Below, one piece after another: positions 1-64,000 of a stretch of 64,000 bases of DNA. This stretch comes from Hyphomicrobiales bacterium (lineage in GTDB: Bacteria; Pseudomonadota; Alphaproteobacteria; Rhizobiales; NORP267), in contig JAJFHA010000022.1 in assembly GCA_021775875.1 (NCBI GenBank), positions 146,298 to 210,297 on the forward strand, in the 5' to 3' direction. The translations under genes and the position numbers were made by a program. The notes beneath the pieces are model-generated. The model saw only the letters and a program-made list of their open reading frames with translations. It did not search any database and was not told the DNA's origin. Position 1 is the first letter of the stretch. Each line of letters starts with the position of its first letter.

Positions 1-617
1 CCAAGGTCGACTATGATCCGGTATCCGACGCCTTCGAATCCGTGACCTGTTATTACAATCTGGATGGCGTGAACCATATCATGCTCGGTGCGCGCGGCTC
101 CGTTGAGCTGGACTTCACGTCGAAGCAAATCCCCAAATTCAAGTTCACGCTGACCGGCCTGCTCGGCACGATCGCGGACACCGCTTTGCCGGCCGCCGAT
201 TTGAGCAGTTTCGTCACGCCTTTACCGGTCTCAAAAGCCGCAACCACATTGTCGCTCCACGGCGCTGCACGGATTGCGGAAACAATCTCGATCAACGTCA
301 ACAATTCAGTTGAGCCACGTCACCTGATCGGGTCGGAATCTGTCGAGATCACCGATCGCGAGACAACCGGACAGGCCACGCTTGAAGCGTCGACGCTGGC
401 TGATGTGGACTGGTTCGGAATTGCCATCGCCCGCACCCGCGCCGCTCTGGCGCTGAACCACGGGACTGTTGCCGGCAACATTGTTGCAATCGACGCGCCC
501 GCCGTTGAGATCGGGCGGCCCACAGAAGGCCAGACCCAGAAAATCCTCAATTACCAGCTCCCGCTCATGTTCGTGCCGGCTACCGGCAATGACGAACTGA
601 CAATATCGGTGAAATGA
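1..617 (+). CDS. Phage tail tube/major tail protein (5'-truncated; frame open from base 3)
   Basis: Position upstream of chaperone pair and tape measure; beta-rich sequence ending in GNDELTISVK. Confidence 0.75.
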   Translation, partial: KVDYDPVSDAFESVTCYYNLDGVNHIMLGARGSVELDFTSKQIPKFKFTLTGLLGTIADTALPAADLSSFVTPLPVSKAATTLSLHGAARIAETISINVNNSVEPRHLIGSESVEITDRETTGQATLEASTLADVDWFGIAIARTRAALALNHGTVAGNIVAIDAPAVEIGRPTEGQTQKILNYQLPLMFVPATGNDELTISVK

Positions 618-991
618 TCATGAAATTTGTACTGCAAGAAGAATTCCGTTTCTGGTGGCCAGTTGAAGTGAAAGTGCCGTCAGCCGAGAAGCCGGGCAAG
701 TTCGACAAGCAAACTTTGGAGGTCGAGTTCCTCGCGATGGAAATGGAGGAGGCGCGCGAGCTAGCCGAACAATGGTCCAGGCTCAAAACCGACGAAGAAA
801 AGTCGGATCACGAACATGATCTGATCAAGAGGGTTGTCGTGAATTGGCGCAACGTTGATGACGACGACGGAGAGGCTGTCGATTTCTCATCCGACAATCT
901 TGACCGGATGCTTGGCATCACCTTCGTCAGAATTCCAATTTATCGGGCCTATGGGGCCGCCATGGCAGGCGAGGCACGGGCAAAAAACTAG
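614..991 (+). CDS. Tail assembly chaperone (gpG analogue)
   Basis: FWWPVEVKVP...W.NV motif; between tail tube and tape measure; ends in slippery A AAA AAC TAG. Confidence 0.75.
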   Translation: MIMKFVLQEEFRFWWPVEVKVPSAEKPGKFDKQTLEVEFLAMEMEEARELAEQWSRLKTDEEKSDHEHDLIKRVVVNWRNVDDDDGEAVDFSSDNLDRMLGITFVRIPIYRAYGAAMAGEARAKN

Positions 992-1353
992 AAGCGGCTG
1001 CCCGCGCCTGGTTGCTTGGTGACCAGGACCCGGAGCAGCCGGAAGAATTGACGCAAGACGTTGCCGATCAATTTGCCGCGCTCGGCGTTGTTGTTGGTGA
1101 CGATCAGATATCCGGCGAGGTTGAATTTGAGGTGTGGGACGTGAATTGGGACGCATTCACTGCATTCAGGAAAATCGGCACCCAATGGCGCTGGGTCTCA
1201 ACCATGTCAGGCATGTTCCGGGTCGGGATTGACTGGGCCGGGGCGCGTACGTTGCTCGATCTCGCCGGCATCGATGTCGTCGCTATTCTGGATAGCCTGG
1301 CCATTATGGAATCCGCCGTTGTTGAGGCCGGGTTTGAGCGGGCGGCGCGATGA
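982..1353 (+). CDS. Tail chaperone gpT analogue (DUF1799-like), probably made by -1 frameshift from the upstream ORF
   Basis: -1 frame after A AAA AAC reads KLEAAARAWLLGDQ... into ORF 1012-1353; VW..NW.A...F...TQWR motif. Confidence 0.7.
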   Translation, partial: KKLEAAARAWLLGDQDPEQPEELTQDVADQFAALGVVVGDDQISGEVEFEVWDVNWDAFTAFRKIGTQWRWVSTMSGMFRVGIDWAGARTLLDLAGIDVVAILDSLAIMESAVVEAGFERAAR

Positions 1354-3419
1354 GTAATTTTATCCTGTCCGCCAAGGCAACGATGGACGCGACCGACCTG
1401 AATAGCGGTCTGGATCAATCCACCGCCAAAGTGGGTGCTCTGGATCAGGCGTTCGACCGGGTCGGTGGTGGTATCGGGCCAAAGCCGGCGCAGAATGTTG
1501 CGCTCGCCCGCCACGAAGTCAGCAACCTGAGTTTCCAGGTCAACGATATCGCGGTCATGATGGCGTCCGGTCAGAACCCGTTCCTGATGATGATGCAACA
1601 GGGTGGCCAGATTAGTCAGATCATGGGTAACCGCGGGCTGGGTCAGATCATCCCTGCCCTTGGCAAATCTTTGTTGAGCCTGATCACGCCGACAACTTTG
1701 TTTCTGGCCGGCATCACGGTGCTCGGCGTTGGAGCGAAGGCTGTGTTCGATGCCATGGGCGAAGACATTATCGACGTTGACGACGCTATGTCAGCCCATG
1801 AAGCAACAATCTCATCCCTGAAGGACGCCTATGGCGACGCCATTCTTGGCCTGCGTGATTATGGCCAGGAGAGCGCGGCGGTTCATGAAGCGCTGCTGAA
1901 AGCCGACGCGACCCAGTTGAGGCTGGTGTTGCAGCAACAGTCCCGATCGTTCATCGACGATATATCCTCAATAGGGCTCGACGAAGCGTTCCTCGAACAA
2001 TTGGAGGTAGACGAAAGCTTTGCTCCTTTCCAAACGGCAATCTTTAACCTGCGGAATTCAATTGAAGACGGCCGACCAGAAGTCGCTGCATTCAGAAACG
2101 AGATCGCAGAGATGGCTAATGCGCCGGGTGCCAGTGAAGAACTGGCAACCCTTGCTGGCACATTGTTGGAAACTTCTGATGCGGCTTTGCGTGCCGAACA
2201 AGGGTTGGCCGCAACAGAGGACGCTATCGGATCGCTTGGATTTGCAATATTCGACGTCGAAGGTGATCTGGACAGCTTTAATCAGGCTATGGCCATTCTG
2301 GACCGGTTGGCTGAACCGCGCCTGTCTCCATTGCAGCAAGCAACAGCCGCCCGAGACAAAGCTTTGCAGAATAGTGGTGGTGGCATCGAGCGCGCCGCAA
2401 TCCTCGAACAATTTTCATCCGCCACCGCTGAGATCGAACGCCGGGAAGCCGAACGCGAAGCACAGCGGCTGGCGCGGCGTCGGCCGCGACGAGACCCGGC
2501 AGAAGTGATCCTTGAGCGTCAGGCCGGTGATCTGGAACGTATCCGCCTTGAGACCACATTGCTGGCGGCAAATGACAATCAGCGGCAAATCGGGCTGGCG
2601 ACGCTGGAGGCCGAACAGGAAATCCGCCGCCGCGGCATCGACGCGCGATCGGAAGAAGCCGAGAAGATTCGCGACAACGCCAAGGCACTCACCGAAGAGC
2701 AGGCCATTCTCGAGCGTTCGCAAGCCGCCTGGGATACGCTCGAGGGCTCGGCCTCCAATGCGATCGACAAGATTTTCGATGCTTTGCTCGATCGCAAGGC
2801 GGATATCGGGGACGTGCTGCAAGGTATTGCTGCCGACATTCTGAAAACGGCGGCAACGTTGGGAGCGCTCAACCCGCTGAAAAATTCACTCTTCGGGTCT
2901 GACCTGCCGACATTCGCCGATAGTGGCGGTGGTGGTTTTTTCGCGTCAATTCTCGGCAGTCTGACTGGCGGCGGTGGCGGTGGCGTACCGTTCGGGCCAC
3001 AACCACTTGCCTTTGGCGGCATGGTGGTCGGCCCTGGTGGGCCAACCGACGACAGGGTGCCGATCCTTGCGTCAAATGGCGAATTCGTTCTCAACGCCGC
3101 CGCGACGGCGCGGCATCGCCCGCTGATCGAAGCGATCAACGATAACCGTTTGCCGCAATTGGCGGGAGGCGGTCCAGTGGTCTCGTTTCCATCGGGGGGT
3201 GGCGGATCGGCGGGTGGCGTCGGCGGTGCACGCGTAACTGTCAATCTGATTGGCGCGCCGCCAGGCACCCGTGTTGAGCAGCGCCAGAGCGATGATGGTG
3301 GTGTCGATCTGGACATCATCATGGAGCAGATCGACCAACGGGTCGGACAGAATATCGCCGAGGGCAAATATGACAGCCCGTTTGAGCGGTATGGCGCGTT
3401 GCCCAGGAGGCGCGCATGA
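1350..3419 (+). CDS. Tape measure protein (lambda-like N-terminal domain)
   Basis: NLSFQVNDIAVMMASGQNPFLMMMQQGGQI motif, helical middle, C-terminal GG.V.GPG.PT.D.VP..ASNGEFV motif. Confidence 0.92.
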   Translation: MSNFILSAKATMDATDLNSGLDQSTAKVGALDQAFDRVGGGIGPKPAQNVALARHEVSNLSFQVNDIAVMMASGQNPFLMMMQQGGQISQIMGNRGLGQIIPALGKSLLSLITPTTLFLAGITVLGVGAKAVFDAMGEDIIDVDDAMSAHEATISSLKDAYGDAILGLRDYGQESAAVHEALLKADATQLRLVLQQQSRSFIDDISSIGLDEAFLEQLEVDESFAPFQTAIFNLRNSIEDGRPEVAAFRNEIAEMANAPGASEELATLAGTLLETSDAALRAEQGLAATEDAIGSLGFAIFDVEGDLDSFNQAMAILDRLAEPRLSPLQQATAARDKALQNSGGGIERAAILEQFSSATAEIERREAEREAQRLARRRPRRDPAEVILERQAGDLERIRLETTLLAANDNQRQIGLATLEAEQEIRRRGIDARSEEAEKIRDNAKALTEEQAILERSQAAWDTLEGSASNAIDKIFDALLDRKADIGDVLQGIAADILKTAATLGALNPLKNSLFGSDLPTFADSGGGGFFASILGSLTGGGGGGVPFGPQPLAFGGMVVGPGGPTDDRVPILASNGEFVLNAAATARHRPLIEAINDNRLPQLAGGGPVVSFPSGGGGSAGGVGGARVTVNLIGAPPGTRVEQRQSDDGGVDLDIIMEQIDQRVGQNIAEGKYDSPFERYGALPRRRA

Positions 3420-3787
3420 CCCTTGCAATCTGGCCAGGCTCATTGCCACAATTTGCCGAGCGGCGTGGTTACGGAATTGAGGCCGACGACAAGATCAATT
3501 CGTTCGAGCCGGAAAAGGGCAAGCCGATCGAGCGCGCGGAAACTACCGTCGCGATCAGTGAAATGAGCCTGTCATTCATTATGACACTCGGGCAATTGCA
3601 GACATTCAAACATTTCGTGAGGTCTCTCCTTAAACACGGGACCGAACCGTTCATGATCCCGCATCCTGATACGCGCAACCAGGTCGAAGTCAGTCTCTCT
3701 GGTCAGAAGAAATTCCGGGAAAGTTATTATTCACCGCTCGAGCGGCGGGTCGCGATCAAATTGTTGATTACCGGGGAGGATGCCTGA
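3416..3787 (+). CDS. Phage minor/distal tail protein
   Basis: WP..LP N-terminus; directly after tape measure. Confidence 0.6.
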   Translation: MTLAIWPGSLPQFAERRGYGIEADDKINSFEPEKGKPIERAETTVAISEMSLSFIMTLGQLQTFKHFVRSLLKHGTEPFMIPHPDTRNQVEVSLSGQKKFRESYYSPLERRVAIKLLITGEDA

Positions 3788-4296
3788 TGGCTGATCCTGC
3801 CCTGATTGCTGAACTGGAGCGCGCCGCTGGCGGTATGGCGATCCCGTTCTTTGTGGAAGTCAATCACGACGAGCTGGTCGAACCGATCCGGCTGGTTTTG
3901 GATGAAGCAGATTATTTTTTTGAGGGCGAGACCTGGTACAAAAGCGCGTTCGATATCGCGCCGCCTGCCGATAACGATGCGCCACCTGAAACCGCCTTCA
4001 GGTTCCCAAATATTGACCGCCGCCGAACCGCAAAGCTGACCGAAATCAACGGGCCGATGTCGGTCTCGTTCCGGCTGTTTCATGCCAGCTGGTTCAATCT
4101 CCACAAGGAGCCGCGGGTCGTGAAAGCCGGAAAGACACCGGTCGCAGCGATGGAAGTATACGACCTGCAGCTGATCGATGCGTCCGGCTCGCCGACAGAG
4201 GTAAAAGGACGGTTGATCGGGATCGATTACAGGTCCGAAGCGGTTCCGGCCAGGCGCGGTGTCCAGAGCATTTTTCCGGGGGCATTTTACTCATGA
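3787..4296 (+). CDS. Phage minor tail protein (DUF1833/gpL-like)
   Basis: H..L.EPIRLV, F.I.PP and terminal FPG.F motifs; synteny. Confidence 0.6.
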   Translation: MADPALIAELERAAGGMAIPFFVEVNHDELVEPIRLVLDEADYFFEGETWYKSAFDIAPPADNDAPPETAFRFPNIDRRRTAKLTEINGPMSVSFRLFHASWFNLHKEPRVVKAGKTPVAAMEVYDLQLIDASGSPTEVKGRLIGIDYRSEAVPARRGVQSIFPGAFYS

Positions 4297-4703
4297 TTAC
4301 CGGATATTCAGGCATCCCGTACAAATCTAAAGGCCGGTCTCTCATTGGTGTCGATTGCTGGGGCCTGGTGCGTCTGGTCTTCTCAAAGGAAGCGGATATT
4401 GAGCTGCCGCTGCACACCGAAATTGATCCATCCGAAGGGCTGAAAGCCGCTCGCGCTCTGAAGGACGCACTGACCAGCGAAACATGGCTTGAGGTGAAAT
4501 ACGACCCGTTGCCTTTCGATGTTGTGTTGATGCGCAACGATTATCGCGCCGGCGGCATCGCGACCCATGTGGGCATCATGGTATTTCCTCAAATCCTGCT
4601 GCAAACCGAGACGGCAACCGGGTCCTATCTGATGGAACTGTCTGATCCATCAATCCAGTGTCGCCTGGACGGCATCTATCGGCACCGGGAGCTGGACCAA
4701 TGA
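4293..4703 (+). CDS. NlpC/P60 tail assembly peptidase (gpK-like)
   Basis: GIPY...GR...GVDCWGLVRLV and HVGI motifs. Confidence 0.88.
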   Translation: MITGYSGIPYKSKGRSLIGVDCWGLVRLVFSKEADIELPLHTEIDPSEGLKAARALKDALTSETWLEVKYDPLPFDVVLMRNDYRAGGIATHVGIMVFPQILLQTETATGSYLMELSDPSIQCRLDGIYRHRELDQ

Positions 4704-7423
4704 ACGCGATGCCAGGAAAGATGGTCACAGGAGTCTGGCGGCCGCCCTTTGCTGAAGGTCCCGGCCAGGCGCTTGAATGCCCTGCCGGAATTAACCTGCA
4801 AACGCTGGCCAGCCGGATGGAATTTTTGCCACCGGATTTCGTTGACCAGGGTGAGATCAGTGTCGGTGGCACATTGATCCCGCAAAATTACTGGCGTCAC
4901 GTTCGCCTGAAGGCTGGTCAGGTGGCGCGGTTTCACCTGCGCCTGGGCGACGGTGGCGGCGGTGGCGGCAATGGCTCCGGCAAGGCTGTATTGGCGATCG
5001 TTGTGGCCATCGCGACCGTCCTGACAGCAGGTGCTGCTGCTGCGGGCGCGTTTTCATTTCTCGGCGCATCATTCGCAGCTGGTGGCCTTGGCGCCACATT
5101 GCTGTCGGCCGGGATATCCGTTGTCGGGTCGCTGATCGGCCGCGCACTCTCTGCGCCGCCATCCCCGGTGGAACCTACTGCCACGCCCGGCGAGCGGGAA
5201 CGCGGTGCGGCGTCCCTGGACGCCAATGTGCTGGCCGCTGGCGGGTATCTGCCGGCCGCGCTCGGCACCCGCCTGATCGCCCCGCCTGCCATCAGCAAAC
5301 CATTGGTCGAGCGGATCGGTGACGACGAATTTGTCGAGGCGGTGTTTGCGCTCGGCGTGCCACATGGATTGGGCAAGGTTTCTTTCGCCGGTGTGCCGGC
5401 AGAAGATGCCGATGATATCGAAATTCAGACTAGGTCCGGCCTTCCCGGCGAGCCGCCGCTTACACTTGTGGCGCGGTATTCCCATACGTCCAATCAATCA
5501 ATCGAATTATCGGCCCATGGCGTCAACGACGATGCCCAGGACGAACTGAAAAATCAGGATCAGCCGGATAAAAGCCTGCCGGTATGGCACCGTTTTCCAA
5601 TCGCGCAATGTGACGAATTCTGGTTTGACCTGACAATGCCTGAAGGCTTTGCTGACGGGGTCAACCAGAACATCGCGCAAGTGGTGCCGATGCGCCTGCG
5701 CATCCGGCCGCTCGGGACGGACACATGGTTTAATGTGCCAGAATTGATGTATGCCGCTGCCAAGCTTCGCAACGTCAAACCGACCATACGGTTTCAATTC
5801 TCCGAGCATCCGCCAATCTCTGCAAAGGTGACCACGTCGAACGAAGGCTTTGTGGCAGCCTATATCGCCGTTGATGGCCAAACCGATATCAATGCGCCAA
5901 GCGCAGATTTTGCCGCCCACGGGAGCTTTGTCAAAGCAGGTTCAGGCGGGCTTTATGATGGCAATGAAGGGCCTTCAACGGTGACTGGCGTGCATCTGGA
6001 TGGCCAGACCGCAGACATATGGCTCGACCCGGCCATATTCCCGCAGGGGCGCTATGAAGCGGAGATGAAGCGCGGGGCGATGATCCCGTTGAGCTGGCTG
6101 GACAAGGACAATCACGAGATCAATGGGTCACTGGTTGATCTTTTTCATTACCAGATTTCAGGCAGCACCAAGGTGATGGCCCGGTCGCGCGGCGACCTTG
6201 CCGACCGGATTTTCGTTCAGCGCACGGCATCGGTCGTAAATCAGCACCCGGTCAACAATGGCGAACCTATATCCGGCTATGCCCTGATCGCAGTGCGGGC
6301 ACGGAACCGGTCGGTCCAGGATGTCAAGGTTGAAGCCGGTGCGCTGATGCCCAAATGGGACGGCAATGCCTTCACGGGTTTGGGCACGAGCTCCAATCCC
6401 GGCGACCAGATGAATTTCATTTTGCAGACCGATATCAACGCCCGGCCGTTGCCGCCACGGGTGTTTGAGACCGCGTCCTTTGGGGCATTCGCAGAGCGCT
6501 GCACAGCGCAAGGCTTTACCTGCGACCTGATTATCGAAGGAGCGCGGGTTGATGATGTTTTACGGCGGATCACCGGCTGCGGTTATGCCCGGCCGCGACG
6601 GGGCGCTCTATGGGGCGTCATCACTGACCGGGACCGGTCAAATGAGGATAATATTCAGGTATTCAGCCCGCGCAATTCATCCGGTCTCACGTGGCAGAAA
6701 TCATTTTCAGAGGTCCCTGACGCGTTCATTGTGACATTCCGGGACGCAGCCGACCAATATCGCCGCCGCGAGATAACCGTATGGCGGCCGGGGCGTGAAG
6801 GTGTTGCCAATCCAAAATTTGAAAATATCGAATATCAGGGCCTGGTCTACGAGGCCGATATTATCCCGCGGGCAATTTATGATCTCCGTCAAATGACCGA
6901 GCGGTCAGTGATCTGGACATGGGCAGCGCCTGCTGAATCTCTGCGCTGTCGGCGTGGCGAAATGATCGGCATCAATCACGACCAGGTCGAAGAGGAGCAC
7001 GGGTCCGGCCGCCTGGAAGCGATCGTGATCGCTAACCAGCAGATGACCGCCATGTATATCGACCAGAAAGTGCAGCTTTTCAACGAAGCCCGACCACGCG
7101 ATGTGGTAAGCCCGGCCGCGTCCGAGCGACCTCTAAAATGGGGTCTGCAATCCGGCCTCGAAATCCGCCGATCGGACGGCACGTTTTCAACGCATCTTCT
7201 GGCCAATGAAACCGGCATCACCAACCGGCTTGTTTTGGCTGCGCCAGAAGAGGTTGTTCCCATGGCCGACGGCCAGTTGCCGCTTCGAAAGGGTGATCTG
7301 TGTCTGGTTGGCAAGCCGGGCAACGTCACCAAGCGGATGATCCTGGTCGACATGGATTGGCGCAATGGCCTGACCTGCACTTTGGCCGGCGTTGATGAAG
7401 CGCAAGGGTTGATGGCGGCATGA
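4700..7423 (+). CDS. Central tail fibre/host-specificity protein (gpI+gpJ-like)
   Basis: Hydrophobic gpI-like segment, SSNP, F.PRNS and F.D...Y motifs; ATG at 4700 overlaps the upstream stop. Confidence 0.8.
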   Translation: MNAMPGKMVTGVWRPPFAEGPGQALECPAGINLQTLASRMEFLPPDFVDQGEISVGGTLIPQNYWRHVRLKAGQVARFHLRLGDGGGGGGNGSGKAVLAIVVAIATVLTAGAAAAGAFSFLGASFAAGGLGATLLSAGISVVGSLIGRALSAPPSPVEPTATPGERERGAASLDANVLAAGGYLPAALGTRLIAPPAISKPLVERIGDDEFVEAVFALGVPHGLGKVSFAGVPAEDADDIEIQTRSGLPGEPPLTLVARYSHTSNQSIELSAHGVNDDAQDELKNQDQPDKSLPVWHRFPIAQCDEFWFDLTMPEGFADGVNQNIAQVVPMRLRIRPLGTDTWFNVPELMYAAAKLRNVKPTIRFQFSEHPPISAKVTTSNEGFVAAYIAVDGQTDINAPSADFAAHGSFVKAGSGGLYDGNEGPSTVTGVHLDGQTADIWLDPAIFPQGRYEAEMKRGAMIPLSWLDKDNHEINGSLVDLFHYQISGSTKVMARSRGDLADRIFVQRTASVVNQHPVNNGEPISGYALIAVRARNRSVQDVKVEAGALMPKWDGNAFTGLGTSSNPGDQMNFILQTDINARPLPPRVFETASFGAFAERCTAQGFTCDLIIEGARVDDVLRRITGCGYARPRRGALWGVITDRDRSNEDNIQVFSPRNSSGLTWQKSFSEVPDAFIVTFRDAADQYRRREITVWRPGREGVANPKFENIEYQGLVYEADIIPRAIYDLRQMTERSVIWTWAAPAESLRCRRGEMIGINHDQVEEEHGSGRLEAIVIANQQMTAMYIDQKVQLFNEARPRDVVSPAASERPLKWGLQSGLEIRRSDGTFSTHLLANETGITNRLVLAAPEEVVPMADGQLPLRKGDLCLVGKPGNVTKRMILVDMDWRNGLTCTLAGVDEAQGLMAA

Positions 7424-7433
7424 GGAAAATCAA

Positions 7434-8594
7434 ATGAGCCGACAAATAAATGCCGATCCAGATACCGGCGCGACCATGATCGACGAGATCAACGGGCAGC
7501 TGGATAATATCTATGCGCAGTCGTTCCTGACACTGACCGTCACAGGTGGCACCGTTGATGACATCGAATGCGACGTGACGCCTGCCATGACCGGCGCTAT
7601 CACGGCCGGCATGAAATTCGCGATTGTAATGCCTGGTCAGAATACCGGAGCCATGACCCTCAAGATCGGCGCACTGGCAGCCGTCTCACTGATGAATGAC
7701 GACGGCGCAGAAATGACTGCTGGGCAGACGACTGCCGCCCGCCTGGAATTTCTCTACTTTGACGGGACGGTCGTGCGGGTCGCAAATGTGGTCGGCAAAA
7801 CGCCGATATTCCGGCATGTGGTTTTTACAGCCAATGGCACCTGGACGAATGACCTGCCTGCAGACGCCCTGGTTATGATCGAGACGTGGGGCGGCGGTGC
7901 CGGAGGTTCGACGATCGCTGACGGAAGCGGTGCCGGTGCTGGCGGGTATGCGGCGCGCTGGATGCGTGCTGGCGATATATCTTCCAGCGTTGCGGCAACC
8001 GTTGCGCTCCAGGCACTGGCCGGGGCGACAGGTGGGGATTCGAGTTTTGGCTCATATCTGACCGGATATGGCGGCGGGAAGGGCAACGACTGGAACCCCG
8101 GGTCTGGACGCGGTGGCGGCGGCGGCGGCGGCGGAAACACCTCAAAGGGTGGGGGCGGCAAGGACGGGTTAGCGGGGGTTGCGTGCGGCGATGGCGGCGA
8201 AGGCGGCGGGCCAAGGAAGGCCCCCGGTGGCATCGGCGAACCGGTAACCGGCGGTGGTGCAGGCGGTGACGGAATCGGGTCACCGACAGGCGGCAGCGGC
8301 GGCGGTGCCAGCGTGAATACTTCCAACCTTCCAGGCAACGGCGCTCCCAGCACAGATGGTGGTGGCGGCGGTGGCGGCGGCGGCACCCATCCGACCGGGC
8401 CGGGCAACGGTGGTGATTCTATTGATGGTGGCGGCGGTGGCGCGGGCGCTGGCACTGGTTCTAAAGGCGGCATTTCTCTACGTGCCGGCGACGGCGGCGA
8501 TTATGGTGCCGATGGTGCTGCGCCTAGCGGCGGTGGCGGAGCCAATGGAGGCAAGGGTGCACGCGGCGAAATCCGCCTGACAATCATGGGTTAA
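7434..8594 (+). CDS. Glycine-rich phage tail/fibre protein
   Basis: VFTANGTW...WGGGAGG...GARGEIRLT glycine-rich domain. Confidence 0.75.
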   Translation: MSRQINADPDTGATMIDEINGQLDNIYAQSFLTLTVTGGTVDDIECDVTPAMTGAITAGMKFAIVMPGQNTGAMTLKIGALAAVSLMNDDGAEMTAGQTTAARLEFLYFDGTVVRVANVVGKTPIFRHVVFTANGTWTNDLPADALVMIETWGGGAGGSTIADGSGAGAGGYAARWMRAGDISSSVAATVALQALAGATGGDSSFGSYLTGYGGGKGNDWNPGSGRGGGGGGGGNTSKGGGGKDGLAGVACGDGGEGGGPRKAPGGIGEPVTGGGAGGDGIGSPTGGSGGGASVNTSNLPGNGAPSTDGGGGGGGGGTHPTGPGNGGDSIDGGGGGAGAGTGSKGGISLRAGDGGDYGADGAAPSGGGGANGGKGARGEIRLTIMG

Positions 8595-8598
8595 TAAT

Positions 8599-8940
8599 AT
8601 GGCAGACTATTTTGAAGCGGAGTTTAACGACAACGCGTTGGACACCGAGTTTTTCCCGGCATTTCTCGATGCCGCTGGCACACCGTGGTTCGAGGCTGGC
8701 GACACCTTCCAGGCCGATTTGAAGGTCTCGGCTGACGATGTCCCTGTGGTCGCCAGCCTGACTAATGCCAATGGCGGGATAGATGTCACCTATGTCGCGG
8801 ACGGCGTCATCGGCCTGAAACCCATGGTCGTCGCAATCGCGCCCGGCACATACGTGACCGACATCATCCTCGATCCGGCAGGTAACCGCCAAACCGCCTA
8901 TATCGGTAAGATCATCATCTTGAAAGGAGTGACCGCATGA
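8599..8940 (+). CDS. Hypothetical phage tail-associated protein
   Basis: 113 aa; GTYV.DI...G.I.I..GVT pattern of fibre adaptor proteins. Confidence 0.55.
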   Translation: MADYFEAEFNDNALDTEFFPAFLDAAGTPWFEAGDTFQADLKVSADDVPVVASLTNANGGIDVTYVADGVIGLKPMVVAIAPGTYVTDIILDPAGNRQTAYIGKIIILKGVTA

Positions 8941-10013
8941 GCCTGATCCTGCACCCGCGTCAGGCGCTTTTGGTTGAAAAGCGCGTTGGCCCAAATCAGA
9001 TGGTCTCCGACCGCTTTCTGCGGATGCCGGGTATTGAAGGCGCTCCAGGCGCTCCAGGCGCTCCAGGCGCACCAGCAACAAACCGGCTCAACATCAATGG
9101 TAATTTCGCCGTTTCCCAGTTTGCAGATATTTTTGCGCATGCCGGCGCTTATGCCATCATGATTGATAGGTGGGGCGGTCGTCGCAACAATAACAGCGCC
9201 GGGATGACCGTTTCTCGGGTCACTGGTGAGCGCGGGGAATATGCTTGCAAAGTTCAGCGAGACCTGGGCAACACCTCAATCGACTGGCTTATGATCACTC
9301 ACGCCCTGCAGACATCTGACGTGATAGCCTTGCGCGGCAAACAAATCACGATATCGCTTTGGGCAAAGGCCGGTGCCAATTTCAGCGCTACTGGAAACCT
9401 GCTGCAATGCCGGCTGGATACCGGCACCGGCATTGACCAGAAACTCGACCTTGGATTTGCAACAGGCAACACATCGCCTGCGTCAAGTTCAGAAGCTCTC
9501 ACGACGGGTCTCTTGCAGTATACGCTGACAGGCACCATCCCGGCGAACGCGACCGGTCTTGGCTTACGCCTGTTCTATACCCCAGTGGGGACAGCCGGTG
9601 CTGACGACTGGTTCCAGATTGAAGAGGTCCAGTTTGAAGAAGGACCCAATGCAACCCCATTCGATCGTTGGTCGATAGTAATCGAAGAGATGGCCTGCCT
9701 GGCTTACTCGGAATGGTGGATATTCACAGGACCCTCTGCGTTTGCCATCGCCGGTGCTAGGTCGACATCTTTTGCGACAACTGGTGTGAAATACGCGCGT
9801 AAGCGGCTCAAGCCTCACACAATTACCGCGACTGGTGTTTGGGACATGCTCGGCGTTTCGGGAGATGTGAACACCTTGTCCTTCGCCGGGATCGAGCAAG
9901 ATACCTGCCAGTTAAACTCAACAGAGGCTGCTACGGCATACACATTTGGCAACGCCATGACCCTGGCAGCGGCGAATGGTAATACACTTCATTTCGATGC
10001 GGAGCTTACATGA
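8937..10013 (+). CDS. Tail fibre/receptor-binding protein with short collagen-like repeat and carbohydrate-binding-like domain
   Basis: (GAP)4, then N..INGNF.V.Q...DRW, VQFEEG..ATPF and terminal DAEL motifs. Confidence 0.72.
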   Translation: MSLILHPRQALLVEKRVGPNQMVSDRFLRMPGIEGAPGAPGAPGAPATNRLNINGNFAVSQFADIFAHAGAYAIMIDRWGGRRNNNSAGMTVSRVTGERGEYACKVQRDLGNTSIDWLMITHALQTSDVIALRGKQITISLWAKAGANFSATGNLLQCRLDTGTGIDQKLDLGFATGNTSPASSSEALTTGLLQYTLTGTIPANATGLGLRLFYTPVGTAGADDWFQIEEVQFEEGPNATPFDRWSIVIEEMACLAYSEWWIFTGPSAFAIAGARSTSFATTGVKYARKRLKPHTITATGVWDMLGVSGDVNTLSFAGIEQDTCQLNSTEAATAYTFGNAMTLAAANGNTLHFDAELT

Positions 10014-10399
10014 TGGTTGAAATACTGACCGCCAAATACGCTGACCCGGACAGCGAATATGTCGATATATCGTGCGACGACGGGTCCAGCATGACCCGCC
10101 TCGCAAAGCACCCGGCCATCGTTGCTTTAATCGCAGGTGGGTTGGAAATAGCCGCCCATATTCCACCAATTGAAAACTCGTCGATTTCGCCGCTTGAATT
10201 CATTGACAGGTTGACGGAAGCAGAATCCCTCGCGGTGCTCGCAGCGATTAAGCAAAACACCCAGCTTGAGCTCTGGTACACCCGGCTCATGGCCTCACCA
10301 TCTGTCGACCTCGCCAGTCCGCGCCTGATCGCCGGACTGGATGCCCTGGTTGAAGCAGGCCTGCTCACCTCCGCTCGCAAAACAGAAATACTGGAATGA
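10010..10399 (+). CDS. Phage hypothetical protein (fibre-chaperone-like)
   Basis: IS.LEF..RLT.AE...VDL..P....GL..LV..GLLT..R..EIL pattern; follows the fibre gene. Confidence 0.6.
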   Translation: MMVEILTAKYADPDSEYVDISCDDGSSMTRLAKHPAIVALIAGGLEIAAHIPPIENSSISPLEFIDRLTEAESLAVLAAIKQNTQLELWYTRLMASPSVDLASPRLIAGLDALVEAGLLTSARKTEILE

Positions 10400-10653
10400 T
10401 CATGCCGGATTTCGAATGCACTCTATGGCCAGACGGAATACCCACATGGCTTGGCGGTAACGGCGCTGAATGGATTCATTGCTGTGTGGCCCACGACCTT
10501 GGCGGCACTCATACAGAGCTGGCGCAATGCGTGGCGGCCGCAGGTTACCCACGTATCGGCATGTTGATGTTTGCCGGGCTGTACGCCTTTAGCGGACTCT
10601 ATCTCCTCCTGCAGCGTCGTGCGCCGTTCCAGCGCCCTGAAGGCGACCGGTGA
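10396..10653 (+). CDS. Small phage protein with PLA2-like CC..HD motif and hydrophobic C-terminus
   Basis: CTLWPDG...WIHCCVAHD...LAQCV; hydrophobic segment near the end. Confidence 0.55.
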   Translation: MIMPDFECTLWPDGIPTWLGGNGAEWIHCCVAHDLGGTHTELAQCVAAAGYPRIGMLMFAGLYAFSGLYLLLQRRAPFQRPEGDR

Positions 10654-10880
10654 TGGGTGAAGCCGTGTATTTCAAGGAAGGCGACCGGGTCCAAAAATCA
10701 AACGGCTATCTCTGGCCAGGCGTGATCCTTACCGTGTTCAAAACCCTCGCCGGAGAGACCCGCGTCGTTGTGGAATGCACGGTGCCGGAAGTAGCCGGCG
10801 CACTCCATATATACGCCCCGCGCCAGCTTCATTTGACCAATCAACCACCTGAAATGGAATTGCTGGAGACAATAGATTGA
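10650..10880 (+). CDS. DfrB/R67 (type II DHFR)-like SH3-fold protein
   Basis: F..GDRV.K..G..W.G...VVE...G.LHIY aligns by eye with the R67 core FGMGDRVRKKSGAAWQG...AVE...GSVQIY. Confidence 0.6.
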   Translation: MMGEAVYFKEGDRVQKSNGYLWPGVILTVFKTLAGETRVVVECTVPEVAGALHIYAPRQLHLTNQPPEMELLETID

Positions 10881-10884
10881 CCAA

Positions 10885-11244
10885 TCAGCAGGGCCAGGCA
10901 CCGACGATCTGGAAGGCAAAACCTAACACAATGAATATGATAGCAGGCTTGATGGCACGCCGTCGGGTTTTGAGATATCTCATCCGTGGCGGATCTTCAT
11001 TGCCCCTCGTTCGATCAACTTTCATGTGTATTTCGTCCGCCATGCGATCGAGTATTTCGGATGAATTCCCGTCGGCAATCAGCTGCCGGCGAAGCAATTT
11101 AATGACGCCTTCCATATTCTCCTTCGAAATCTCCAAATCAACACTCGCATACAGGTCGTATGCCAGCACCAAGAAGCCAAAAATATCGAGAAAGAGCCCT
11201 AGGATTGTCCACCAGCTTTGCTCATGTCCAAGGATCACACACAT
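10885..11244 (-). CDS. Small membrane protein (moron-like, opposite strand)
   Basis: Two terminal hydrophobic helices; more AT-rich than the flanking phage genes. Confidence 0.6.
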   Translation of the reverse strand: MCVILGHEQSWWTILGLFLDIFGFLVLAYDLYASVDLEISKENMEGVIKLLRRQLIADGNSSEILDRMADEIHMKVDRTRGNEDPPRMRYLKTRRRAIKPAIIFIVLGFAFQIVGAWPC

Positions 11245-11408
11245 GCAATATCTCCACTAATTGGAGCGGACGGCCCGGCGTGAAAACACGCCAGGCAGCG
11301 GGCCTAGCGCCAACCAGAACCCGCTCGACGCCAAGTTCCTTAACGCCACGTCCGCCGCTGCTATGCACAGCGAGGTGATACTGGCAGATTCGTGGAAGTT
11401 CCACACCC

Positions 11409-11624
11409 ATGGAACCAGTTCGTTGTGGATCATGTCGCAGGCTCTTGCTCCGAGCGGCATCGGGCGCTATAGCTCGCTCAATTGAAGTCAAGTGTGGCCG
11501 TTGTGGCGCACTGAATATATTGAGGCCGACAGAGCCCCAATCAGAACGCCCCGAGCGTCTTTCAGGAGATGACTCGTGTGGCTCTACCTACCAAAAGAAA
11601 CACTCACTCAAGGAACCAATATAG
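11409..11624 (+). CDS. com: Mu Com-like zinc-finger translational regulator
   Basis: VRCGSCRRLL...IEVKCGRCGALN (CxxC...CxxC); overlaps a DNA-modification gene as Mu com does mom. Confidence 0.85.
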   Translation: MEPVRCGSCRRLLLRAASGAIARSIEVKCGRCGALNILRPTEPQSERPERLSGDDSCGSTYQKKHSLKEPI

Positions 11625-12498
11625 CGGTCTCGCGCTATGCGCTGGATTTGGCGGATTGGAACTTGGCCTGCATATCGCAGAACCCGGATATCGAACCGTT
11701 TGTTATATCGAGCGGGAAGTGTTTGCCGCGTCCGCTCTCGTGGCGAGGATGGAAGACAAGGCCCTGGATGATGCGCCTCTCTGGGATGACGTTAAGTCCT
11801 TCGACGGCCGCCCGTGGCGTGGCAAAGTGGATATCCTCACTGCCGGATACCCTTGCCAGCCATTCACCTTCAGCGGCAAGCGACGCGGCAACAAAGACCC
11901 TCGCCATCTTTGGCCGGATGTGGCGCGGATCATCCGCGAAACCCAGCCTGAATGGGTCTTCTGCGAGAATGTCGAAGGGCATCTCGATCTGGGATTTGCC
12001 GAAGTCGCGGCAGAGTTTCAAGAAATGGGGTTTACGCTCAAAGCAGGCCTGTTTTCAGCGTATGAAGCAGGAGCGAACCACCAGAGGCGGCGTCTATTCA
12101 TGCTGGCCCACACCAACCATGGGAATGAGCGGCAACCAGTGCGAATGGAAGATAGGACCGGACGGGTTGATATTCCAGACACGAACCGATCAGGTCGGCA
12201 GTCAGATAGGGCTGTCCGAAGTGGCGCGCTCCTGGACCGCCTGGTGGCTCGGGTGTGTGGCTCTGGGCATGAAGCCGGTATCGACACCTACCGGTTACCC
12301 CTATTCGCACCCGCTCCATCTGCGTTGCAGGCCTGGGACCAGGCTCTTGCCCGGCGAGTTGACCTTCAACCCGAATTTTTCAGACTGGATCATGGGGTGG
12401 CCAATCGGATGGAGCGACCCTTCGCAGCCGGTAACGGAGTGGTCAGTCTGGCTGCGGCGCTCGCGTACAGCACTCTCCGAGCTGCTTTCAATGAATAG
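11569..12498 (+). CDS. DNA cytosine-5 methyltransferase, catalytic chain (start may be GTG 11578)
   Basis: Motifs I (LCAGFGG), IV (GYPCQPF), VI (ENV), VIII (QRRRRLF), X (GNGVV); no recognisable motif IX in this frame. Confidence 0.9.
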   Translation: MTRVALPTKRNTHSRNQYSGLALCAGFGGLELGLHIAEPGYRTVCYIEREVFAASALVARMEDKALDDAPLWDDVKSFDGRPWRGKVDILTAGYPCQPFTFSGKRRGNKDPRHLWPDVARIIRETQPEWVFCENVEGHLDLGFAEVAAEFQEMGFTLKAGLFSAYEAGANHQRRRLFMLAHTNHGNERQPVRMEDRTGRVDIPDTNRSGRQSDRAVRSGALLDRLVARVCGSGHEAGIDTYRLPLFAPAPSALQAWDQALARRVDLQPEFFRLDHGVANRMERPFAAGNGVVSLAAALAYSTLRAAFNE

Positions 12499-12514
12499 GA
12501 TGGCTTCAAGTTGA
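11576..12514 (+). CDS. Overlapping +1-frame ORF; putative second (TRD/motif IX) chain of the methyltransferase
   Basis: 312 stop-free codons; AGGAG 7 nt upstream of GTG; WPTP and FNPNFSDWIMGWPIGW motifs. Confidence 0.7.
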   Translation: MWLYLPKETLTQGTNIAVSRYALDLADWNLACISQNPDIEPFVISSGKCLPRPLSWRGWKTRPWMMRLSGMTLSPSTAARGVAKWISSLPDTLASHSPSAASDAATKTLAIFGRMWRGSSAKPSLNGSSARMSKGISIWDLPKSRQSFKKWGLRSKQACFQRMKQERTTRGGVYSCWPTPTMGMSGNQCEWKIGPDGLIFQTRTDQVGSQIGLSEVARSWTAWWLGCVALGMKPVSTPTGYPYSHPLHLRCRPGTRLLPGELTFNPNFSDWIMGWPIGWSDPSQPVTEWSVWLRRSRTALSELLSMNRMASS

Positions 12515-12549
12515 TATTTAAGAAGCTTCAATAGCCATTTGAGGGCTGT

Positions 12550-12578
12550 TTGCACCAGAACATTTTTTCCCCCATAAT
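12550..12578 (+). promoter_or_regulatory. Putative sigma70 promoter
   Basis: TTGCAC-17nt-CATAAT, ending 6 nt before ATG 12585. Confidence 0.5.
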
Positions 12579-12584
12579 AGGGCT

Positions 12585-12785
12585 ATGGATTACTTCAGTG
12601 TAGAACTTCGGCACGGCGAAAACAAACAGCTATGGATTGCACGCTGCGAAACGGAAGCGGAGGCAGAGCAATTGGCTCAGGATTCCGCAGGATCACTTCC
12701 AGAAGCAACACCAGATGCGAACAAACTCGCCGGAAAGCCCCCAGTGGAACTCAAGCCGAATACGGCGATGCAGTGGGTGCCCTAG
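12585..12785 (+). CDS. Hypothetical 66-aa protein at prophage end
   Basis: ATG ORF with upstream promoter-like sequence; family not recognised. Confidence 0.5.
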   Translation: MDYFSVELRHGENKQLWIARCETEAEAEQLAQDSAGSLPEATPDANKLAGKPPVELKPNTAMQWVP

Positions 12786-12899
12786 CCGCCAAACTTAACG
12801 TTTCAAAGTGATCATTGCCCAAAATTTTGCTACAAATTTAGCTGTCAAAAATTCAGTATTAGGTGTCGCGCTACAGTAACAAGAGATCTCAAAAGAAGT

Positions 12900-12976
12900 T
12901 GGTAGCGGGAGAGGGACTTGAACCCCCGACACGCGGATTATGATTCCGCTGCTCTAACCAGCTGAGCTACCCCGCC
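12900..12976 (-). tRNA. tRNA-Met(CAT), probably elongator, CCA encoded
   Basis: Reverse complement GGCGGGGTAGCTCAGCTGGTTAGAGCAGCGGAATCATAATCCGCGTGTCGGGGGTTCAAGTCCCTCTCCCGCTACCA folds as a cloverleaf. Confidence 0.96.
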
Positions 12977-13089
12977 AAGGGGGATCGGAACATATAAGGT
13001 CGCCCGATCCGGGGCCCTTAAAAGGGCCAGAAGCGATATAGGATTAGCGCCTATGCCGTGTCAATACAGATTGGCGTATGAAGTCTGAA

Positions 13090-13857
13090 TTATTCCCGGA
13101 TCTGGCGTGTCGTCGCAGCCTGCCCTTTGGGTTTGACTGATGCCATTTCCGGTTGCCGGGCCAGCTCGCGCAAATGATCATCCCGACTTATCGGGTCTTG
13201 CATACGCTCGAACCGCAATAGGGAAAACATGCCAAACGGCCCGAAGGAAACCCGCTCGGCCATTCGCAAATATTGCTGCCCCAATATTCTTTCGATCGGG
13301 AATTCCGGGCGCCAGCCCAGTGCGCTCGCGAGCGGCGCCATTAAGCGTTCCGCCATGCCGCGAGGGCCGGATGTGGCGGAAAAATGGTTGACGATAACCA
13401 CTTCGCCATCAGTCTTGCAGACCCGCTGCATCTCGCTCATGACCCTGCCCGGGTCCGGAACCACGGTCAGCATATACATGGCAACAACCTTGTCGAAGGA
13501 ATTGTCGGCAAATTCCAAATTTTCGGCATCCATTACCAAAAGGTCTTTAACATTGGTAAGGTTCAGCCGATCGGCCTTGGCTCTGGCGCGTTCAAGCATA
13601 TCAGGGCTTAAATCAATCGCGGTAATTTCAATGTCGCTGCGATATTGGTCCAGGGAAATCCCGGTCCCAACACCGATTTCGAGCAGAGTTCCCGGAGAGC
13701 GGTTGATGATTTTCATGGCCTGGCGACACCCAGCACGTACCAGCCAGCCAAAAAAGAGATCGTAGACCGGGGCCCACCGGGCATAGGCGCGTTTTACTGT
13801 GGCCTCATCTATCGCAACCAGATCACGCACAAAACGTCCTTCCAAATCCCGCCGCAC
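13090..13857 (-). CDS. pmtA: Phosphatidylethanolamine N-methyltransferase (class I SAM MTase)
   Basis: AYARWAPVYD, LEIGVGTG, VVPDP, VNHF motifs. Confidence 0.8.
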   Translation of the reverse strand: MRRDLEGRFVRDLVAIDEATVKRAYARWAPVYDLFFGWLVRAGCRQAMKIINRSPGTLLEIGVGTGISLDQYRSDIEITAIDLSPDMLERARAKADRLNLTNVKDLLVMDAENLEFADNSFDKVVAMYMLTVVPDPGRVMSEMQRVCKTDGEVVIVNHFSATSGPRGMAERLMAPLASALGWRPEFPIERILGQQYLRMAERVSFGPFGMFSLLRFERMQDPISRDDHLRELARQPEMASVKPKGQAATTRQIRE

Positions 13858-13880
13858 ATTTCACAGGTCAAAAAAAGAGA

Positions 13881-15170
13881 TTAATGCCCAAACGTTTCGC
13901 CAACCCGTTCTTTCGATTTTTCTCCGGTCCCGGCCGCATACATGTCCAGTGCCGCGCTGTCTCTGCTTGTGGATTTGATCCAGCCACCGCCCAACACCCG
14001 TGCCGGTGATTGCAATTTTTCGTAAAAGACACATGCCTGGCCGGGCGCGACGCCCTCTTCGCCTTCATCGAGCACAACCCGAACCGCACCATTCTCGGCC
14101 GCGATCAGCCAAGCCGGTTGTGGCGGGCGGGTAGAGCGCACCCGCACATAGACGCGCACTTTGTCTTTCAAGGCTTCTTCCAGACTGGTGTCGCCGATCC
14201 AGTTCAGGTCACGGAGCAGAAAATGCCGGATCAAAAGAGCGTCTCGTGGTCCGACAATGACCTGGCGCGCATCCGCATCGAGCTTGACCACAAATAACGG
14301 ATCACCAACCGCAATACCGATGCCCCGGCGCTGGCCAATTGTATAATTCAAAATTCCATCGTGACGACCAAGTACCCGTCCATCCACGTGAACGATATCG
14401 CCCGGCTCCGCAGCACCCGGCCGCAGCCGTTCCACAACATTGGAATAATGTCCGCTTGGAACAAAACAGATATCCTGGCTATCCGCCTTGGTTGCTACCG
14501 GCAAGCCCATCTCGTGGGCCATCTCACGGGTCGCGGCTTTCGGAATATCGCCGAGCGGAAAGCGCAGGAAATCAAGTTGTGGACGGGTTGTCGTAAACAG
14601 GAAATAACTCTGGTCGCGGGACAAGTCGCTAGCCTGATACAATTCAGGACCCGCTATGCCCTGCCGCCTGGATATATAATGCCCGGTCGCCAGCGCCGCC
14701 GCACCCAATTCCCGCGCAGTATCCAGCATATCGACAAATTTGATCTGTTGATTGCAGCTAATGCATGGCACCGGGGTTTCACCGGACACATAACTCTGGG
14801 CGAAATTTTCCATAACGGTTTCGCGGAACCGTTGCTCATAATCGAGCACATAATGAGGGAAATCCAGAATGTCGGCTACGCGCCGCGCGTCATGAATATC
14901 TTGGCCCGCACAGCACGCGCCTGAGCGATGCACCGCTGCTCCATGATCATACAATTGCAGCGTAACACCTACAACATCACACCCGGCGCGTTTCAAAAGG
15001 CCGGCGACAACGGACGAATCCACACCGCCCGACATTGCAACAACAACGCGCTGGTTTTTCGCGGACACGTCAAGATCAAGGCTCTCAACAATGGCGGATG
15101 GTTCAGGTAATACACTCATGGTCATGTTTTCTATCAGCCTCACAACTGGCTTGCCAGCTTTTGAGCGCAT
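13881..15170 (-). CDS. mnmA: tRNA 2-thiouridylase
   Basis: [37 protein letters not shown]; true start probably somewhat downstream. Confidence 0.96.
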
Positions 15171-15216
15171 AATCGGCAGCTAAAATGCCAAATTTACAGG
15201 TGAAATTTTACCCCCA

Positions 15217-15237
15217 AACCGGCATTTTTTGCCGGTT
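15217..15237. promoter_or_regulatory. ftr-like inverted repeat (putative FlbD enhancer)
   Basis: AACCGGCATTTTTTGCCGGTT ~70 bp upstream of a sigma54 promoter. Confidence 0.55.
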
Positions 15238-15308
15238 CCTTTAGCCCAACATCATTTTTGATTTTCATTAAACCGCAGAAACAGGCCATTTTATGGCAGT
15301 TCTCAGGT

Positions 15309-15323
15309 TGGCACTACACTTGC
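15309..15323 (+). promoter_or_regulatory. sigma54 -24/-12 promoter of fliK-flgD
   Basis: TGGCAC-TACAC-TTGC, exact consensus spacing. Confidence 0.8.
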
Positions 15324-15382
15324 TTCTTCAAGTTTGATCAATTTTCCCGTGATGGCACGGGTACGTAATAGTTTGGAGCTTT

Positions 15383-16720
15383 TTGATTTTGAGCACGGCA
15401 ACTGCCCATATGCTTATCTCACCGGTTTCCGGTGGAAATGGCCAGCAGACCAGCGGAACCGCTTCCGCCCCGTCTGCCGCCAATGGCATATTCGCAGCTC
15501 TTCTTGGAAATCAGGCGGGCCAGCCAGGTATCGCTGATCTGTCTGAGAATGCCATGATGGCGCTGGTCAACAACGCCCCGACAAGCATTGAAACTCCGGG
15601 TGCACTTTCAACCGAGACCCTCACCAGCCTGGCTAGCGGTATTATTCCCGGCGATACCATCTCGGTTAGTACATCTTCAGCAAACACCCCTGCTTCTGAT
15701 TTACCTGGCACCATTGCAAATATTATGGATCCGGCCAGTGGCAAGGCTGCTTCAGGTACAACCACTGCTGCATTAGCAACAAGTCTGAAAGCGCCTGCAA
15801 CGGAAGACGCAAATATTGCGCTCCAGCAAGGCATCGTTGCCAGCGGCAAAGAAACCCTTGACCAACAATCCAAACACGCCGCCGGTGCCAGCGGCAAAGA
15901 AACCCTTGACCAACAATCCAAACACGCCGCCGGTGCGCAGGCCCCTGTAGCAGTAACCGCTTCGGGCCTGCGCCCAACTTCTTTAACCAGAGAAGACGAG
16001 CCGAAAATCACCTCGCAATTTGGCGATCGCAAATCGAGCCCAAGTCCAAGCCAGTCTGGAGCGTCCTTAATGGCCAATCCTGGAGCAGGCGCCACAAAAG
16101 CCAGCACCCATGCGCTTGTCCATAGCAATATAGTCACTGCATTCGGTGCTCAGGGAATTGAACGCCCTGATCCCATCGCCGCAAATAGCAACCACATCAA
16201 CAACCTGACGCTTGTGCGTGAAACCGCCGCCACAGAAAATTACACCCAGCAAATGCGTTTGGCGGGCGACGGAGTGAAAGCACCGGCAAGAAGCCTCGCG
16301 GTTGAAATATCCAATCATGCGCAGGCCGGGATCAAGCGGTTTGAAATTCGCATGGACCCGCCAGAATTGGGACGGATCGATGTGCGGCTTGAAATGAAAG
16401 ACAATGGCAGCGTCACCACCCGGCTTGTGGTCGAACGCGCTGAAACCCTGGAACTGCTGCAACGCGATACCAAACTGATTGAGCGCACACTTAGCGACAA
16501 TGGTCTAAAAACCGACGAAGGCGGCATCCGCATGTCGCTGAAAAATGATGGCAATGGCGAACAGTCCCAGACCGGTGCCAACGAGCCTGAAGATCAGAAC
16601 AGTCAATCAAATAACGCAGTAGCACCCGATACAACTATTCTAATGATGAACGAAGATTATGACGGCCTGCCGCTTTCACATCGAGCAATGGCTGATGGCC
16701 GACTGGACATCAGTGTTTAG
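15383..16720 (+). CDS. fliK: Flagellar hook-length control protein
   Basis: FEIRMDPPELGRIDVRL...VERAETLELLQRD domain; upstream of flgD. Confidence 0.88.
   Translation: MILSTATAHMLISPVSGGNGQQTSGTASAPSAANGIFAALLGNQAGQPGIADLSENAMMALVNNAPTSIETPGALSTETLTSLASGIIPGDTISVSTSSANTPASDLPGTIANIMDPASGKAASGTTTAALATSLKAPATEDANIALQQGIVASGKETLDQQSKHAAGASGKETLDQQSKHAAGAQAPVAVTASGLRPTSLTREDEPKITSQFGDRKSSPSPSQSGASLMANPGAGATKASTHALVHSNIVTAFGAQGIERPDPIAANSNHINNLTLVRETAATENYTQQMRLAGDGVKAPARSLAVEISNHAQAGIKRFEIRMDPPELGRIDVRLEMKDNGSVTTRLVVERAETLELLQRDTKLIERTLSDNGLKTDEGGIRMSLKNDGNGEQSQTGANEPEDQNSQSNNAVAPDTTILMMNEDYDGLPLSHRAMADGRLDISV
15838..15936 (+). repeat. Perfect 48-bp tandem duplication inside fliK
   Basis: ASGKETLDQQSKHAAG encoded twice with identical DNA. 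Confidence 0.9.
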
Positions 16721-16751
16721 GGGCCATACATGAAACTTGAAAGCCAATAAT

Positions 16752-17408
16752 ATGGACATCAACGGCCTTAGCTCCCTTTCGACCATTCAGGGCGTGGAAA
16801 ATAACCGGGCAACGATTGCGGACAATTTCGATACGTTTCTGCAATTATTGACAACCCAGTTACAAAACCAGAACCCGCTTGATCCGCTTGATACCAATCA
16901 GTTCACCCAGCAACTAGTGCAATTTACCGGCGTTGAACAAGCACTGAAAACCAACGAACAGCTTGAAACCCTGTTGATGTTCCAGTCTGCAAACACTGCA
17001 ACTTCAGCAGTCAATTATATTGGCAAAACCATCGTTACCGATGGCTCCAGCGCTGAATTGTCAGGCGGCGAAGCGGTATGGACCTATAACTTGCAGGTTC
17101 CTGCTTCCAATTCCACGATCACCATCCGCAATTCGAATGGCCAAACTGTATATACTGAACAGGTTTCGCTAACCGAAGGTGCCAAGGATATCACCTGGGA
17201 TGGCATCGACACCAATGGCGACATACAGCCGAATGGTGTCTATGAGATTTCAATCGATGCCCGCGACGCTAACAACAATTCTCTGGCAATCAGTACATCT
17301 GTAGGCGGACGGGTTGATAGCGTTGATCTCTCGGGCGTCGATCCAGTTCTCATTATAGGATCACAGCGTATCAACTTGAGCACGGTCACCTCGATCAGTG
17401 AAAGCTAG
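16752..17408 (+). CDS. flgD: Flagellar hook capping protein
   Basis: FLQLLTTQLQNQNPLDPLDTNQFTQQLVQF motif. Confidence 0.95.
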   Translation: MDINGLSSLSTIQGVENNRATIADNFDTFLQLLTTQLQNQNPLDPLDTNQFTQQLVQFTGVEQALKTNEQLETLLMFQSANTATSAVNYIGKTIVTDGSSAELSGGEAVWTYNLQVPASNSTITIRNSNGQTVYTEQVSLTEGAKDITWDGIDTNGDIQPNGVYEISIDARDANNNSLAISTSVGGRVDSVDLSGVDPVLIIGSQRINLSTVTSISES

Positions 17409-17673
17409 AGCAAGTTTCGACCATACGGGATTGTTTGACCGGTTTTTCGCGTCTGCTGGCAAGGTATGGTCCGCACCGTGGCCCGGGCGGCCACAAGCGG
17501 AGCATAACGCAGTCCAGCGGGCGCGAAAAATCGGCCTTCGGTGGGCCAAATCAGTCCATCGGCGGCGTTGCGAAATTTGCCCGATCAACCAGATCGCGCT
17601 GCGTTTCGCGCCTTGCCGAGTGAACCGATTTGGCACCATCAAACTATTCCATATGGTCGAAACTTGCTCTAGC
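17404..17673. mobile_element. MITE-like element with ~27-bp terminal inverted repeats
   Basis: GCTAGAGCAAGTTTCGACCATACGGGA ... TTCCATATGGTCGAAACTTGCTCTAGC; internal hairpins; no transposase. Confidence 0.7.
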
Positions 17674-17717
17674 CGCACGTCAACGCGCAATATCCCCGTT
17701 TGGTCCGCTTTTCAGGC

Positions 17718-17732
17718 TTAATGGGTGATTAA
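17718..17732. promoter_or_regulatory. CtrA box upstream of sciP
   Basis: TTAA-TGGGTGA-TTAA; a second near-match TTAG-N7-TTAA at 17751-17765. Confidence 0.8.
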
Positions 17733-17843
17733 AGGCCCGAACCACACGCTTTAGGTAAATCTTAAACCGATTATCGTAGATTTAGAACGTTGAATGATCG
17801 CGTATGGGTCATTGTTTAGTTAGTAGCGTTGAGTGAGTATAGT

Positions 17844-18119
17844 ATGACCGGTCAGTATATGCCGCGTGTAAAGTATGTGATTGGGCCAGATGGTAGCCCT
17901 CTGACAATTGCTGATCTTCCACCAACTTCCACCCGTCGCTGGGTGATCCGGCGCAAAGCCGAAGTTGTGGCAGCAGTTCGGGGTGGATTGTTAAGCCTCG
18001 AAGAAGCCTGTGACCGTTACACCCTGACGGTGGAGGAGTTCCTCTCCTGGCAGCGTTCGATCGAACACCATGGTCTTCCCGGCTTGCGCGCAACAAGGGT
18101 GCAGCATTACAGGCCCTAA
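17844..18119 (+). CDS. sciP: CtrA inhibitor SciP (DUF1153)
   Basis: VIGPDGSPLTIADLPP..RRWVIRRKAEVVAAVRGGLL. Confidence 0.93.
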   Translation: MTGQYMPRVKYVIGPDGSPLTIADLPPTSTRRWVIRRKAEVVAAVRGGLLSLEEACDRYTLTVEEFLSWQRSIEHHGLPGLRATRVQHYRP

Positions 18120-18261
18120 TTTCCGGCCCTGATACCCGAATATCTTTGCAAATCAACATCCGGCCCTCGGTGAAATTCGGTCTCCGGGGGTATTGTTGTC
18201 GCCTGTTTCGCCTTTGATCTGTCAGGCTAACATCCTCAAATATGCACTCAACACCTACCAA

Positions 18262-18342
18262 CCGGCAATTTTTGCCCAGTAAAATCTCTTCAAACGCACT
18301 TTGTTAATCACTTGTTTACCGTTCACTGGGAAATTCTTGCCC
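18262..18342 (+). promoter_or_regulatory. fliF promoter region with CtrA-like box and ftr-like repeats
   Basis: TTAA-TCACTTG-TTTAC (18304), CCGGCAATTTTTGCCC (18262), GGGAAATTCTTGCCC. Confidence 0.5.
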
Positions 18343-18438
18343 AGAGGAGCGGCATTCGTTGCCAAATCGTAAAAACAACGAAGCCGTAGCAACTTAAACC
18401 TCAAGCCTCGACTGAATTACGAAGAGGCGAATGCTCAG

Positions 18439-20103
18439 TTGAGTGGGGGATATGTGAACGGAGTCTTTGATTTTCTGAAAACGCTTGGGGCCGCGCGCCT
18501 TGGCGCGATGGGTGCAGTAGCTGTTGGTCTGGTGGGTTTCTTTGCCTTCCTGATCATGCGCTTGTCAGAACCTCAAATGGTCACCCTGTATAGCGAACTG
18601 GACAGCCGTGATTCTTCCGCCATTATCCGCGAGCTGGAAAGCAGCAATATTCCTTTCGAATTAAAGGTTGATGGATCGGTCATTCTGGTGCCGAAGGAAA
18701 ATGTATTGCGGCTGCGCATGCAACTGGCCGAAGACGGTCTGCCCCTTGGTGGCTCTGTGGGTTATGAGATTTTCGATTCCAGTGATGGCCTCGGAACAAC
18801 GTCATTTGTTCAAAACATCAATCACTTGCGCGCCCTTGAAGGCGAACTATCCAGAACGATCCGTGCCCTCGACCGGATCGACTTTGCCCGCGTCCATCTT
18901 GTTCTAAAACAACGCGAAGTTTTCTCGCGGGACAGCGCAGACCCATCTGCTTCGATCGTGATAAAAACGCGTGGTGATATAGAATCCAGCAGTATCCGCG
19001 CAATCCAGCATATTGTCGCCTCCGCCGTAAACGGGCTGAGCGCATCGATGGTGTCGATCGTGGATGAAACCGGTAGGTTGCTTGCGAGCCCGGAAAACGC
19101 CAACGAACCGGGTGCTATCGCTTCCTCATTGAATGAACGCACTGTTGCGGTTGAAACCCGCATCCGCAACCAGATTTTGAATATTGTCGAGAGCATTGTC
19201 GGGCCCGGCCATTCCCGTGTGAATGTCGCCGCGACCCTCAATCACAATCGCATAACACAAACCTCTGATACCTACGACCCCGAAGGCCGCGTGGTTCGCT
19301 CCACCCAATCGAGAGAGGAAACATCTTCGTCACAAGATGGCGGATCGCAGGACGGCGTATCTATAAGCAACGAGTTGCCAGGTGCGGACGGGTCAAGCGC
19401 TCAGGACACTGGTGGTGCCAGCGACAACGCCGAGAAAATCGAGGAAACTGTCAATTACGAAATCTCCCGGATCACAAAGACGGAGATACTGGAAGCCGGG
19501 CAAATTGAACGCATTTCAGTGGCCGTGCTGTTGGACGGCACTTACACCTCCAACGAAGCTGGCGAAGAATTATACCAACCGTTGAGCCAGGCAAAACTGG
19601 ACCAGATATCCGCTCTCGTGCGCTCTACAATCGGCTTTAACCAGCAACGCGGCGACCAGATCGAGGTTTCCAGCATGCAATTTGCAGCGCAAGTCCGCCC
19701 GGAAATCATCGAAGAAGAGGAAGTCTTTTTCGAACTAAATAAGGATGATTATTTTTACATCGCCGAGCTGGCTATCCTGCTGATCATATCAGCGCTGGTT
19801 CTTCTCTTCGTCGTACGCCCACTGGTTCGTCGCATCCTTACGCCAGATGAACGCCTCGGCGCAGGGGTGGCTGGCGCTATGGGTGCTGTCGCAATCGACG
19901 CGAACGGCAACCCAATGATCGCCGCCGGAGAAGATTTTGCCAAATTGGCAGCACCAGACTCGATGACCTCTGAAGCCATCGACACCGCTCAGGTCGCCGG
20001 TCAGGCACAAGCTGACACATTACGCAAAGTTGGCGAAATCGTTGATTCCAATCCTGATGAAGCCGTTACAATCATCCGGCAATGGATCGGGGAGGCTGCA
20101 TGA
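18439..20103 (+). CDS. fliF: Flagellar MS-ring protein (start probably GTG ~18474)
   Basis: [30 protein letters not shown] motifs. Confidence 0.96.
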
Positions 20104-21155
20104 ACCAGCCAAACGCCACCGCCAATTCTCTGAACCTGCCTGAAAAAGTTCGGAATGTATCCGAACTTAACGGAGCCGAACGTGCCGGTGTTCTCATGCT
20201 GGCTCTGGGCAACGAATATGGTCAGAAAATCTGGAGGAAGCTCGAAGACGACGAGATCAAGACCATCTCAGTAGCCATGTCGAAGCTCGGCAATATCGAG
20301 ACCGATACGGTTGAGCTTCTGGTTGTCGACTTCGTGACGCAATTATCATCCAGCGGGGCCATTCTCGGCAGTTTTGATTCTACCGAACGGCTTCTGACAG
20401 AATTCCTGGACCCGGGTCGCGTGGTCACGATCATGGAAGAAATCCGAGGCCCTGCCGGTCGGAATATGTGGGAAAAACTTTCCAATGTTCAGGAAAGTGT
20501 TCTTGCCAATTATCTGAAGAATGAATATCCGCAAACGGTCGCTGTAGTTTTATCGAAAATCCGCCCTGAGCATGCCGCTCGTGTATTGCAAAATTTGCCT
20601 GACGATTTTTCCCTCGAAGTAGTTGAGCGGATGCTCAAGATGGAGAATGTCCAGAAAGATATCCTGGAAAAAGTCGAGCAGACCCTGCGCACCGAATTCA
20701 TGGCAAGTCTCGCCCAGACCCAGCGTCGCGATGCCCATGAATCCATGGCCGAAATTTTCAATAATTTTGATCGCCAAACCGAGAGCCGCTTTATGAGTGC
20801 GCTTGAAGAAAATCACGAAGACGCAGCCGAGAAAATCAAGGCCCTGATGTTTACATTTGAAGATCTCGGCAAGCTGGACGCCGCTGGCGTACAAACCCTG
20901 TTACGGAGCATAGACAAAGACAAACTGGCTATCGCGCTTAAGGGCACAACCGATGTCATACGGGACTTTTTCCTTGAAAACATGTCGGCACGCGCCGGCA
21001 AAATGCTCCAGGAAGATATGGAAATTCTTGGCCCAGTACGGCTTCGCGATGTCGATGAATCCCAAACCCAGATGGTGAATATCGCCAAAGACCTTGCCGC
21101 AAAAGGCGAGATCATTATCAGCCGAGGCAGTGGCGACGAAGAGATGATTGTCTAG
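20100..21155 (+). CDS. fliG: Flagellar motor switch protein
   Basis: [32 protein letters not shown]. Confidence 0.96.
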
Positions 21156-21185
21156 TTTCAAAATGTTAAAAACGAAAGCACATTA

Positions 21186-21896
21186 ATGGATACCCACGCG
21201 CGCTATATGTTTGATGCCGTATTTGCTTGCTCTAACAATGAGCAGACGGCAAGTGCTGAAATGCCGCGTCATAACGATATTGCTTTGGAGGCTGCCCGGG
21301 ACGCCGCCTATCAGCAAGGTCTTGCGGATGGCCGCAACCAGTCTCAAAATGATGCCACCGCGCACCTTCAAGGCCTAATGATCCGGCTTCTGGAGCAAAT
21401 GCAGGCAGCCAATGAAAACATGGTGCAATACCAGATCAAGGTGGAAGAGAAAGCGACCAGGCTTGCCCTTACCGCAACCCAAAAGCTGGTGCCAACATTG
21501 ATCTCCAGAGAGCCCGAAGGCGAGTTGATGGCCTTGTTCGGCGAATGTATATCCCAGCAGGAAAATTTGCCCCACCTTGTTATTCACGTTCCACCAAATT
21601 TCGCCGATAATCTCAGGGAAAATCTGGAAAATGTGACCGCGAACCTCGGCGCAAAAACCGAAATCAGGCTCAACACTGACGATACCCTGTCGGAAGGTGA
21701 TTGCCGGATTGTATGGACAACCGGCGAAATTTCCAGAAACCGCCAGCAATTGGAAGAGCAGATAATCGCCATCATTGAGCGGCACTACCCGTCCGGGATA
21801 GCAAGCCCCGTTGACGATCAACCAATGACGGAAACACATGACGCACCAGATACCAACCCAAAGGTCGGCCTGGTCAATGAAGGAGTGTCTTCATGA
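21186..21896 (+). CDS. fliH: Flagellar assembly protein FliH
   Basis: AYQQGLADG repeat, GDCRIVW; synteny. Confidence 0.8.
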   Translation: MDTHARYMFDAVFACSNNEQTASAEMPRHNDIALEAARDAAYQQGLADGRNQSQNDATAHLQGLMIRLLEQMQAANENMVQYQIKVEEKATRLALTATQKLVPTLISREPEGELMALFGECISQQENLPHLVIHVPPNFADNLRENLENVTANLGAKTEIRLNTDDTLSEGDCRIVWTTGEISRNRQQLEEQIIAIIERHYPSGIASPVDDQPMTETHDAPDTNPKVGLVNEGVSS

Positions 21897-22288
21897 GTGA
21901 TGAAACAGAATCAGAAACCAAAACTGAAGCACCTGCCGCCGTCGGCAATGACGTCAAATTTGAAGATTTGACCGAGCAGCATGATGCCCAGTCTGAAGCA
22001 ACGCTTTCAGACAGTGGCGAGGCTGAAGCCAGCGCCCACAGTGCGGGTGAACTCGAAGCCGTTTTCGATGTCCCTGTTAAAGTCAAAGCAATTTTGGGAC
22101 GCACCAATATGGAAGTGTCCGAACTCCTAAAGATTGGCGAAGGTACTGTCATCGAGCTCGACCGCAAAGTTGGCGAGGCAATTGATGTGTTCGTGAATAA
22201 CCGGCTGGTGGCCCGTGGTGAAGTGGTCCTGGTCGAAGATCGGCTGGGCATCACAATGACGGAAATGATCAAGCTCAATCGTAATTAG
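21893..22288 (+). CDS. fliN: Flagellar motor switch protein
   Basis: VFDVPV...LDRKVGEAIDVFVNNRLVARGEVV. Confidence 0.95.
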   Translation: MSDETESETKTEAPAAVGNDVKFEDLTEQHDAQSEATLSDSGEAEASAHSAGELEAVFDVPVKVKAILGRTNMEVSELLKIGEGTVIELDRKVGEAIDVFVNNRLVARGEVVLVEDRLGITMTEMIKLNRN

Positions 22289-22326
22289 AGAATTCGCCCG
22301 TACAGGCATTTAGTGGAGCATATTAA

Positions 22327-23697
22327 ATGAAACTTTTGATTATCGGCTCGCTCAAGGGGCAATTATCCACGGCCACGAAAATGGCAATGGAGAAGGGCGC
22401 GAAAGTTGTCCATGCCGAAACCATTGATATGGCGCTCCGGTCGCTTCGCTCAGGCCGAAGCGCCGATCTCTTAATGGTCGATGTGGCTGAAAATATCGGT
22501 GAATTGATCGAGCGTCTCGACGCTGAACATATTCATGTGCCGGTTGTTGCATGCGGGATCGAAACTGACGCTAAGGCAGCCGTTAGCGCAATCCGGTCTG
22601 GCGCGAAGGAATATATCCCGCTGCCACCGGACGCAGATCTAATTGCCGCCGTGCTCGCGGCCGTTGCTGAAGAAAGCAACGAAATTATCTGTCGCGATGA
22701 ATCTATGTCGCGAGTTATTGAATTGGCCGAGCAGGTCGCACCGTCCAATGCCAATATCCTGATCACAGGTGAATCCGGCGTTGGCAAAGAAGTAATGGCC
22801 CGCTTTCTTCACCGCAAATCAAACCGCACCGACAAACCGTTCATTTCAGTCAATTGCGCCGCCATTCCCGAAGCCCTTTTGGAATCGGAGTTATTTGGTC
22901 ATGAGAAAGGTGCCTTTACTGGTGCAATCGCCCGCCGGATTGGGAAATTTGAGGAAGCCGACGGCGGCACCTTACTGCTTGACGAAATCAGCGAAATGGA
23001 CACACGCCTGCAATCAAAATTGCTTCGCGCGATCCAGGAACGTGAGATTGACCGGGTTGGTGGCAATGCCCCGATAAAAATCAATATCCGGATTATCGCT
23101 ACTTCGAACCGTGATCTTGTTGCGGCAGCGCGTGATGGTACCTTCCGCGAAGACCTTTTCTACCGGTTGAATGTCGTCAATTTGAATATCCCGCCGCTTC
23201 GTGAACGCCCGGCTGATATCGTCCAGCTCGCCAAACATTTCATCGCCAAATATTCGGAAGCCAACGGTATTGTTGTGCGCCCGCTTGCAAATTCTGCCAG
23301 CAAGCAGCTTGTCGCCAGCGCCTGGCCCGGCAATGTCCGCGAACTGGAAAACACCATGCACCGCGCGGTTTTGCTGACCACCGACGAAGAGATCGGCATC
23401 GACGCCATTCGCATGCCCGACGGCACCCGCCTCGATCAGGCCAACGGTGCCGGGCAAAATATGGCGGCACACGCGGCCATGACCGCAGAAATGACATCAC
23501 GCAGCATGGTCGGCCAAACGGTCGCAAGCGTTGAACAGGGTCTTATCCTGGAAACGCTTGAACATTGCCTCGGCAACCGCACCCACGCGGCCAACATTCT
23601 GGGTATCTCGATCCGCACGATGCGCAACAAATTGAAGCAATATTCAGATGAAGGCGTCGATGTTCCAACGCCTCGGGAAATGCGTACAGCATATTGA
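22327..23697 (+). CDS. flbD: sigma54-dependent flagellar activator
   Basis: GESGVGKE, GAFTGA, Fis HTH; fliFGHN-flbD synteny as in Caulobacter. Confidence 0.9.
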   Translation: MKLLIIGSLKGQLSTATKMAMEKGAKVVHAETIDMALRSLRSGRSADLLMVDVAENIGELIERLDAEHIHVPVVACGIETDAKAAVSAIRSGAKEYIPLPPDADLIAAVLAAVAEESNEIICRDESMSRVIELAEQVAPSNANILITGESGVGKEVMARFLHRKSNRTDKPFISVNCAAIPEALLESELFGHEKGAFTGAIARRIGKFEEADGGTLLLDEISEMDTRLQSKLLRAIQEREIDRVGGNAPIKINIRIIATSNRDLVAAARDGTFREDLFYRLNVVNLNIPPLRERPADIVQLAKHFIAKYSEANGIVVRPLANSASKQLVASAWPGNVRELENTMHRAVLLTTDEEIGIDAIRMPDGTRLDQANGAGQNMAAHAAMTAEMTSRSMVGQTVASVEQGLILETLEHCLGNRTHAANILGISIRTMRNKLKQYSDEGVDVPTPREMRTAY

Positions 23698-23743
23698 TGA
23701 TCAGACCCAACAAAAACATGCGGTCCAAGAGAATGCCTGACGC

Positions 23744-25864
23744 ATGAGCGATATTCCCAACAATAAACCAGCAGCCTCCGGTGACCCTTCGTCCATGATG
23801 TCAACATTAGGCAAAATGGCGCGGCGCAGCGACCTGGCCCTCGCCTTTGGCGTCATCGGCATCCTTGTGGTGCTGATCATGCCGCTGCCGCCGATGATGC
23901 TGGATTTGTTTCTGGCATTATCCATCGTTTTCTCGGTCCTCATTTTAATGACCGCTTTGTTCATCCATACCCCGCTTGAATTCTCGGCATTTCCAACGGT
24001 TTTGCTGATCGCCACAATGATGCGGTTATCGCTCAATCTCGCCTCCACAAGGCTGATTCTCGCCAATGGTCACGAAGGCCCGAATGCCGCCGGTCACGTC
24101 ATCGAAGCCTTTGGCAATTTTGTCATGCAGGGCAATTTCGTTATCGGCATTATCGTTTTCGGCATCCTTGTGATTGTGAATTTTATCGTGATCACCAAGG
24201 GCTCCGGGCGTATCGCCGAGGTTGCCGCCCGTTTCACCCTTGATGCCATGCCCGGCAAGCAAATGGCGATCGATGCAGATTTGTCCGCTGGCCTGATCGA
24301 CGAAACAGAAGCCAAAACCCGGCGCAAGAAACTCGAAGATGAATCATCCTTCTTTGGTGCCATGGACGGTGCCTCGAAATTCGTTCGCGGCGATGCCATT
24401 GCCGGACTGCTGATCACCTTCATCAATGTGATTGGCGGCATGATTGTCGGGGTCGCACAAAATGGTCTGAGCGTCGCCGAGGCCGGTGCATCCTATACCT
24501 TGCTGACTGTTGGCGATGGCCTGGTGAGCCAGATCCCGGCGCTGATCGTCTCCACCGCTGCGGGCCTTCTGGTTTCCAAAGCCGGTGTCGACGGATCAGC
24601 GGAAAAAGCGCTTCTGACACAGCTTTCCGGCTACCCGAAAGCCCTTGGCATGTCGTCCTTCGTGATGGTCGTCATGTCGCTCTTGCCTGGAATTCCGATG
24701 ATCCCGTTCCTGTTGCTGGCATTGGCTACCGGTGGCCTGGCCTGGCACACCAACAAACAACAGGAAGACCAGATAATCGCGCAGGAAAATTTGCAGATAG
24801 CTGATCTGAAAGCTGCCGAGCCAACCGAAGAACCAATTTCAACCGCCCTTAAAATGGATGAATTACGGATCGAACTTGGCTACGGCCTGCTACCGCTGAT
24901 CAACGATGGCGCAGAAGAAGACCGATTGACATCACAGATCAAGGCCCTGCGTCGCCAGTTCGCATCCGATATGGGCTTCGTCATGCCATCCGTCCGCCTG
25001 CTTGATAATATGCAACTGGAATCCAACGATTATCAGATCAAGATCAAGGAAATCGAAGCCGGTCACGGTACGCTCTATCCCGACCAACTCATGGTCATGG
25101 ACCCAACCGGCGGGCAAATCGATATGCCGGGACACAATACCATCGAGCCTACATTCGGCCTGCCCGCCACTTGGGTCGACAAAGGAATGCGTGAGGATGC
25201 AGAAGTCAAAGGCTATACAATCGTTGACCCGGCAACGGTGCTTTCAACGCACCTGACCGAGTTGCTGAAATCCAACATGGCAGAAATGTTGTCTTACGCC
25301 GAAGTGCAGAAATTGCTCGGCGAATTGCCCCCTGAACACCAGAAATTGCTTGAAGATATTGTACCGAGTCAGGTCTCTGTCAGTGGTATCCAGCGCGTAT
25401 TGCAATCCCTGTTGGCTGAGCGGATTTCGATCCGCGACCTCCAGTCGATCCTCGAAGGCATCGCTGAAATTGCTGGCGCGGTAACCTCGACCCAGGCCTT
25501 GAGTGAGCATGTGCGGTCCCGCCTTGCCCGCCAGATTTGTTCCGCCAACAATTCACCAAATGGCTATCTGCCGCTCATCGCCCTCTCCCCCCAATGGGAG
25601 CAGAATTTTGCCGACGCCATTGTGGGTTCTGACGAAGAACGCCAACTGGCGATGGCCCCAAGCATGTTGCAGGATTTCATACAGATCGTTCACGACCGGT
25701 ACGAAGAAGCCGCCCAGCAAGGGGAAATCCCGGTCCTGCTGACCAGCCCGGGTGTTCGCCCGTTCGTCCGCTCGATCATCGAACGCTTCCGCTCACAAAC
25801 AACGGTCATCTCCCAGAACGAAATACACGCCCATGCAAAGCTGAAAACTGTCGGCGCTATTTAA
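23744..25864 (+). CDS. flhA: Flagellar export protein
   Basis: RIAEVAARFTLDAMPGKQMAIDADL. Confidence 0.97.
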   Translation: MSDIPNNKPAASGDPSSMMSTLGKMARRSDLALAFGVIGILVVLIMPLPPMMLDLFLALSIVFSVLILMTALFIHTPLEFSAFPTVLLIATMMRLSLNLASTRLILANGHEGPNAAGHVIEAFGNFVMQGNFVIGIIVFGILVIVNFIVITKGSGRIAEVAARFTLDAMPGKQMAIDADLSAGLIDETEAKTRRKKLEDESSFFGAMDGASKFVRGDAIAGLLITFINVIGGMIVGVAQNGLSVAEAGASYTLLTVGDGLVSQIPALIVSTAAGLLVSKAGVDGSAEKALLTQLSGYPKALGMSSFVMVVMSLLPGIPMIPFLLLALATGGLAWHTNKQQEDQIIAQENLQIADLKAAEPTEEPISTALKMDELRIELGYGLLPLINDGAEEDRLTSQIKALRRQFASDMGFVMPSVRLLDNMQLESNDYQIKIKEIEAGHGTLYPDQLMVMDPTGGQIDMPGHNTIEPTFGLPATWVDKGMREDAEVKGYTIVDPATVLSTHLTELLKSNMAEMLSYAEVQKLLGELPPEHQKLLEDIVPSQVSVSGIQRVLQSLLAERISIRDLQSILEGIAEIAGAVTSTQALSEHVRSRLARQICSANNSPNGYLPLIALSPQWEQNFADAIVGSDEERQLAMAPSMLQDFIQIVHDRYEEAAQQGEIPVLLTSPGVRPFVRSIIERFRSQTTVISQNEIHAHAKLKTVGAI

Positions 25865-25914
25865 TTGTTCCGCCTTTTCTCGACGAGCCATTCCGGGCCT
25901 GCTAGATCAGAACC

Positions 25915-26517
25915 ATGACCAAACTGAACCAATGCGGCGAGACCGCAATCGCAAATGGCAAAATCGCCAGCATCGTCACTTATCTGGAGATGCTTGCACC
26001 AGCAGAAAGCGCCACCCTTCCGGATCGCGATGATTTGAGTCTGGTCCGCGTCACCAATCCCGATCTCGATTGGTACCGCTCGCTTTACAGAGAAATTGGC
26101 GAACACTGGCTCTGGTTTCTCCGGCTGCACATGGCGGATGAAAAACTTGAAGCCATTCTGACAAGTGAACAAACCGAAATTTATGCCCTCAAATTGCAAG
26201 GCAGGGATGTTGGTCTGTTCGAGCTTGATCTCTCGAATTTTCCTGATGTCGAAATCGCGTATTTTGGCACCACCCCTGATCAGATCGGCTCCGGTGCCGG
26301 GCGCTGGATGATGACCAATGGGCTGGAACTGACCTGGGCCAAAGCGCCAAATCGGGTCTGGTTGCATACCTGCAATCTGGACCATCCGGCGGCTTTGCCG
26401 TTTTATCAGCGATCCGGTTTCACGCCGTACAAGCGCACCTTCGAAATCGATGATGACCCGCGCCTCACAGGCGCACTAGACAAATCTGCAGCGCCGCAAA
26501 TTCCCGTCATCCGCTAA
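25915..26517 (+). CDS. GNAT acetyltransferase
   Basis: YFG...IGSGAG, WLHTCNLDHPAALPFY..GF. Confidence 0.85.
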   Translation: MTKLNQCGETAIANGKIASIVTYLEMLAPAESATLPDRDDLSLVRVTNPDLDWYRSLYREIGEHWLWFLRLHMADEKLEAILTSEQTEIYALKLQGRDVGLFELDLSNFPDVEIAYFGTTPDQIGSGAGRWMMTNGLELTWAKAPNRVWLHTCNLDHPAALPFYQRSGFTPYKRTFEIDDDPRLTGALDKSAAPQIPVIR

Positions 26518-26621
26518 AACCTGCAAGTGGATATCCCGGTGGATAAGTCCGGCAACGCTTAACTTTGTCTCAAATCGGAATATCATGGATCTGGCAGTCA
26601 GGATTACATGGAAAGTAGAAT

Positions 26622-27791
26622 ATGCGGTTCGGGGTTCAAAGATTTCACTTGGCCGGAACACCTTTATTTGGCCTGACAATCTGCCTGAGCTTGCTCGCGG
26701 CACCTGAAACAACACGAGCCAATGACGGGTTTTATGAACTTGCCAGCGGCGGCCTGAGGCTCTCCAAAGCTGAAAATATAACCATCCTCCAGGAAGATCT
26801 GAGAATTTCGTTCGAGCGAATTTCCGTCACCTATCAAATCAGGAACCTTGATAATAGCCGCAAACAAGCGGTGATTGGCTTCCCCCTGCCCCATCCGGTT
26901 TCGCTGGACAGCGAATTTGACGGCCCCGGCCCGGAGGGGATTTTCGATATGCTCAGATCGTTCCGGATCACCGTCAATGACGAACCGGTCGTGCCTGAAG
27001 GCACCGATATTGCAGTTGTGCTGTTCCCGCCGATCCGCGACCTCGATACCAATCTTGATGAGGCCGTTAACGGCACTCTTGATATTAGCGACCTGTTGCG
27101 CGATGCCGGACTGGAACTGGACCCGGAAAATATCGACCTGTCGCGGCTTGATGACGAACAATTTGCAGCCCTGATCCGTGGATCATTGCCTGAACCATAC
27201 CAGGACAATTTTCCGGGTTGGTGGGAAATCCGGCAAATTCCGTATTGGACTCAAGAATTCGACGCCAGGGAAACTCTTACAATTGCCCACAGCTATACCC
27301 CTGCCCCCGGCGGCATGATCTCCAGTGGATATGACATTGAACCGGGTGGCAGGCTGGAGCTGACAGCCGAGCAAATCAACTATGAACGCGAAAACGCACT
27401 CTACGAGATGCGCCGCCTCAGAGACAATTGGCGGGCGGGCAGCAATGGCGCGGAAATTTCCTGCTCAGTTTCTGAAGACGATCTTGGCGAAGTGATGAGG
27501 CAAGGCTTGCAGGATTTACTGAAATCCCACATAGCAGCAGACATTATCGATACCGGGCAACAGGGGTTTTTGAGCACCAACTACACCTTCATGACCTATA
27601 TATTGTCCACGGCCACCTCATGGACCGGGCCAATTGATGAATTTCACCTGACAATTGATGGCGGTGGATTGCCTGCCCTGTTTTGTCTTCCGGGAGAGAT
27701 CAGGCTTACTGATCCGGAAAAATATATATATGAAGTAACCCTGACGGATTTTACCCCGACAACCGATCTGGAAATCGTCCGTCCTTTCTAA
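26622..27791 (+). CDS. Exported DUF4424-like protein
   Basis: Signal peptide, AND...ASGGL, EDL.IS, YIL.TA..W.GPI..F.L, DF.P..DL. Confidence 0.7.
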   Translation: MRFGVQRFHLAGTPLFGLTICLSLLAAPETTRANDGFYELASGGLRLSKAENITILQEDLRISFERISVTYQIRNLDNSRKQAVIGFPLPHPVSLDSEFDGPGPEGIFDMLRSFRITVNDEPVVPEGTDIAVVLFPPIRDLDTNLDEAVNGTLDISDLLRDAGLELDPENIDLSRLDDEQFAALIRGSLPEPYQDNFPGWWEIRQIPYWTQEFDARETLTIAHSYTPAPGGMISSGYDIEPGGRLELTAEQINYERENALYEMRRLRDNWRAGSNGAEISCSVSEDDLGEVMRQGLQDLLKSHIAADIIDTGQQGFLSTNYTFMTYILSTATSWTGPIDEFHLTIDGGGLPALFCLPGEIRLTDPEKYIYEVTLTDFTPTTDLEIVRPF

Positions 27792-27825
27792 ACGTTCAAC
27801 GAAACCAATTTTATGGACCCGGTCT

Positions 27826-28752
27826 ATGAGCACAGGCACCCACGAATATCAGGTAGATCCCCGCAACGCCGATATTCTGATTTCGATCAACGGCAATCTT
27901 GTCCCACGCGCTGAAGCAACCGTCTCGGTATTTGATTCAGGTTTCATTCTGGGTGATGGAATTTGGGAAGGGTTGCGGGTTCATGATGGCGGCATCGCAT
28001 TCCTCGACCGCCATCTGGATCGCCTGTTTGAAGGTGCCAAGGCGCTCGACTTCGATATCAATGTTGGCCGCGAAGGCATCAGGCAGCGCCTGTTTGATTG
28101 CCTCAAAGCCAACCAGATGACCGAAGGCGTCCATATCCGGCTCATGGTCACCAGAGGTATCAAGGCGACCCCATATCAGGACCCAAGGGTCACAATCAGC
28201 CCACCCACCATTGTTATCATTCCCGAATATAAAACCCCAAACCCGCAAACCGCGGAACACGGCATCCGCCTTTTCACGGTGCATGTACGCCGCACCGCAC
28301 CCGACATGCAGGACCAGAAACTGAACTCTCATTCCAAACTGAATTGCATTCAGGCTTGCATCCAGGCGACCAAAGCGGGTGCCGACGAAGCCCTGATGCT
28401 CGACCCTCAAGGGGCAGTAGCAACGTGCAATTCAACACATTTCTTCATTGTCCGCAAAGGCGAGGTCTGGACCTCGCGCGGCATGTATTGCCTTGGCGGC
28501 ATCACCCGGGGCAACGTCATTGAAGCGGCTCGGGAAGCGGGCCTGCCGGTATTCGAGAAAGATTTCAGCCTGACCGATGTTTACGGCGCGGATGAAGCTT
28601 TTGTCACCGGCACCTTTGCCGGGTTGGTGCCAGTTGTCGAAGTCGATGGCCGAACAATCGGTGAACCCCGGACCCCAGCCATCGGCCCCATAACCGGGAA
28701 ATTGAACAGCCAGTATAAAACCATGACGGGTCGGGAGCTGACACGCCCATGA
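27826..28752 (+). CDS. Class IV aminotransferase
   Basis: VSVFDSGF.LGDG.WEG, L.GITR, ADEAFVTGT. Confidence 0.9.
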   Translation: MSTGTHEYQVDPRNADILISINGNLVPRAEATVSVFDSGFILGDGIWEGLRVHDGGIAFLDRHLDRLFEGAKALDFDINVGREGIRQRLFDCLKANQMTEGVHIRLMVTRGIKATPYQDPRVTISPPTIVIIPEYKTPNPQTAEHGIRLFTVHVRRTAPDMQDQKLNSHSKLNCIQACIQATKAGADEALMLDPQGAVATCNSTHFFIVRKGEVWTSRGMYCLGGITRGNVIEAAREAGLPVFEKDFSLTDVYGADEAFVTGTFAGLVPVVEVDGRTIGEPRTPAIGPITGKLNSQYKTMTGRELTRP

Positions 28753-29492
28753 CAACAGATCAGACCATCCAGGTTGCCATGTGGTCCGGCCCAAGGAACA
28801 TATCCACGGCAATGATGCGCAGCTTTGAAAATCGCGCCGATTGCTTTGTTTGGGACGAGCCGTTCTACGCCGCCTATCTGAACGCAACCGGTCTCAAACA
28901 TCCGATGCACGAACAGGTTATCGCTGCCGGCATCACCGACTGGGATCAGGTGAAGAATGAAGTGACCGACCCCGCTCCTGGCGGGGAACAAATTTTCTAC
29001 CAGAAACATATGTCCCACCACATGATCCCCGGCTTCGACCGAAACTGGATTCATGGCGTCACAAATTGCTTCTTGATCAGAAGACCGGAAAACGTGCTGG
29101 CCTCATACGCCGCCAAGCGCGAAGAGGTGACGCTCCGTGATATCGGATTTATCGAACAAGCCGAAATTTTCAATATGGTAGCGGATCAGCTGGGCAAAGC
29201 GCCGCCGGTGATCGATGCAAATGATGTGTTGGCTAACCCGAAAACACTGTTGCCAACGCTTTGTACGGCGCTGGATATCGCATTTGATCCGGCAATGATG
29301 TCCTGGCCGCCGGGCTTACGCGACAGCGACGGCGTTTGGGCGTCTCACTGGTATAATGCCGTAGAGAAATCAACCAAGTTCACCCCGCCACGCGAAGACA
29401 CCGCACGATCAGCCCTGCCATCGCATCTGGCAGACATAGCCGAACAAGCAACACCCGCTTATGAAGCCCTGGCAAAATACCGGATCAAATAA
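28749..29492 (+). CDS. Sulfotransferase-like P-loop protein paired with the class IV aminotransferase
   Basis: MWSGPRNISTAMMRSF, DEPFY, QKHM.HH. Confidence 0.8.
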   Translation: MTTDQTIQVAMWSGPRNISTAMMRSFENRADCFVWDEPFYAAYLNATGLKHPMHEQVIAAGITDWDQVKNEVTDPAPGGEQIFYQKHMSHHMIPGFDRNWIHGVTNCFLIRRPENVLASYAAKREEVTLRDIGFIEQAEIFNMVADQLGKAPPVIDANDVLANPKTLLPTLCTALDIAFDPAMMSWPPGLRDSDGVWASHWYNAVEKSTKFTPPREDTARSALPSHLADIAEQATPAYEALAKYRIK

Positions 29493-29644
29493 ACACTTGC
29501 TGGTAGGTGAGCACCGAAGCTGTTTCTGTTACCCAACAGAAACAGACGGCTCCAACCGGCGCCCGGCGCTTATGCGCCGCACCCGCGTAGGCCCGCGCTA
29601 AGCGCGGATCAGCCGCGAGCGAAATAAACCACCGCGAGCAAAAA

Positions 29645-30052
29645 TCAAACAGGCTGCGCCCGCAAGCCAATTTCATCCATATTGGCCTGGTCGCTGGCAA
29701 CTTCTTCAGCCCGAGCCCGCTCACCTTCTTTTTCTTCCATAAGCTCGATTTTCTTGAGCTCTTCGAAAGCTTCACCAAGCTCATCCTGGGCAGCTTCAAG
29801 CTGTCCGTTCAAATTTGCGGCCGACTCCAGCAGATTATCACGCCGCTGAATCGCTGCCTTGGCAAAGGTCGGATAGGCAAAATGGGTGACATCATCGATG
29901 CCTGATTTCTCCTGCTCAACCTGAATTTGCATATCCAGATCCGCAGCCATTTTCTCGAAATCGGCAATCATCGATTCAATATCGGATACCTGCCGGCGTT
30001 TTTCATCTACCTGGAAACGTTTCAGGCGAATTAGGCTTTTGCGCGACTTCAT
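29645..30052 (-). CDS. fliJ: Flagellar export protein FliJ
   Basis: MKSR.SLIRLKRFQVDEKRR...HFAYPTFA; downstream of fliI. Confidence 0.88.
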   Translation of the reverse strand: MKSRKSLIRLKRFQVDEKRRQVSDIESMIADFEKMAADLDMQIQVEQEKSGIDDVTHFAYPTFAKAAIQRRDNLLESAANLNGQLEAAQDELGEAFEELKKIELMEEKEGERARAEEVASDQANMDEIGLRAQPV

Positions 30053-30074
30053 TACTCACACTCCTTCAGGCCCG

Positions 30075-31418
30075 TCAGGGCTGGGGAAGATCATTTTGAT
30101 CGTTACCCGTGTCACCAAGTATCCCGGCGAGCCGTTGATACCCTTCTTCAATGGTCGTGTGATCCTTCTTGGTCTGTCCCAGAAACGCTTCGAGATCAGG
30201 GCGCAATTCAATTGCCCGATCCACCAGCGGGTCTGAACCCTTGCGATAAGCCCCAAGCCGGATCAGCTCCTCCATATCCTCATAAACAGCCATCGATTCC
30301 CTGGCCCGGATGATTGTTTCACGGTACGTTTCCGCGACACAGTCCGGCATGGTCCTGGAAACAGACCGCAGCACATTGATTGCCGGAAAGCGTCCCCGCT
30401 CCGCAATCCCCCGTTCCATCACGATATGGCCGTCCAAAATGGCACGCACCGCATCCGCAATGGGTTCATTGTGATCATCACCTTCCACCAGAACGGTAAA
30501 CAATCCGGTAATTGATCCATTATTTGTTCCGGGACCGGCACGTTCGAGCAATCGGGGCAGTTCCGTAAAGACGGTTGGGGTGTAGCCTTTTGTGGTCGGA
30601 GGCTCGCCGGTGGACAGGCCAATTTCCCGCTGTGCCATGGCAAACCGGGTGACGCTATCCATCAGGCAAAGTACATCATTGCCCTGATCGCGGAAATATT
30701 CAGAAAGGGAAAGCGTCAGATAGGCCGCTTGCCGCCGCGCCAAAGCGGCTTCATCAGACGTTGCCACCACAATTACACTGCGCGCCAGTCCTTCCGGTCC
30801 CAGATCATCTTCGATGAATTCCTGAACCTCCCGGCCCCGTTCACCGATCAGCCCAACCACCGACACGTCGCTGGCGGTGTTGCGTGCCAACATGGACAAC
30901 AGCACCGATTTACCAACGCCGGAACCAGCAAAAATCCCCATCCGCTGCCCCCGGCAGCAGGTAATAAACGTATTCAGCGCCCGAATACCCAAATCGAGCG
31001 GCCCCCCAACCCGGTTGCGGGTATGCGCCGCTGGTGGTGTATTTCTGAGCGGAACAGCTTGCGGGCCTTTTTCAAGCGGCCCCTTTCCATCAAGCGGCTC
31101 GCCCATGGCATTCACCACCCGGCCGAGCCAGGCGTGGGACGGAAAAACCGACTGAACTGAAGATTTCACATTGACCCGGCATCCAAGCCGGACCCCCTGC
31201 AAAGAGCCAAACGGCATGCATTGCGCCACGTCGCCCCGAAACCCCACCACTTCGCAGGAGATTGATGGCGCCATGGGCAGAATTATTTCAACCCGGGACC
31301 CAATGCTCATGGCATGGACCGGACCGGCAACCTCGATCATAAGACCGCGAATGGCCGCCACCTTGCCGCTAATGCTGGTAACGCTTAAGTCAGCAATTTC
31401 TTCTGTTAATGCAAGCAA
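30075..31418 (-). CDS. fliI: Flagellar export ATPase
   Basis: [27 protein letters not shown]. Confidence 0.96.
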
Positions 31419-31473
31419 ACAGGGTCCCCTTGGGTCAAAACATCCGCTGTTTCCGGACTTTGGGTGGGTATGG

Positions 31474-31488
31474 TTAACGAGGTGTTAA
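31474..31488. promoter_or_regulatory. CtrA box upstream of fliI
   Basis: TTAA-CGAGGTG-TTAA. Confidence 0.8.
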
Positions 31489-31744
31489 AGTTTGACCATC
31501 AAGGCCAACACATGGCCAAACAGATCGAAAAATGCGCCTTAAATGCATCAAATGAGTCGTCTGAAACATTTGCGCTTGCATCCGGGATTCCGAACTTGCT
31601 AACAAAGGTTAACAGGTGATTCGCAATGGCACAAAATAAGCCAGTTTACCCGGGATCAAACCGGATTGTTTAATCACCCAGCTTTGGTTTACGGACGGGA
31701 TCAGGGGCTTTTCGCCAAATTCCGCTAAAGTTTAGTATCAGCGT

Positions 31745-31806
31745 TTAATGCGTAGTTATTAGATTTTGTTAACCAATTCGGCGTAGCGTCTTAACTCGTA
31801 TTAACC
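31745..31806 (+). promoter_or_regulatory. ctrA autoregulatory region with clustered TTAA half-sites
   Basis: TTAA-N7-TTAT, TTAG-N6-TTAACC, TTAA-N6-TTAACC; GANTC sites further upstream. Confidence 0.55.
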
Positions 31807-31882
31807 AGTAGGTTCGGACGCATCACCGCCACGTGCCGTGCGTCTCAGAAGGCCAGAAGAGGCCAGACAGAAGGGGATTGGC

Positions 31883-32596
31883 ATGCGAGTATTATTGATT
31901 GAAGACGATAGCGCTACGGCGCAGAGCATTGAATTGATGCTCCAGTCTGAAAGTTTCAAAGTATATACAACTGATTTGGGTGAAGAGGGTGTCGATCTCG
32001 GCAAGTTGTACGATTACGACATCATCCTTCTTGATATTAATCTGCCAGACATGAGCGGCTATGAAGTTCTGAAAACGCTCCGGGTCAGCAAGGTTACAAC
32101 CCCAATCCTTATCCTGTCCGGCTTGGCTGGCATCGAAGACAAGGTGCGCGGTCTCGGCGTAGGTGCCGACGATTACATGACTAAACCGTTCCACAAGGAC
32201 GAACTGGTCGCCCGTATCCACGCCATTGTACGCCGCTCCAAAGGCCACGCCCAGTCGATCATCACAACCGGTGATCTCAAGGTGAACCTTGATACCAAGA
32301 CCGTTGAAGTCAACGGCCAGCGCGTTCACCTGACCGGCAAAGAATATCAGATGCTTGAGGTTCTTTCCCTGCGCAAGGGTACAACCCTCACCAAGGAAAT
32401 GTTCCTGAACCACCTTTACGGCGGCATGGACGAGCCTGAACTCAAAATCATCGATGTTTTCATCTGCAAGCTTCGCAAGAAACTTGCAGCCGCCACCGAC
32501 GGCAATCACCATATCGAAACGGTATGGGGACGCGGTTATGTGCTGCGCGATCCGGATGAAAGTGAAATGGAAGCACCGATGCAGGCCACTGCCTGA
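31883..32596 (+). CDS. ctrA: Cell-cycle master regulator
   Basis: [20 protein letters not shown]...[22 protein letters not shown]. Confidence 0.97.
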
Positions 32597-32614
32597 TCGA
32601 AGCTGAAATAGAAT

Positions 32615-32650
32615 AAAAAAACCCGCGGGAATTGCCCTGCGGGTTTTTTA
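32615..32650. terminator. Bidirectional intrinsic terminator (ctrA/cheR)
   Basis: AAAAAAACCCGCGGG...CCTGCGGGTTTTTT. Confidence 0.85.
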
Positions 32651-32681
32651 TTGTCTGAATTTTTGATCTGTTTGTAGTGGC

Positions 32682-33572
32682 TTACGCGGCTCCTGAAACA
32701 GCCGACCTTGGAACAAAGACCGGTTTTGCAATGTCGACCCCGCCAACGGTTGCAGCTCCAGCGCCTTTGACTTCATAAAGGCCGCGTTTTTCTGCTACGG
32801 AATTATATTTGTCAGAAAGACCAATTACGGTTTCGGCTGCACCCAGCACAAGATAACTATTCGGGTTCATTTGATTGGCAACCCGGTCAAGCACTTCAGC
32901 CTTGGTCAGCTGGTCGAAATAAATCAATACGTTACGGCAGAACACGATATCGAATTTGCCAAGCCCGGCAAAGCTCTCCAGCAGGTTGAACTCTTTGTAG
33001 GTGACCATGGCACGAATGGATGAGTCGATTTGCCACATATCGCCTGCCTGGGAAAAATAACCGGTCAACATATGAATCGGCAGCCCGCGTTGTACCTCGA
33101 ACTGGCTGTACAGACCGGATCGTGCTTTTTCGATCACTTCGGCTGACAGATCCGTCCCGATAATCTCGATTTTCCATCCGGCAAGCCGCTCTGACATTTC
33201 TTTTAGACAGATAGCAAGCGAATACGGCTCCTGTCCGGTAGAGGCCGCCGCACACCAGATCCGCAATTTCTTGGTGCCGGAACGATCTTTCAAAAGTTCG
33301 GGCATCATGGTTTCGGTGAAATGCAGAAACGGCGTCTTGTCGCGGAAAAAGAACGATTCATTCGTCGTCATGGCTTCCGTGATGTCGTTAATGATCCCGT
33401 TATTGCCGGGCGTGCGGGTTTTGGCCACCAACTCACTCACGGATTCCATTCCGTGGCGGCGTGCAACAGGCATCAAGCGGCTCTGTAGCAGATAATCTTT
33501 TTCGCCAACCAGTACGAGGCCCGATTTTTCCTTGAGAATGGCATGCAAATAGTCACGATCTTGCGGGGTCAT
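32682..33572 (-). CDS. cheR: Chemotaxis methyltransferase
   Basis: TTNESFFFRD, CAAASTGQEPYS, FCRNVLIYF. Confidence 0.95.
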   Translation of the reverse strand: MTPQDRDYLHAILKEKSGLVLVGEKDYLLQSRLMPVARRHGMESVSELVAKTRTPGNNGIINDITEAMTTNESFFFRDKTPFLHFTETMMPELLKDRSGTKKLRIWCAAASTGQEPYSLAICLKEMSERLAGWKIEIIGTDLSAEVIEKARSGLYSQFEVQRGLPIHMLTGYFSQAGDMWQIDSSIRAMVTYKEFNLLESFAGLGKFDIVFCRNVLIYFDQLTKAEVLDRVANQMNPNSYLVLGAAETVIGLSDKYNSVAEKRGLYEVKGAGAATVGGVDIAKPVFVPRSAVSGAA

Positions 33573-34729
33573 CCGAAATTGCCTCCAAGGATTGACGCAG
33601 TACGTTTACTTAATTCATTGAGTGGAAGAACGGCGGCACATATATTCCGCCGTGCTGTTGCTCCCGGCATACCCCAGACAACTGAGGTTTCTTCATCCTG
33701 CACCAGAACATTCCCGCCGTTATTAGCAACAATTTCAGCGCCCCTCGCCCCATCATCTCCCATTCCGGTGAGAATGACAGCGAGCACCTTGGTGCCAAAG
33801 GATTTTGAAACAGCACTAAACAAAGGGTCTACCGCAGGTTTGCAGAAATTAACCATCGGACCATCGTCAAGAACGATACGGGTATCTGCGCCGCTACCAG
33901 CTAAAAGCATATGCTTCGCACCAGGCGCCACATAAAGGTGACCAGGTTTCAGGGTTTCACCATCGATCCCTTCACCGCTTTGGAGTCCTGTCTGGGCGCC
34001 CAATTGCTCTGCCAGAATAGCGGTAAACGTCGCTGGCATGTGCTGGGTCAATACAATTGGCACATGGCGCATTGCGCTAATCAATTCTGGCGTCATGAAT
34101 TCACGCAAAGCGGTCGGCCCACCCGTTGAGCAACCAATGGCCAAAATTTGCGGTCTGACACGTTGTACCGGGCGGAGACTGAATTCCGCACCTGCAGTCG
34201 CCGCCGCAACCGGTGCCTCCGTTGCTGGACTTGCAGGCTGCGCAATAGTTGGCCGAGCAATGGTTTTGGCACGTCGGAGGCCGCTATCACCAAGCGCCCG
34301 CACCTTCGCAATTAATTCACGGCGAAACTCAACCGAAGTGGTGACCCCGTGATTGCCGCTTGGTTTCGGGATGTAATCTTTTGCCCCAAGCGCCAAGGCT
34401 TCCATGCTGATTTTTGCATTTCGACCGGTCAGGGTTGAAGCCATAATCACCGAGACAGACGGTTTTAATTTGAGCAGTTGCGGCAGCGCTGTCATACCAT
34501 CCATAACCGGCATCTCGATATCCAGCACAACGATATCTGGGTCAGCCTTCACGATATCCTTGACGGCATATTCGCCATTTCTGTGGGAGGCAATCACTTC
34601 GATGCCGTCTTCTTCAGACAACCAGCGCGACAATAACCCTCTGATAACGACGGAATCGTCAACAAGCATAACCTTGATATTTTGCTGATCTGTGGCGGGC
34701 GACGGGGCCAAGTGGGTAGAGATACTCAT
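33569..34729 (-). CDS. cheB: Chemotaxis methylesterase
   Basis: Receiver + STGGP, QHMP, LTGMG.DG. Confidence 0.95.
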   Translation of the reverse strand: MSISTHLAPSPATDQQNIKVMLVDDSVVIRGLLSRWLSEEDGIEVIASHRNGEYAVKDIVKADPDIVVLDIEMPVMDGMTALPQLLKLKPSVSVIMASTLTGRNAKISMEALALGAKDYIPKPSGNHGVTTSVEFRRELIAKVRALGDSGLRRAKTIARPTIAQPASPATEAPVAAATAGAEFSLRPVQRVRPQILAIGCSTGGPTALREFMTPELISAMRHVPIVLTQHMPATFTAILAEQLGAQTGLQSGEGIDGETLKPGHLYVAPGAKHMLLAGSGADTRIVLDDGPMVNFCKPAVDPLFSAVSKSFGTKVLAVILTGMGDDGARGAEIVANNGGNVLVQDEETSVVWGMPGATARRNICAAVLPLNELSKRTASILGGNFG

Positions 34730-34764
34730 AAACGCATACCAAACTTACTCAAATGGAACTGTAG

Positions 34765-35136
34765 CTAGATCAGGCCGATTTCGCTGAATTTCGCTTCAAA
34801 AATTTCTTTGTCAAAAGGCTTCATAATATATTCGTTGGCACCGGACCGCATCGCCTTCATGATATGTCCGACATCATTTTCCGTGGTACAGAAGATGACC
34901 TTTGGTGCCTGGCCATTTTCTTCCTGGCGCAGTGCGATGAGAAAATCCATGCCATCCATGACGGGCATATTCCAGTCGAGCAGGATAACATCCGGCATCC
35001 CCTGGCGGCATTTATCAAGCGCCTCCTGACCATCTGCTGCTTCATCAATAGCAAAATTCATCTCCTCAAGGATGCGACGCGCAACCTTTCGGATTACATT
35101 GCTGTCATCGACGACAAGACAGTTTTTCATGATCAT
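34765..35136 (-). CDS. cheY: Chemotaxis response regulator
   Basis: Single receiver domain, VVDDS...LLDWNMP. Confidence 0.9.
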   Translation of the reverse strand: MIMKNCLVVDDSNVIRKVARRILEEMNFAIDEAADGQEALDKCRQGMPDVILLDWNMPVMDGMDFLIALRQEENGQAPKVIFCTTENDVGHIMKAMRSGANEYIMKPFDKEIFEAKFSEIGLI

Positions 35137-35155
35137 TTCTCCAACTCTATTTTCG

Positions 35156-35614
35156 TCACGCAGCTAAAGATTCTTTTGAAATAGCAAGCACTCGGTCAAC
35201 ATCCAGGACCACCAACAATTCACCTTCGAGGCGATGCACGCCGCCTGAAACCAACGTCCAGCAAGCATCCAGATTGGCTGGGTTCGATTCCAAATTTTCG
35301 TCTTTCAAATGCAAAACTTCACCCACGGAATCAATGAGAAGTCCGAAAGATTCATTCCCGGATTCGATTCCGACCGCCATGCATCCATGGTCGGATTTAC
35401 GATCAGGGAGTTCAAGCCGCCGTCGCATATCAATGACAGTTACAATGCGGCCACGCAAATTTAGCACCCCGGAAATATCATGATCTGACAAGGGAACTTT
35501 TGTAATTTTGTCGGGACTGAAAACGTCCTGGACCCGGTTGATCGCCAAGCCAAATAATTGACCACCGATCTTCATGGTCATGAATTCAGTGGAACTATCA
35601 GGGCTGTTACTCAT
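35156..35614 (-). CDS. cheW: Chemotaxis coupling protein
   Basis: GVLNLRGRIVTVID. Confidence 0.93.
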   Translation of the reverse strand: MSNSPDSSTEFMTMKIGGQLFGLAINRVQDVFSPDKITKVPLSDHDISGVLNLRGRIVTVIDMRRRLELPDRKSDHGCMAVGIESGNESFGLLIDSVGEVLHLKDENLESNPANLDACWTLVSGGVHRLEGELLVVLDVDRVLAISKESLAA

Positions 35615-38600
35615 GCTGCTTCTCCCACTACTTTATGGCTTTGACCGAGCACATCGATCAGTCCTTCGCGGTCAAATTTTGCTACATAATCGTGGAAACC
35701 CGCTTGGCGACCTCGCTCTAACGCTGCGGGCGAACAATGCGACGACAATGCGATAATTGGTGTCTCGGACCAACTGCCGCCAGCAAGTATTTTTTCAGCA
35801 AATTCAAAACCGTTTATGTCAGGCATTTCAATGTCGCTGACGATGATATCGAACATCACGCCTTCCTCGCAAAGGGCAAGCGCATGACCAGCAGATTCCA
35901 CCGCCGTAACCGCGTATCCGGCTGCCTTGAGCACCGGCGTCAGCATGTTTCTGAAAAAGGCGCTGTCATCGACTAGAAGGATTTTTTTGCAGAATTTATT
36001 CTGGTCAAATTCCTGACGCTGGAACCAATCTGCAAAAGCCTGAGGCAGATAATAGCCAATATCCAGAATTTCTGCAGCTTTGCCCTGGATCACAGCGGAT
36101 CCGAGCGTTCCTTCACGTTCGCTGGCAATTTCAATATCGAGTTTTTCTTCAACGACATCTACAATTTCATCGACAGCTATTCCCATGGTTCGCTCATTGT
36201 CTGCAAAGACCAGAAGCGCCTGGGTCCCCTCTTCTTTGGGCTTGCCGTCCGGATCAACAAATACCAGCGGCATCAACTTGCCACGATACTGAACCAGATA
36301 GCCGCCATTCGCATACTCAATATCACTGACTTTGATTTCTTCAAGCCGTGTAATCAGAGACAACGGAACCGCCTTCGGTTCGCCGCCAGCCACCTTGAAG
36401 AGCAGCAATGAAATCGGTTGATCCTGAGCCGTTTCACTCACGGACGTATCTTTTTTATTGTCTTCTTCGTCTGAAATTTCTGATGAGACAGCTTGGGCCA
36501 ATCCATTTGGATCGACAATCAGGATCACAGAACCATCACCAAGAATGGTATTGCCGGAAAACATGGAAATGTCGCGCAGCATTGTGGACATCGGCTTGAC
36601 CACAATTTCTTCCGTGTGGAACACCTGATCAACGACAATCCCGAAATTTTGCGGCCCAACCTGCGTGACAACGATGAAGCCATTTTCAACGTCTTCATGC
36701 TGATGCCCGGCTTCTTCATTACTTGCAACTGCTTCGTCCGATGAGGCATCTGCAGATGGTGCATTTTCTTGCTGGTCTGCAGTCTCCAATTCAGCTTCGG
36801 CTAATGCCGCACGCTCTGAAGCAAGATCGATAATTTCAGCGCCGTTCGCCCGTTTTCGTTCCAGCTCAAGCAACGTCGACAGATGAACCAGCGGCAACAA
36901 TTTGTTCCTGAGCCGCAATACGGCGGTATCCTTGATCATCTCGATCCGGTGTTCGGAATCACGATGCGCCCGAACCAGCTCAACAACGCTGAGTTGCGGT
37001 AACGCGAATTTCTCACCGCTAGATTCAACAATCAGCGCGGAGACAATTGCCAAAGTGAGCGGGATTTTGATGAAAAATGTTGTGCCAACCCCCTCCACCG
37101 ATTTGAGATCGACGGTGCCACCGATCAATTCAATATTGGAGCGCACCACGTCCATGCCGACACCACGGCCGGAGACACTGGTAACATTCTCGGCTGTCGA
37201 AAGACCGGCATTGAAAACATATCGGTGGATCTGGGCATCGGTCAGCTGGTCAGCTTCGGCTTCCGTGACCAAACCATTCAGAATGATTTTGGCTTTCAGC
37301 TTTTCTGTATTCAGCCCACGACCATCATCGGCGATTTCTATGATGATATGGCCACCTTCATGATAGGCACTGAGCAGGATTTCTCCGACCTCTGATTTAT
37401 CGGCATCTATCCTGCCCTGGGTCGTTTCCAACCCGTGATCGGCGGAATTCCGGACCATGTGGGTCAACGGATCTTTGATCAGTTCGAGCACCTGACGGTC
37501 CAGTTCGGTGTCGGCGCCCTTCATGACAAGTTCAATTTTCTTGTCCAGATCCTTTGACAAATCGCGGACAATACGAGGCAATTTCTGCCAGGCATTTCCG
37601 ATCGGCTGCATCCGGGTCTTCATGATCCCTTCCTGCAACTCACCGGTTACATTTGAGAGCCGTTGCAACGGAACTTTGAAAATACCATCGCCTTGCTGGC
37701 GTTCCATTTCCAGAAGCTGATTGCGTGTCAGAACAAGCTCGCTAACCATGGTGATCAGATGTTCAAGGGTATCGACATTGACTCTGATTGACTGGTTTTT
37801 GAGGCTTTCCTTCTTCTCGGCCGGCTTTGCGGATTCAACGGCAGACGCAACAGGCTCGCTCTTTGCCGGAGCTTCTTCAGCAAGCGCTTCCGCCACAATT
37901 TCAGGTTCCGCTTCAGGCTCGGCAGGTTTTTCCGGATCGCTTGCAACCGGGTTAATCTCCATTTCCGGCCCTTCGGCTTCCTGAAAAGCCCGCTCCAGAT
38001 CATCAAGAGAAACTTCGCCGGATTTCACTTCCCGCTCAGTCACCTTAATCGCCGCAGCATCAGCCGCTTGATCTTCTTTTACCGAAGCCTCTTCAGGCGA
38101 CTCAGCTTCCTGGAAAGCCCGCTCCAACTCATCAAGTGATACTTCACCCGGCTTCACTTCCCGCTCAGTCACCTTAATCGCTGCCGCATCAGCAGCTTGA
38201 TCTTCTTTTACCGGGGCCTCTTCAGGCGGCTCAGTTTCCACAGAACCACCCGCCGCCATGACCTCCAGTTTGGAAATCAGTTCGCTGTCAGAACCTTCCG
38301 GCTCAACTTCATTCGCCTCCAGATCAGCGAGAATAACTTTAATCTGATCAATGGATTCCAGGATCAACGTTACAGCATTCGCCGTTACCGGAACCCCGTC
38401 GCGAAACTCGCCCATAAGTGTTTCAGCAGCATGCGCCAGCGCTTCAAGGCGTGGTAAACCCAAAAATCCACACGTTCCCTTGATGGTATGAACCAACCGG
38501 AAAATATTGTTGAGGATGTCAGCGTTGTTCGGTTCCTGCTCGAATTTGATAAGTTCCATATCAACCACGTCAAGACTTTCGGTGGTCTCGGTCAAGAATT

Positions 38601-38619
38601 CACTTAATAGATCGTCCAT
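35611..38619 (-). CDS. cheA: Hybrid CheA kinase (Hpt, HATPase, two CheW domains, receiver)
   Basis: FRLVHTIKG, HMVRNSADHG, SGRGVGMDVV, C-terminal receiver. Confidence 0.95.
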   Translation of the reverse strand: MDDLLSEFLTETTESLDVVDMELIKFEQEPNNADILNNIFRLVHTIKGTCGFLGLPRLEALAHAAETLMGEFRDGVPVTANAVTLILESIDQIKVILADLEANEVEPEGSDSELISKLEVMAAGGSVETEPPEEAPVKEDQAADAAAIKVTEREVKPGEVSLDELERAFQEAESPEEASVKEDQAADAAAIKVTEREVKSGEVSLDDLERAFQEAEGPEMEINPVASDPEKPAEPEAEPEIVAEALAEEAPAKSEPVASAVESAKPAEKKESLKNQSIRVNVDTLEHLITMVSELVLTRNQLLEMERQQGDGIFKVPLQRLSNVTGELQEGIMKTRMQPIGNAWQKLPRIVRDLSKDLDKKIELVMKGADTELDRQVLELIKDPLTHMVRNSADHGLETTQGRIDADKSEVGEILLSAYHEGGHIIIEIADDGRGLNTEKLKAKIILNGLVTEAEADQLTDAQIHRYVFNAGLSTAENVTSVSGRGVGMDVVRSNIELIGGTVDLKSVEGVGTTFFIKIPLTLAIVSALIVESSGEKFALPQLSVVELVRAHRDSEHRIEMIKDTAVLRLRNKLLPLVHLSTLLELERKRANGAEIIDLASERAALAEAELETADQQENAPSADASSDEAVASNEEAGHQHEDVENGFIVVTQVGPQNFGIVVDQVFHTEEIVVKPMSTMLRDISMFSGNTILGDGSVILIVDPNGLAQAVSSEISDEEDNKKDTSVSETAQDQPISLLLFKVAGGEPKAVPLSLITRLEEIKVSDIEYANGGYLVQYRGKLMPLVFVDPDGKPKEEGTQALLVFADNERTMGIAVDEIVDVVEEKLDIEIASEREGTLGSAVIQGKAAEILDIGYYLPQAFADWFQRQEFDQNKFCKKILLVDDSAFFRNMLTPVLKAAGYAVTAVESAGHALALCEEGVMFDIIVSDIEMPDINGFEFAEKILAGGSWSETPIIALSSHCSPAALERGRQAGFHDYVAKFDREGLIDVLGQSHKVVGEAA
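37969..38226 (-). repeat. Imperfect 129-bp tandem duplication in the cheA linker
   Basis: PEEA.VKEDQAADAAAIKVTEREVK.GEVSLD.LERAFQEAE twice. Confidence 0.85.
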
Positions 38620-38758
38620 TTATAGCCCCGCATTACACACGCATTTGCGACCTGATAGGCACACAAATTATTGAAAGTCAGGGGCTAGTTTCTACGCCAA
38701 CCGTTAATTTTGATTAAAAAGAATCATTAAACTGGAACGGATTGCATTTTTATCAAAT

Positions 38759-39400
38759 TCAATCAGGGATTGCAGTAATGAAAACCCCGGTTTCTATGTC
38801 AGAAATAGTCACCGTTAAAGCGCATGCCTCGGCAAGTTTGAGAGTATAATATGGTTGAGCGGCATGTGCGTCAGCGGGTTTTTCTTGCGAACCACCAAAA
38901 TATTCAGCGATATTTTCGGCAATCCGGTGGCGCTCACCGGTGCTGACAACTTCAAGGTTTGGGGCTTCAGCATCGCCTGTAACCAAAACAGAAATCTTGC
39001 CGCCGCGCGGTATGGTTGAAATCGATATCAGCACCAGGTTCAGCAAAAGCTTTACCACATCTTTTGGCAACAGAATTGCCGGCGCACTCCATGAAAGTTC
39101 AATTTTCTTGGGATCAATATAATCTTGCGCTGCAATTTCGGCGTCTTTGATATCAATACTGGACCCTGCAGAACCTGAAGCGCCATATGCTAATCGGGCG
39201 AATTTCAGCTTGGCTGATGCCTGGTCCGCACTGCTGCGGATGAGCGTCATTGCAAATTCACGCCCTTCTTCATCGGTCTCTTCTTCAAGTACCTCCAGGC
39301 CATTGACGATAGCGCCAACGGGACTGATCACATCGTGACACACCTTGCTTGAAAGCAGGGCGGCCAGCTCCAGGGCATTGAGATCTTTTTCACCGGTCAT
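38759..39400 (-). CDS. chpT: Histidine phosphotransferase
   Basis: LAALLSSKVCHDVISPVGAIVNGLE; F.RLAYGA. Confidence 0.92.
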   Translation of the reverse strand: MTGEKDLNALELAALLSSKVCHDVISPVGAIVNGLEVLEEETDEEGREFAMTLIRSSADQASAKLKFARLAYGASGSAGSSIDIKDAEIAAQDYIDPKKIELSWSAPAILLPKDVVKLLLNLVLISISTIPRGGKISVLVTGDAEAPNLEVVSTGERHRIAENIAEYFGGSQEKPADAHAAQPYYTLKLAEACALTVTISDIETGVFITAIPD

Positions 39401-39549
39401 ACTGGTCTACTCCAAATCTGCGAATCATTCTGAAAATGTTTGCCTGTGCAGGCTCAGTTGATCAAGCGCAAGATGCTTTTGATTCTCGGCAAAATCCGTT
39501 AAATAGCTGAAAAAGCACCTCCAACACGGGTAACGGAGCTAATTTCCTC

Positions 39550-40350
39550 GTGGATCAATTTTCAGAAAATCTGGCCATAACGGCTTTAAAAGCCGGACGC
39601 GCCATTCTCGACATTTACGAGACCCCGTTCAGCGTCAATATCAAAACCGACAATAGCCCGGTGACCGAAGCTGATCAGCGGGCTGAAGATATTATCCTCG
39701 CTGACCTCGCTCAATTCGCCTCTGATATTCCTGTTATTGCAGAAGAGGCAGCGGCGGCGGGCAATATTCCAGAAGTGGGAGATCGATTTTTTCTTGTGGA
39801 CCCCCTTGACGGCACCAGGGAATTTATCAACCGCAATGGCGAATTTACCGTCAACATCGCGCTCATAGAAAACGGCATTCCGGTTCAGGGCGTAGTTTTA
39901 GCTCCCGCCACCGGTCGTTTGTTCCTGGCAGCAGGACCGGGTGATTGCATTGAGGTAGAGGTTCCTTTGAGCGATCCCCAGGCGTTTTCTCTCGATAATT
40001 CCCAAAATCTGGAAACCAGTGCACCCCAGGAAAACGGCTTGCGGGTTGTGGCGAGCCGGTCTCACCGCGACCAAAAAACCGAAGACCTGCTGGCAAACTA
40101 TCAGGTCAGCGAAATTATTGGCGCCGGATCATCTCTGAAATTCTGTCTCATTGCCTGTGGCGAAGCTGATTTTTACCCCCGCCTCGGACGCACCATGGAA
40201 TGGGACACAGCTGCCGGCCAAGCCGTGCTTGAAGCAGCCGGTGGTGTGGTGACGGAATTGGACGGAACCGGATTGCGGTACGGGAAAAAAGAACGTGGAT
40301 ATGACAATCCTGCTTTTCTGGCCTGGGGCCGCGACCCTTCATCAAGTTAG
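39550..40350 (+). CDS. cysQ: 3'(2'),5'-bisphosphate nucleotidase
   Basis: SPVTEAD, VDPLDGTREF, ASRSH, TMEWDTAAG. Confidence 0.93.
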   Translation: MDQFSENLAITALKAGRAILDIYETPFSVNIKTDNSPVTEADQRAEDIILADLAQFASDIPVIAEEAAAAGNIPEVGDRFFLVDPLDGTREFINRNGEFTVNIALIENGIPVQGVVLAPATGRLFLAAGPGDCIEVEVPLSDPQAFSLDNSQNLETSAPQENGLRVVASRSHRDQKTEDLLANYQVSEIIGAGSSLKFCLIACGEADFYPRLGRTMEWDTAAGQAVLEAAGGVVTELDGTGLRYGKKERGYDNPAFLAWGRDPSSS

Positions 40351-40353
40351 AGC

Positions 40354-40391
40354 TAAAAAAACCACCCGGGTGCGAAGTGCGCCCGGGTGGT
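40354..40391 (-). terminator. Intrinsic terminator (minus strand)
   Basis: ACCACCCGGG...CCCGGGTGGT stem with an A7 run on the left (U-tail on minus strand). Confidence 0.75.
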
Positions 40392-40559
40392 GAAGGATTC
40401 CGTGACAAGAATCTTGAGATAAACCGTGACATGCAGTGCATGTATGACAAACAGAGTGCAGCAAGATCCGTGCCAGAGGTTTTTACCGGGATAATGCTCA
40501 TTACGGCGCATTATCAGCGATCAAATACACCAACGTCTCAAGATATGTATCATTTCGGA

Positions 40560-41084
40560 TCAGTCGGCCAGGTTTGAATCATTGGCGCTCCAATAGCCTC
40601 GTGCCAATTTCAAAGTCTCTTCCTTATCCATTTCCCAGAGCGCTTGAAATTCCCTGGAATGGAACAACATTAGTCGCCTGTTATGGATCACCCAGATATG
40701 CGGGTTGCCCTCTGTCGGGCTACCACGACCGGCTGCGACCGGGTCATGACCGCCAAATAGAGGCGAATAAACATTCGGGTCAGCCATAAAAGCCGCGCGA
40801 TTCCCCTCATTCGCAAACCGCCAGAACGCGCCACCCCATTCCAGTTCCATTCCGTCAACACCCTTGCGTGGTGCGCCTGCCACAAAATATGCGACAGGAT
40901 CATAACCCCCAATCGCAAACCCGTTTTGGGATCCGGCCCAGAATGCGACCGACCCCGCGATGCCACGGCTCAAAATAGATTGGGAGGGGGCAAACAGGCC
41001 AAGGCTGAACAAAATTAATACAGCAACAAAAACCGTACGGGTCCTGATTGCCAGTTTTTCGCAATTTTGCCCTGTCTTCGACAT
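40560..41084 (-). CDS. YHS-domain exported protein
   Basis: AIGGYDPVAYF...WRFANEGNRAAF..DP..Y.P.FGG. Confidence 0.85.
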   Translation of the reverse strand: MSKTGQNCEKLAIRTRTVFVAVLILFSLGLFAPSQSILSRGIAGSVAFWAGSQNGFAIGGYDPVAYFVAGAPRKGVDGMELEWGGAFWRFANEGNRAAFMADPNVYSPLFGGHDPVAAGRGSPTEGNPHIWVIHNRRLMLFHSREFQALWEMDKEETLKLARGYWSANDSNLAD

Positions 41085-41226
41085 AAATTATTTTTACCTT
41101 TCAGTTCACAAACCTGATTTTGGATAATGTTTGTCAACGAATTCCAAACAAAATGATACCACATCGGCATTTTCACAGAGCGCGAAAAACAAAACGCCTC
41201 AAAAGAACCCGGAGATTTAGCAGACC

Positions 41227-41832
41227 ATGAACCGCCTTGCTTTCAATATTCTTGCTGGCCTAACCGCCCTAATGCTGTTCAGCGCACCAACGATAGCCCG
41301 CGCAGAGGGCAACGCTCCAAATCAAATTCCCTACGACCAGAATAATGACAATAGTTATTCACCGGATGAAGTCCTTCGAGCCGGTCATGATTTTTTTGGT
41401 GGTGTTTCGCGCGATTTAGCTCTTGCTGTAGAGAGCCTCTTCTCAAAATACGGCCAACCGAATGGCTACATTCTTGGAGAAGAAGGGGGTGGCGCCATCA
41501 TTGGCGGCCTGCGCTATGGTGAAGGCACCCTACACACCCGCAATTCCGGCGAACATAAAATCTATTGGCAAGGCCCCTCAATCGGCTGGGATTTCGGTGC
41601 CGATGGTGGCCGCACCATGATCCTCGTCTATAATATGAACGATACCGAGGAGATGTATCGGCGATATGTCGGCGTCAACGGTTCCGCCTATCTAATTGGC
41701 GGGCTCGGCATTACCGTGCTCAGTAATAATAATGTTTTTGCCGCTCCGATACGGGCAGGTGTTGGCGCGCGTCTTGGTATTAGCGCCGGGTATCTGAAAT
41801 TTACCCACCGCCCAACCTGGAACCCGTTTTAG
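41227..41832 (+). CDS. eipA: DUF1134 envelope integrity protein
   Basis: PNGYILGEEG.GA...GLRYGEG, WQGPS.G.D.G, terminal PTWNPF. Confidence 0.85.
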   Translation: MNRLAFNILAGLTALMLFSAPTIARAEGNAPNQIPYDQNNDNSYSPDEVLRAGHDFFGGVSRDLALAVESLFSKYGQPNGYILGEEGGGAIIGGLRYGEGTLHTRNSGEHKIYWQGPSIGWDFGADGGRTMILVYNMNDTEEMYRRYVGVNGSAYLIGGLGITVLSNNNVFAAPIRAGVGARLGISAGYLKFTHRPTWNPF

Positions 41833-42004
41833 GCCGGCCACAAACCCGTCAAAACAGGCTGGCGGCAAATGTGACTGCTCCGTTAGCCAATTAATTTGGA
41901 CTAACGGGCCTTATGTCTTAAGGTTAAAAAATGGTTGCGCTGGCAGTTCGTCTCTTCTGCTGGCACATTCCAGCCCTCACTTAATGTTTGTTTGAGGTGG
42001 TGCG

Positions 42005-43060
42005 GTGTTTGAAATTATCATGTTGGTCGCCCTCGGGTTTTTGGTAGCCTCGCTTTTCGCTCTTATGTTATCGCCATTTTTGTGGCGGCGGGCTGTCCGC
42101 CTAACCACGCGGCGGATCCAGGGGACAACTCCTCTTTCCATGTCTGACATACAAGCTGACAAAGATCAGTTGCGGGCTGAATTTGCGATGTCCACGCGCA
42201 AACTCGAAATGAACGTGGACAACCTCAAACAGCGCACCAACAACCAGTTGCTCGACATTTCCAAACATACCAGCCGGATCAGCGAGTTGACTGCAGAACT
42301 AAAAGAAAAATCTGACCTCATTGTCGAGCATGAAGACAGCGTCAACGAATACAGCAACAAATTGCAGCGGTCTGAAGATGAGGCCCACAATCTTTTGAAA
42401 TCCTTCAAGGAAGCCACCGTGAATTTGCGTCAGGCACGCGATGACGAGGAAGATGCATCCCGGCAATCCGCTGAAGCTCGTACTATTGTAGACGAACAAA
42501 AAGTTGAACTTGCAGCGCTGAAAACCCGCCTTGCGGCACAGGAACAATCAGTATTTGAATTGACGTCTGAGCGCGACATTCTGACTAAAGAAGCTAGCGT
42601 TGCCAGTGACCGGTTCAGGTCTTTGGATTCGGATCTCGACGCCTTGAAATTGACCGCAGATGACCGGGGCAATCGTCTTGAAAAACTGACCAGAGAATCC
42701 AGCAGCGTTTCTGACGCCCATGAATCCGCACAAAAAGAACTGGTGGAGCTTCGTACCGAGGTTACCGAATTGCGTCAGCAGGCGCAAAACGGCTGGGACG
42801 AAGAACGCATGGAGAATGCCATCCTTCGCGAACGCCTTAACGATGTCGCCACCGAAGTGGCACGGATGACACTTGCATTTGAAGGCTCGGACCCCGAAAT
42901 AGATGCAATTCTTGAGCAGGAAGAAACAGGGTTAGCCGATGCTGCCAACGGAAACAGCAAAGCGCGGTCTCAGGGTACCTCACCAGCCAAAAAAGGCGGC
43001 AAAGGCAAAACCCTTGCTGATCGGATTCGTGTCCTCCAGGCTCAAGTCTCCCGCGCCTGA
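42005..43060 (+). CDS. Membrane-anchored coiled-coil protein
   Basis: N-terminal TM; RRAVRLT.RR...ADKDQLRAEFA; heptad repeats. Confidence 0.75.
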   Translation: MFEIIMLVALGFLVASLFALMLSPFLWRRAVRLTTRRIQGTTPLSMSDIQADKDQLRAEFAMSTRKLEMNVDNLKQRTNNQLLDISKHTSRISELTAELKEKSDLIVEHEDSVNEYSNKLQRSEDEAHNLLKSFKEATVNLRQARDDEEDASRQSAEARTIVDEQKVELAALKTRLAAQEQSVFELTSERDILTKEASVASDRFRSLDSDLDALKLTADDRGNRLEKLTRESSSVSDAHESAQKELVELRTEVTELRQQAQNGWDEERMENAILRERLNDVATEVARMTLAFEGSDPEIDAILEQEETGLADAANGNSKARSQGTSPAKKGGKGKTLADRIRVLQAQVSRA

Positions 43061-43844
43061 TTCAGACCGGAATACTGCTTATAGGCAAAAGTACTTTATC
43101 TCGCTCAGACGATTTTTTTCCGGGACACTGGCAATCAGTGCAATAATTTCTGCTTGCGGTTCAAGTGTCGCAGCAGCACTGAAAATGCCGCCCCTGCCCG
43201 AATTACGCCCGGCAATCACAAATGCGCCAATTCCTGAAATATCCACTTTGGAGATGGCGCCACCGCCCCGGCCGTTTGAACCTGAGGTAACAATTGCAGC
43301 TTGCCAACGATCGCTCGCTGATTTCAGCGCAGAATTCTTACCCGTTCAGCCTATTCAGGAGGCAATCGTTTGTGGCCATGCCCATCCGATTATTCTGGAG
43401 TCACTATTGACGACAAAGGTAACCCTGCTTCCGGCAGCTACATCAAATTGTAATATGGCAGGTGCCCTTGCGCGCTGGCTGGAAAATTATGTGCAACCAG
43501 CCGCCACCACACATTTTGGTGAACCGGTGGTCGCGCTCCGAAATGCCTCATCCTATGTCTGCCGCACCCGCAACAATGTACCGGGCGCACGGGTCAGCGA
43601 ACATGCCACTGCAAACGCGCTGGACGTATCAGCTTTTCAGCTTCGCTCAGGAAACTGGATCAGTGTTTTGGAACATTGGCCAACTGAAGGGCCGGAGGGA
43701 TTATTATTACGTACAGCGCACCAGGGCGGCTGCGCAGAGTTCACCACAATGCTCGGACCGGAAGCCAATGCCAGTCATCTGGATCATTTTCATCTGGATT
43801 TAGGCCGCCACGGCAGCACAGGTACTTACCGGATTTGCGAATAA
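42939..43844 (+). CDS. Extensin-like C-terminal domain protein (true start probably downstream)
   Basis: SSYVCR...SEHATANALD, LGPEAN..H.DHFHLD. Confidence 0.8.
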   Translation: MLPTETAKRGLRVPHQPKKAAKAKPLLIGFVSSRLKSPAPDSDRNTAYRQKYFISLRRFFSGTLAISAIISACGSSVAAALKMPPLPELRPAITNAPIPEISTLEMAPPPRPFEPEVTIAACQRSLADFSAEFLPVQPIQEAIVCGHAHPIILESLLTTKVTLLPAATSNCNMAGALARWLENYVQPAATTHFGEPVVALRNASSYVCRTRNNVPGARVSEHATANALDVSAFQLRSGNWISVLEHWPTEGPEGLLLRTAHQGGCAEFTTMLGPEANASHLDHFHLDLGRHGSTGTYRICE

Positions 43845-43872
43845 TCACGTTTGGTCATTGGCCTGAACATGA

Positions 43873-44328
43873 TCAGTGCCGTCGATGACGCCACCATCCA
43901 CCACGTCTTGCTTCGCCAATTTCAGCGCGTGAATCTGCATCAGACGCCTCAATCGCCCGCAATACGGCAGCCTGCCCGACCGCTTGCACATCATTTAATT
44001 GCTGTCGCACGTCCGCCATCGATTGTTCGAGAGCCGCCTTGTCGAGATTTTCCTGACGCATCAGCGAAAACATCTGTTGCCGGGCATCGCGCAATTCCAG
44101 AAATTCGCGGTCCATGTCAGGGCGCACTTCATCCAGTTCACCATGCAAAATTTCGCGAATTTCATGGGGAAACCGATGCGCGAACGCTCCAAGCATATGA
44201 TGGATCGCACCTGATCGCTCAGGGCCATGAAACCGTGACGCCGCAAAGCCCGCTACAAACAGGTTCAGCGACAAAGAAATGCCGAACAATATCAGAAGCG
44301 TGATCGCCCAATTTCCTCGTATGGTCAT
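43873..44328 (-). CDS. Periplasmic heavy-metal sensor (Spy/CpxP-like)
   Basis: SLSLNLFVAG TM then helical domain. Confidence 0.75.
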   Translation of the reverse strand: MTIRGNWAITLLILFGISLSLNLFVAGFAASRFHGPERSGAIHHMLGAFAHRFPHEIREILHGELDEVRPDMDREFLELRDARQQMFSLMRQENLDKAALEQSMADVRQQLNDVQAVGQAAVLRAIEASDADSRAEIGEARRGGWWRHRRH

Positions 44329-44639
44329 AAAATTTCCAAAACAGTCTGGCTCTCTTCAAACAGCATGATCGACAATTCACTCGCCCCGCCCAGATCAAAC
44401 AGACCTGGATCAAGCGTACCGGCAACATAGCCAAGTCCGACAAACGAGGCCGCAAGCGCCCCACCAATTGTCGCCACGAGGGGATGCGAAACCCGCGCCA
44501 GAAAATGTCCTACCCCTGCTCGCGCCCGAACGTTAGCAATGATCCGTCCGGTCAGCGCCGCCCCCACTGGTTCCACATGGAGCGCTTCGTCAATTTGACG
44601 GTCCATCCAGGACTGGTCACTTTCTGTTTTGTTTGTCAT
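44325..44639 (-). CDS. Putative anti-sigma membrane protein
   Basis: Small single-TM protein directly after an ECF sigma. Confidence 0.6.
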   Translation of the reverse strand: MTNKTESDQSWMDRQIDEALHVEPVGAALTGRIIANVRARAGVGHFLARVSHPLVATIGGALAASFVGLGYVAGTLDPGLFDLGGASELSIMLFEESQTVLEIL

Positions 44640-44648
44640 GTCTGATCT

Positions 44649-45260
44649 CTATCCCCGCTCGCTGTTTTCGCGTGCTATTTTTTTCTCGCGCAAAGTCCGC
44701 CGCGCGCGTGAAATGGCCTGTTCAACCGCACCAATACTAGTGCCCATGGTTGCTGCGATCACCGCATTCGGTTCGCCAGCCAGCGCAGAAAGCAATAAGG
44801 CTGCTTTTTGCTTGTCGGGCAAATTGGCAATATCAGCTTGCACAATCGCCAGATCTTGCCGCGCCCCAATGACCCGTTCAGGTCCGGGTTCCGGGGTAGC
44901 AGCACTATCAGCCTCTACGCCAAAGCCGGAGAACCATGACCGCGCCTTGCGACGCCGCGCCCGGTCTGTGCAAAGGTTGAGCGTGACCCGGTAAAGCCAG
45001 GACGAGAAGGTGGCTTCGCCATCCGCATCCCATTTGTCTTTTGCCCGCCAGACCCGCCAGAAAACCTCCTGAACGATATCTTCGCTCGCTGTCATATCGT
45101 TGGTATAGCGAAGGGCAATGGCACGGATTTTTTCAGCGTGCCGCCCTACAAGGCGTGCGAAAGCGCGTTCATCACCAGCAGCGCTGTCTGCGACGAGCTG
45201 GTGATCGCTGATCGATCCGCTTTGCCCCTGCTGTACCAATGTCAGCATTACGCTCCACAA
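44649..45260 (-). CDS. ECF RNA polymerase sigma factor
   Basis: AF..LV.RH, EDIVQEVF, SWLYRVTLNLC.D, region 4 HTH. Confidence 0.9.
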   Translation of the reverse strand: MWSVMLTLVQQGQSGSISDHQLVADSAAGDERAFARLVGRHAEKIRAIALRYTNDMTASEDIVQEVFWRVWRAKDKWDADGEATFSSWLYRVTLNLCTDRARRRKARSWFSGFGVEADSAATPEPGPERVIGARQDLAIVQADIANLPDKQKAALLLSALAGEPNAVIAATMGTSIGAVEQAISRARRTLREKKIARENSERG

Positions 45261-45327
45261 TTTTTCCGGTGTCCCGAGGATACCACGCTAATCGCGTTAT
45301 CCTCGGGCAAGATTTCAGGAAATGATA

Positions 45328-46104
45328 TTATTCGTCGCCACCACGCGGATTGTCTTGATGCCATTGGCGATGATTGCCATGCCAAGTGCTACGATTGTTG
45401 CGCATCTGGTCCATTTCTTCACGCGATACCCTGCCGTCGCCATCCCCATCAGCCTGGCTGAACATACGCGGTTCGCTGGCCAAAAATTCAGCGAGAGAAA
45501 TTTCACCATTTTCATCCGTATCGAGGCGTTCAAACATGCCGCCTCCACGATGTTCCCCATGACCCTGGCCATGACCTTGGCCTGTCATGCCGCCTTGATG
45601 CTGACCGCCGTGGCCATTGCCATGACCGTGGTCTTGTCCGCCCATACCATGGCCCTGTCCGTGACCGCCCATACCGTGGCGCTGACCATATCCGCCCATA
45701 TCATGGCCGTGACCTTGTCCGCCCATACCATGGCCCTGTCCGTGACCACCCATGCCATGTCGCTGACCATGCCCTCCGCCGCCATGACGTCTGCCATGTT
45801 GTCGGCCACGCATCGCCGCATGGCTTTCCTGCATTTCTTCGCGGGTCACAACACCATCACTATTGGGGTCATGGCGTTCGAACAGCCGGGTGCGGAAATT
45901 TTCGATTTCAGCTTTATCAACAAAGCCGTCTTCGTCCCTGTCAAGAAACCAGAACATCATGCCCTGCATCATGCCCATACCGGGCATCCCGCCACCATGG
46001 CGACTCTGTCCCTGACCGGGACCATGGGCAAATGCCGCACTGCCAATGCCGAGCGCCGCAACGATGCTGGAGGTGATAAGAAGTTTCTTCGTGAAAGGTG
46101 TCAT
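45328..46104 (-). CDS. Exported EF-hand protein with Gly/His/Met-rich repeats
   Basis: Signal peptide; four DxDxDG loops; GHGQGHGMG repeats. Confidence 0.8.
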   Translation of the reverse strand: MTPFTKKLLITSSIVAALGIGSAAFAHGPGQGQSRHGGGMPGMGMMQGMMFWFLDRDEDGFVDKAEIENFRTRLFERHDPNSDGVVTREEMQESHAAMRGRQHGRRHGGGGHGQRHGMGGHGQGHGMGGQGHGHDMGGYGQRHGMGGHGQGHGMGGQDHGHGNGHGGQHQGGMTGQGHGQGHGEHRGGGMFERLDTDENGEISLAEFLASEPRMFSQADGDGDGRVSREEMDQMRNNRSTWHGNHRQWHQDNPRGGDE

Positions 46105-46197
46105 GGATAATTCTCCGTCAGATTAAATTAGCAATTCCTGCCTGCCTCACCCCCTTACACGTCGGCGAAGCCGAAACCTGACGGAAATTTTTATTTT

Positions 46198-46266
46198 CGT
46201 CATCCCGGGCAGTGTGGGCGCAGCCCATCACGTGATCCGCAATCCAGCGTAAAAAGCGGCGAAGCC
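46198..46266. repeat. Partial palindromic intergenic repeat (copy of the 54697 element)
   Basis: CGTCATCCCGGGCAGTGTGGGCGCAGCCCATCACGTGATCCG. Confidence 0.7.
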
Positions 46267-46277
46267 ACTTATTGTCG

Positions 46278-46643
46278 CTATTGGGTAAAATTAATCCGGC
46301 CCAGCTGCTGACCAGTTTTCAGGTCAAAAACCATGATTGCCTGGCTATCATGAGACCCGTAACGCACCGTGAGGCGATGATCCGCCTGGCTCATTTCAAG
46401 TATCTGCGCGCCAGCAGGCAATGTTGCTTCAATCGACCACGGCTCCGCTCCCGCCCCGCGCGTCGCAGTTGCCGGATTATTCCCCATATTGGCTGCCCGG
46501 TAGATAATTGTCGAAAAGACTGCAATAAAGCCCACAACGAGCAACACGCCCATCACATAGACGGTTGTTTTCAAGCCACGCGGCGCTTGCGGGACAATTT
46601 CTTCGCCTTCTTTGGCATTATCCATCTGGTGTTCCATATTCAT
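46278..46643 (-). CDS. Small membrane protein divergent from rluD
   Basis: LK..V.VMGVLL TM; D..TG..LG C-terminus. Confidence 0.65.
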   Translation of the reverse strand: MNMEHQMDNAKEGEEIVPQAPRGLKTTVYVMGVLLVVGFIAVFSTIIYRAANMGNNPATATRGAGAEPWSIEATLPAGAQILEMSQADHRLTVRYGSHDSQAIMVFDLKTGQQLGRINFTQ

Positions 46644-47655
46644 GACTGACGAACCATCCCGTTTTTTTGAAATTACGATCGATCCGGATCAAACCGGGCT
46701 TCGCCTCGATCAGTTTCTTGGCAATAACATTGAATTTCTAAGCCGCACCCGGATCAAGGCATTGATCAAAGACGGCCAGGCCACCCTTGACGGGCGCAAG
46801 ATAGAAGAGCCCAACTACCGGGTCAACGAGGGAGATGAAATCTCTCTGGTTATTCCGCCAGCCGAACCGCCCGAACCGGACGGCGAAGATATCCCGCTCG
46901 ATATTCTGTTTGAAGATGATCACCTGATTGTCATCAACAAACCGGCCGGACTTGTGGTCCATCCCGGCGCCGGTAATTGGACAGGAACCCTTGTAAACGC
47001 GCTGATCGCTCATTGCGGCGACAGCCTGTCAGGCATCGGCGGGGTCAAGCGGCCCGGCATCGTTCACCGGCTGGATAAAGATACCAGCGGCGTGATGGTT
47101 ATTGCGAAAACAGATAAGGCACATCAGGAACTGGCCGCCCAATTCGCCGATCACGGCAAATCAGGCATTCTGGAGCGGGCCTATCAGGCTTTTGTCTGGG
47201 GTGCGCTACAACCAACATTCGGAACCATTGAGACATTTCTTGGCCGCTCTGACCGCAACCGTTTGAAACGCGCAATTGTCAAGGAATCCCGCCCTGACGC
47301 CCGCCAGGCTGTTACCCATTACAAGGTTACAAAAACCTTTGGCGGCGCCAAGAAACACCCGGCTGTATCTTTGGTTGAATGCCGCCTTGAGACCGGGCGC
47401 ACCCACCAGATCCGCGTCCATTTGGCCCATATCGGCCACCCCTTGCTTGGCGACGCGCTTTACGGCCAGGGTTTTAAAACCCGCGAAGCCTTGCTCGACG
47501 ATAATGCCCGGGAAGCCCTGAAAAACCTGTCGCGTCAGGCTCTACATGCGTTTTTCCTGAAATTCAGCCACCCCGAAACTGAAGAACCAATGGAATTCTC
47601 AGCCCCGCTTCCGTCAGACCTTGCTGAATTGAATAAGGCCCTGAAAAACGCCTGA
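46642..47655 (+). CDS. rluD: 23S rRNA pseudouridine synthase
   Basis: S4 domain, NKPAGLVVHP, GIVHRLDKDTSG, TGRTHQIRVH. Confidence 0.92.
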   Translation: MTDEPSRFFEITIDPDQTGLRLDQFLGNNIEFLSRTRIKALIKDGQATLDGRKIEEPNYRVNEGDEISLVIPPAEPPEPDGEDIPLDILFEDDHLIVINKPAGLVVHPGAGNWTGTLVNALIAHCGDSLSGIGGVKRPGIVHRLDKDTSGVMVIAKTDKAHQELAAQFADHGKSGILERAYQAFVWGALQPTFGTIETFLGRSDRNRLKRAIVKESRPDARQAVTHYKVTKTFGGAKKHPAVSLVECRLETGRTHQIRVHLAHIGHPLLGDALYGQGFKTREALLDDNAREALKNLSRQALHAFFLKFSHPETEEPMEFSAPLPSDLAELNKALKNA

Positions 47656-47774
47656 ACCGGGCAGTTCTTTATTCAGGCCTTTAATTCGCCAAAAACAACA
47701 TTATATAAACCATAACGGACGGGGTGGATTTCGCTTATGCGAAACCCCGCAAACAAGTATGGGGAACAATAAAA

Positions 47775-48662
47775 ATGGCTACAAAATCAGTCCCTGCGCT
47801 CACCGGACAAGGTGGATTAACCCGATATTTTCAGGAAATCCGCAAATATCCGATGCTTGAGCCGAAGGAAGAATATAATCTCGCTAAATCCTGGCGCGAA
47901 GACGGTGATCGTGAATCGGCCCACAAATTGGTGACCAGCCATTTGCGACTGGTCGCAAAAATCGCCATGGGCTATCGCGGCTACGGATTGCCAATCACGG
48001 AAGTAATTTCGGAAGGCAATGTGGGCCTGATGCAAGCTGTAAAACGGTTTGAACCGGAACGCGGTTTCCGTTTGGCAACCTATGCCATGTGGTGGATCAG
48101 AGCCTCCATTCAAGAATATGTCCTGCGCTCGTGGAGCTTGGTGAAGCTTGGCACTACGGCTAGTCAGAAAAAACTGTTTTTCAACCTGCGCAAAATCAAG
48201 GGCCAAATTTCTGCCTTTGAAGAAGGTGATATGAAAAACGAGCATGTGGAAGAAATCGCCCACCGCCTCAAGGTTAGCGAAGAAGATGTGGTTTCCATGA
48301 ACCGCCGGATGAGCGGTGATGCGTCGCTGAATTCACCGATCCGAGCTGACGCGGAAGGCGAATGGCAGGATTGGCTGGTTGATGATTCTACCGATCAGGA
48401 AACCGAACTTGCCACGTCGCAGGAATTCAACAGTCGGCTCGCCATGCTTGGTGATGCCATCAAGACGCTGAATGATCGCGAGCGACGGATTTTTGAAGCT
48501 CGTCGCTTGTCTGATGATCCGCTGACTTTGGAAAAACTGTCGGAAGAATTCGGCGTCAGTCGCGAACGCATCCGCCAGATCGAGGTGCGCGCTTTTGAAA
48601 AGGTTCAAAAGGCCGTAACCAACAAAGCGCAAAAAATTGAAGACGCTGTTCTAGGCGGATAA
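47775..48662 (+). CDS. rpoH: Heat-shock sigma factor
   Basis: RpoH box QKKLFFNLRK; SHLRLVAKIAMGYRGYGLP. Confidence 0.95.
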   Translation: MATKSVPALTGQGGLTRYFQEIRKYPMLEPKEEYNLAKSWREDGDRESAHKLVTSHLRLVAKIAMGYRGYGLPITEVISEGNVGLMQAVKRFEPERGFRLATYAMWWIRASIQEYVLRSWSLVKLGTTASQKKLFFNLRKIKGQISAFEEGDMKNEHVEEIAHRLKVSEEDVVSMNRRMSGDASLNSPIRADAEGEWQDWLVDDSTDQETELATSQEFNSRLAMLGDAIKTLNDRERRIFEARRLSDDPLTLEKLSEEFGVSRERIRQIEVRAFEKVQKAVTNKAQKIEDAVLGG

Positions 48663-48680
48663 TCCCACCAGAAAATACGG

Positions 48681-49481
48681 TCAGGTGCGTGAGCGCCTGA
48701 CCGCTTCACTTGCCATCACAATGAACGCGACATAGAAAATCGGCGCCAAAGTCCGCGCTCCGATCCGTGCTGTTTCGGTCAGGAAAAAATACGGCGGCTG
48801 CAAACGGTCCAGCGTCGCCCAGTAAAACCCCATCGGTGGTAGATAAAGAAACATCTGCTCCAACGTTGGCTCCACAACGAAATAGAGCGCAAACCCGGCC
48901 GCCATCATTGCCAGATAATGTCGCAACGAAATTTTACCCCCCGCGCGTGATGCCGCCGGTTCGGCGAACCACATATTTTGTGTCACCAGCAGAAAACAAA
49001 GCCCAGCCAGAAAAACCACGGTCGCAGCGTAATTGCGCACAATGAACATGCCCCCCTGGAATGAAGCGGTTCCAGAATTCATGTTGCTCTCCAGAATGCT
49101 CCCGTAAAGAAATTCCACAACCACAAGGCCTGCAAATACAAGAAATGAAACACCTATCCAGCGCTGCAAAAACTTATCGCCTTTGGCCTTGTCCCGCAGC
49201 ACCGGAAATGTCCTCGACCGTTCCATATAGCGCCCCACCATCAACCCGGTCGCAACCAGAACCAGAAATTGTGGAGCCATCGCCACACCAATTCCAACGA
49301 CTTGCATGGTTGCCATGCCAAGGGACGAGGGGAAAATTTCCAAAAACCGCAAGGACAACCAGGACAGGCTGACAAGCCCTGCTGCAAGCAACAGAAATAT
49401 CCACCAATTAATACGGATCAGATATCCCCCTTGCCGACCGGCAAGGAGAAATGTCTCCCCAATAATGGATAATGGATTCAT
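48681..49481 (-). CDS. Hypothetical multi-pass membrane protein
   Basis: About 6 hydrophobic segments. Confidence 0.6.
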   Translation of the reverse strand: MNPLSIIGETFLLAGRQGGYLIRINWWIFLLLAAGLVSLSWLSLRFLEIFPSSLGMATMQVVGIGVAMAPQFLVLVATGLMVGRYMERSRTFPVLRDKAKGDKFLQRWIGVSFLVFAGLVVVEFLYGSILESNMNSGTASFQGGMFIVRNYAATVVFLAGLCFLLVTQNMWFAEPAASRAGGKISLRHYLAMMAAGFALYFVVEPTLEQMFLYLPPMGFYWATLDRLQPPYFFLTETARIGARTLAPIFYVAFIVMASEAVRRSRT

Positions 49482-49677
49482 ACCGCTCCCTCAGATCAAG
49501 TCTCAATAAAACGCTTTCCTTTATAATCGTTGGGCACGCAAAACTCCTGTTTTCTCCACTTCATCACTTACTTGTGATAGCCATTCGATACCGGATCAGT
49601 TGCCAAATTCGCAACGCTCCTTAGTTTGCTCTTGAGCACACCGAATCTCCGTACAAAATTCATGAAAGGCAATTGCC

Positions 49678-50232
49678 ATGACCAATATTACCCCTCTTAT
49701 GCCACGCCAGAAGGTTCCTGACCTGACGGTAACAACAACCGACGGCGACACCTGGAAACTGTCTGAACAGTCCCCTGAAAACTTCACCATGGTGGTAGTT
49801 TATCGCGGTCTCCATTGCCCGATCTGCAAGGGCTATCTGAATGATCTCAATAATCGTTTGGCGGATTTCAATGGCAAGGGTGTTGAGGTCATCGTTATTT
49901 CTACAGATGATGAAGAACGGACCCAGAAAGCAAAATCTTCCTGGGACCTTGGCAACCTCACCATAGCCCATGGTTTCAGCCTGGATGATGCCCGCGATTG
50001 GGGTCTCTATATCTCGACCAGCAATGGCAAAACCTCGATGGGTGTTGTGGAGCCAGATCTTTTTGCAGAACCCGGGATTTTCGTTGTCCGTCCGGACGGC
50101 ACCCTCTATTTCGGTTCAGTGCAGACCATGCCGTTTGCCCGTCCGCAATTTGCGGAAATTGCCGGTGCGATGGATTATGTCATCGCCAACAATTACCCGG
50201 CACGCGGCGAGGTGGTAGATCACAATTCCTGA
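49678..50232 (+). CDS. Peroxiredoxin-like (AhpC/TSA) protein
   Basis: YRGLHCPIC, EPG.F, QTMPFARP. Confidence 0.88.
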   Translation: MTNITPLMPRQKVPDLTVTTTDGDTWKLSEQSPENFTMVVVYRGLHCPICKGYLNDLNNRLADFNGKGVEVIVISTDDEERTQKAKSSWDLGNLTIAHGFSLDDARDWGLYISTSNGKTSMGVVEPDLFAEPGIFVVRPDGTLYFGSVQTMPFARPQFAEIAGAMDYVIANNYPARGEVVDHNS

Positions 50233-50250
50233 ACTTGAATTTCAGATGAT

Positions 50251-50280
50251 TAAGGGCGGGGATTTCCCCGCCCTTTTTTA
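50251..50280. terminator. Intrinsic terminator
   Basis: AAGGGCGGGG-ATTT-CCCCGCCCTTTTTT. Confidence 0.85.
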
Positions 50281-50286
50281 TTGCCT

Positions 50287-50919
50287 TTAAGCAGGCATCG
50301 GGATCGGCCCGACATCTTTTGGCACCTTGCATCCGGCAATCACGGCCGGGCGGGACGCGATGTCCACATACCAGCGTTTGACGTTCGGAAATTCATTCAG
50401 GTCAATATTCTGCCATTCAAACCGCGACGCCCAGGGCCATGCCGCGATATCGGCGATTGAATAATCACCAACAATATAATCCCGGCCTTCGAGTCTTTTA
50501 TCAAGAACGCCGTAAAGCCGCCTAGTCTCCGTGCCATAGCGGTTTGAGGCATATTCGGAAACCTCCGGGTTGAACCGCAGAAAATGATGCGCCTGACCGA
50601 GCATTGGACCAAACCCTCCCATTTGCCACATCAGCCATTCGATCGTTTCCCAATATTCCGGGCCGTCTTTCACCATGAACTTTCCGGTCTTGTCGGCCAG
50701 GTACATCAGGATCGCGCCGGTCTCCATAACCGATTGCCCGGTATCGCGATCAACGATTGCCGGAATTTTATTATTGGGTGAGATTTTCAGAAAATCCGGT
50801 GCAAACTGGTCGTCTTCCATAATATTGATCGGATGGGTTTCATATTCCAGCCCAACCTCTTCCAGCATGATCGAGACCTTGCGCCCGTTCGGGGTGCCCC
50901 AAGTATAAAGATCTATCAA
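50287..50919 (-). CDS. Glutathione S-transferase (YfcG/Ure2-like)
   Basis: TPNG.K, SPNNKIPAIVD, WQMGG.GPM.GQ. Confidence 0.9.
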   Translation of the reverse strand: MIDLYTWGTPNGRKVSIMLEEVGLEYETHPINIMEDDQFAPDFLKISPNNKIPAIVDRDTGQSVMETGAILMYLADKTGKFMVKDGPEYWETIEWLMWQMGGFGPMLGQAHHFLRFNPEVSEYASNRYGTETRRLYGVLDKRLEGRDYIVGDYSIADIAAWPWASRFEWQNIDLNEFPNVKRWYVDIASRPAVIAGCKVPKDVGPIPMPA

Positions 50920-50931
50920 TTGATTATCCCT

Positions 50932-52620
50932 TCAATCAGATTTTTTCGCCAGCGCCGCAGCCCTGATCTTGTCGAGGGTAATGTTGGGGGTGATGGCCTG
51001 CGCGTCAATACGGATTTCAATCAAAGCAGCTTTTCCTGAATTGAAACACCGCGCCAGTGCCGGGGCGAACTGGGCGGTTTCCTCAACCAGTTCCCCATGC
51101 GCTCCATAGGCCTTGGCCAAAGCCGAAAAATCCGGGTTTTGCAATTTTGTGGCGGTGATCCGTGCCGGATATTCCCGCTCCTGATGCATCCGGATCGTGC
51201 CGTACATGCCGTTATTCACAATGATGATCAGGACCGGCACGTCATATTGTACAGCGGTCGCTAGTTCCTGACCGTTCATCATGAAGCAGCCGTCACCCGC
51301 AAAAGCGACAACCATGCGGTCCGGGTATATTTGCTTAGCCGCGACCGCCGCCGGCGTTCCATATCCCATCGACCCCGAAGTGGGGCCAAGAAGTGAGCCA
51401 AATGTCCGGTAGCGGAAAAATCGGTTTGGCCAGGATGAATAATTGCCGGCCCCGTTGCAGATAATTGTGTCTTTTGGCAGCTCCGACCGCAGAACCTCCA
51501 TAACCTGACCCATTTGAACAGGGCCTGGAATTGTCGGTGTTTTCGTCCAATCCTCAAATGTTTGATGCGCCGTGTCGCCAGCACCTTGCCACGGGATTGT
51601 GCCGGGCGGAGCCATTTGCTTCAATGCCGCAGCCATTGGCCCCATCGCGGCATTGATACCAAGGGTTGGCTGATAGACCCGGCCAATTTCTTCGGCGCCC
51701 GGATAAACATGCACAAGTTTTTGTTGCGGCACCGGAATATCAATCAGCGAATAGCCGCTGGTCGTCATTTCACCGAGTCGAGCACCCATTACCAAAAGCA
51801 AATCGGATTCTTGAAGCCGCTTCACAAGTTCCGGGTTGGGACCAACACCAATATCTCCGGCAAAACAACGATGTTCGTTATCCATCAAATGCTGGCAGCG
51901 GAAGGAAGCGCATGTGGGCAAATCCCATTTGTCGGCAAAACCCGCGAAATCTTCCGTTGCCGATTGCGACCATCCGCCACCGCCAAGAATGGCGAGGGGG
52001 CTTTTGGCATTTGCCAGCATTTCGGCCAAATGATCCAGATCGCCCGCGCCCGGATGCGCCAGCGCCGGGACAACTTTGTCTGGAATGATGCAGGCAGCAT
52101 ATTCCCGCAACATATCTTCGGGCAGCGCCAGAACCACCGGGCCCGGTCGCCCCGACATTGCGGTATGGAAGGCGCGGGTCACGTATTCCGGGATCCGCTC
52201 GGCGGATTCAATCTCAGCCACCCATTTGGTCATCTGGCCAAACATGCGCCGGTAATCAATTTCCTGAAACGCCTCGCGCTCCGCCATGCCTCGGCCAACC
52301 TGCCCGATAAACAAAATCATCGGCGTGGAATCCTGAAACGCGATATGCACCCCGGCACTGGCATTGGTGGCACCGGGGCCCCGGGTCACAAAACAAATGC
52401 CGGGCCGCCCTGTCAGTTTGCCCGCCGCGTCCGCCATCATCGCCGCGCCGCCTTCCTGACGGCAGACGGTCAAAGCAATATTTGAATCATGAAACGCGTC
52501 GAGTGCCGCCAGATAGCTTTCACCAGGAACACAAAAGGCGTGCTCCACGTCCTGAGCCTCCAGGCAGTCAACGAGAATTTGACCACCTGTTCTAAGGTTG
52601 GTGCCGCTTTTAGATTTCAT
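50932..52620 (-). CDS. Thiamine-pyrophosphate-dependent enzyme (acetolactate synthase-like)
   Basis: VPGESYL, GDG.FMM...NNG.YGTIRMHQE. Confidence 0.9.
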   Translation of the reverse strand: MKSKSGTNLRTGGQILVDCLEAQDVEHAFCVPGESYLAALDAFHDSNIALTVCRQEGGAAMMADAAGKLTGRPGICFVTRGPGATNASAGVHIAFQDSTPMILFIGQVGRGMAEREAFQEIDYRRMFGQMTKWVAEIESAERIPEYVTRAFHTAMSGRPGPVVLALPEDMLREYAACIIPDKVVPALAHPGAGDLDHLAEMLANAKSPLAILGGGGWSQSATEDFAGFADKWDLPTCASFRCQHLMDNEHRCFAGDIGVGPNPELVKRLQESDLLLVMGARLGEMTTSGYSLIDIPVPQQKLVHVYPGAEEIGRVYQPTLGINAAMGPMAAALKQMAPPGTIPWQGAGDTAHQTFEDWTKTPTIPGPVQMGQVMEVLRSELPKDTIICNGAGNYSSWPNRFFRYRTFGSLLGPTSGSMGYGTPAAVAAKQIYPDRMVVAFAGDGCFMMNGQELATAVQYDVPVLIIIVNNGMYGTIRMHQEREYPARITATKLQNPDFSALAKAYGAHGELVEETAQFAPALARCFNSGKAALIEIRIDAQAITPNITLDKIRAAALAKKSD

Positions 52621-52699
52621 ATCTGATCCTGATTGCTAAACCTGCCCGAAGGCACAATTCGTACCCGAATAGAAAATTCACGCAAGGTTTGTGATGATG

Positions 52700-53173
52700 C
52701 TACTCAATCGGGGTGCCGTCTTTGCGGGTAAATTGCGCACCTTCATAACGACCCGCCTTGCAATGCAAATCCACATCCGGGTAATTGCCTTCGTCCAGCA
52801 TATCGCGGCTGCCAACTTCCAGGATTGTTGCAGGTTTATCCGATTTATTCTGAACGCAATGGCCATCCTGCTTGCCAGCCGGAAATCCGGCCACCATGCC
52901 AGGGGTCAATATCTGTTCTCCATCATCGGTCACCAACACAATTTCACCCGATACCACCAGAATGAATTCATCCTCATGGCTGTGCCAATGGCGCAATGCA
53001 GACACCGCACCCGGCGATAATTCTGTGAGATTGACGCCAAACTGCGTGAGTCCGAGCACGGGGCTGAGATTTCGCTTGCGGCGTCCCTCCGTTACCTTGT
53101 CAAACGGAGCCGGATACCCACCCTGGCTTTTCAGTTCTAGGGTTTCCGGATCAAGTGCTGGGCGTTTCAACAT
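52700..53173 (-). CDS. Cupin protein
   Basis: GLTQFGVN..L.PG..S.LRHWH..EDE. Confidence 0.85.
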   Translation of the reverse strand: MLKRPALDPETLELKSQGGYPAPFDKVTEGRRKRNLSPVLGLTQFGVNLTELSPGAVSALRHWHSHEDEFILVVSGEIVLVTDDGEQILTPGMVAGFPAGKQDGHCVQNKSDKPATILEVGSRDMLDEGNYPDVDLHCKAGRYEGAQFTRKDGTPIE

Positions 53174-53259
53174 AAAGTGATATTTCCATTTTCTGGTAAT
53201 TTTGGTTTCCCGGACGATATCATATGCAAACGTCAAAGCTTGTGAGAATGGACAGATAA

Positions 53260-53856
53260 ATGAGCGAATGGTCAGATATAATTTTCACCGACACGATCCG
53301 CGCGGTGCAGGAAAAATACGGCACACGGGATTTTTGCGCCCGGTTGGAGACCAGCGACCGCACGCCCGATCTCAATGAAAATCTGGTGGCTTTTGTTGAG
53401 AGCCGAGATTCCATCTATTTCGCTACATCAACAGCCACTGGCCGCCCCTATATCCAGCATCGCGGCGGCGAACCGGGTTTTATCCGCGTGCTCGATAGTC
53501 GAACCCTCGCCTTTGCCGAATATCCCGGCAACAAGCAATTCATCACTAGCGGCAACCTGGCTGAGAACCCGCACGCCTTCATTTTCCTGATGGATTATCC
53601 CGGCCGCCAACGCCTGAAATTATGGGGGCACGCCGAGATTGTCGACGATCCGGATTTTACAATATCAGTGGGTGACGAAATTCCTGGCCGCCACCAAGCA
53701 GAGCGAGCATTGAAATTCCATATCGATGCCTGGGACCTGAATTGCCCCAAATACATCACCCCACGCTACACCGAAGCCGATATTGCCAAGGCAACAGAGG
53801 CCATGCGCAACCGCATTGCCGAGTTGGAAGCAGAAGTGCTTCGGCTACAAGAATAG
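53260..53856 (+). CDS. Pyridoxamine 5'-phosphate oxidase family FMN-binding protein
   Basis: PYIQHRGG..GF, GNKQFI..GNL, WDLNCP.YITPR. Confidence 0.85.
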   Translation: MSEWSDIIFTDTIRAVQEKYGTRDFCARLETSDRTPDLNENLVAFVESRDSIYFATSTATGRPYIQHRGGEPGFIRVLDSRTLAFAEYPGNKQFITSGNLAENPHAFIFLMDYPGRQRLKLWGHAEIVDDPDFTISVGDEIPGRHQAERALKFHIDAWDLNCPKYITPRYTEADIAKATEAMRNRIAELEAEVLRLQE

Positions 53857-53883
53857 CTGAGATGATCGGCTTGACCCGCGTCC

Positions 53884-54597
53884 CTAGCAGGCATTCTTGA
53901 TATAGGCGTCGCGTGACCCGGCATCCTGCATTTCGTCGCGTACATCGTCCGCGTCGCTTTGCGAATACGGCCCTTCAACGACACAGTAAAATCCGCTGCG
54001 GAAATTGGGGTAAGCCGGGTCGCTGGTATCAATCACAAAGCCACCATACTGGTTGGTGGCCTGTTGCGCCGCGCTTCGGTTTTGGCCACATTGGGCAATC
54101 GCGTACCATCCGCAAGAACCACCATTCTGATTAGCCTGATTACCCTTGCTACCAGCATTGTTGCCGCCACGGTCGGCCAGATCAGCTTCCTGAACAATCG
54201 CCGTATGCACATAGCCATGTCGATATGGCAGGTTCTGATCAGCGGAATAGTCGTCAATCGCCGCTTTTGTCCGGTCGCCGGGAACTCCGTCAACCGGCCC
54301 GACATTATAGCCGTAATCATTCAAAAGCCTCTGGATGCTGCGGACAATATCCCGTGGCAAAGCGCTTAATGATACCTGATCCCGAGACCCGCCGGAATTC
54401 CCCGGCGCAACGCTTTTCACTTCGACAATGGCAGCCTGCATCGCGGCATCAGAAATTCGGGAAGCCGACATAGCATCACCACCAAAATTCCCGGCCTCGC
54501 TATTCTCAAGGCCAAACCCAAGCGCCACAAAAGCCCCGATCACAAACGCCGCGATTGCCAGCCAGCGTCTGGTCGTTCCCGTTATTTTGGCCCTCAT
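53884..54597 (-). CDS. Exported peptidoglycan-binding domain protein
   Basis: IQRLL...GY..GPVDG..G..T..AI; Cys-containing C-terminal domain. Confidence 0.7.
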   Translation of the reverse strand: MRAKITGTTRRWLAIAAFVIGAFVALGFGLENSEAGNFGGDAMSASRISDAAMQAAIVEVKSVAPGNSGGSRDQVSLSALPRDIVRSIQRLLNDYGYNVGPVDGVPGDRTKAAIDDYSADQNLPYRHGYVHTAIVQEADLADRGGNNAGSKGNQANQNGGSCGWYAIAQCGQNRSAAQQATNQYGGFVIDTSDPAYPNFRSGFYCVVEGPYSQSDADDVRDEMQDAGSRDAYIKNAC

Positions 54598-54696
54598 GAT
54601 AGCTCTCCCTTGGTCTGCAGACAGACGGACAGCCTAGACGGTTTCAAATCTGGAACGCAAGGGGAGAGGTGGGCTTCCCGGCTTAGACTCACCACT

Positions 54697-54797
54697 CGTC
54701 TTCCCGGACAGTGTGGGCGCAGCCCATCATCTGATCCGGGACCCAGCACAATATTTGGCGAAGCCTCATCTGGATTCCGGGCTTCGCCGGAATGACG
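54697..54797. repeat. Palindromic intergenic repeat (REP/RPE-like)
   Basis: CGTCTTCCCGG...GATCCGGGACCCAG...CTGGATTCCGG...CCGGAATGACG. Confidence 0.75.
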
Positions 54798-54857
54798 GCG
54801 TTAGGGAACCAGCAAACGTTTCTCGCCTGAAACTAGTCGTTTGAACGAACGGTCAAC

Positions 54858-55256
54858 TTATTGCGGCGCGGTGGCGTTTAGTACTACCAGCAGTGCAACC
54901 CTAGCGAACCATAGACCGGAAAGAAAACATGCCATCGAAATTGCAGCAGCCGCATACGCCGCCCAATGCCAATGCGATGCGCGGTTGTGATTGTTATTTC
55001 CATATTGGAGTTGCGTCAAATATGCACACGTAAAAATTATTGCAGACGATAACGCTCCAACCCCGAGCAAAAACAAAGAACAGCCGATAGCGGAAGAGAA
55101 CTCTTCAGCCTTCGGAACAGCACCAATTTGGTTTCCAACAAACGCAAGGAGCGCAATTGCGCCACCGCCATTGATGAGGAGTAATGTTTTTGCGCCCTCT
55201 ATCGCGTATTTGTGCCCTGCGGTCCAATGTGCATGCCGTTCATCGTTTTCCATCAT
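54858..55256 (-). CDS. Hypothetical 3-TM membrane protein
   Basis: LLINGGGAIALLAF; starts 3 nt after the thiC stop. Confidence 0.6.
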   Translation of the reverse strand: MMENDERHAHWTAGHKYAIEGAKTLLLINGGGAIALLAFVGNQIGAVPKAEEFSSAIGCSLFLLGVGALSSAIIFTCAYLTQLQYGNNNHNRASHWHWAAYAAAAISMACFLSGLWFARVALLVVLNATAPQ

Positions 55257-55259
55257 TTA

Positions 55260-57280
<2,021 letters not shown>

Positions 57281-57329
57281 TGCCTGTATCATGAGGGAAC
57301 AGGCGTCACACATCAAGGGCCGTAACTAA

Positions 57330-59018
57330 TTATTGTGGATCGTCAGATTCGCCCCATGCCGCCAAAGCAGAGGCGATTGCATCTTGACCGGTTTCGCCTT
57401 TTTCAATCACAAACAATCCTCTGCGTTCATTCTCAAATACCGCCGGGATAACGAACCACTTGGCATTCTTGAGAAGATCTATGTTGAACGTGATATCTTC
57501 CGGCTTGTTCGAAAGCCCCATCAGATATTGATTAGGTAAAATCTGAGCCCCGGCACCGCGCAGCGGAACGCTCTGTGACGTTTCGTCAACTCGAGCCATA
57601 AATGCCGGGAAGCTAACGATAGGACCATCGACTTCAGTTTCCCGAGGCGTATAGGTGTAATTGACGGTATGGCTCGCCGGAAGGTCTGTATCGTTATTCT
57701 TTGCAATATCAATCACCAGTCTCGCGCCCGACCTGACCATTTCAGCTTCAATTCTGAGGGTGCCGCCAGAACCGACCAGCAACCAATTGGTGCCGCCATC
57801 CAGACGATCATCTTCAACGCCTTCTTCGGCATTTCCTTCAATCAGGAAAAATGCCTGCGGCCGGGATGGGCCCGTAGCAACCGGCTCCGATACCACAGGT
57901 TCCGCAGATTCCACTGATGCTGCAGGTACCACAGGTTCCACTGATGCTGCAGGTTCCACTGATGCTGCAGGTTCCGCAGGTGCTGCAGGTTCCACTGATG
58001 CTGCAGGTTCCGCAGGCGCGGTCTGTTCGGGCACCACGGTAACATCTTCTTCACCGCTAGATGGCGTATCATCAGTGGCTGGGTTTTCTTCGGCTGGGTT
58101 TTCTTCGGCGGAGTTTTCCTCTTGCGGCAGCGTAACCGGCGTCACGGGCGTGGATACAGGCGCGGCGGGTTCAGGTTCGGTCGCAGTGATTTGTTCTGGC
58201 GCATCATCAGATTGCGGCTGATCTTGCGTATCGGTTTCTGGCGCAGGGATCACATCGGGTTCATCGTCAGCCGTATCGTCATCTGTAGCTTCATCCATTG
58301 GCGAGGACATTGTCGGTTCCCAGAGACCGGTCATTGTACCAATGCTGTCTTTCGCCGAACCGGCATAATCACCAATCACCTGCATCAGAGGCCCGGCATA
58401 CGGCTCAATCTTGTCACGCTGCCAATAACCTAGACTCGCAGCGCCAGCGATGAGCAAAATCAGGATAAGAAAGAATGCCCGCCATCCGCTACGCTTTGGC
58501 GCTTCACCCGTCCGTTCGCCTACATTTGGCGACCGCAATTGCCGAGACATATCGCTCTGAGGTGGTCGGGAATGTGGCGGCGCGGCTGTTGCTGATGCCG
58601 GCCGCATCGGTGGCGCTACATAGGCTCCGGTCGATGGTGTTGGTTCAGGCCGCGTTGGTGCAGAAGGTGGCGTTGCATCATTGTCACCATTTGGCGCAGT
58701 TGGTACGGTTGGCTCTGTCGCAGTTTCACTATCCGTTAGCGGTTCAACCGATGCTGGATCGCTTGTGGCAGAGACCACAACATTTGCCTCAGCTTCAATT
58801 TTGGCAATCGCATCATCAAGTGTTTTGCGATGTTGCTCAGCAATCGGCCCGGCTTTTTCAGGGTCAAGGCCTTCAAGCTGGGTATCCAACACCTTGCGCA
58901 CATGCGCATAAAGCGCCTCGCGTGCCGCAGGGTCATTAATCCCCTGCTGCTCAATTGCACCCGTCAATATCTTGAAATAGTCCGCCATTTTTTGCCGCCG
59001 CAGAAGCCAGAACCCCAC
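57330..59018 (-). CDS. Single-TM envelope protein with acidic Pro/Ala-rich linker
   Basis: ADY...R.ALY..VR..L N-terminus, TM, low-complexity linker, C-terminal PASH...EKG..G domain. Confidence 0.7.
   Translation of the reverse strand: MGFWLLRRQKMADYFKILTGAIEQQGINDPAAREALYAHVRKVLDTQLEGLDPEKAGPIAEQHRKTLDDAIAKIEAEANVVVSATSDPASVEPLTDSETATEPTVPTAPNGDNDATPPSAPTRPEPTPSTGAYVAPPMRPASATAAPPHSRPPQSDMSRQLRSPNVGERTGEAPKRSGWRAFFLILILLIAGAASLGYWQRDKIEPYAGPLMQVIGDYAGSAKDSIGTMTGLWEPTMSSPMDEATDDDTADDEPDVIPAPETDTQDQPQSDDAPEQITATEPEPAAPVSTPVTPVTLPQEENSAEENPAEENPATDDTPSSGEEDVTVVPEQTAPAEPAASVEPAAPAEPAASVEPAASVEPVVPAASVESAEPVVSEPVATGPSRPQAFFLIEGNAEEGVEDDRLDGGTNWLLVGSGGTLRIEAEMVRSGARLVIDIAKNNDTDLPASHTVNYTYTPRETEVDGPIVSFPAFMARVDETSQSVPLRGAGAQILPNQYLMGLSNKPEDITFNIDLLKNAKWFVIPAVFENERRGLFVIEKGETGQDAIASALAAWGESDDPQ
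57895..58016 (-). repeat. 18-bp tandem repeats (PAASVE/PAAPAE)
   Basis: Repeated TGCAGGTTCCACTGATGC / TGCAGGTTCCGCAGGTGC. Confidence 0.85.
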
Positions 59019-59155
59019 ATAAAACGTACCCTGAAATTGCTCGGCCTCGTATCCGCATTTTCAGGCAGACATGCACTTTAGCAATCATATACGATGCCCA
59101 CCAGTCGCAATCAGGGAAAATTAACAAAAGGTAAACGCGCCAGTTTCCAAGCCTG

Positions 59156-60439
59156 TCAGCGCCAGAAATCCGGAGCCGCTAACCGTGACCACCAGCTACC
59201 AGGTTTCACCCGTTCACCGCGCCCGGATTTTTTATCCCAAAGCCGCGCCAGTCCCCGGAACCGACTTGTCGCGAGTTTGAAGAAAAGCCGGTCTGTCCAA
59301 CCTTTATAAGGCCGGTTAAACGGGCATACCCGCATGCAGATCGCGCAATCGGTGCCTATTTTGACCCAATAGCCGAAACATTTCTCACAATTTGCTGTCC
59401 ATTTTCTCACCCCTCGAATATTAGAGCGATTAACCGGCCCGGCTTCGGGTGCCCGAAACGGCAATGCTTTGGGCGGACAAGCGTCGGCGCAAACCGTACA
59501 TTCGTTGCAATATTCGGTGATCCCGAGGCGCTTCGGAATATCAATCTTCAGCGGTAGGTTGGTGAAAATTTTGGAAAAACGAACCCGTGGTCCGTATTCA
59601 GGCGTGATCACCATCTGGTTGCGGCCATATTCGCCAAGCCCGGCCTTGACCGCAAACGGAATAACCAGCCCGGTATCATTCATCGATCCCACAGCCTCAA
59701 ATCCCAGATTGCGGATATAGGAAACCAGTTGGATAACGATTGCTGTCTCGTGGGAATATTCCCGCCCGGTCGCCGCACCCGCCAGAGCGGACGGATAGGT
59801 CTGAACCAGATCATGATCCATCGAATGACCCATCACAATCACATGGGTCATCCCTTCGGGCAGATTATGCGGCACATCCTTGAAACCGCGAATATCGATC
59901 CGGGATTTATAAATCCAGCGCTCGTCATAATCCGTGATGCCAACAAGATCGGCCCCAAATAGCTTGGCCAGATTTTTGATCTCGTGGGTAAAAGCCTGTG
60001 TATCGCCAATTTCAATTTTGGTTTTTGCGACCCGGGACGCTACTTCAATCGGGGCTTGAAACCCTTCGCGTTTCCCTTCACTTGCTGAGCGCGCTGAAAC
60101 CAGATCGGAAATCGACCAGGAAGCATTGCGGAGCGCAATATCCTTTTGCGTGAAACCAGCAGCACGGCGAGGGTAACCCGACCCTTGATGCCCCTTAAAA
60201 AATGCAAAAGTAGCGTCGGACCTTATGCTCTCGTCCCAAAAGGCGCGGGCAAACATATCGTCACGCTGGTTGAAGGGCTCAAAATTCTCGTCCACTTCAA
60301 TGCCCGCCAGAGCATCGCTCTCCGCATATCGCGCCTGCCATGCAGCACGCCTGTCGCTGATGCTGTCTTCAGGTGCCTGATTTGAAGGCCACCCAGCAGG
60401 GGAACCGGTGTCCGGTTGACTTTCCTGATCTCGCGACAA
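59156..60439 (-). CDS. Reductive dehalogenase-like cobalamin/2x[4Fe-4S] protein
   Basis: FGADLVGI, AGLGEYGRN..VITPEYGPRVRFSKIFTNLPL, CNECTVCADACP, C..C...W.....DCAICMRVCPF. Confidence 0.8.
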   Translation of the reverse strand: MSRDQESQPDTGSPAGWPSNQAPEDSISDRRAAWQARYAESDALAGIEVDENFEPFNQRDDMFARAFWDESIRSDATFAFFKGHQGSGYPRRAAGFTQKDIALRNASWSISDLVSARSASEGKREGFQAPIEVASRVAKTKIEIGDTQAFTHEIKNLAKLFGADLVGITDYDERWIYKSRIDIRGFKDVPHNLPEGMTHVIVMGHSMDHDLVQTYPSALAGAATGREYSHETAIVIQLVSYIRNLGFEAVGSMNDTGLVIPFAVKAGLGEYGRNQMVITPEYGPRVRFSKIFTNLPLKIDIPKRLGITEYCNECTVCADACPPKALPFRAPEAGPVNRSNIRGVRKWTANCEKCFGYWVKIGTDCAICMRVCPFNRPYKGWTDRLFFKLATSRFRGLARLWDKKSGRGERVKPGSWWSRLAAPDFWR

Positions 60440-60491
60440 AATTTCACCTCAACCAACAGACTGGAATTCCCAAGACTAGCCGGTGACGAGA

Positions 60492-61784
60492 CTAATCCGC
60501 AAACGGATCATGCACCAGAATGGTATCGTCACGCTCGGGTGAAGTAGACAAAAGTGCAACCGGGCATTCGATCAATTCTTCAATATGGCGAACATATTTC
60601 ACAGCTTGCGCTGGCAATTCAGCCCAGGTACGCGCGCCTGCGGTCGTCTCGTCCCACCCTTCAAGGGTTTCAAAAATTGGCTCCACCCGCGCTTGCGCTC
60701 CTTGGGCGGACGGCAAATGATCGATTTCTTCACCGTCCAGCTTGTAGCCAACACCCACTTTGATTTTTTTGAAACCATCAAGAATATCCAGCTTGGTCAA
60801 GGCAATGCCGTCGATCCCGCTGGTCTTGATCGCCTGGCGCACGAGTACCGCGTCAAACCACCCGCAGCGACGTTGCCGTCCGGTTACTGTACCGAATTCG
60901 TGGCCCCGCTCGCCGAGCAGCCGACCCATTTCGTTATCTTGTTCGGTCGGGAACGGCCCCTGCCCCACACGGGTCGTGTAGGCCTTGGTGATACCAAGCA
61001 CATAATTCAGCGCCCGCGGACCGATCCCGCTACCGGTCGCAGCTTGTGCTGCAACAGTGTTGGAAGACGTCACAAACGGATATGTGCCATGGTCAATATC
61101 AAGCAACATGCCCTGCGCCCCTTCAAACAAAATCCGCCGCCCGGCCCGGCGTTTCTCGTCCAGCAGCTTCCAGCAAACATCCATATAGGGCAGAATTTTG
61201 GGGGCAATATCGCGTAATTGTTCATATAACTGATCGCCATCAATCTCGGCTTCGCCCATGCCTCGGCGCAACGCATTGTGATGCGTCATCACACGAGCGA
61301 TCTTGTCCGGCAGGGTTTTTACATTCTGGAGGTCCATGACCCGGATCGCACGTCTGCCGACCTTGTCTTCGTAAGCTGGCCCGATGCCACGCTTGGTGGT
61401 CCCGATTCGCCCTTTACCGGCTTGCGCTTCACGGAACGAATCCAGTTCCCCATGTAGGGGCAAAATGAGCGTCGCGTTTTCAGCAATACGCAAATTATCC
61501 CTCGATATCGCCACGCCTTGTGCGGCAAGACCTTCAATTTCGGCGACCAGCGCCCAAGGGTCAATCACCACGCCATTGCCAATAACCGCAAGTTTATCCG
61601 GCCTGACAACACCGGACGGTAACAGGCTCAATTTATAAACCTTGCCGTCAATCACCAAAGTGTGACCGGCATTGTGGCCCCCCTGAAAGCGCACCACAAC
61701 ATCGGCGCGTTCAGAAAGCCAATCGACAATTTTGCCTTTGCCTTCATCTCCCCATTGAGAGCCAACAACCACAACATTAGCCAT
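60492..61784 (-). CDS. purA: Adenylosuccinate synthetase
   Basis: [28 protein letters not shown]. Confidence 0.98.
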
Positions 61785-61971
61785 TTCCGTGTCCTTATTC
61801 CGGATTGCCGGAACCCCCGGCAGACAAGCGAACGGCCCCGCACAATCTGGCAGGGCCGTTGATGATGCTTACAGCAAGCGGCGCTGTTGTCCAAGAAGCC
61901 AAATTTGTTTCTATGGACAAAGGTGCGTTTCGACAGGCATAGAAGAAGCAACACATTTCAAGGTAATTTTC

Positions 61972-62901
61972 ATGCCCAACGAAAACCGGTCTGGTCAATC
62001 AGATCACAGCGCCGCTTATTTCCTGGTGGCTTATTTGCTGGCGACGCTCACCATGGTGCTTTGGTCAGGTAATTGGGTCATTGGTCGCGCATTTCGGACC
62101 GAAATTCCACCGATCACTCTGGCCTTTTTGCGTTGGGGATTAGCCTTCCTGTTCCTGCTCCCTTTTGCATGGCGCGGTGCGCGGCGCGACTGGCCGATTG
62201 TGCGCAAACATTTTTGGCGCATTCTTGGAATGGGCGCGGCGGGGGCCGCGATTTTTCATTCTTTCGTTTATACCGGTCTTCGGTCGACGGAAGCCATCAA
62301 CGGTACCCTGCTTAATTCCATGGGGCCGGTTATCATTGTCTTGATGGCCTGGATTGTGTTTGGCGACACCATCACCCGCCGCCAGGCGTTCGGGATTGGT
62401 GTCTCATTCATTGGCACCATTTTCCTGGTCAGCCGGGGCAATCTGGAAAACCTGCTTGCGCTCAGAATAAATTCCGGCGATATCTGGATTTTGAGCGCCA
62501 TGTTTTTCTGGGGAATTTATTCCCTGCTGCTACGCAACAGTCCGAAAAATATCAGCGGGTTTTCATTGCTGCTTTTCACCAGCGCCAGCGCCGTCACGCT
62601 CCTCGCACCCGGCGTGGTTGTGGAATATATGTTTGGTCACAGGGTGACTTTCGGTCTGCCGGTCTTTGTCGCCGTTGGCTATATCGGCATTTTTGCAACC
62701 GTCATCGCATTCTATTGCTACAATACCGCCGTCGCCCGGATAGGCCCCAGCCAGACAGGTATCGTTATATATCTGCTGCCGGTTTTTGGCACGGTGGCGG
62801 CGATCGTGTTTCTTGGTGAAATCCTGAAACCCTATCATCTGATCGGCTTTGCTATCATCCTGTCGGGCATTTTCCTCGCTACCTGGCGGGTGCGGAAATA
62901 G
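61972..62901 (+). CDS. EamA/DMT transporter
   Basis: WSGN...GR, P..LAFLRW, FLGE.L; ~10 TM. Confidence 0.88.
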   Translation: MPNENRSGQSDHSAAYFLVAYLLATLTMVLWSGNWVIGRAFRTEIPPITLAFLRWGLAFLFLLPFAWRGARRDWPIVRKHFWRILGMGAAGAAIFHSFVYTGLRSTEAINGTLLNSMGPVIIVLMAWIVFGDTITRRQAFGIGVSFIGTIFLVSRGNLENLLALRINSGDIWILSAMFFWGIYSLLLRNSPKNISGFSLLLFTSASAVTLLAPGVVVEYMFGHRVTFGLPVFVAVGYIGIFATVIAFYCYNTAVARIGPSQTGIVIYLLPVFGTVAAIVFLGEILKPYHLIGFAIILSGIFLATWRVRK

Positions 62902-62904
62902 AGC

Positions 62905-64000
62905 TTAGAATTGCAATTCTTTGACCTGCGTAACATGAGGCAAATCAGCTACTTCTGAGAGCGCCTTCGGATCAAGCCGACCGTCAATCTCGATCAATGC
63001 GATAGCGTCACCGCCCTTGGTTTGCCGGCCCAGATTGAAGGTGGCTATATTAACACCTGAATCGCCAAGAACCGCTCCCAGCGCACCAATGAAACCGGGT
63101 TTGTCTTCGTTGGTGACATAGAGCATGTGATCGCCAAGTTCGGCTTCCATGTTGATGCCCTTCACCTGGATCAGGCGCGGACGACCATCCGAGAATACAG
63201 TACCCGCAACGGAGCGATCCTGACGCTCGGTGAAAACCGTCAACCGGATATAATTCTCATACGCACCCTGCTGTTCCCGGCGCACCTCTTCAACAACAAT
63301 CCCCCGGTCTTTCACGATGATCGGGGCGCTGACCATATTTACATCCTGGAGCTGGGGTCGCAGCAACCCGGTCAACGTCGCAGCGGTCAGGGCACGCGTA
63401 TTCAATTCAGCGACCGGGCCTTCATATTCAATCTTGACCCCCTTGATCGCGGTTTCGGTCAATTGTCCGGCAAACGAACCGATATGCTCGGCCAGCGAGC
63501 AAAAAGGTTTTAACCGGGGGGCTTCTTCTGCCGTGATAGAGGGCATATTGAGGGCATTCGAGACGGCACCATTGAGCAAATAATCGGACATTTGCTCGGC
63601 AACTTGAAGGGCGACATTTTCCTGCGCCTCACTGGTTGCGGCACCCAGATGCGGCGTGCACACGACATTATCCGTGCCGAAAAGAATATTTTCCGTCGCC
63701 GGTTCCTCAGCATAAACATCCAAAGCCGCCCCGGCTACATGACCTGCATCAAGCGCAACTTTCAGGGCCGCTTCATCGACCAACCCGCCTCGGGCACAAT
63801 TGATAATCCGGACACCTTTTTTGGTTTGGTTGATCGCATCGGCGCTCAGAATGTTCCGGGTCTTGTCGGTGAGCGGCGTATGTAGCGAAATAAAATCGGC
63901 ACGCCGCAACAATTCTTCAAGCTCGACTTTCTCGACGCCAATTTCCATTGCCCGCTCAGCACTCAGAAACGGGTCGAACCCGATCACTTTCATGGAAAGC
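62905..64000 (-). CDS. serA: D-3-phosphoglycerate dehydrogenase (5' part outside window)
   Basis: INCARGGLVDE, TPHLGAAT.EAQ, C-terminal ACT domain. Confidence 0.95.
   Translation of the reverse strand, partial: LSMKVIGFDPFLSAERAMEIGVEKVELEELLRRADFISLHTPLTDKTRNILSADAINQTKKGVRIINCARGGLVDEAALKVALDAGHVAGAALDVYAEEPATENILFGTDNVVCTPHLGAATSEAQENVALQVAEQMSDYLLNGAVSNALNMPSITAEEAPRLKPFCSLAEHIGSFAGQLTETAIKGVKIEYEGPVAELNTRALTAATLTGLLRPQLQDVNMVSAPIIVKDRGIVVEEVRREQQGAYENYIRLTVFTERQDRSVAGTVFSDGRPRLIQVKGINMEAELGDHMLYVTNEDKPGFIGALGAVLGDSGVNIATFNLGRQTKGGDAIALIEIDGRLDPKALSEVADLPHVTQVKELQF

What the first reader, a model, noticed from the sequence alone, without database searches (positions are those of the whole stretch)
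11569..12514. Fully overlapping dual-frame gene pair that appears to encode a two-chain DNA cytosine methyltransferase
Seen: two same-strand ORFs (309 and 312 aa) overlap over ~920 nt. Frame A has C5-MTase motifs I, IV, VI, VIII and X but no motif IX. Frame B has WPTP and FNPNFSDWIMGWPIGW, resembling the PTP and LNPxFxEWxMGxPxGW (TRD/motif IX) segments of single-chain phage MTases. The same bases (~12367-12415) encode QPEFFRLDHGVANRME in A and NPNFSDWIMGWPIGWS in B. Known: M.EcoHK31I uses a beta chain from an alternative frame inside the alpha gene to supply motif IX. Inference: a full-length, Com-controlled phage version that gene callers would miss; the long N-terminal part of B may have a further function. 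A +1 frame usually meets TGA often (NTG-A codon junctions), so 312 open codons suggests selection.
Basis: partly seen in the sequence, partly recalled or inferred. Interest (0 to 1): 0.88.

Follow-up and report, generated by a model that had tools for sequence, protein, structure and literature searches.

The report
Two-frame, two-chain phage cytosine methyltransferase
One stretch of prophage DNA is read in two overlapping frames to make the catalytic chain and a second, partner chain of a DNA cytosine methyltransferase, an arrangement known from one E. coli enzyme that turns out to be kept in many phages and is usually half-missed by gene annotation.

Summary
ORF A (11569..12498) is a C5 cytosine methyltransferase with motifs I-VIII and X. 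ORF B (11576..12514) lies in its +1 frame and is fully open.

This is not chance or an assembly error:
- Selecting relatives by A alone, the +1 frame stays open over at least 90% of A in 159 of 163 loci. It is also open in distant phages of Salmonella, Acinetobacter and Synechococcus.
- Codon statistics show the two frames take turns being the selected one. Under B's MGWPxGW motif, A's wobble bases are fixed in 154-155 of 155 loci while A's amino acids vary.
- A alone folds as an M.HhaI-like large domain with a disordered middle. B's C-terminal 170 residues fold where A does not.
- An A+B model scores 0.85 against 0.00 for the best control.
- B starts 2 nt before an A-frame GTG behind one Shine-Dalgarno site. 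A Com zinc-ribbon gene overlaps both starts.

Best reading: an M.EcoHK31I-type two-chain methyltransferase in which B supplies the motif-IX-like segment and probably target recognition, under Com control, at the end of a prophage. The architecture has a precedent; its breadth, twin starts and full-length overlap were not found in print.

The parts
11409..11624 (+). com-like gene (71 aa zinc ribbon). Its 3' end overlaps the starts of A and B.
   Evidence: Pfam PF10122 Zn_ribbon_Com, E 5e-11. A Com-like ORF lies upstream, its tblastn match ending at or past B's start wherever that start was located, in 69 of 163 related loci: all 58 with the NTGTGG start type and none of the 81 with the 4-nt ATGnATG type.
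11546..11558 (+). Small hairpin (ACGC / GCGT stem, 5-nt loop) upstream of the Shine-Dalgarno site. Candidate Com operator.
   Evidence: In 43 Com-linked loci, 85.5% of cells are paired against 73.0% in shuffles. All 4 pairs show changes on both sides, and 0 of 500 shuffles reach the covariation score. Slid controls give 14.5-52.9% paired. Binding by Com is inferred, not shown.
11564..11568 (+). Shine-Dalgarno AGGAG shared by the two starts.
   Evidence: Read. It lies 7 nt before the B GTG (11576), 9 nt before the A-frame GTG (11578) and 0 nt before the ATG at 11569. An SD-like 4-mer lies 4-8 nt before B's start in 57 of 58 NTGTGG loci.
11569..12498 (+). ORF A: catalytic chain of a C5 cytosine methyltransferase (309 aa from ATG 11569; 306 aa if it starts at GTG 11578). 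Motif I is at 11626-11655, PCQ at 11851-11859, ENV at 11965-11973, QRRRLF at 12082-12099 and GNGVV at 12430-12444.
   Evidence: Pfam PF00145, E 7.4e-30. M.HhaI by sequence, E 4.5e-14. AF2 model pLDDT 73.4, high over 18-190 and 288-309. Foldseek M.HhaI 2uz4_A, E 1.8e-14 over 177 of 327 columns. Matches phrog_363, E 2.2e-50.
12163..12285 (+). Segment of A (residues 199-239) predicted disordered: a linker in A, while the same bases encode the best-folded part of B.
   Evidence: A's pLDDT is below 50 over 199-239. B's pLDDT is 84-90 over residues 191-230. Over A residues 175-240, synonymous diversity is 0.19-0.42 in A and 0.43-0.63 in B.
11576..12514 (+). ORF B (+1 frame of A, 312 aa, GTG start): the proposed second chain.
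   Evidence: Open in the window and over at least 90% of A in 159 of 163 loci. The N-terminal residues M1, W2, L3 and P6 are invariant in 55 sequences. Matches phrog_1008, E 1.5e-13. No Pfam or NCBIfam family.
11996..12511 (+). B residues 141-312: the folded C-terminal domain. It includes WPTP (12104-12115) and NPNFSDWIMGWPIGWS (12368-12415).
   Evidence: AF2 10-residue block means are 63-90 over most of 141-312, dipping to 53-55 over 161-180; residues 1-140 are below 50. Complex with A: ipSAE 0.85, best control 0.00. A's wobble bases under MGWPxGW are fixed in 154-155 of 155 loci. The B profile aligns to an in-frame segment of single-chain actinophage methyltransferases.

Best explanation
The locus encodes a heterodimeric DNA (cytosine-5) methyltransferase from one stretch of DNA read in two frames.

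Chain A is the catalytic large domain: motifs I-VIII, then a disordered linker, then the motif X helix.

Chain B is translated in the +1 frame from a start codon 2 nt upstream of A's likely GTG start, using the same Shine-Dalgarno site. It has a disordered N-terminal half that lies over A's catalytic motifs. Its folded C-terminal domain of about 170 residues carries a WPTP segment and the NPxFxxWxMGWPxGW segment. That domain docks on A next to motif VIII, the PLFAPxP island and the motif X helix. I infer that it supplies the small-domain functions that A lacks: the motif-IX-like element and probably target recognition.

Expression of both chains is probably gated by the upstream Com zinc-ribbon protein acting on the shared translation initiation region, as Com does for mom in phage Mu (recalled). 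The gene pair sits at the right end of a prophage, after the tail genes.

Shown here: both frames are open and under purifying selection; A has the large-domain fold; A and B score high in co-modelling. Inferred: both chains are translated, they bind, B is required for activity, B holds the specificity, and Com regulates them.
For: Openness of the +1 frame:
- Relatives were selected by A only. Among 115 full-length matches the +1 frame averages 0.47 stops, against 9.6 in +2 and 2.9-7.8 in the reverse frames.
- B's open span covers at least 90% of A in 159 of 163 loci. The four exceptions are two single in-frame stops, one insertion of foreign sequence and one inserted HNH-like ORF.
- The window gene has 1 stop in +1 against 5.6 expected (P 0.0015). 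In 104 loci the observed mean is 0.47 against 2.69 expected.
- Distant phages with 33-37% identity in A keep a full-length +1 ORF that starts 4-7 nt after A's start and carries LNPxWVEWLMGWPxGWT near its C-terminus. Phages of Lacticaseibacillus, Stenotrophomonas and Paenibacillus keep shorter internal versions.

Selection in both frames:
- In 71 sequences below 80% identity, A's synonymous diversity is 0.55-0.60 at baseline. It falls to 0.12-0.16 over A residues 265-282 and to 0.19-0.42 over 175-240. B's synonymous diversity there is 0.42-0.63. The pattern reverses over motif X.
- Under MGWPxGW(T/S), found in 155 of 163 loci, A's codons are xAT in 155/155, GGG in 154/155, NTG in 154/155, GCC in 154/155 and NTG in 155/155. 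There are 18 distinct B 8-mers against 64 distinct A 9-mers.
- GC at A codon position 1, which is B's position 3, rises to 0.83-0.85 in the B-dominant stretches.

Structure:
- A alone has pLDDT below 50 at 199-239 and 269-287 and is high elsewhere. It matches only about 175 of M.HhaI's 327 columns.
- B alone has pLDDT below 50 for residues 1-140 and block means of 63-90 for most of 141-312.
- Complex of A(1-309) with B(141-312): score 0.85 in three runs (0.84, 0.85, 0.86), best of 3 controls 0.00. That mark was reached by 58 of 80 solved complexes and 2 of 110 mismatched pairs. The runs agree in at least 75% of contacts and the partner's pLDDT is at least 69. The interface uses A 159-174, 242-272 and 283-302, and B 173-183 and 260-307. 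These include the A-dominant island 241-258.

Homology of B's motif:
- The B profile aligns to an in-frame segment between motifs VIII and X of single-chain methyltransferases: Fancypants gp73 residues 342-371 (prob 93.6%) and SchottB gp4 residues 277-307 (prob 79.6%).

Start geometry:
- NTGTGG twin starts occur in 58 loci and ATGnATG in 81. An SD-like site precedes the start in 57 of 58 NTGTGG loci.

Precedent:
- M.EcoHK31I needs alpha plus a beta chain encoded in another frame inside alpha (PMC2836561 and PMC3404938, passages read).
Against: - There is no direct evidence of translation of B. No proteomic or ribosome-profiling data were examined.
- The complex score may reflect likeness to solved single-chain C5 methyltransferases rather than true binding. 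The tool also notes that its calibration counts hold only roughly with my own alignments.
- B alone has no detectable structural or sequence relative among solved structures: Foldseek best E 1.5, VIA best Z 3.3 over a single helix, hmmsearch nothing significant. Calling it the small domain, or TRD plus motif IX, therefore rests on position, motif resemblance and the model.
- The published description of M.EcoHK31I places the TRD in alpha, not beta (PMC2836561, PMC3404938).
- Two of 163 loci carry a stop inside B while A is intact. A without full-length B may therefore be tolerated, or these may be sequencing errors or decaying copies.
- The sequences are phylogenetically related, so counts over loci are not independent events.
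- The loci are the best 80 hits per collection for A-derived patterns, not a random sample of C5 methyltransferases.
Confidence: 0.72

Rival explanations
1. B is translated and selected, but for a function separate from the methyltransferase, for example a regulator, a DNA-binding or anti-defence protein. It merely shares the DNA by overprinting.
For: B's N-terminal 140 residues are predicted disordered. They still show B-specific constraint: A's synonymous diversity is 0.27-0.36 over A residues 43-96, and M1, W2, L3 and P6 are invariant. B has no solved relative. B-like proteins form a very large unnamed family: 25331 representative clusters at E<=0.001.
Against: In every locus examined, B lies inside a C5 methyltransferase gene (all 40 listed of the 99 phage tblastn matches lie under genes that are mostly annotated as methyltransferases, or in unannotated records). 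B's conserved motif occurs in frame, between motifs VIII and X, in single-chain methyltransferases. The co-model is confident, and B fills the places where A is disordered. The M.EcoHK31I precedent also argues against it.
Confidence: 0.12
2. One polypeptide is made by programmed ribosomal frameshifting between the two frames, for example A motifs I-VIII, then B's TRD and IX, then A's motif X. On this reading there are not two chains.
For: The order of the selected segments along the DNA (A, then B, then A) mirrors a single-chain enzyme. Single-chain relatives with the motif in frame exist. Metagenomic proteins P0071 (A N-terminus joined to B C-terminus) and P0100 (B joined to A) are chimeras of the two frames.
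Against: Dominance alternates at least four times: A 13-180, B 175-240, A 241-258, B 259-282, A 283-end. That would need several efficient shifts in both directions. B is kept open from within 2-7 nt of A's start, with its own conserved start codon, its own N-terminal MWLxxP and an SD site. A frameshift product would need none of these. I did not search systematically for a conserved slippery site. P0071 and P0100 are single-contig calls and may be indel errors.
Confidence: 0.06
3. B is not expressed. The open +1 frame and its apparent conservation are by-products of A's sequence, codon usage or an RNA-level constraint. Or the window carries an assembly frameshift in a single-chain gene.
For: GC-rich genes often carry long spurious ORFs, and the antisense frame r0 here is also stop-poor (mean 2.9 stops; no stops in 6 of 115 loci). 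Conserved motifs in A necessarily impose some conservation on the +1 translation.
Against: Synonymous shuffles that keep A's protein and codon usage give 5.6 stops against 1 observed. The frame is open at 0.49-0.72 GC in many independent assemblies. Under B's motif, A's amino acids vary (L/M/V; D/H/N) while its wobble bases are fixed in 154-155 of 155 loci. This includes GGG for Gly and xAT codons. I would expect these to be disfavoured codons in GC-rich genomes, but I did not measure codon usage. This is the reverse of what selection on A alone would give. An assembly error cannot recur in 159 of 163 loci.
Confidence: 0.05

Closest known systems
M.EcoHK31I (and, from recall, its isoschizomer M.EaeI): a two-polypeptide C5 methyltransferase of E. 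coli
   Same: The alpha chain has motifs I-VIII and X. [quoted passage not shown] Both chains are needed for activity, and beta's N-terminal residues are dispensable (PMC2836561 and PMC3404938, passages read). The window shows the same division: A has I-VIII and X, and B is in the +1 frame with a folded C-terminal part and a dispensable-looking N-terminus.
   Different: - Here B spans the whole of A, and its start lies 2 nt from A's likely start. EcoHK31I beta is a smaller internal ORF. The plasmids holding alpha and beta are named pET3a-M38 and pET3a-C23 in PMC2836561; that these names give sizes of about 38 and 23 kDa is my reading.
- The literature places the TRD in alpha. Here the A segment in that position is disordered, and B is the selected frame there.
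- EcoHK31I belongs to a restriction-modification system. This pair is a Com-linked gene pair at a prophage end, and I noticed no restriction gene beside it.
M.AquI: a C5 methyltransferase split into alpha (I-VIII) and beta (IX-X)
   Same: It is a natural two-chain C5 methyltransferase split in the variable region (PMC3404938, passage read).
   Different: In AquI the chains are consecutive pieces, and motif X goes with beta. Here motif X stays in A, and the two genes overlap over their whole length in different frames.
Phage Mu com-mom module
   Same: A Com zinc-ribbon gene (PF10122) has a 3' end that overlaps the start of a DNA-modification gene at the end of the phage genome. A small covarying hairpin lies upstream of the Shine-Dalgarno site. 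That Com activates mom translation by binding the mRNA is recalled, not read here.
   Different: The regulated gene is not mom. It is a two-frame C5 methyltransferase, so one Com-gated initiation region would serve two start codons. Regulation was not tested.
PHROG families 363 and 1008, and the 'g55 internal gene' annotation in Paenibacillus larvae phages
   Same: A falls in phrog_363 and B in phrog_1008, both labelled DNA methyltransferase. GenBank record NC_041909 annotates a +1 internal gene (gp56) inside methyltransferase gp55.
   Different: These are database labels without an explanation. The paper on those phages lists two DNA-cytosine methyltransferase entries, and the passages I read do not discuss any overlap (PMC6070908). 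In P. larvae phages B starts 184 nt inside A rather than at A's start.

Membership tests
C5 DNA cytosine methyltransferase (Pfam PF00145), chain A | AdoMet-binding motif I (FxGxG) and catalytic motif IV (PCQ), with ENV (VI) and QxRxR (VIII) | tested here: met
   Pfam match E 7.4e-30 over profile positions 4-168. The alignment to M.HhaI covers PCQ, ENV and QRRR. C96, Q97, E133, N134, R173 and R175 are invariant in 55 sequences. The motif numbers are recalled.
C5 DNA cytosine methyltransferase (Pfam PF00145), chain A | Fold of the large catalytic domain, including the C-terminal motif X helix | tested here: met
   AF2 pLDDT is 71-97 over 11-190 and 91-93 over 291-309. Foldseek M.HhaI 2uz4_A: E 1.8e-14, rmsd 3.5, 177 columns. 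G288, N289 and V291 are invariant.
C5 DNA cytosine methyltransferase (Pfam PF00145), chain A | Target-recognition domain and motif IX in the same chain, between motifs VIII and X | tested here: not met
   The Pfam match stops at profile position 168 of 324. A residues 199-239 and 269-287 have pLDDT below 50. Only about 175 of M.HhaI's 327 columns align. A is therefore a member for the catalytic domain only.
M.EcoHK31I-type two-chain methyltransferase | The second chain is encoded in another frame inside the gene of the catalytic chain | tested here: met
   B lies in the +1 frame of A and is conserved in 159 of 163 loci.
M.EcoHK31I-type two-chain methyltransferase | The second chain carries motif IX | tested here: inconclusive
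   B's NPxFxxWxMGWPxGW aligns to an in-frame segment between VIII and X of single-chain enzymes. No match to the motif IX region of a solved methyltransferase was obtained. Its likeness to the motif IX consensus is recalled.
M.EcoHK31I-type two-chain methyltransferase | Both chains associate and are required for methylation | not testable with these tools
   There is only a model: ipSAE 0.85 against 0.00 for the best control.
M.EcoHK31I-type two-chain methyltransferase | Sequence homology to M.EcoHK31I alpha and beta | not tested
   The 1995 paper is not held. No hit or 85 carries that name.
Mu-type Com translational control | A Com zinc-ribbon protein encoded just upstream, overlapping the target's start | tested here: met
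   PF10122, E 5e-11. The overlap is 11569/11576 to 11624. A Com-like ORF lies upstream in 69 of 163 loci.
Mu-type Com translational control | An RNA operator hairpin and a structure that occludes the start until Com binds | tested here: inconclusive
   A 4-bp hairpin covaries. RNAalifold found no consensus structure over the 60-nt region. Single-sequence folds often pair the start region, but this was not tested against controls.

The most novel reading that the evidence does not exclude
The short phage and prophage C5 methyltransferases of this type (phrog_363 with phrog_1008; the B profile finds more than 10,000 50%-identity clusters at E<=1e-10) may all be obligate heterodimers encoded by same-strand, near-fully overlapping genes. 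On this reading the two chains are co-initiated from twin start codons 2-4 nt apart, and the overprinted chain B holds the sequence specificity. B's disordered N-terminal half, written across A's catalytic motifs, would have a function of its own. If so, this would be one of the longest and most widespread conserved dual-coding regions known in bacteria and phages, and the rule that C5 methyltransferases are monomers would need a large exception.
Probability: 0.45. Interest if true: 0.85.

Novelty: new variant of a known kind. Interest (0 to 1): 0.72.

Why it matters
- **Scale of the exception.** Reviews treat two-chain C5 methyltransferases as rare; PMC3404938 names only M.AquI and M.EcoHK31I. 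The data here suggest that the EcoHK31I design is a widespread phage and prophage family.
- **Annotation.** The family is systematically mis-annotated. GenBank records annotate only A (Acinetobacter phage ABMM1, Salmonella phage S9-5), only B as hypothetical (Synechococcus phage Ssp-JY39), or both (Paenibacillus phage Shelly). B has no Pfam or NCBIfam model.
- **Experiments.** Anyone expressing only the annotated frame to map phage methylation motifs or anti-restriction activity may get an inactive enzyme.
- **Overlapping genes.** A 300-codon same-strand overlap with alternating selection, two stretches structured in both frames, and twin start codons behind one ribosome-binding site is an unusually clean natural test case. 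It bears on how dual coding evolves and how the ratio of two products is set.
- **Engineering.** A naturally separable catalytic chain and partner chain is also of interest for engineered, targeted methyltransferases, which is the use already made of M.EcoHK31I.

Tried and rejected
**Searches with the window's B that found little**
- tblastn of the window's B C-terminus (150 aa) against phages found nothing at E<=1e-3. The motif is too short for that query. B of Salmonella phage S9-5 did find 99 records.

**B alone against solved structures**
- Foldseek best E was 1.5.
- VIA-align wide gave best Z 3.3, rmsd 4.2, 47 aligned residues covering only helix 124-171.
- A profile hmmsearch of PDB sequences gave nothing below E 0.1.
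- So I cannot show that B has the fold of a methyltransferase small domain. This is no evidence that it does not.

**Other leads**
- The ESM Atlas placed B 141-312 nearest to viral PF00145 clusters at 0.86-0.87. That is below the 0.9 level, and the tool warns that a shifted frame over a real gene can score for that gene's family. I used it as a lead only.
- RNAalifold on 43 start regions predicted no consensus structure. I then tested one hand-drawn 4-bp hairpin.

**Literature**
- 'EcoHK31I' found 7 papers.
- Four B-motif strings found 0 papers.
- Three further searches found nothing describing this family: 'cytosine methyltransferase + overlapping + alternative reading frame + phage', 'methyltransferase, motif IX, two polypeptides, overlapping' and 'Paenibacillus larvae, phage, methyltransferase, internal gene'.
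- The search for Mu-like, Com, mom and cytosine methyltransferase gave 1 irrelevant paper.
- The 1995 M.EcoHK31I paper is not held. Supplements were closed and were not requested. They might hold the EcoHK31I alpha and beta sequences (PMC2836561).

**Explanations rejected**
- An assembly frameshift: the arrangement recurs in independent assemblies.
- A chance ORF: shuffles and the other frames exclude it.
- P0071 as a natural single-chain form: it lacks WPTP and motif X and comes from one 5-kb contig. I treated it as a probable indel artefact and did not fold it.

**Not used**
- I did not use sequencing-run searches or read laying.
Full report
**1. The observation**

One search lists two same-strand ORFs. 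A is 11569..12498 (309 aa). B is 11576..12514 (312 aa) and lies in the +1 frame of A. Bases 12367-12415 encode QPEFFRLDHGVANRME in A and NPNFSDWIMGWPIGWS in B.

A matches Pfam DNA_methylase (PF00145, E 7.4e-30), but only over profile positions 4-168 of 324. B matches no Pfam family. The ORF just upstream (11409..11624) is a Com zinc ribbon (PF10122, E 5e-11). By sequence, A aligns to M.HhaI residues 72-176 (E 4.5e-14).

Shuffling A's synonymous codons 2000 times gives 5.60 +/- 1.45 stops in the +1 frame. One is observed, the TGA immediately before B's start (P = 0.0015). The +2 frame has 14 stops. Three canonical, full-profile C5 methyltransferase genes in the same genome have 24, 26 and 34 +1 stops, with longest open runs of 39-81 codons. 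They are AT-richer, so they are an imperfect control.

**2. The +1 frame is kept open in relatives chosen by A alone**

tblastn of A against phage genomes gave distant hits. Aligning one annotated protein by mistake showed that GenBank had annotated the B frame of Synechococcus phage Ssp-JY39 as a hypothetical protein.

ORF listing then showed a full-length +1 ORF in three distant phages. They share 33-37% identity with the window's A; the MAFFT identities were 35-41%. The phages are Acinetobacter phage ABMM1, Synechococcus phage Ssp-JY39 and the P22-like Salmonella phage S9-5. In each, the +1 ORF starts 4-7 nt after A's start and carries LNPxWVEWLMGWPxGWT near its C-terminus.

I then fetched 160 loci using patterns derived from an alignment of A proteins only. 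Eighty were IMG/VR contigs and 80 were genome contigs, mostly Alphaproteobacteria, with Roseibium nearest at 65%.
- Among the 115 of 163 loci whose match spans A fully, the +1 frame has no stop in 75 and averages 0.47 stops. The +2 frame averages 9.6, and the three antisense frames 2.9, 7.8 and 7.0.
- The longest +1 open span covers at least 90% of A in 159 of 163 loci.
- The four exceptions are L046 and L130 (one in-frame stop in B, with B-like sequence continuing after it), L051 (the gene is interrupted by inserted foreign sequence that looks like an IS transposase; that label is my reading of the translation, not a search result) and L042 (B complete, followed by an HNH-like ORF in B's frame, while A stays open to its motif X).
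- In 104 non-identical loci, synonymous shuffles expect 2.69 +1 stops against 0.47 observed.

**3. Both frames are under selection, in alternation**

I built a codon alignment of 105 distinct sequences, thinned to 71 below 80% identity. On it I measured, for pairs sharing an amino acid, how often the codon differs.

| A residues | Synonymous diversity in A | Synonymous diversity in B | Selected frame |
|---|---|---|---|
| 13-36 and 97-114 | 0.55-0.60 | not summarised | A (baseline) |
| 43-96 | 0.27-0.36 | 0.08-0.42 | mainly A, with B constraint |
| 175-240 | 0.19-0.42 | 0.43-0.63 | B |
| 241-258 | 0.52-0.55 | 0.34-0.37 | A |
| 265-282 | 0.12-0.16 | 0.42-0.55 | B |
| 283-300 | 0.37-0.43 | 0.20-0.21 | A |

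Raw nucleotide diversity shows the same pattern. Over residues 271-285, A's first codon position (0.39) varies more than its third (0.29).

The plainest evidence is under B's MGWPxGW(T/S), found in 155 of 163 loci. A's overlapping codons are:
- xAT in 155 of 155;
- GGG in 154 of 155;
- NTG in 154 of 155, with A's residue varying among L, M and V;
- GCC in 154 of 155;
- NTG in 155 of 155.

There are 18 distinct B 8-mers against 64 distinct A 9-mers. Selection on A alone cannot fix its wobble bases while letting its amino acids drift. GC content at A's position 1, which is B's position 3, rises to 0.83-0.85 in the two B-dominant stretches. These sequences are related by descent, so the counts are not independent events. 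The pattern nevertheless holds from 0.49 to 0.72 GC and across several phyla of hosts.

**4. Structure**

A alone (55-row alignment; pLDDT 73.4, pTM 0.71) is confident over 18-190 and 288-309. It is moderately confident over 241-268 and below 50 over 199-239 and 269-287. Foldseek matches M.HhaI, M.HaeIII and the DNMTs (2uz4_A E 1.8e-14, rmsd 3.5), but over only about 175 of 327 columns. By my reading this is the large catalytic domain.

B alone (pLDDT 57.4) is below 50 over 1-140. Over most of 141-312 its 10-residue block means are 63-90, dipping to 53-55 over 161-180. Its elements are helix 145-168, hairpin 189-202 and helices 213-229, 266-273 and 288-311.

The two models are complementary. 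B is best folded where A is disordered. Two stretches are modelled as structured in both frames: roughly A 143-182 and A 291-309.

The complex job used A 1-309 and B 141-312, with my own alignments.
- It gave 0.84, 0.85 and 0.86 (median 0.85) against 0.00 for the best of 3 controls.
- That mark was reached by 58 of 80 solved complexes and 2 of 110 mismatched pairs.
- The runs agree in at least 75% of contacts, and the partner's pLDDT is at least 69.
- The interface joins B 173-183 (WPTP) to A 159-174 (motif VIII region), B 260-287 (the motif) to A 242-272, and B's last helix to A's motif X helix and to A 27-39.

Solved single-chain methyltransferases could inform such a model. The pass therefore shows likeness to that fold, not proven binding. 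B alone found no solved relative.

**5. What B's motif is**

The B profile aligns to an in-frame segment of methyltransferases annotated as single chains in actinophages.
- Mycobacterium phage Fancypants gp73, residues 342-371 of 408 (hhalign prob 93.6%, E 2.2e-7).
- Gordonia phage SchottB gp4, residues 277-307 of 356 (prob 79.6%, E 1.5e-5).

In SchottB the segment lies after motif VIII and before GNGVVP. That is the place of motif IX in C5 methyltransferases. The consensus itself is recalled, not tested.

In the published account of M.EcoHK31I, alpha has I-VIII, X and the predicted TRD, beta has only IX, beta is encoded in another frame within alpha, and both are needed. Internal methionines of beta can serve as starts, and N-terminal deletions of beta are tolerated (PMC2836561 and PMC3404938, passages read). 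The window fits this design.

My data add that the A segment where a TRD would sit is disordered, with B as the selected frame there. I therefore think B also carries target recognition. This is an inference.

**6. Translation starts and Com**

B's N-terminus is more conserved than A's: M1, W2, L3 and P6 are invariant in 55 sequences. Two start geometries dominate the 163 loci.
- ATGnATG, with A's start 4 nt before B's: 81 loci.
- NTGTGG, with B's start NTG and an A-frame GTG 2 nt later: 58 loci (24 GTG, 23 TTG, 11 ATG).
- No WL-type B start detected by my rule: 21 loci.
- Other: 3 loci.

The window belongs to the NTGTGG type. AGGAG at 11564-11568 lies 7 nt before B's GTG (11576) and 9 nt before the A-frame GTG (11578), but abuts the ATG at 11569. 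No other start codon lies in A's frame before motif I. An SD-like 4-mer lies 4-8 nt before B's start in 57 of 58 NTGTGG loci. One ribosome-binding site therefore probably feeds both frames.

A Com-like ORF lies upstream, and its tblastn match ends at or past B's start wherever that start was located, in 69 of 163 loci. These include all 58 NTGTGG loci and none of the 81 loci with the 4-nt ATGnATG geometry.

A 4-bp hairpin (window 11546-11549 paired with 11555-11558) covaries in 43 such loci.
- 85.5% of cells are paired, against 73.0% in shuffles.
- 4 of 4 pairs change on both sides.
- 0 of 500 shuffles reach the covariation score.

RNAalifold found no larger consensus structure. By analogy with Mu com-mom (recalled), Com would open this initiation region. 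That was not tested.

**7. Context and spread**

Window 1-10 kb encodes phage tail proteins: minor tail, tape measure, J-like and fibre proteins. The com-A/B module is the last phage-like element before host-type genes from about 13 kb.

The evidence for the family's breadth is as follows.
- B of Salmonella phage S9-5 finds 99 phage records by tblastn. All 40 listed lie under genes that are mostly annotated as DNA methyltransferases, with a few annotated as hypothetical or left unannotated.
- In Paenibacillus phage Shelly, GenBank annotates the +1 ORF as gp56, 'g55 internal gene'. The genomics paper lists two cytosine methyltransferase entries, and the passages I read do not discuss any overlap (PMC6070908).
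- B falls in phrog_1008 and A in phrog_363, both labelled DNA methyltransferase. B has no Pfam or NCBIfam model.
- The B profile finds 25331 representative clusters at E<=0.001, 10433 at E<=1e-10 and 2343 at E<=1e-30 among 1.84 billion proteins. Some of these may be single-chain enzymes with the motif in frame.
- The named hits are all 'hypothetical protein'.

**8. Verdict**

The feature is real. The architecture has a published precedent in M.EcoHK31I. I therefore rate it a new variant of a known kind: near-complete overlap, twin starts, Com linkage, and target recognition probably in the overprinted chain.

I found no description of the family-wide conservation in the searches. The library lacks most subscription journals, and REBASE could not be consulted.

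Noticed in passing
L042 (IMGVR_UViG_3300027852_000079), locus about 1501-2805: B ends normally (…HPPFVEWMMGWPVNWTRV). An HNH-like ORF, with CxxC…HH…CxxC read from the translation, then follows in B's frame. A's frame stays open for about 190 more codons until its motif X. It looks as if a third coding unit has been inserted into the overlap.
   Followed up: partly
L168 635-1384 (Gordonia phage SchottB) and L166 441-1016 (Mycobacterium phage Fancypants): These methyltransferases are annotated as single chains and have the MGxPxGW motif in frame. They still carry +1 ORFs of 192-250 codons over motifs IV-VIII. Those ORFs align to B-profile positions 84-181 (hhalign prob 80.7% and 92.5%, identities 16-23%) and contain xPTP repeats. 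It is unclear whether this is a by-product of A's conservation or a differently split enzyme.
   Followed up: partly
window 11546-11558; alignment A6: A small hairpin with covarying stem lies about 18 nt (its 5' end) upstream of the Shine-Dalgarno site in Com-linked loci. It is a candidate Com operator.
   Followed up: partly
L002 (PP438429.1), L001 (OQ471969.1), L003 (MW722521.1), L169 (NC_041909.1): The GenBank annotation is inconsistent. Only the B frame is annotated, as hypothetical, in Synechococcus phage Ssp-JY39. Only A is annotated in Acinetobacter phage ABMM1 and Salmonella phage S9-5. Both are annotated in Paenibacillus phage Shelly.
   Followed up: yes
proteins P0071, P0100; P0276, P0344: Some database proteins are chimeras of the two frames: A N-terminus with B C-terminus, or B N-terminus with A. 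Others are B-like sequences fused to a Dam-type PF05869 domain. They are probably indels or read-through in short contigs.
   Followed up: no
G000 contigs C18:111445-112434, C15:42977-43873, C13:19230-20243 (L170-L172): The same 3.1-Mb genome holds three further canonical, full-length C5 methyltransferase genes. Their GC content is 0.39-0.47, against 0.58 for the prophage gene. One lies on the window's own contig, about 100 kb upstream of the window.
   Followed up: no
L051 (IMGVR_UViG_3300037515_000672): The A/B gene pair is interrupted by inserted sequence, after which A's frame runs on into what looks like an IS transposase. That label is my reading of the translation, not a search result.
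   Followed up: no
window 10877-11260 (+) and 10885-11244 (-): Two ORFs of 127 and 119 aa overlap almost completely on opposite strands, just upstream of com. I did not examine them.
   Followed up: no
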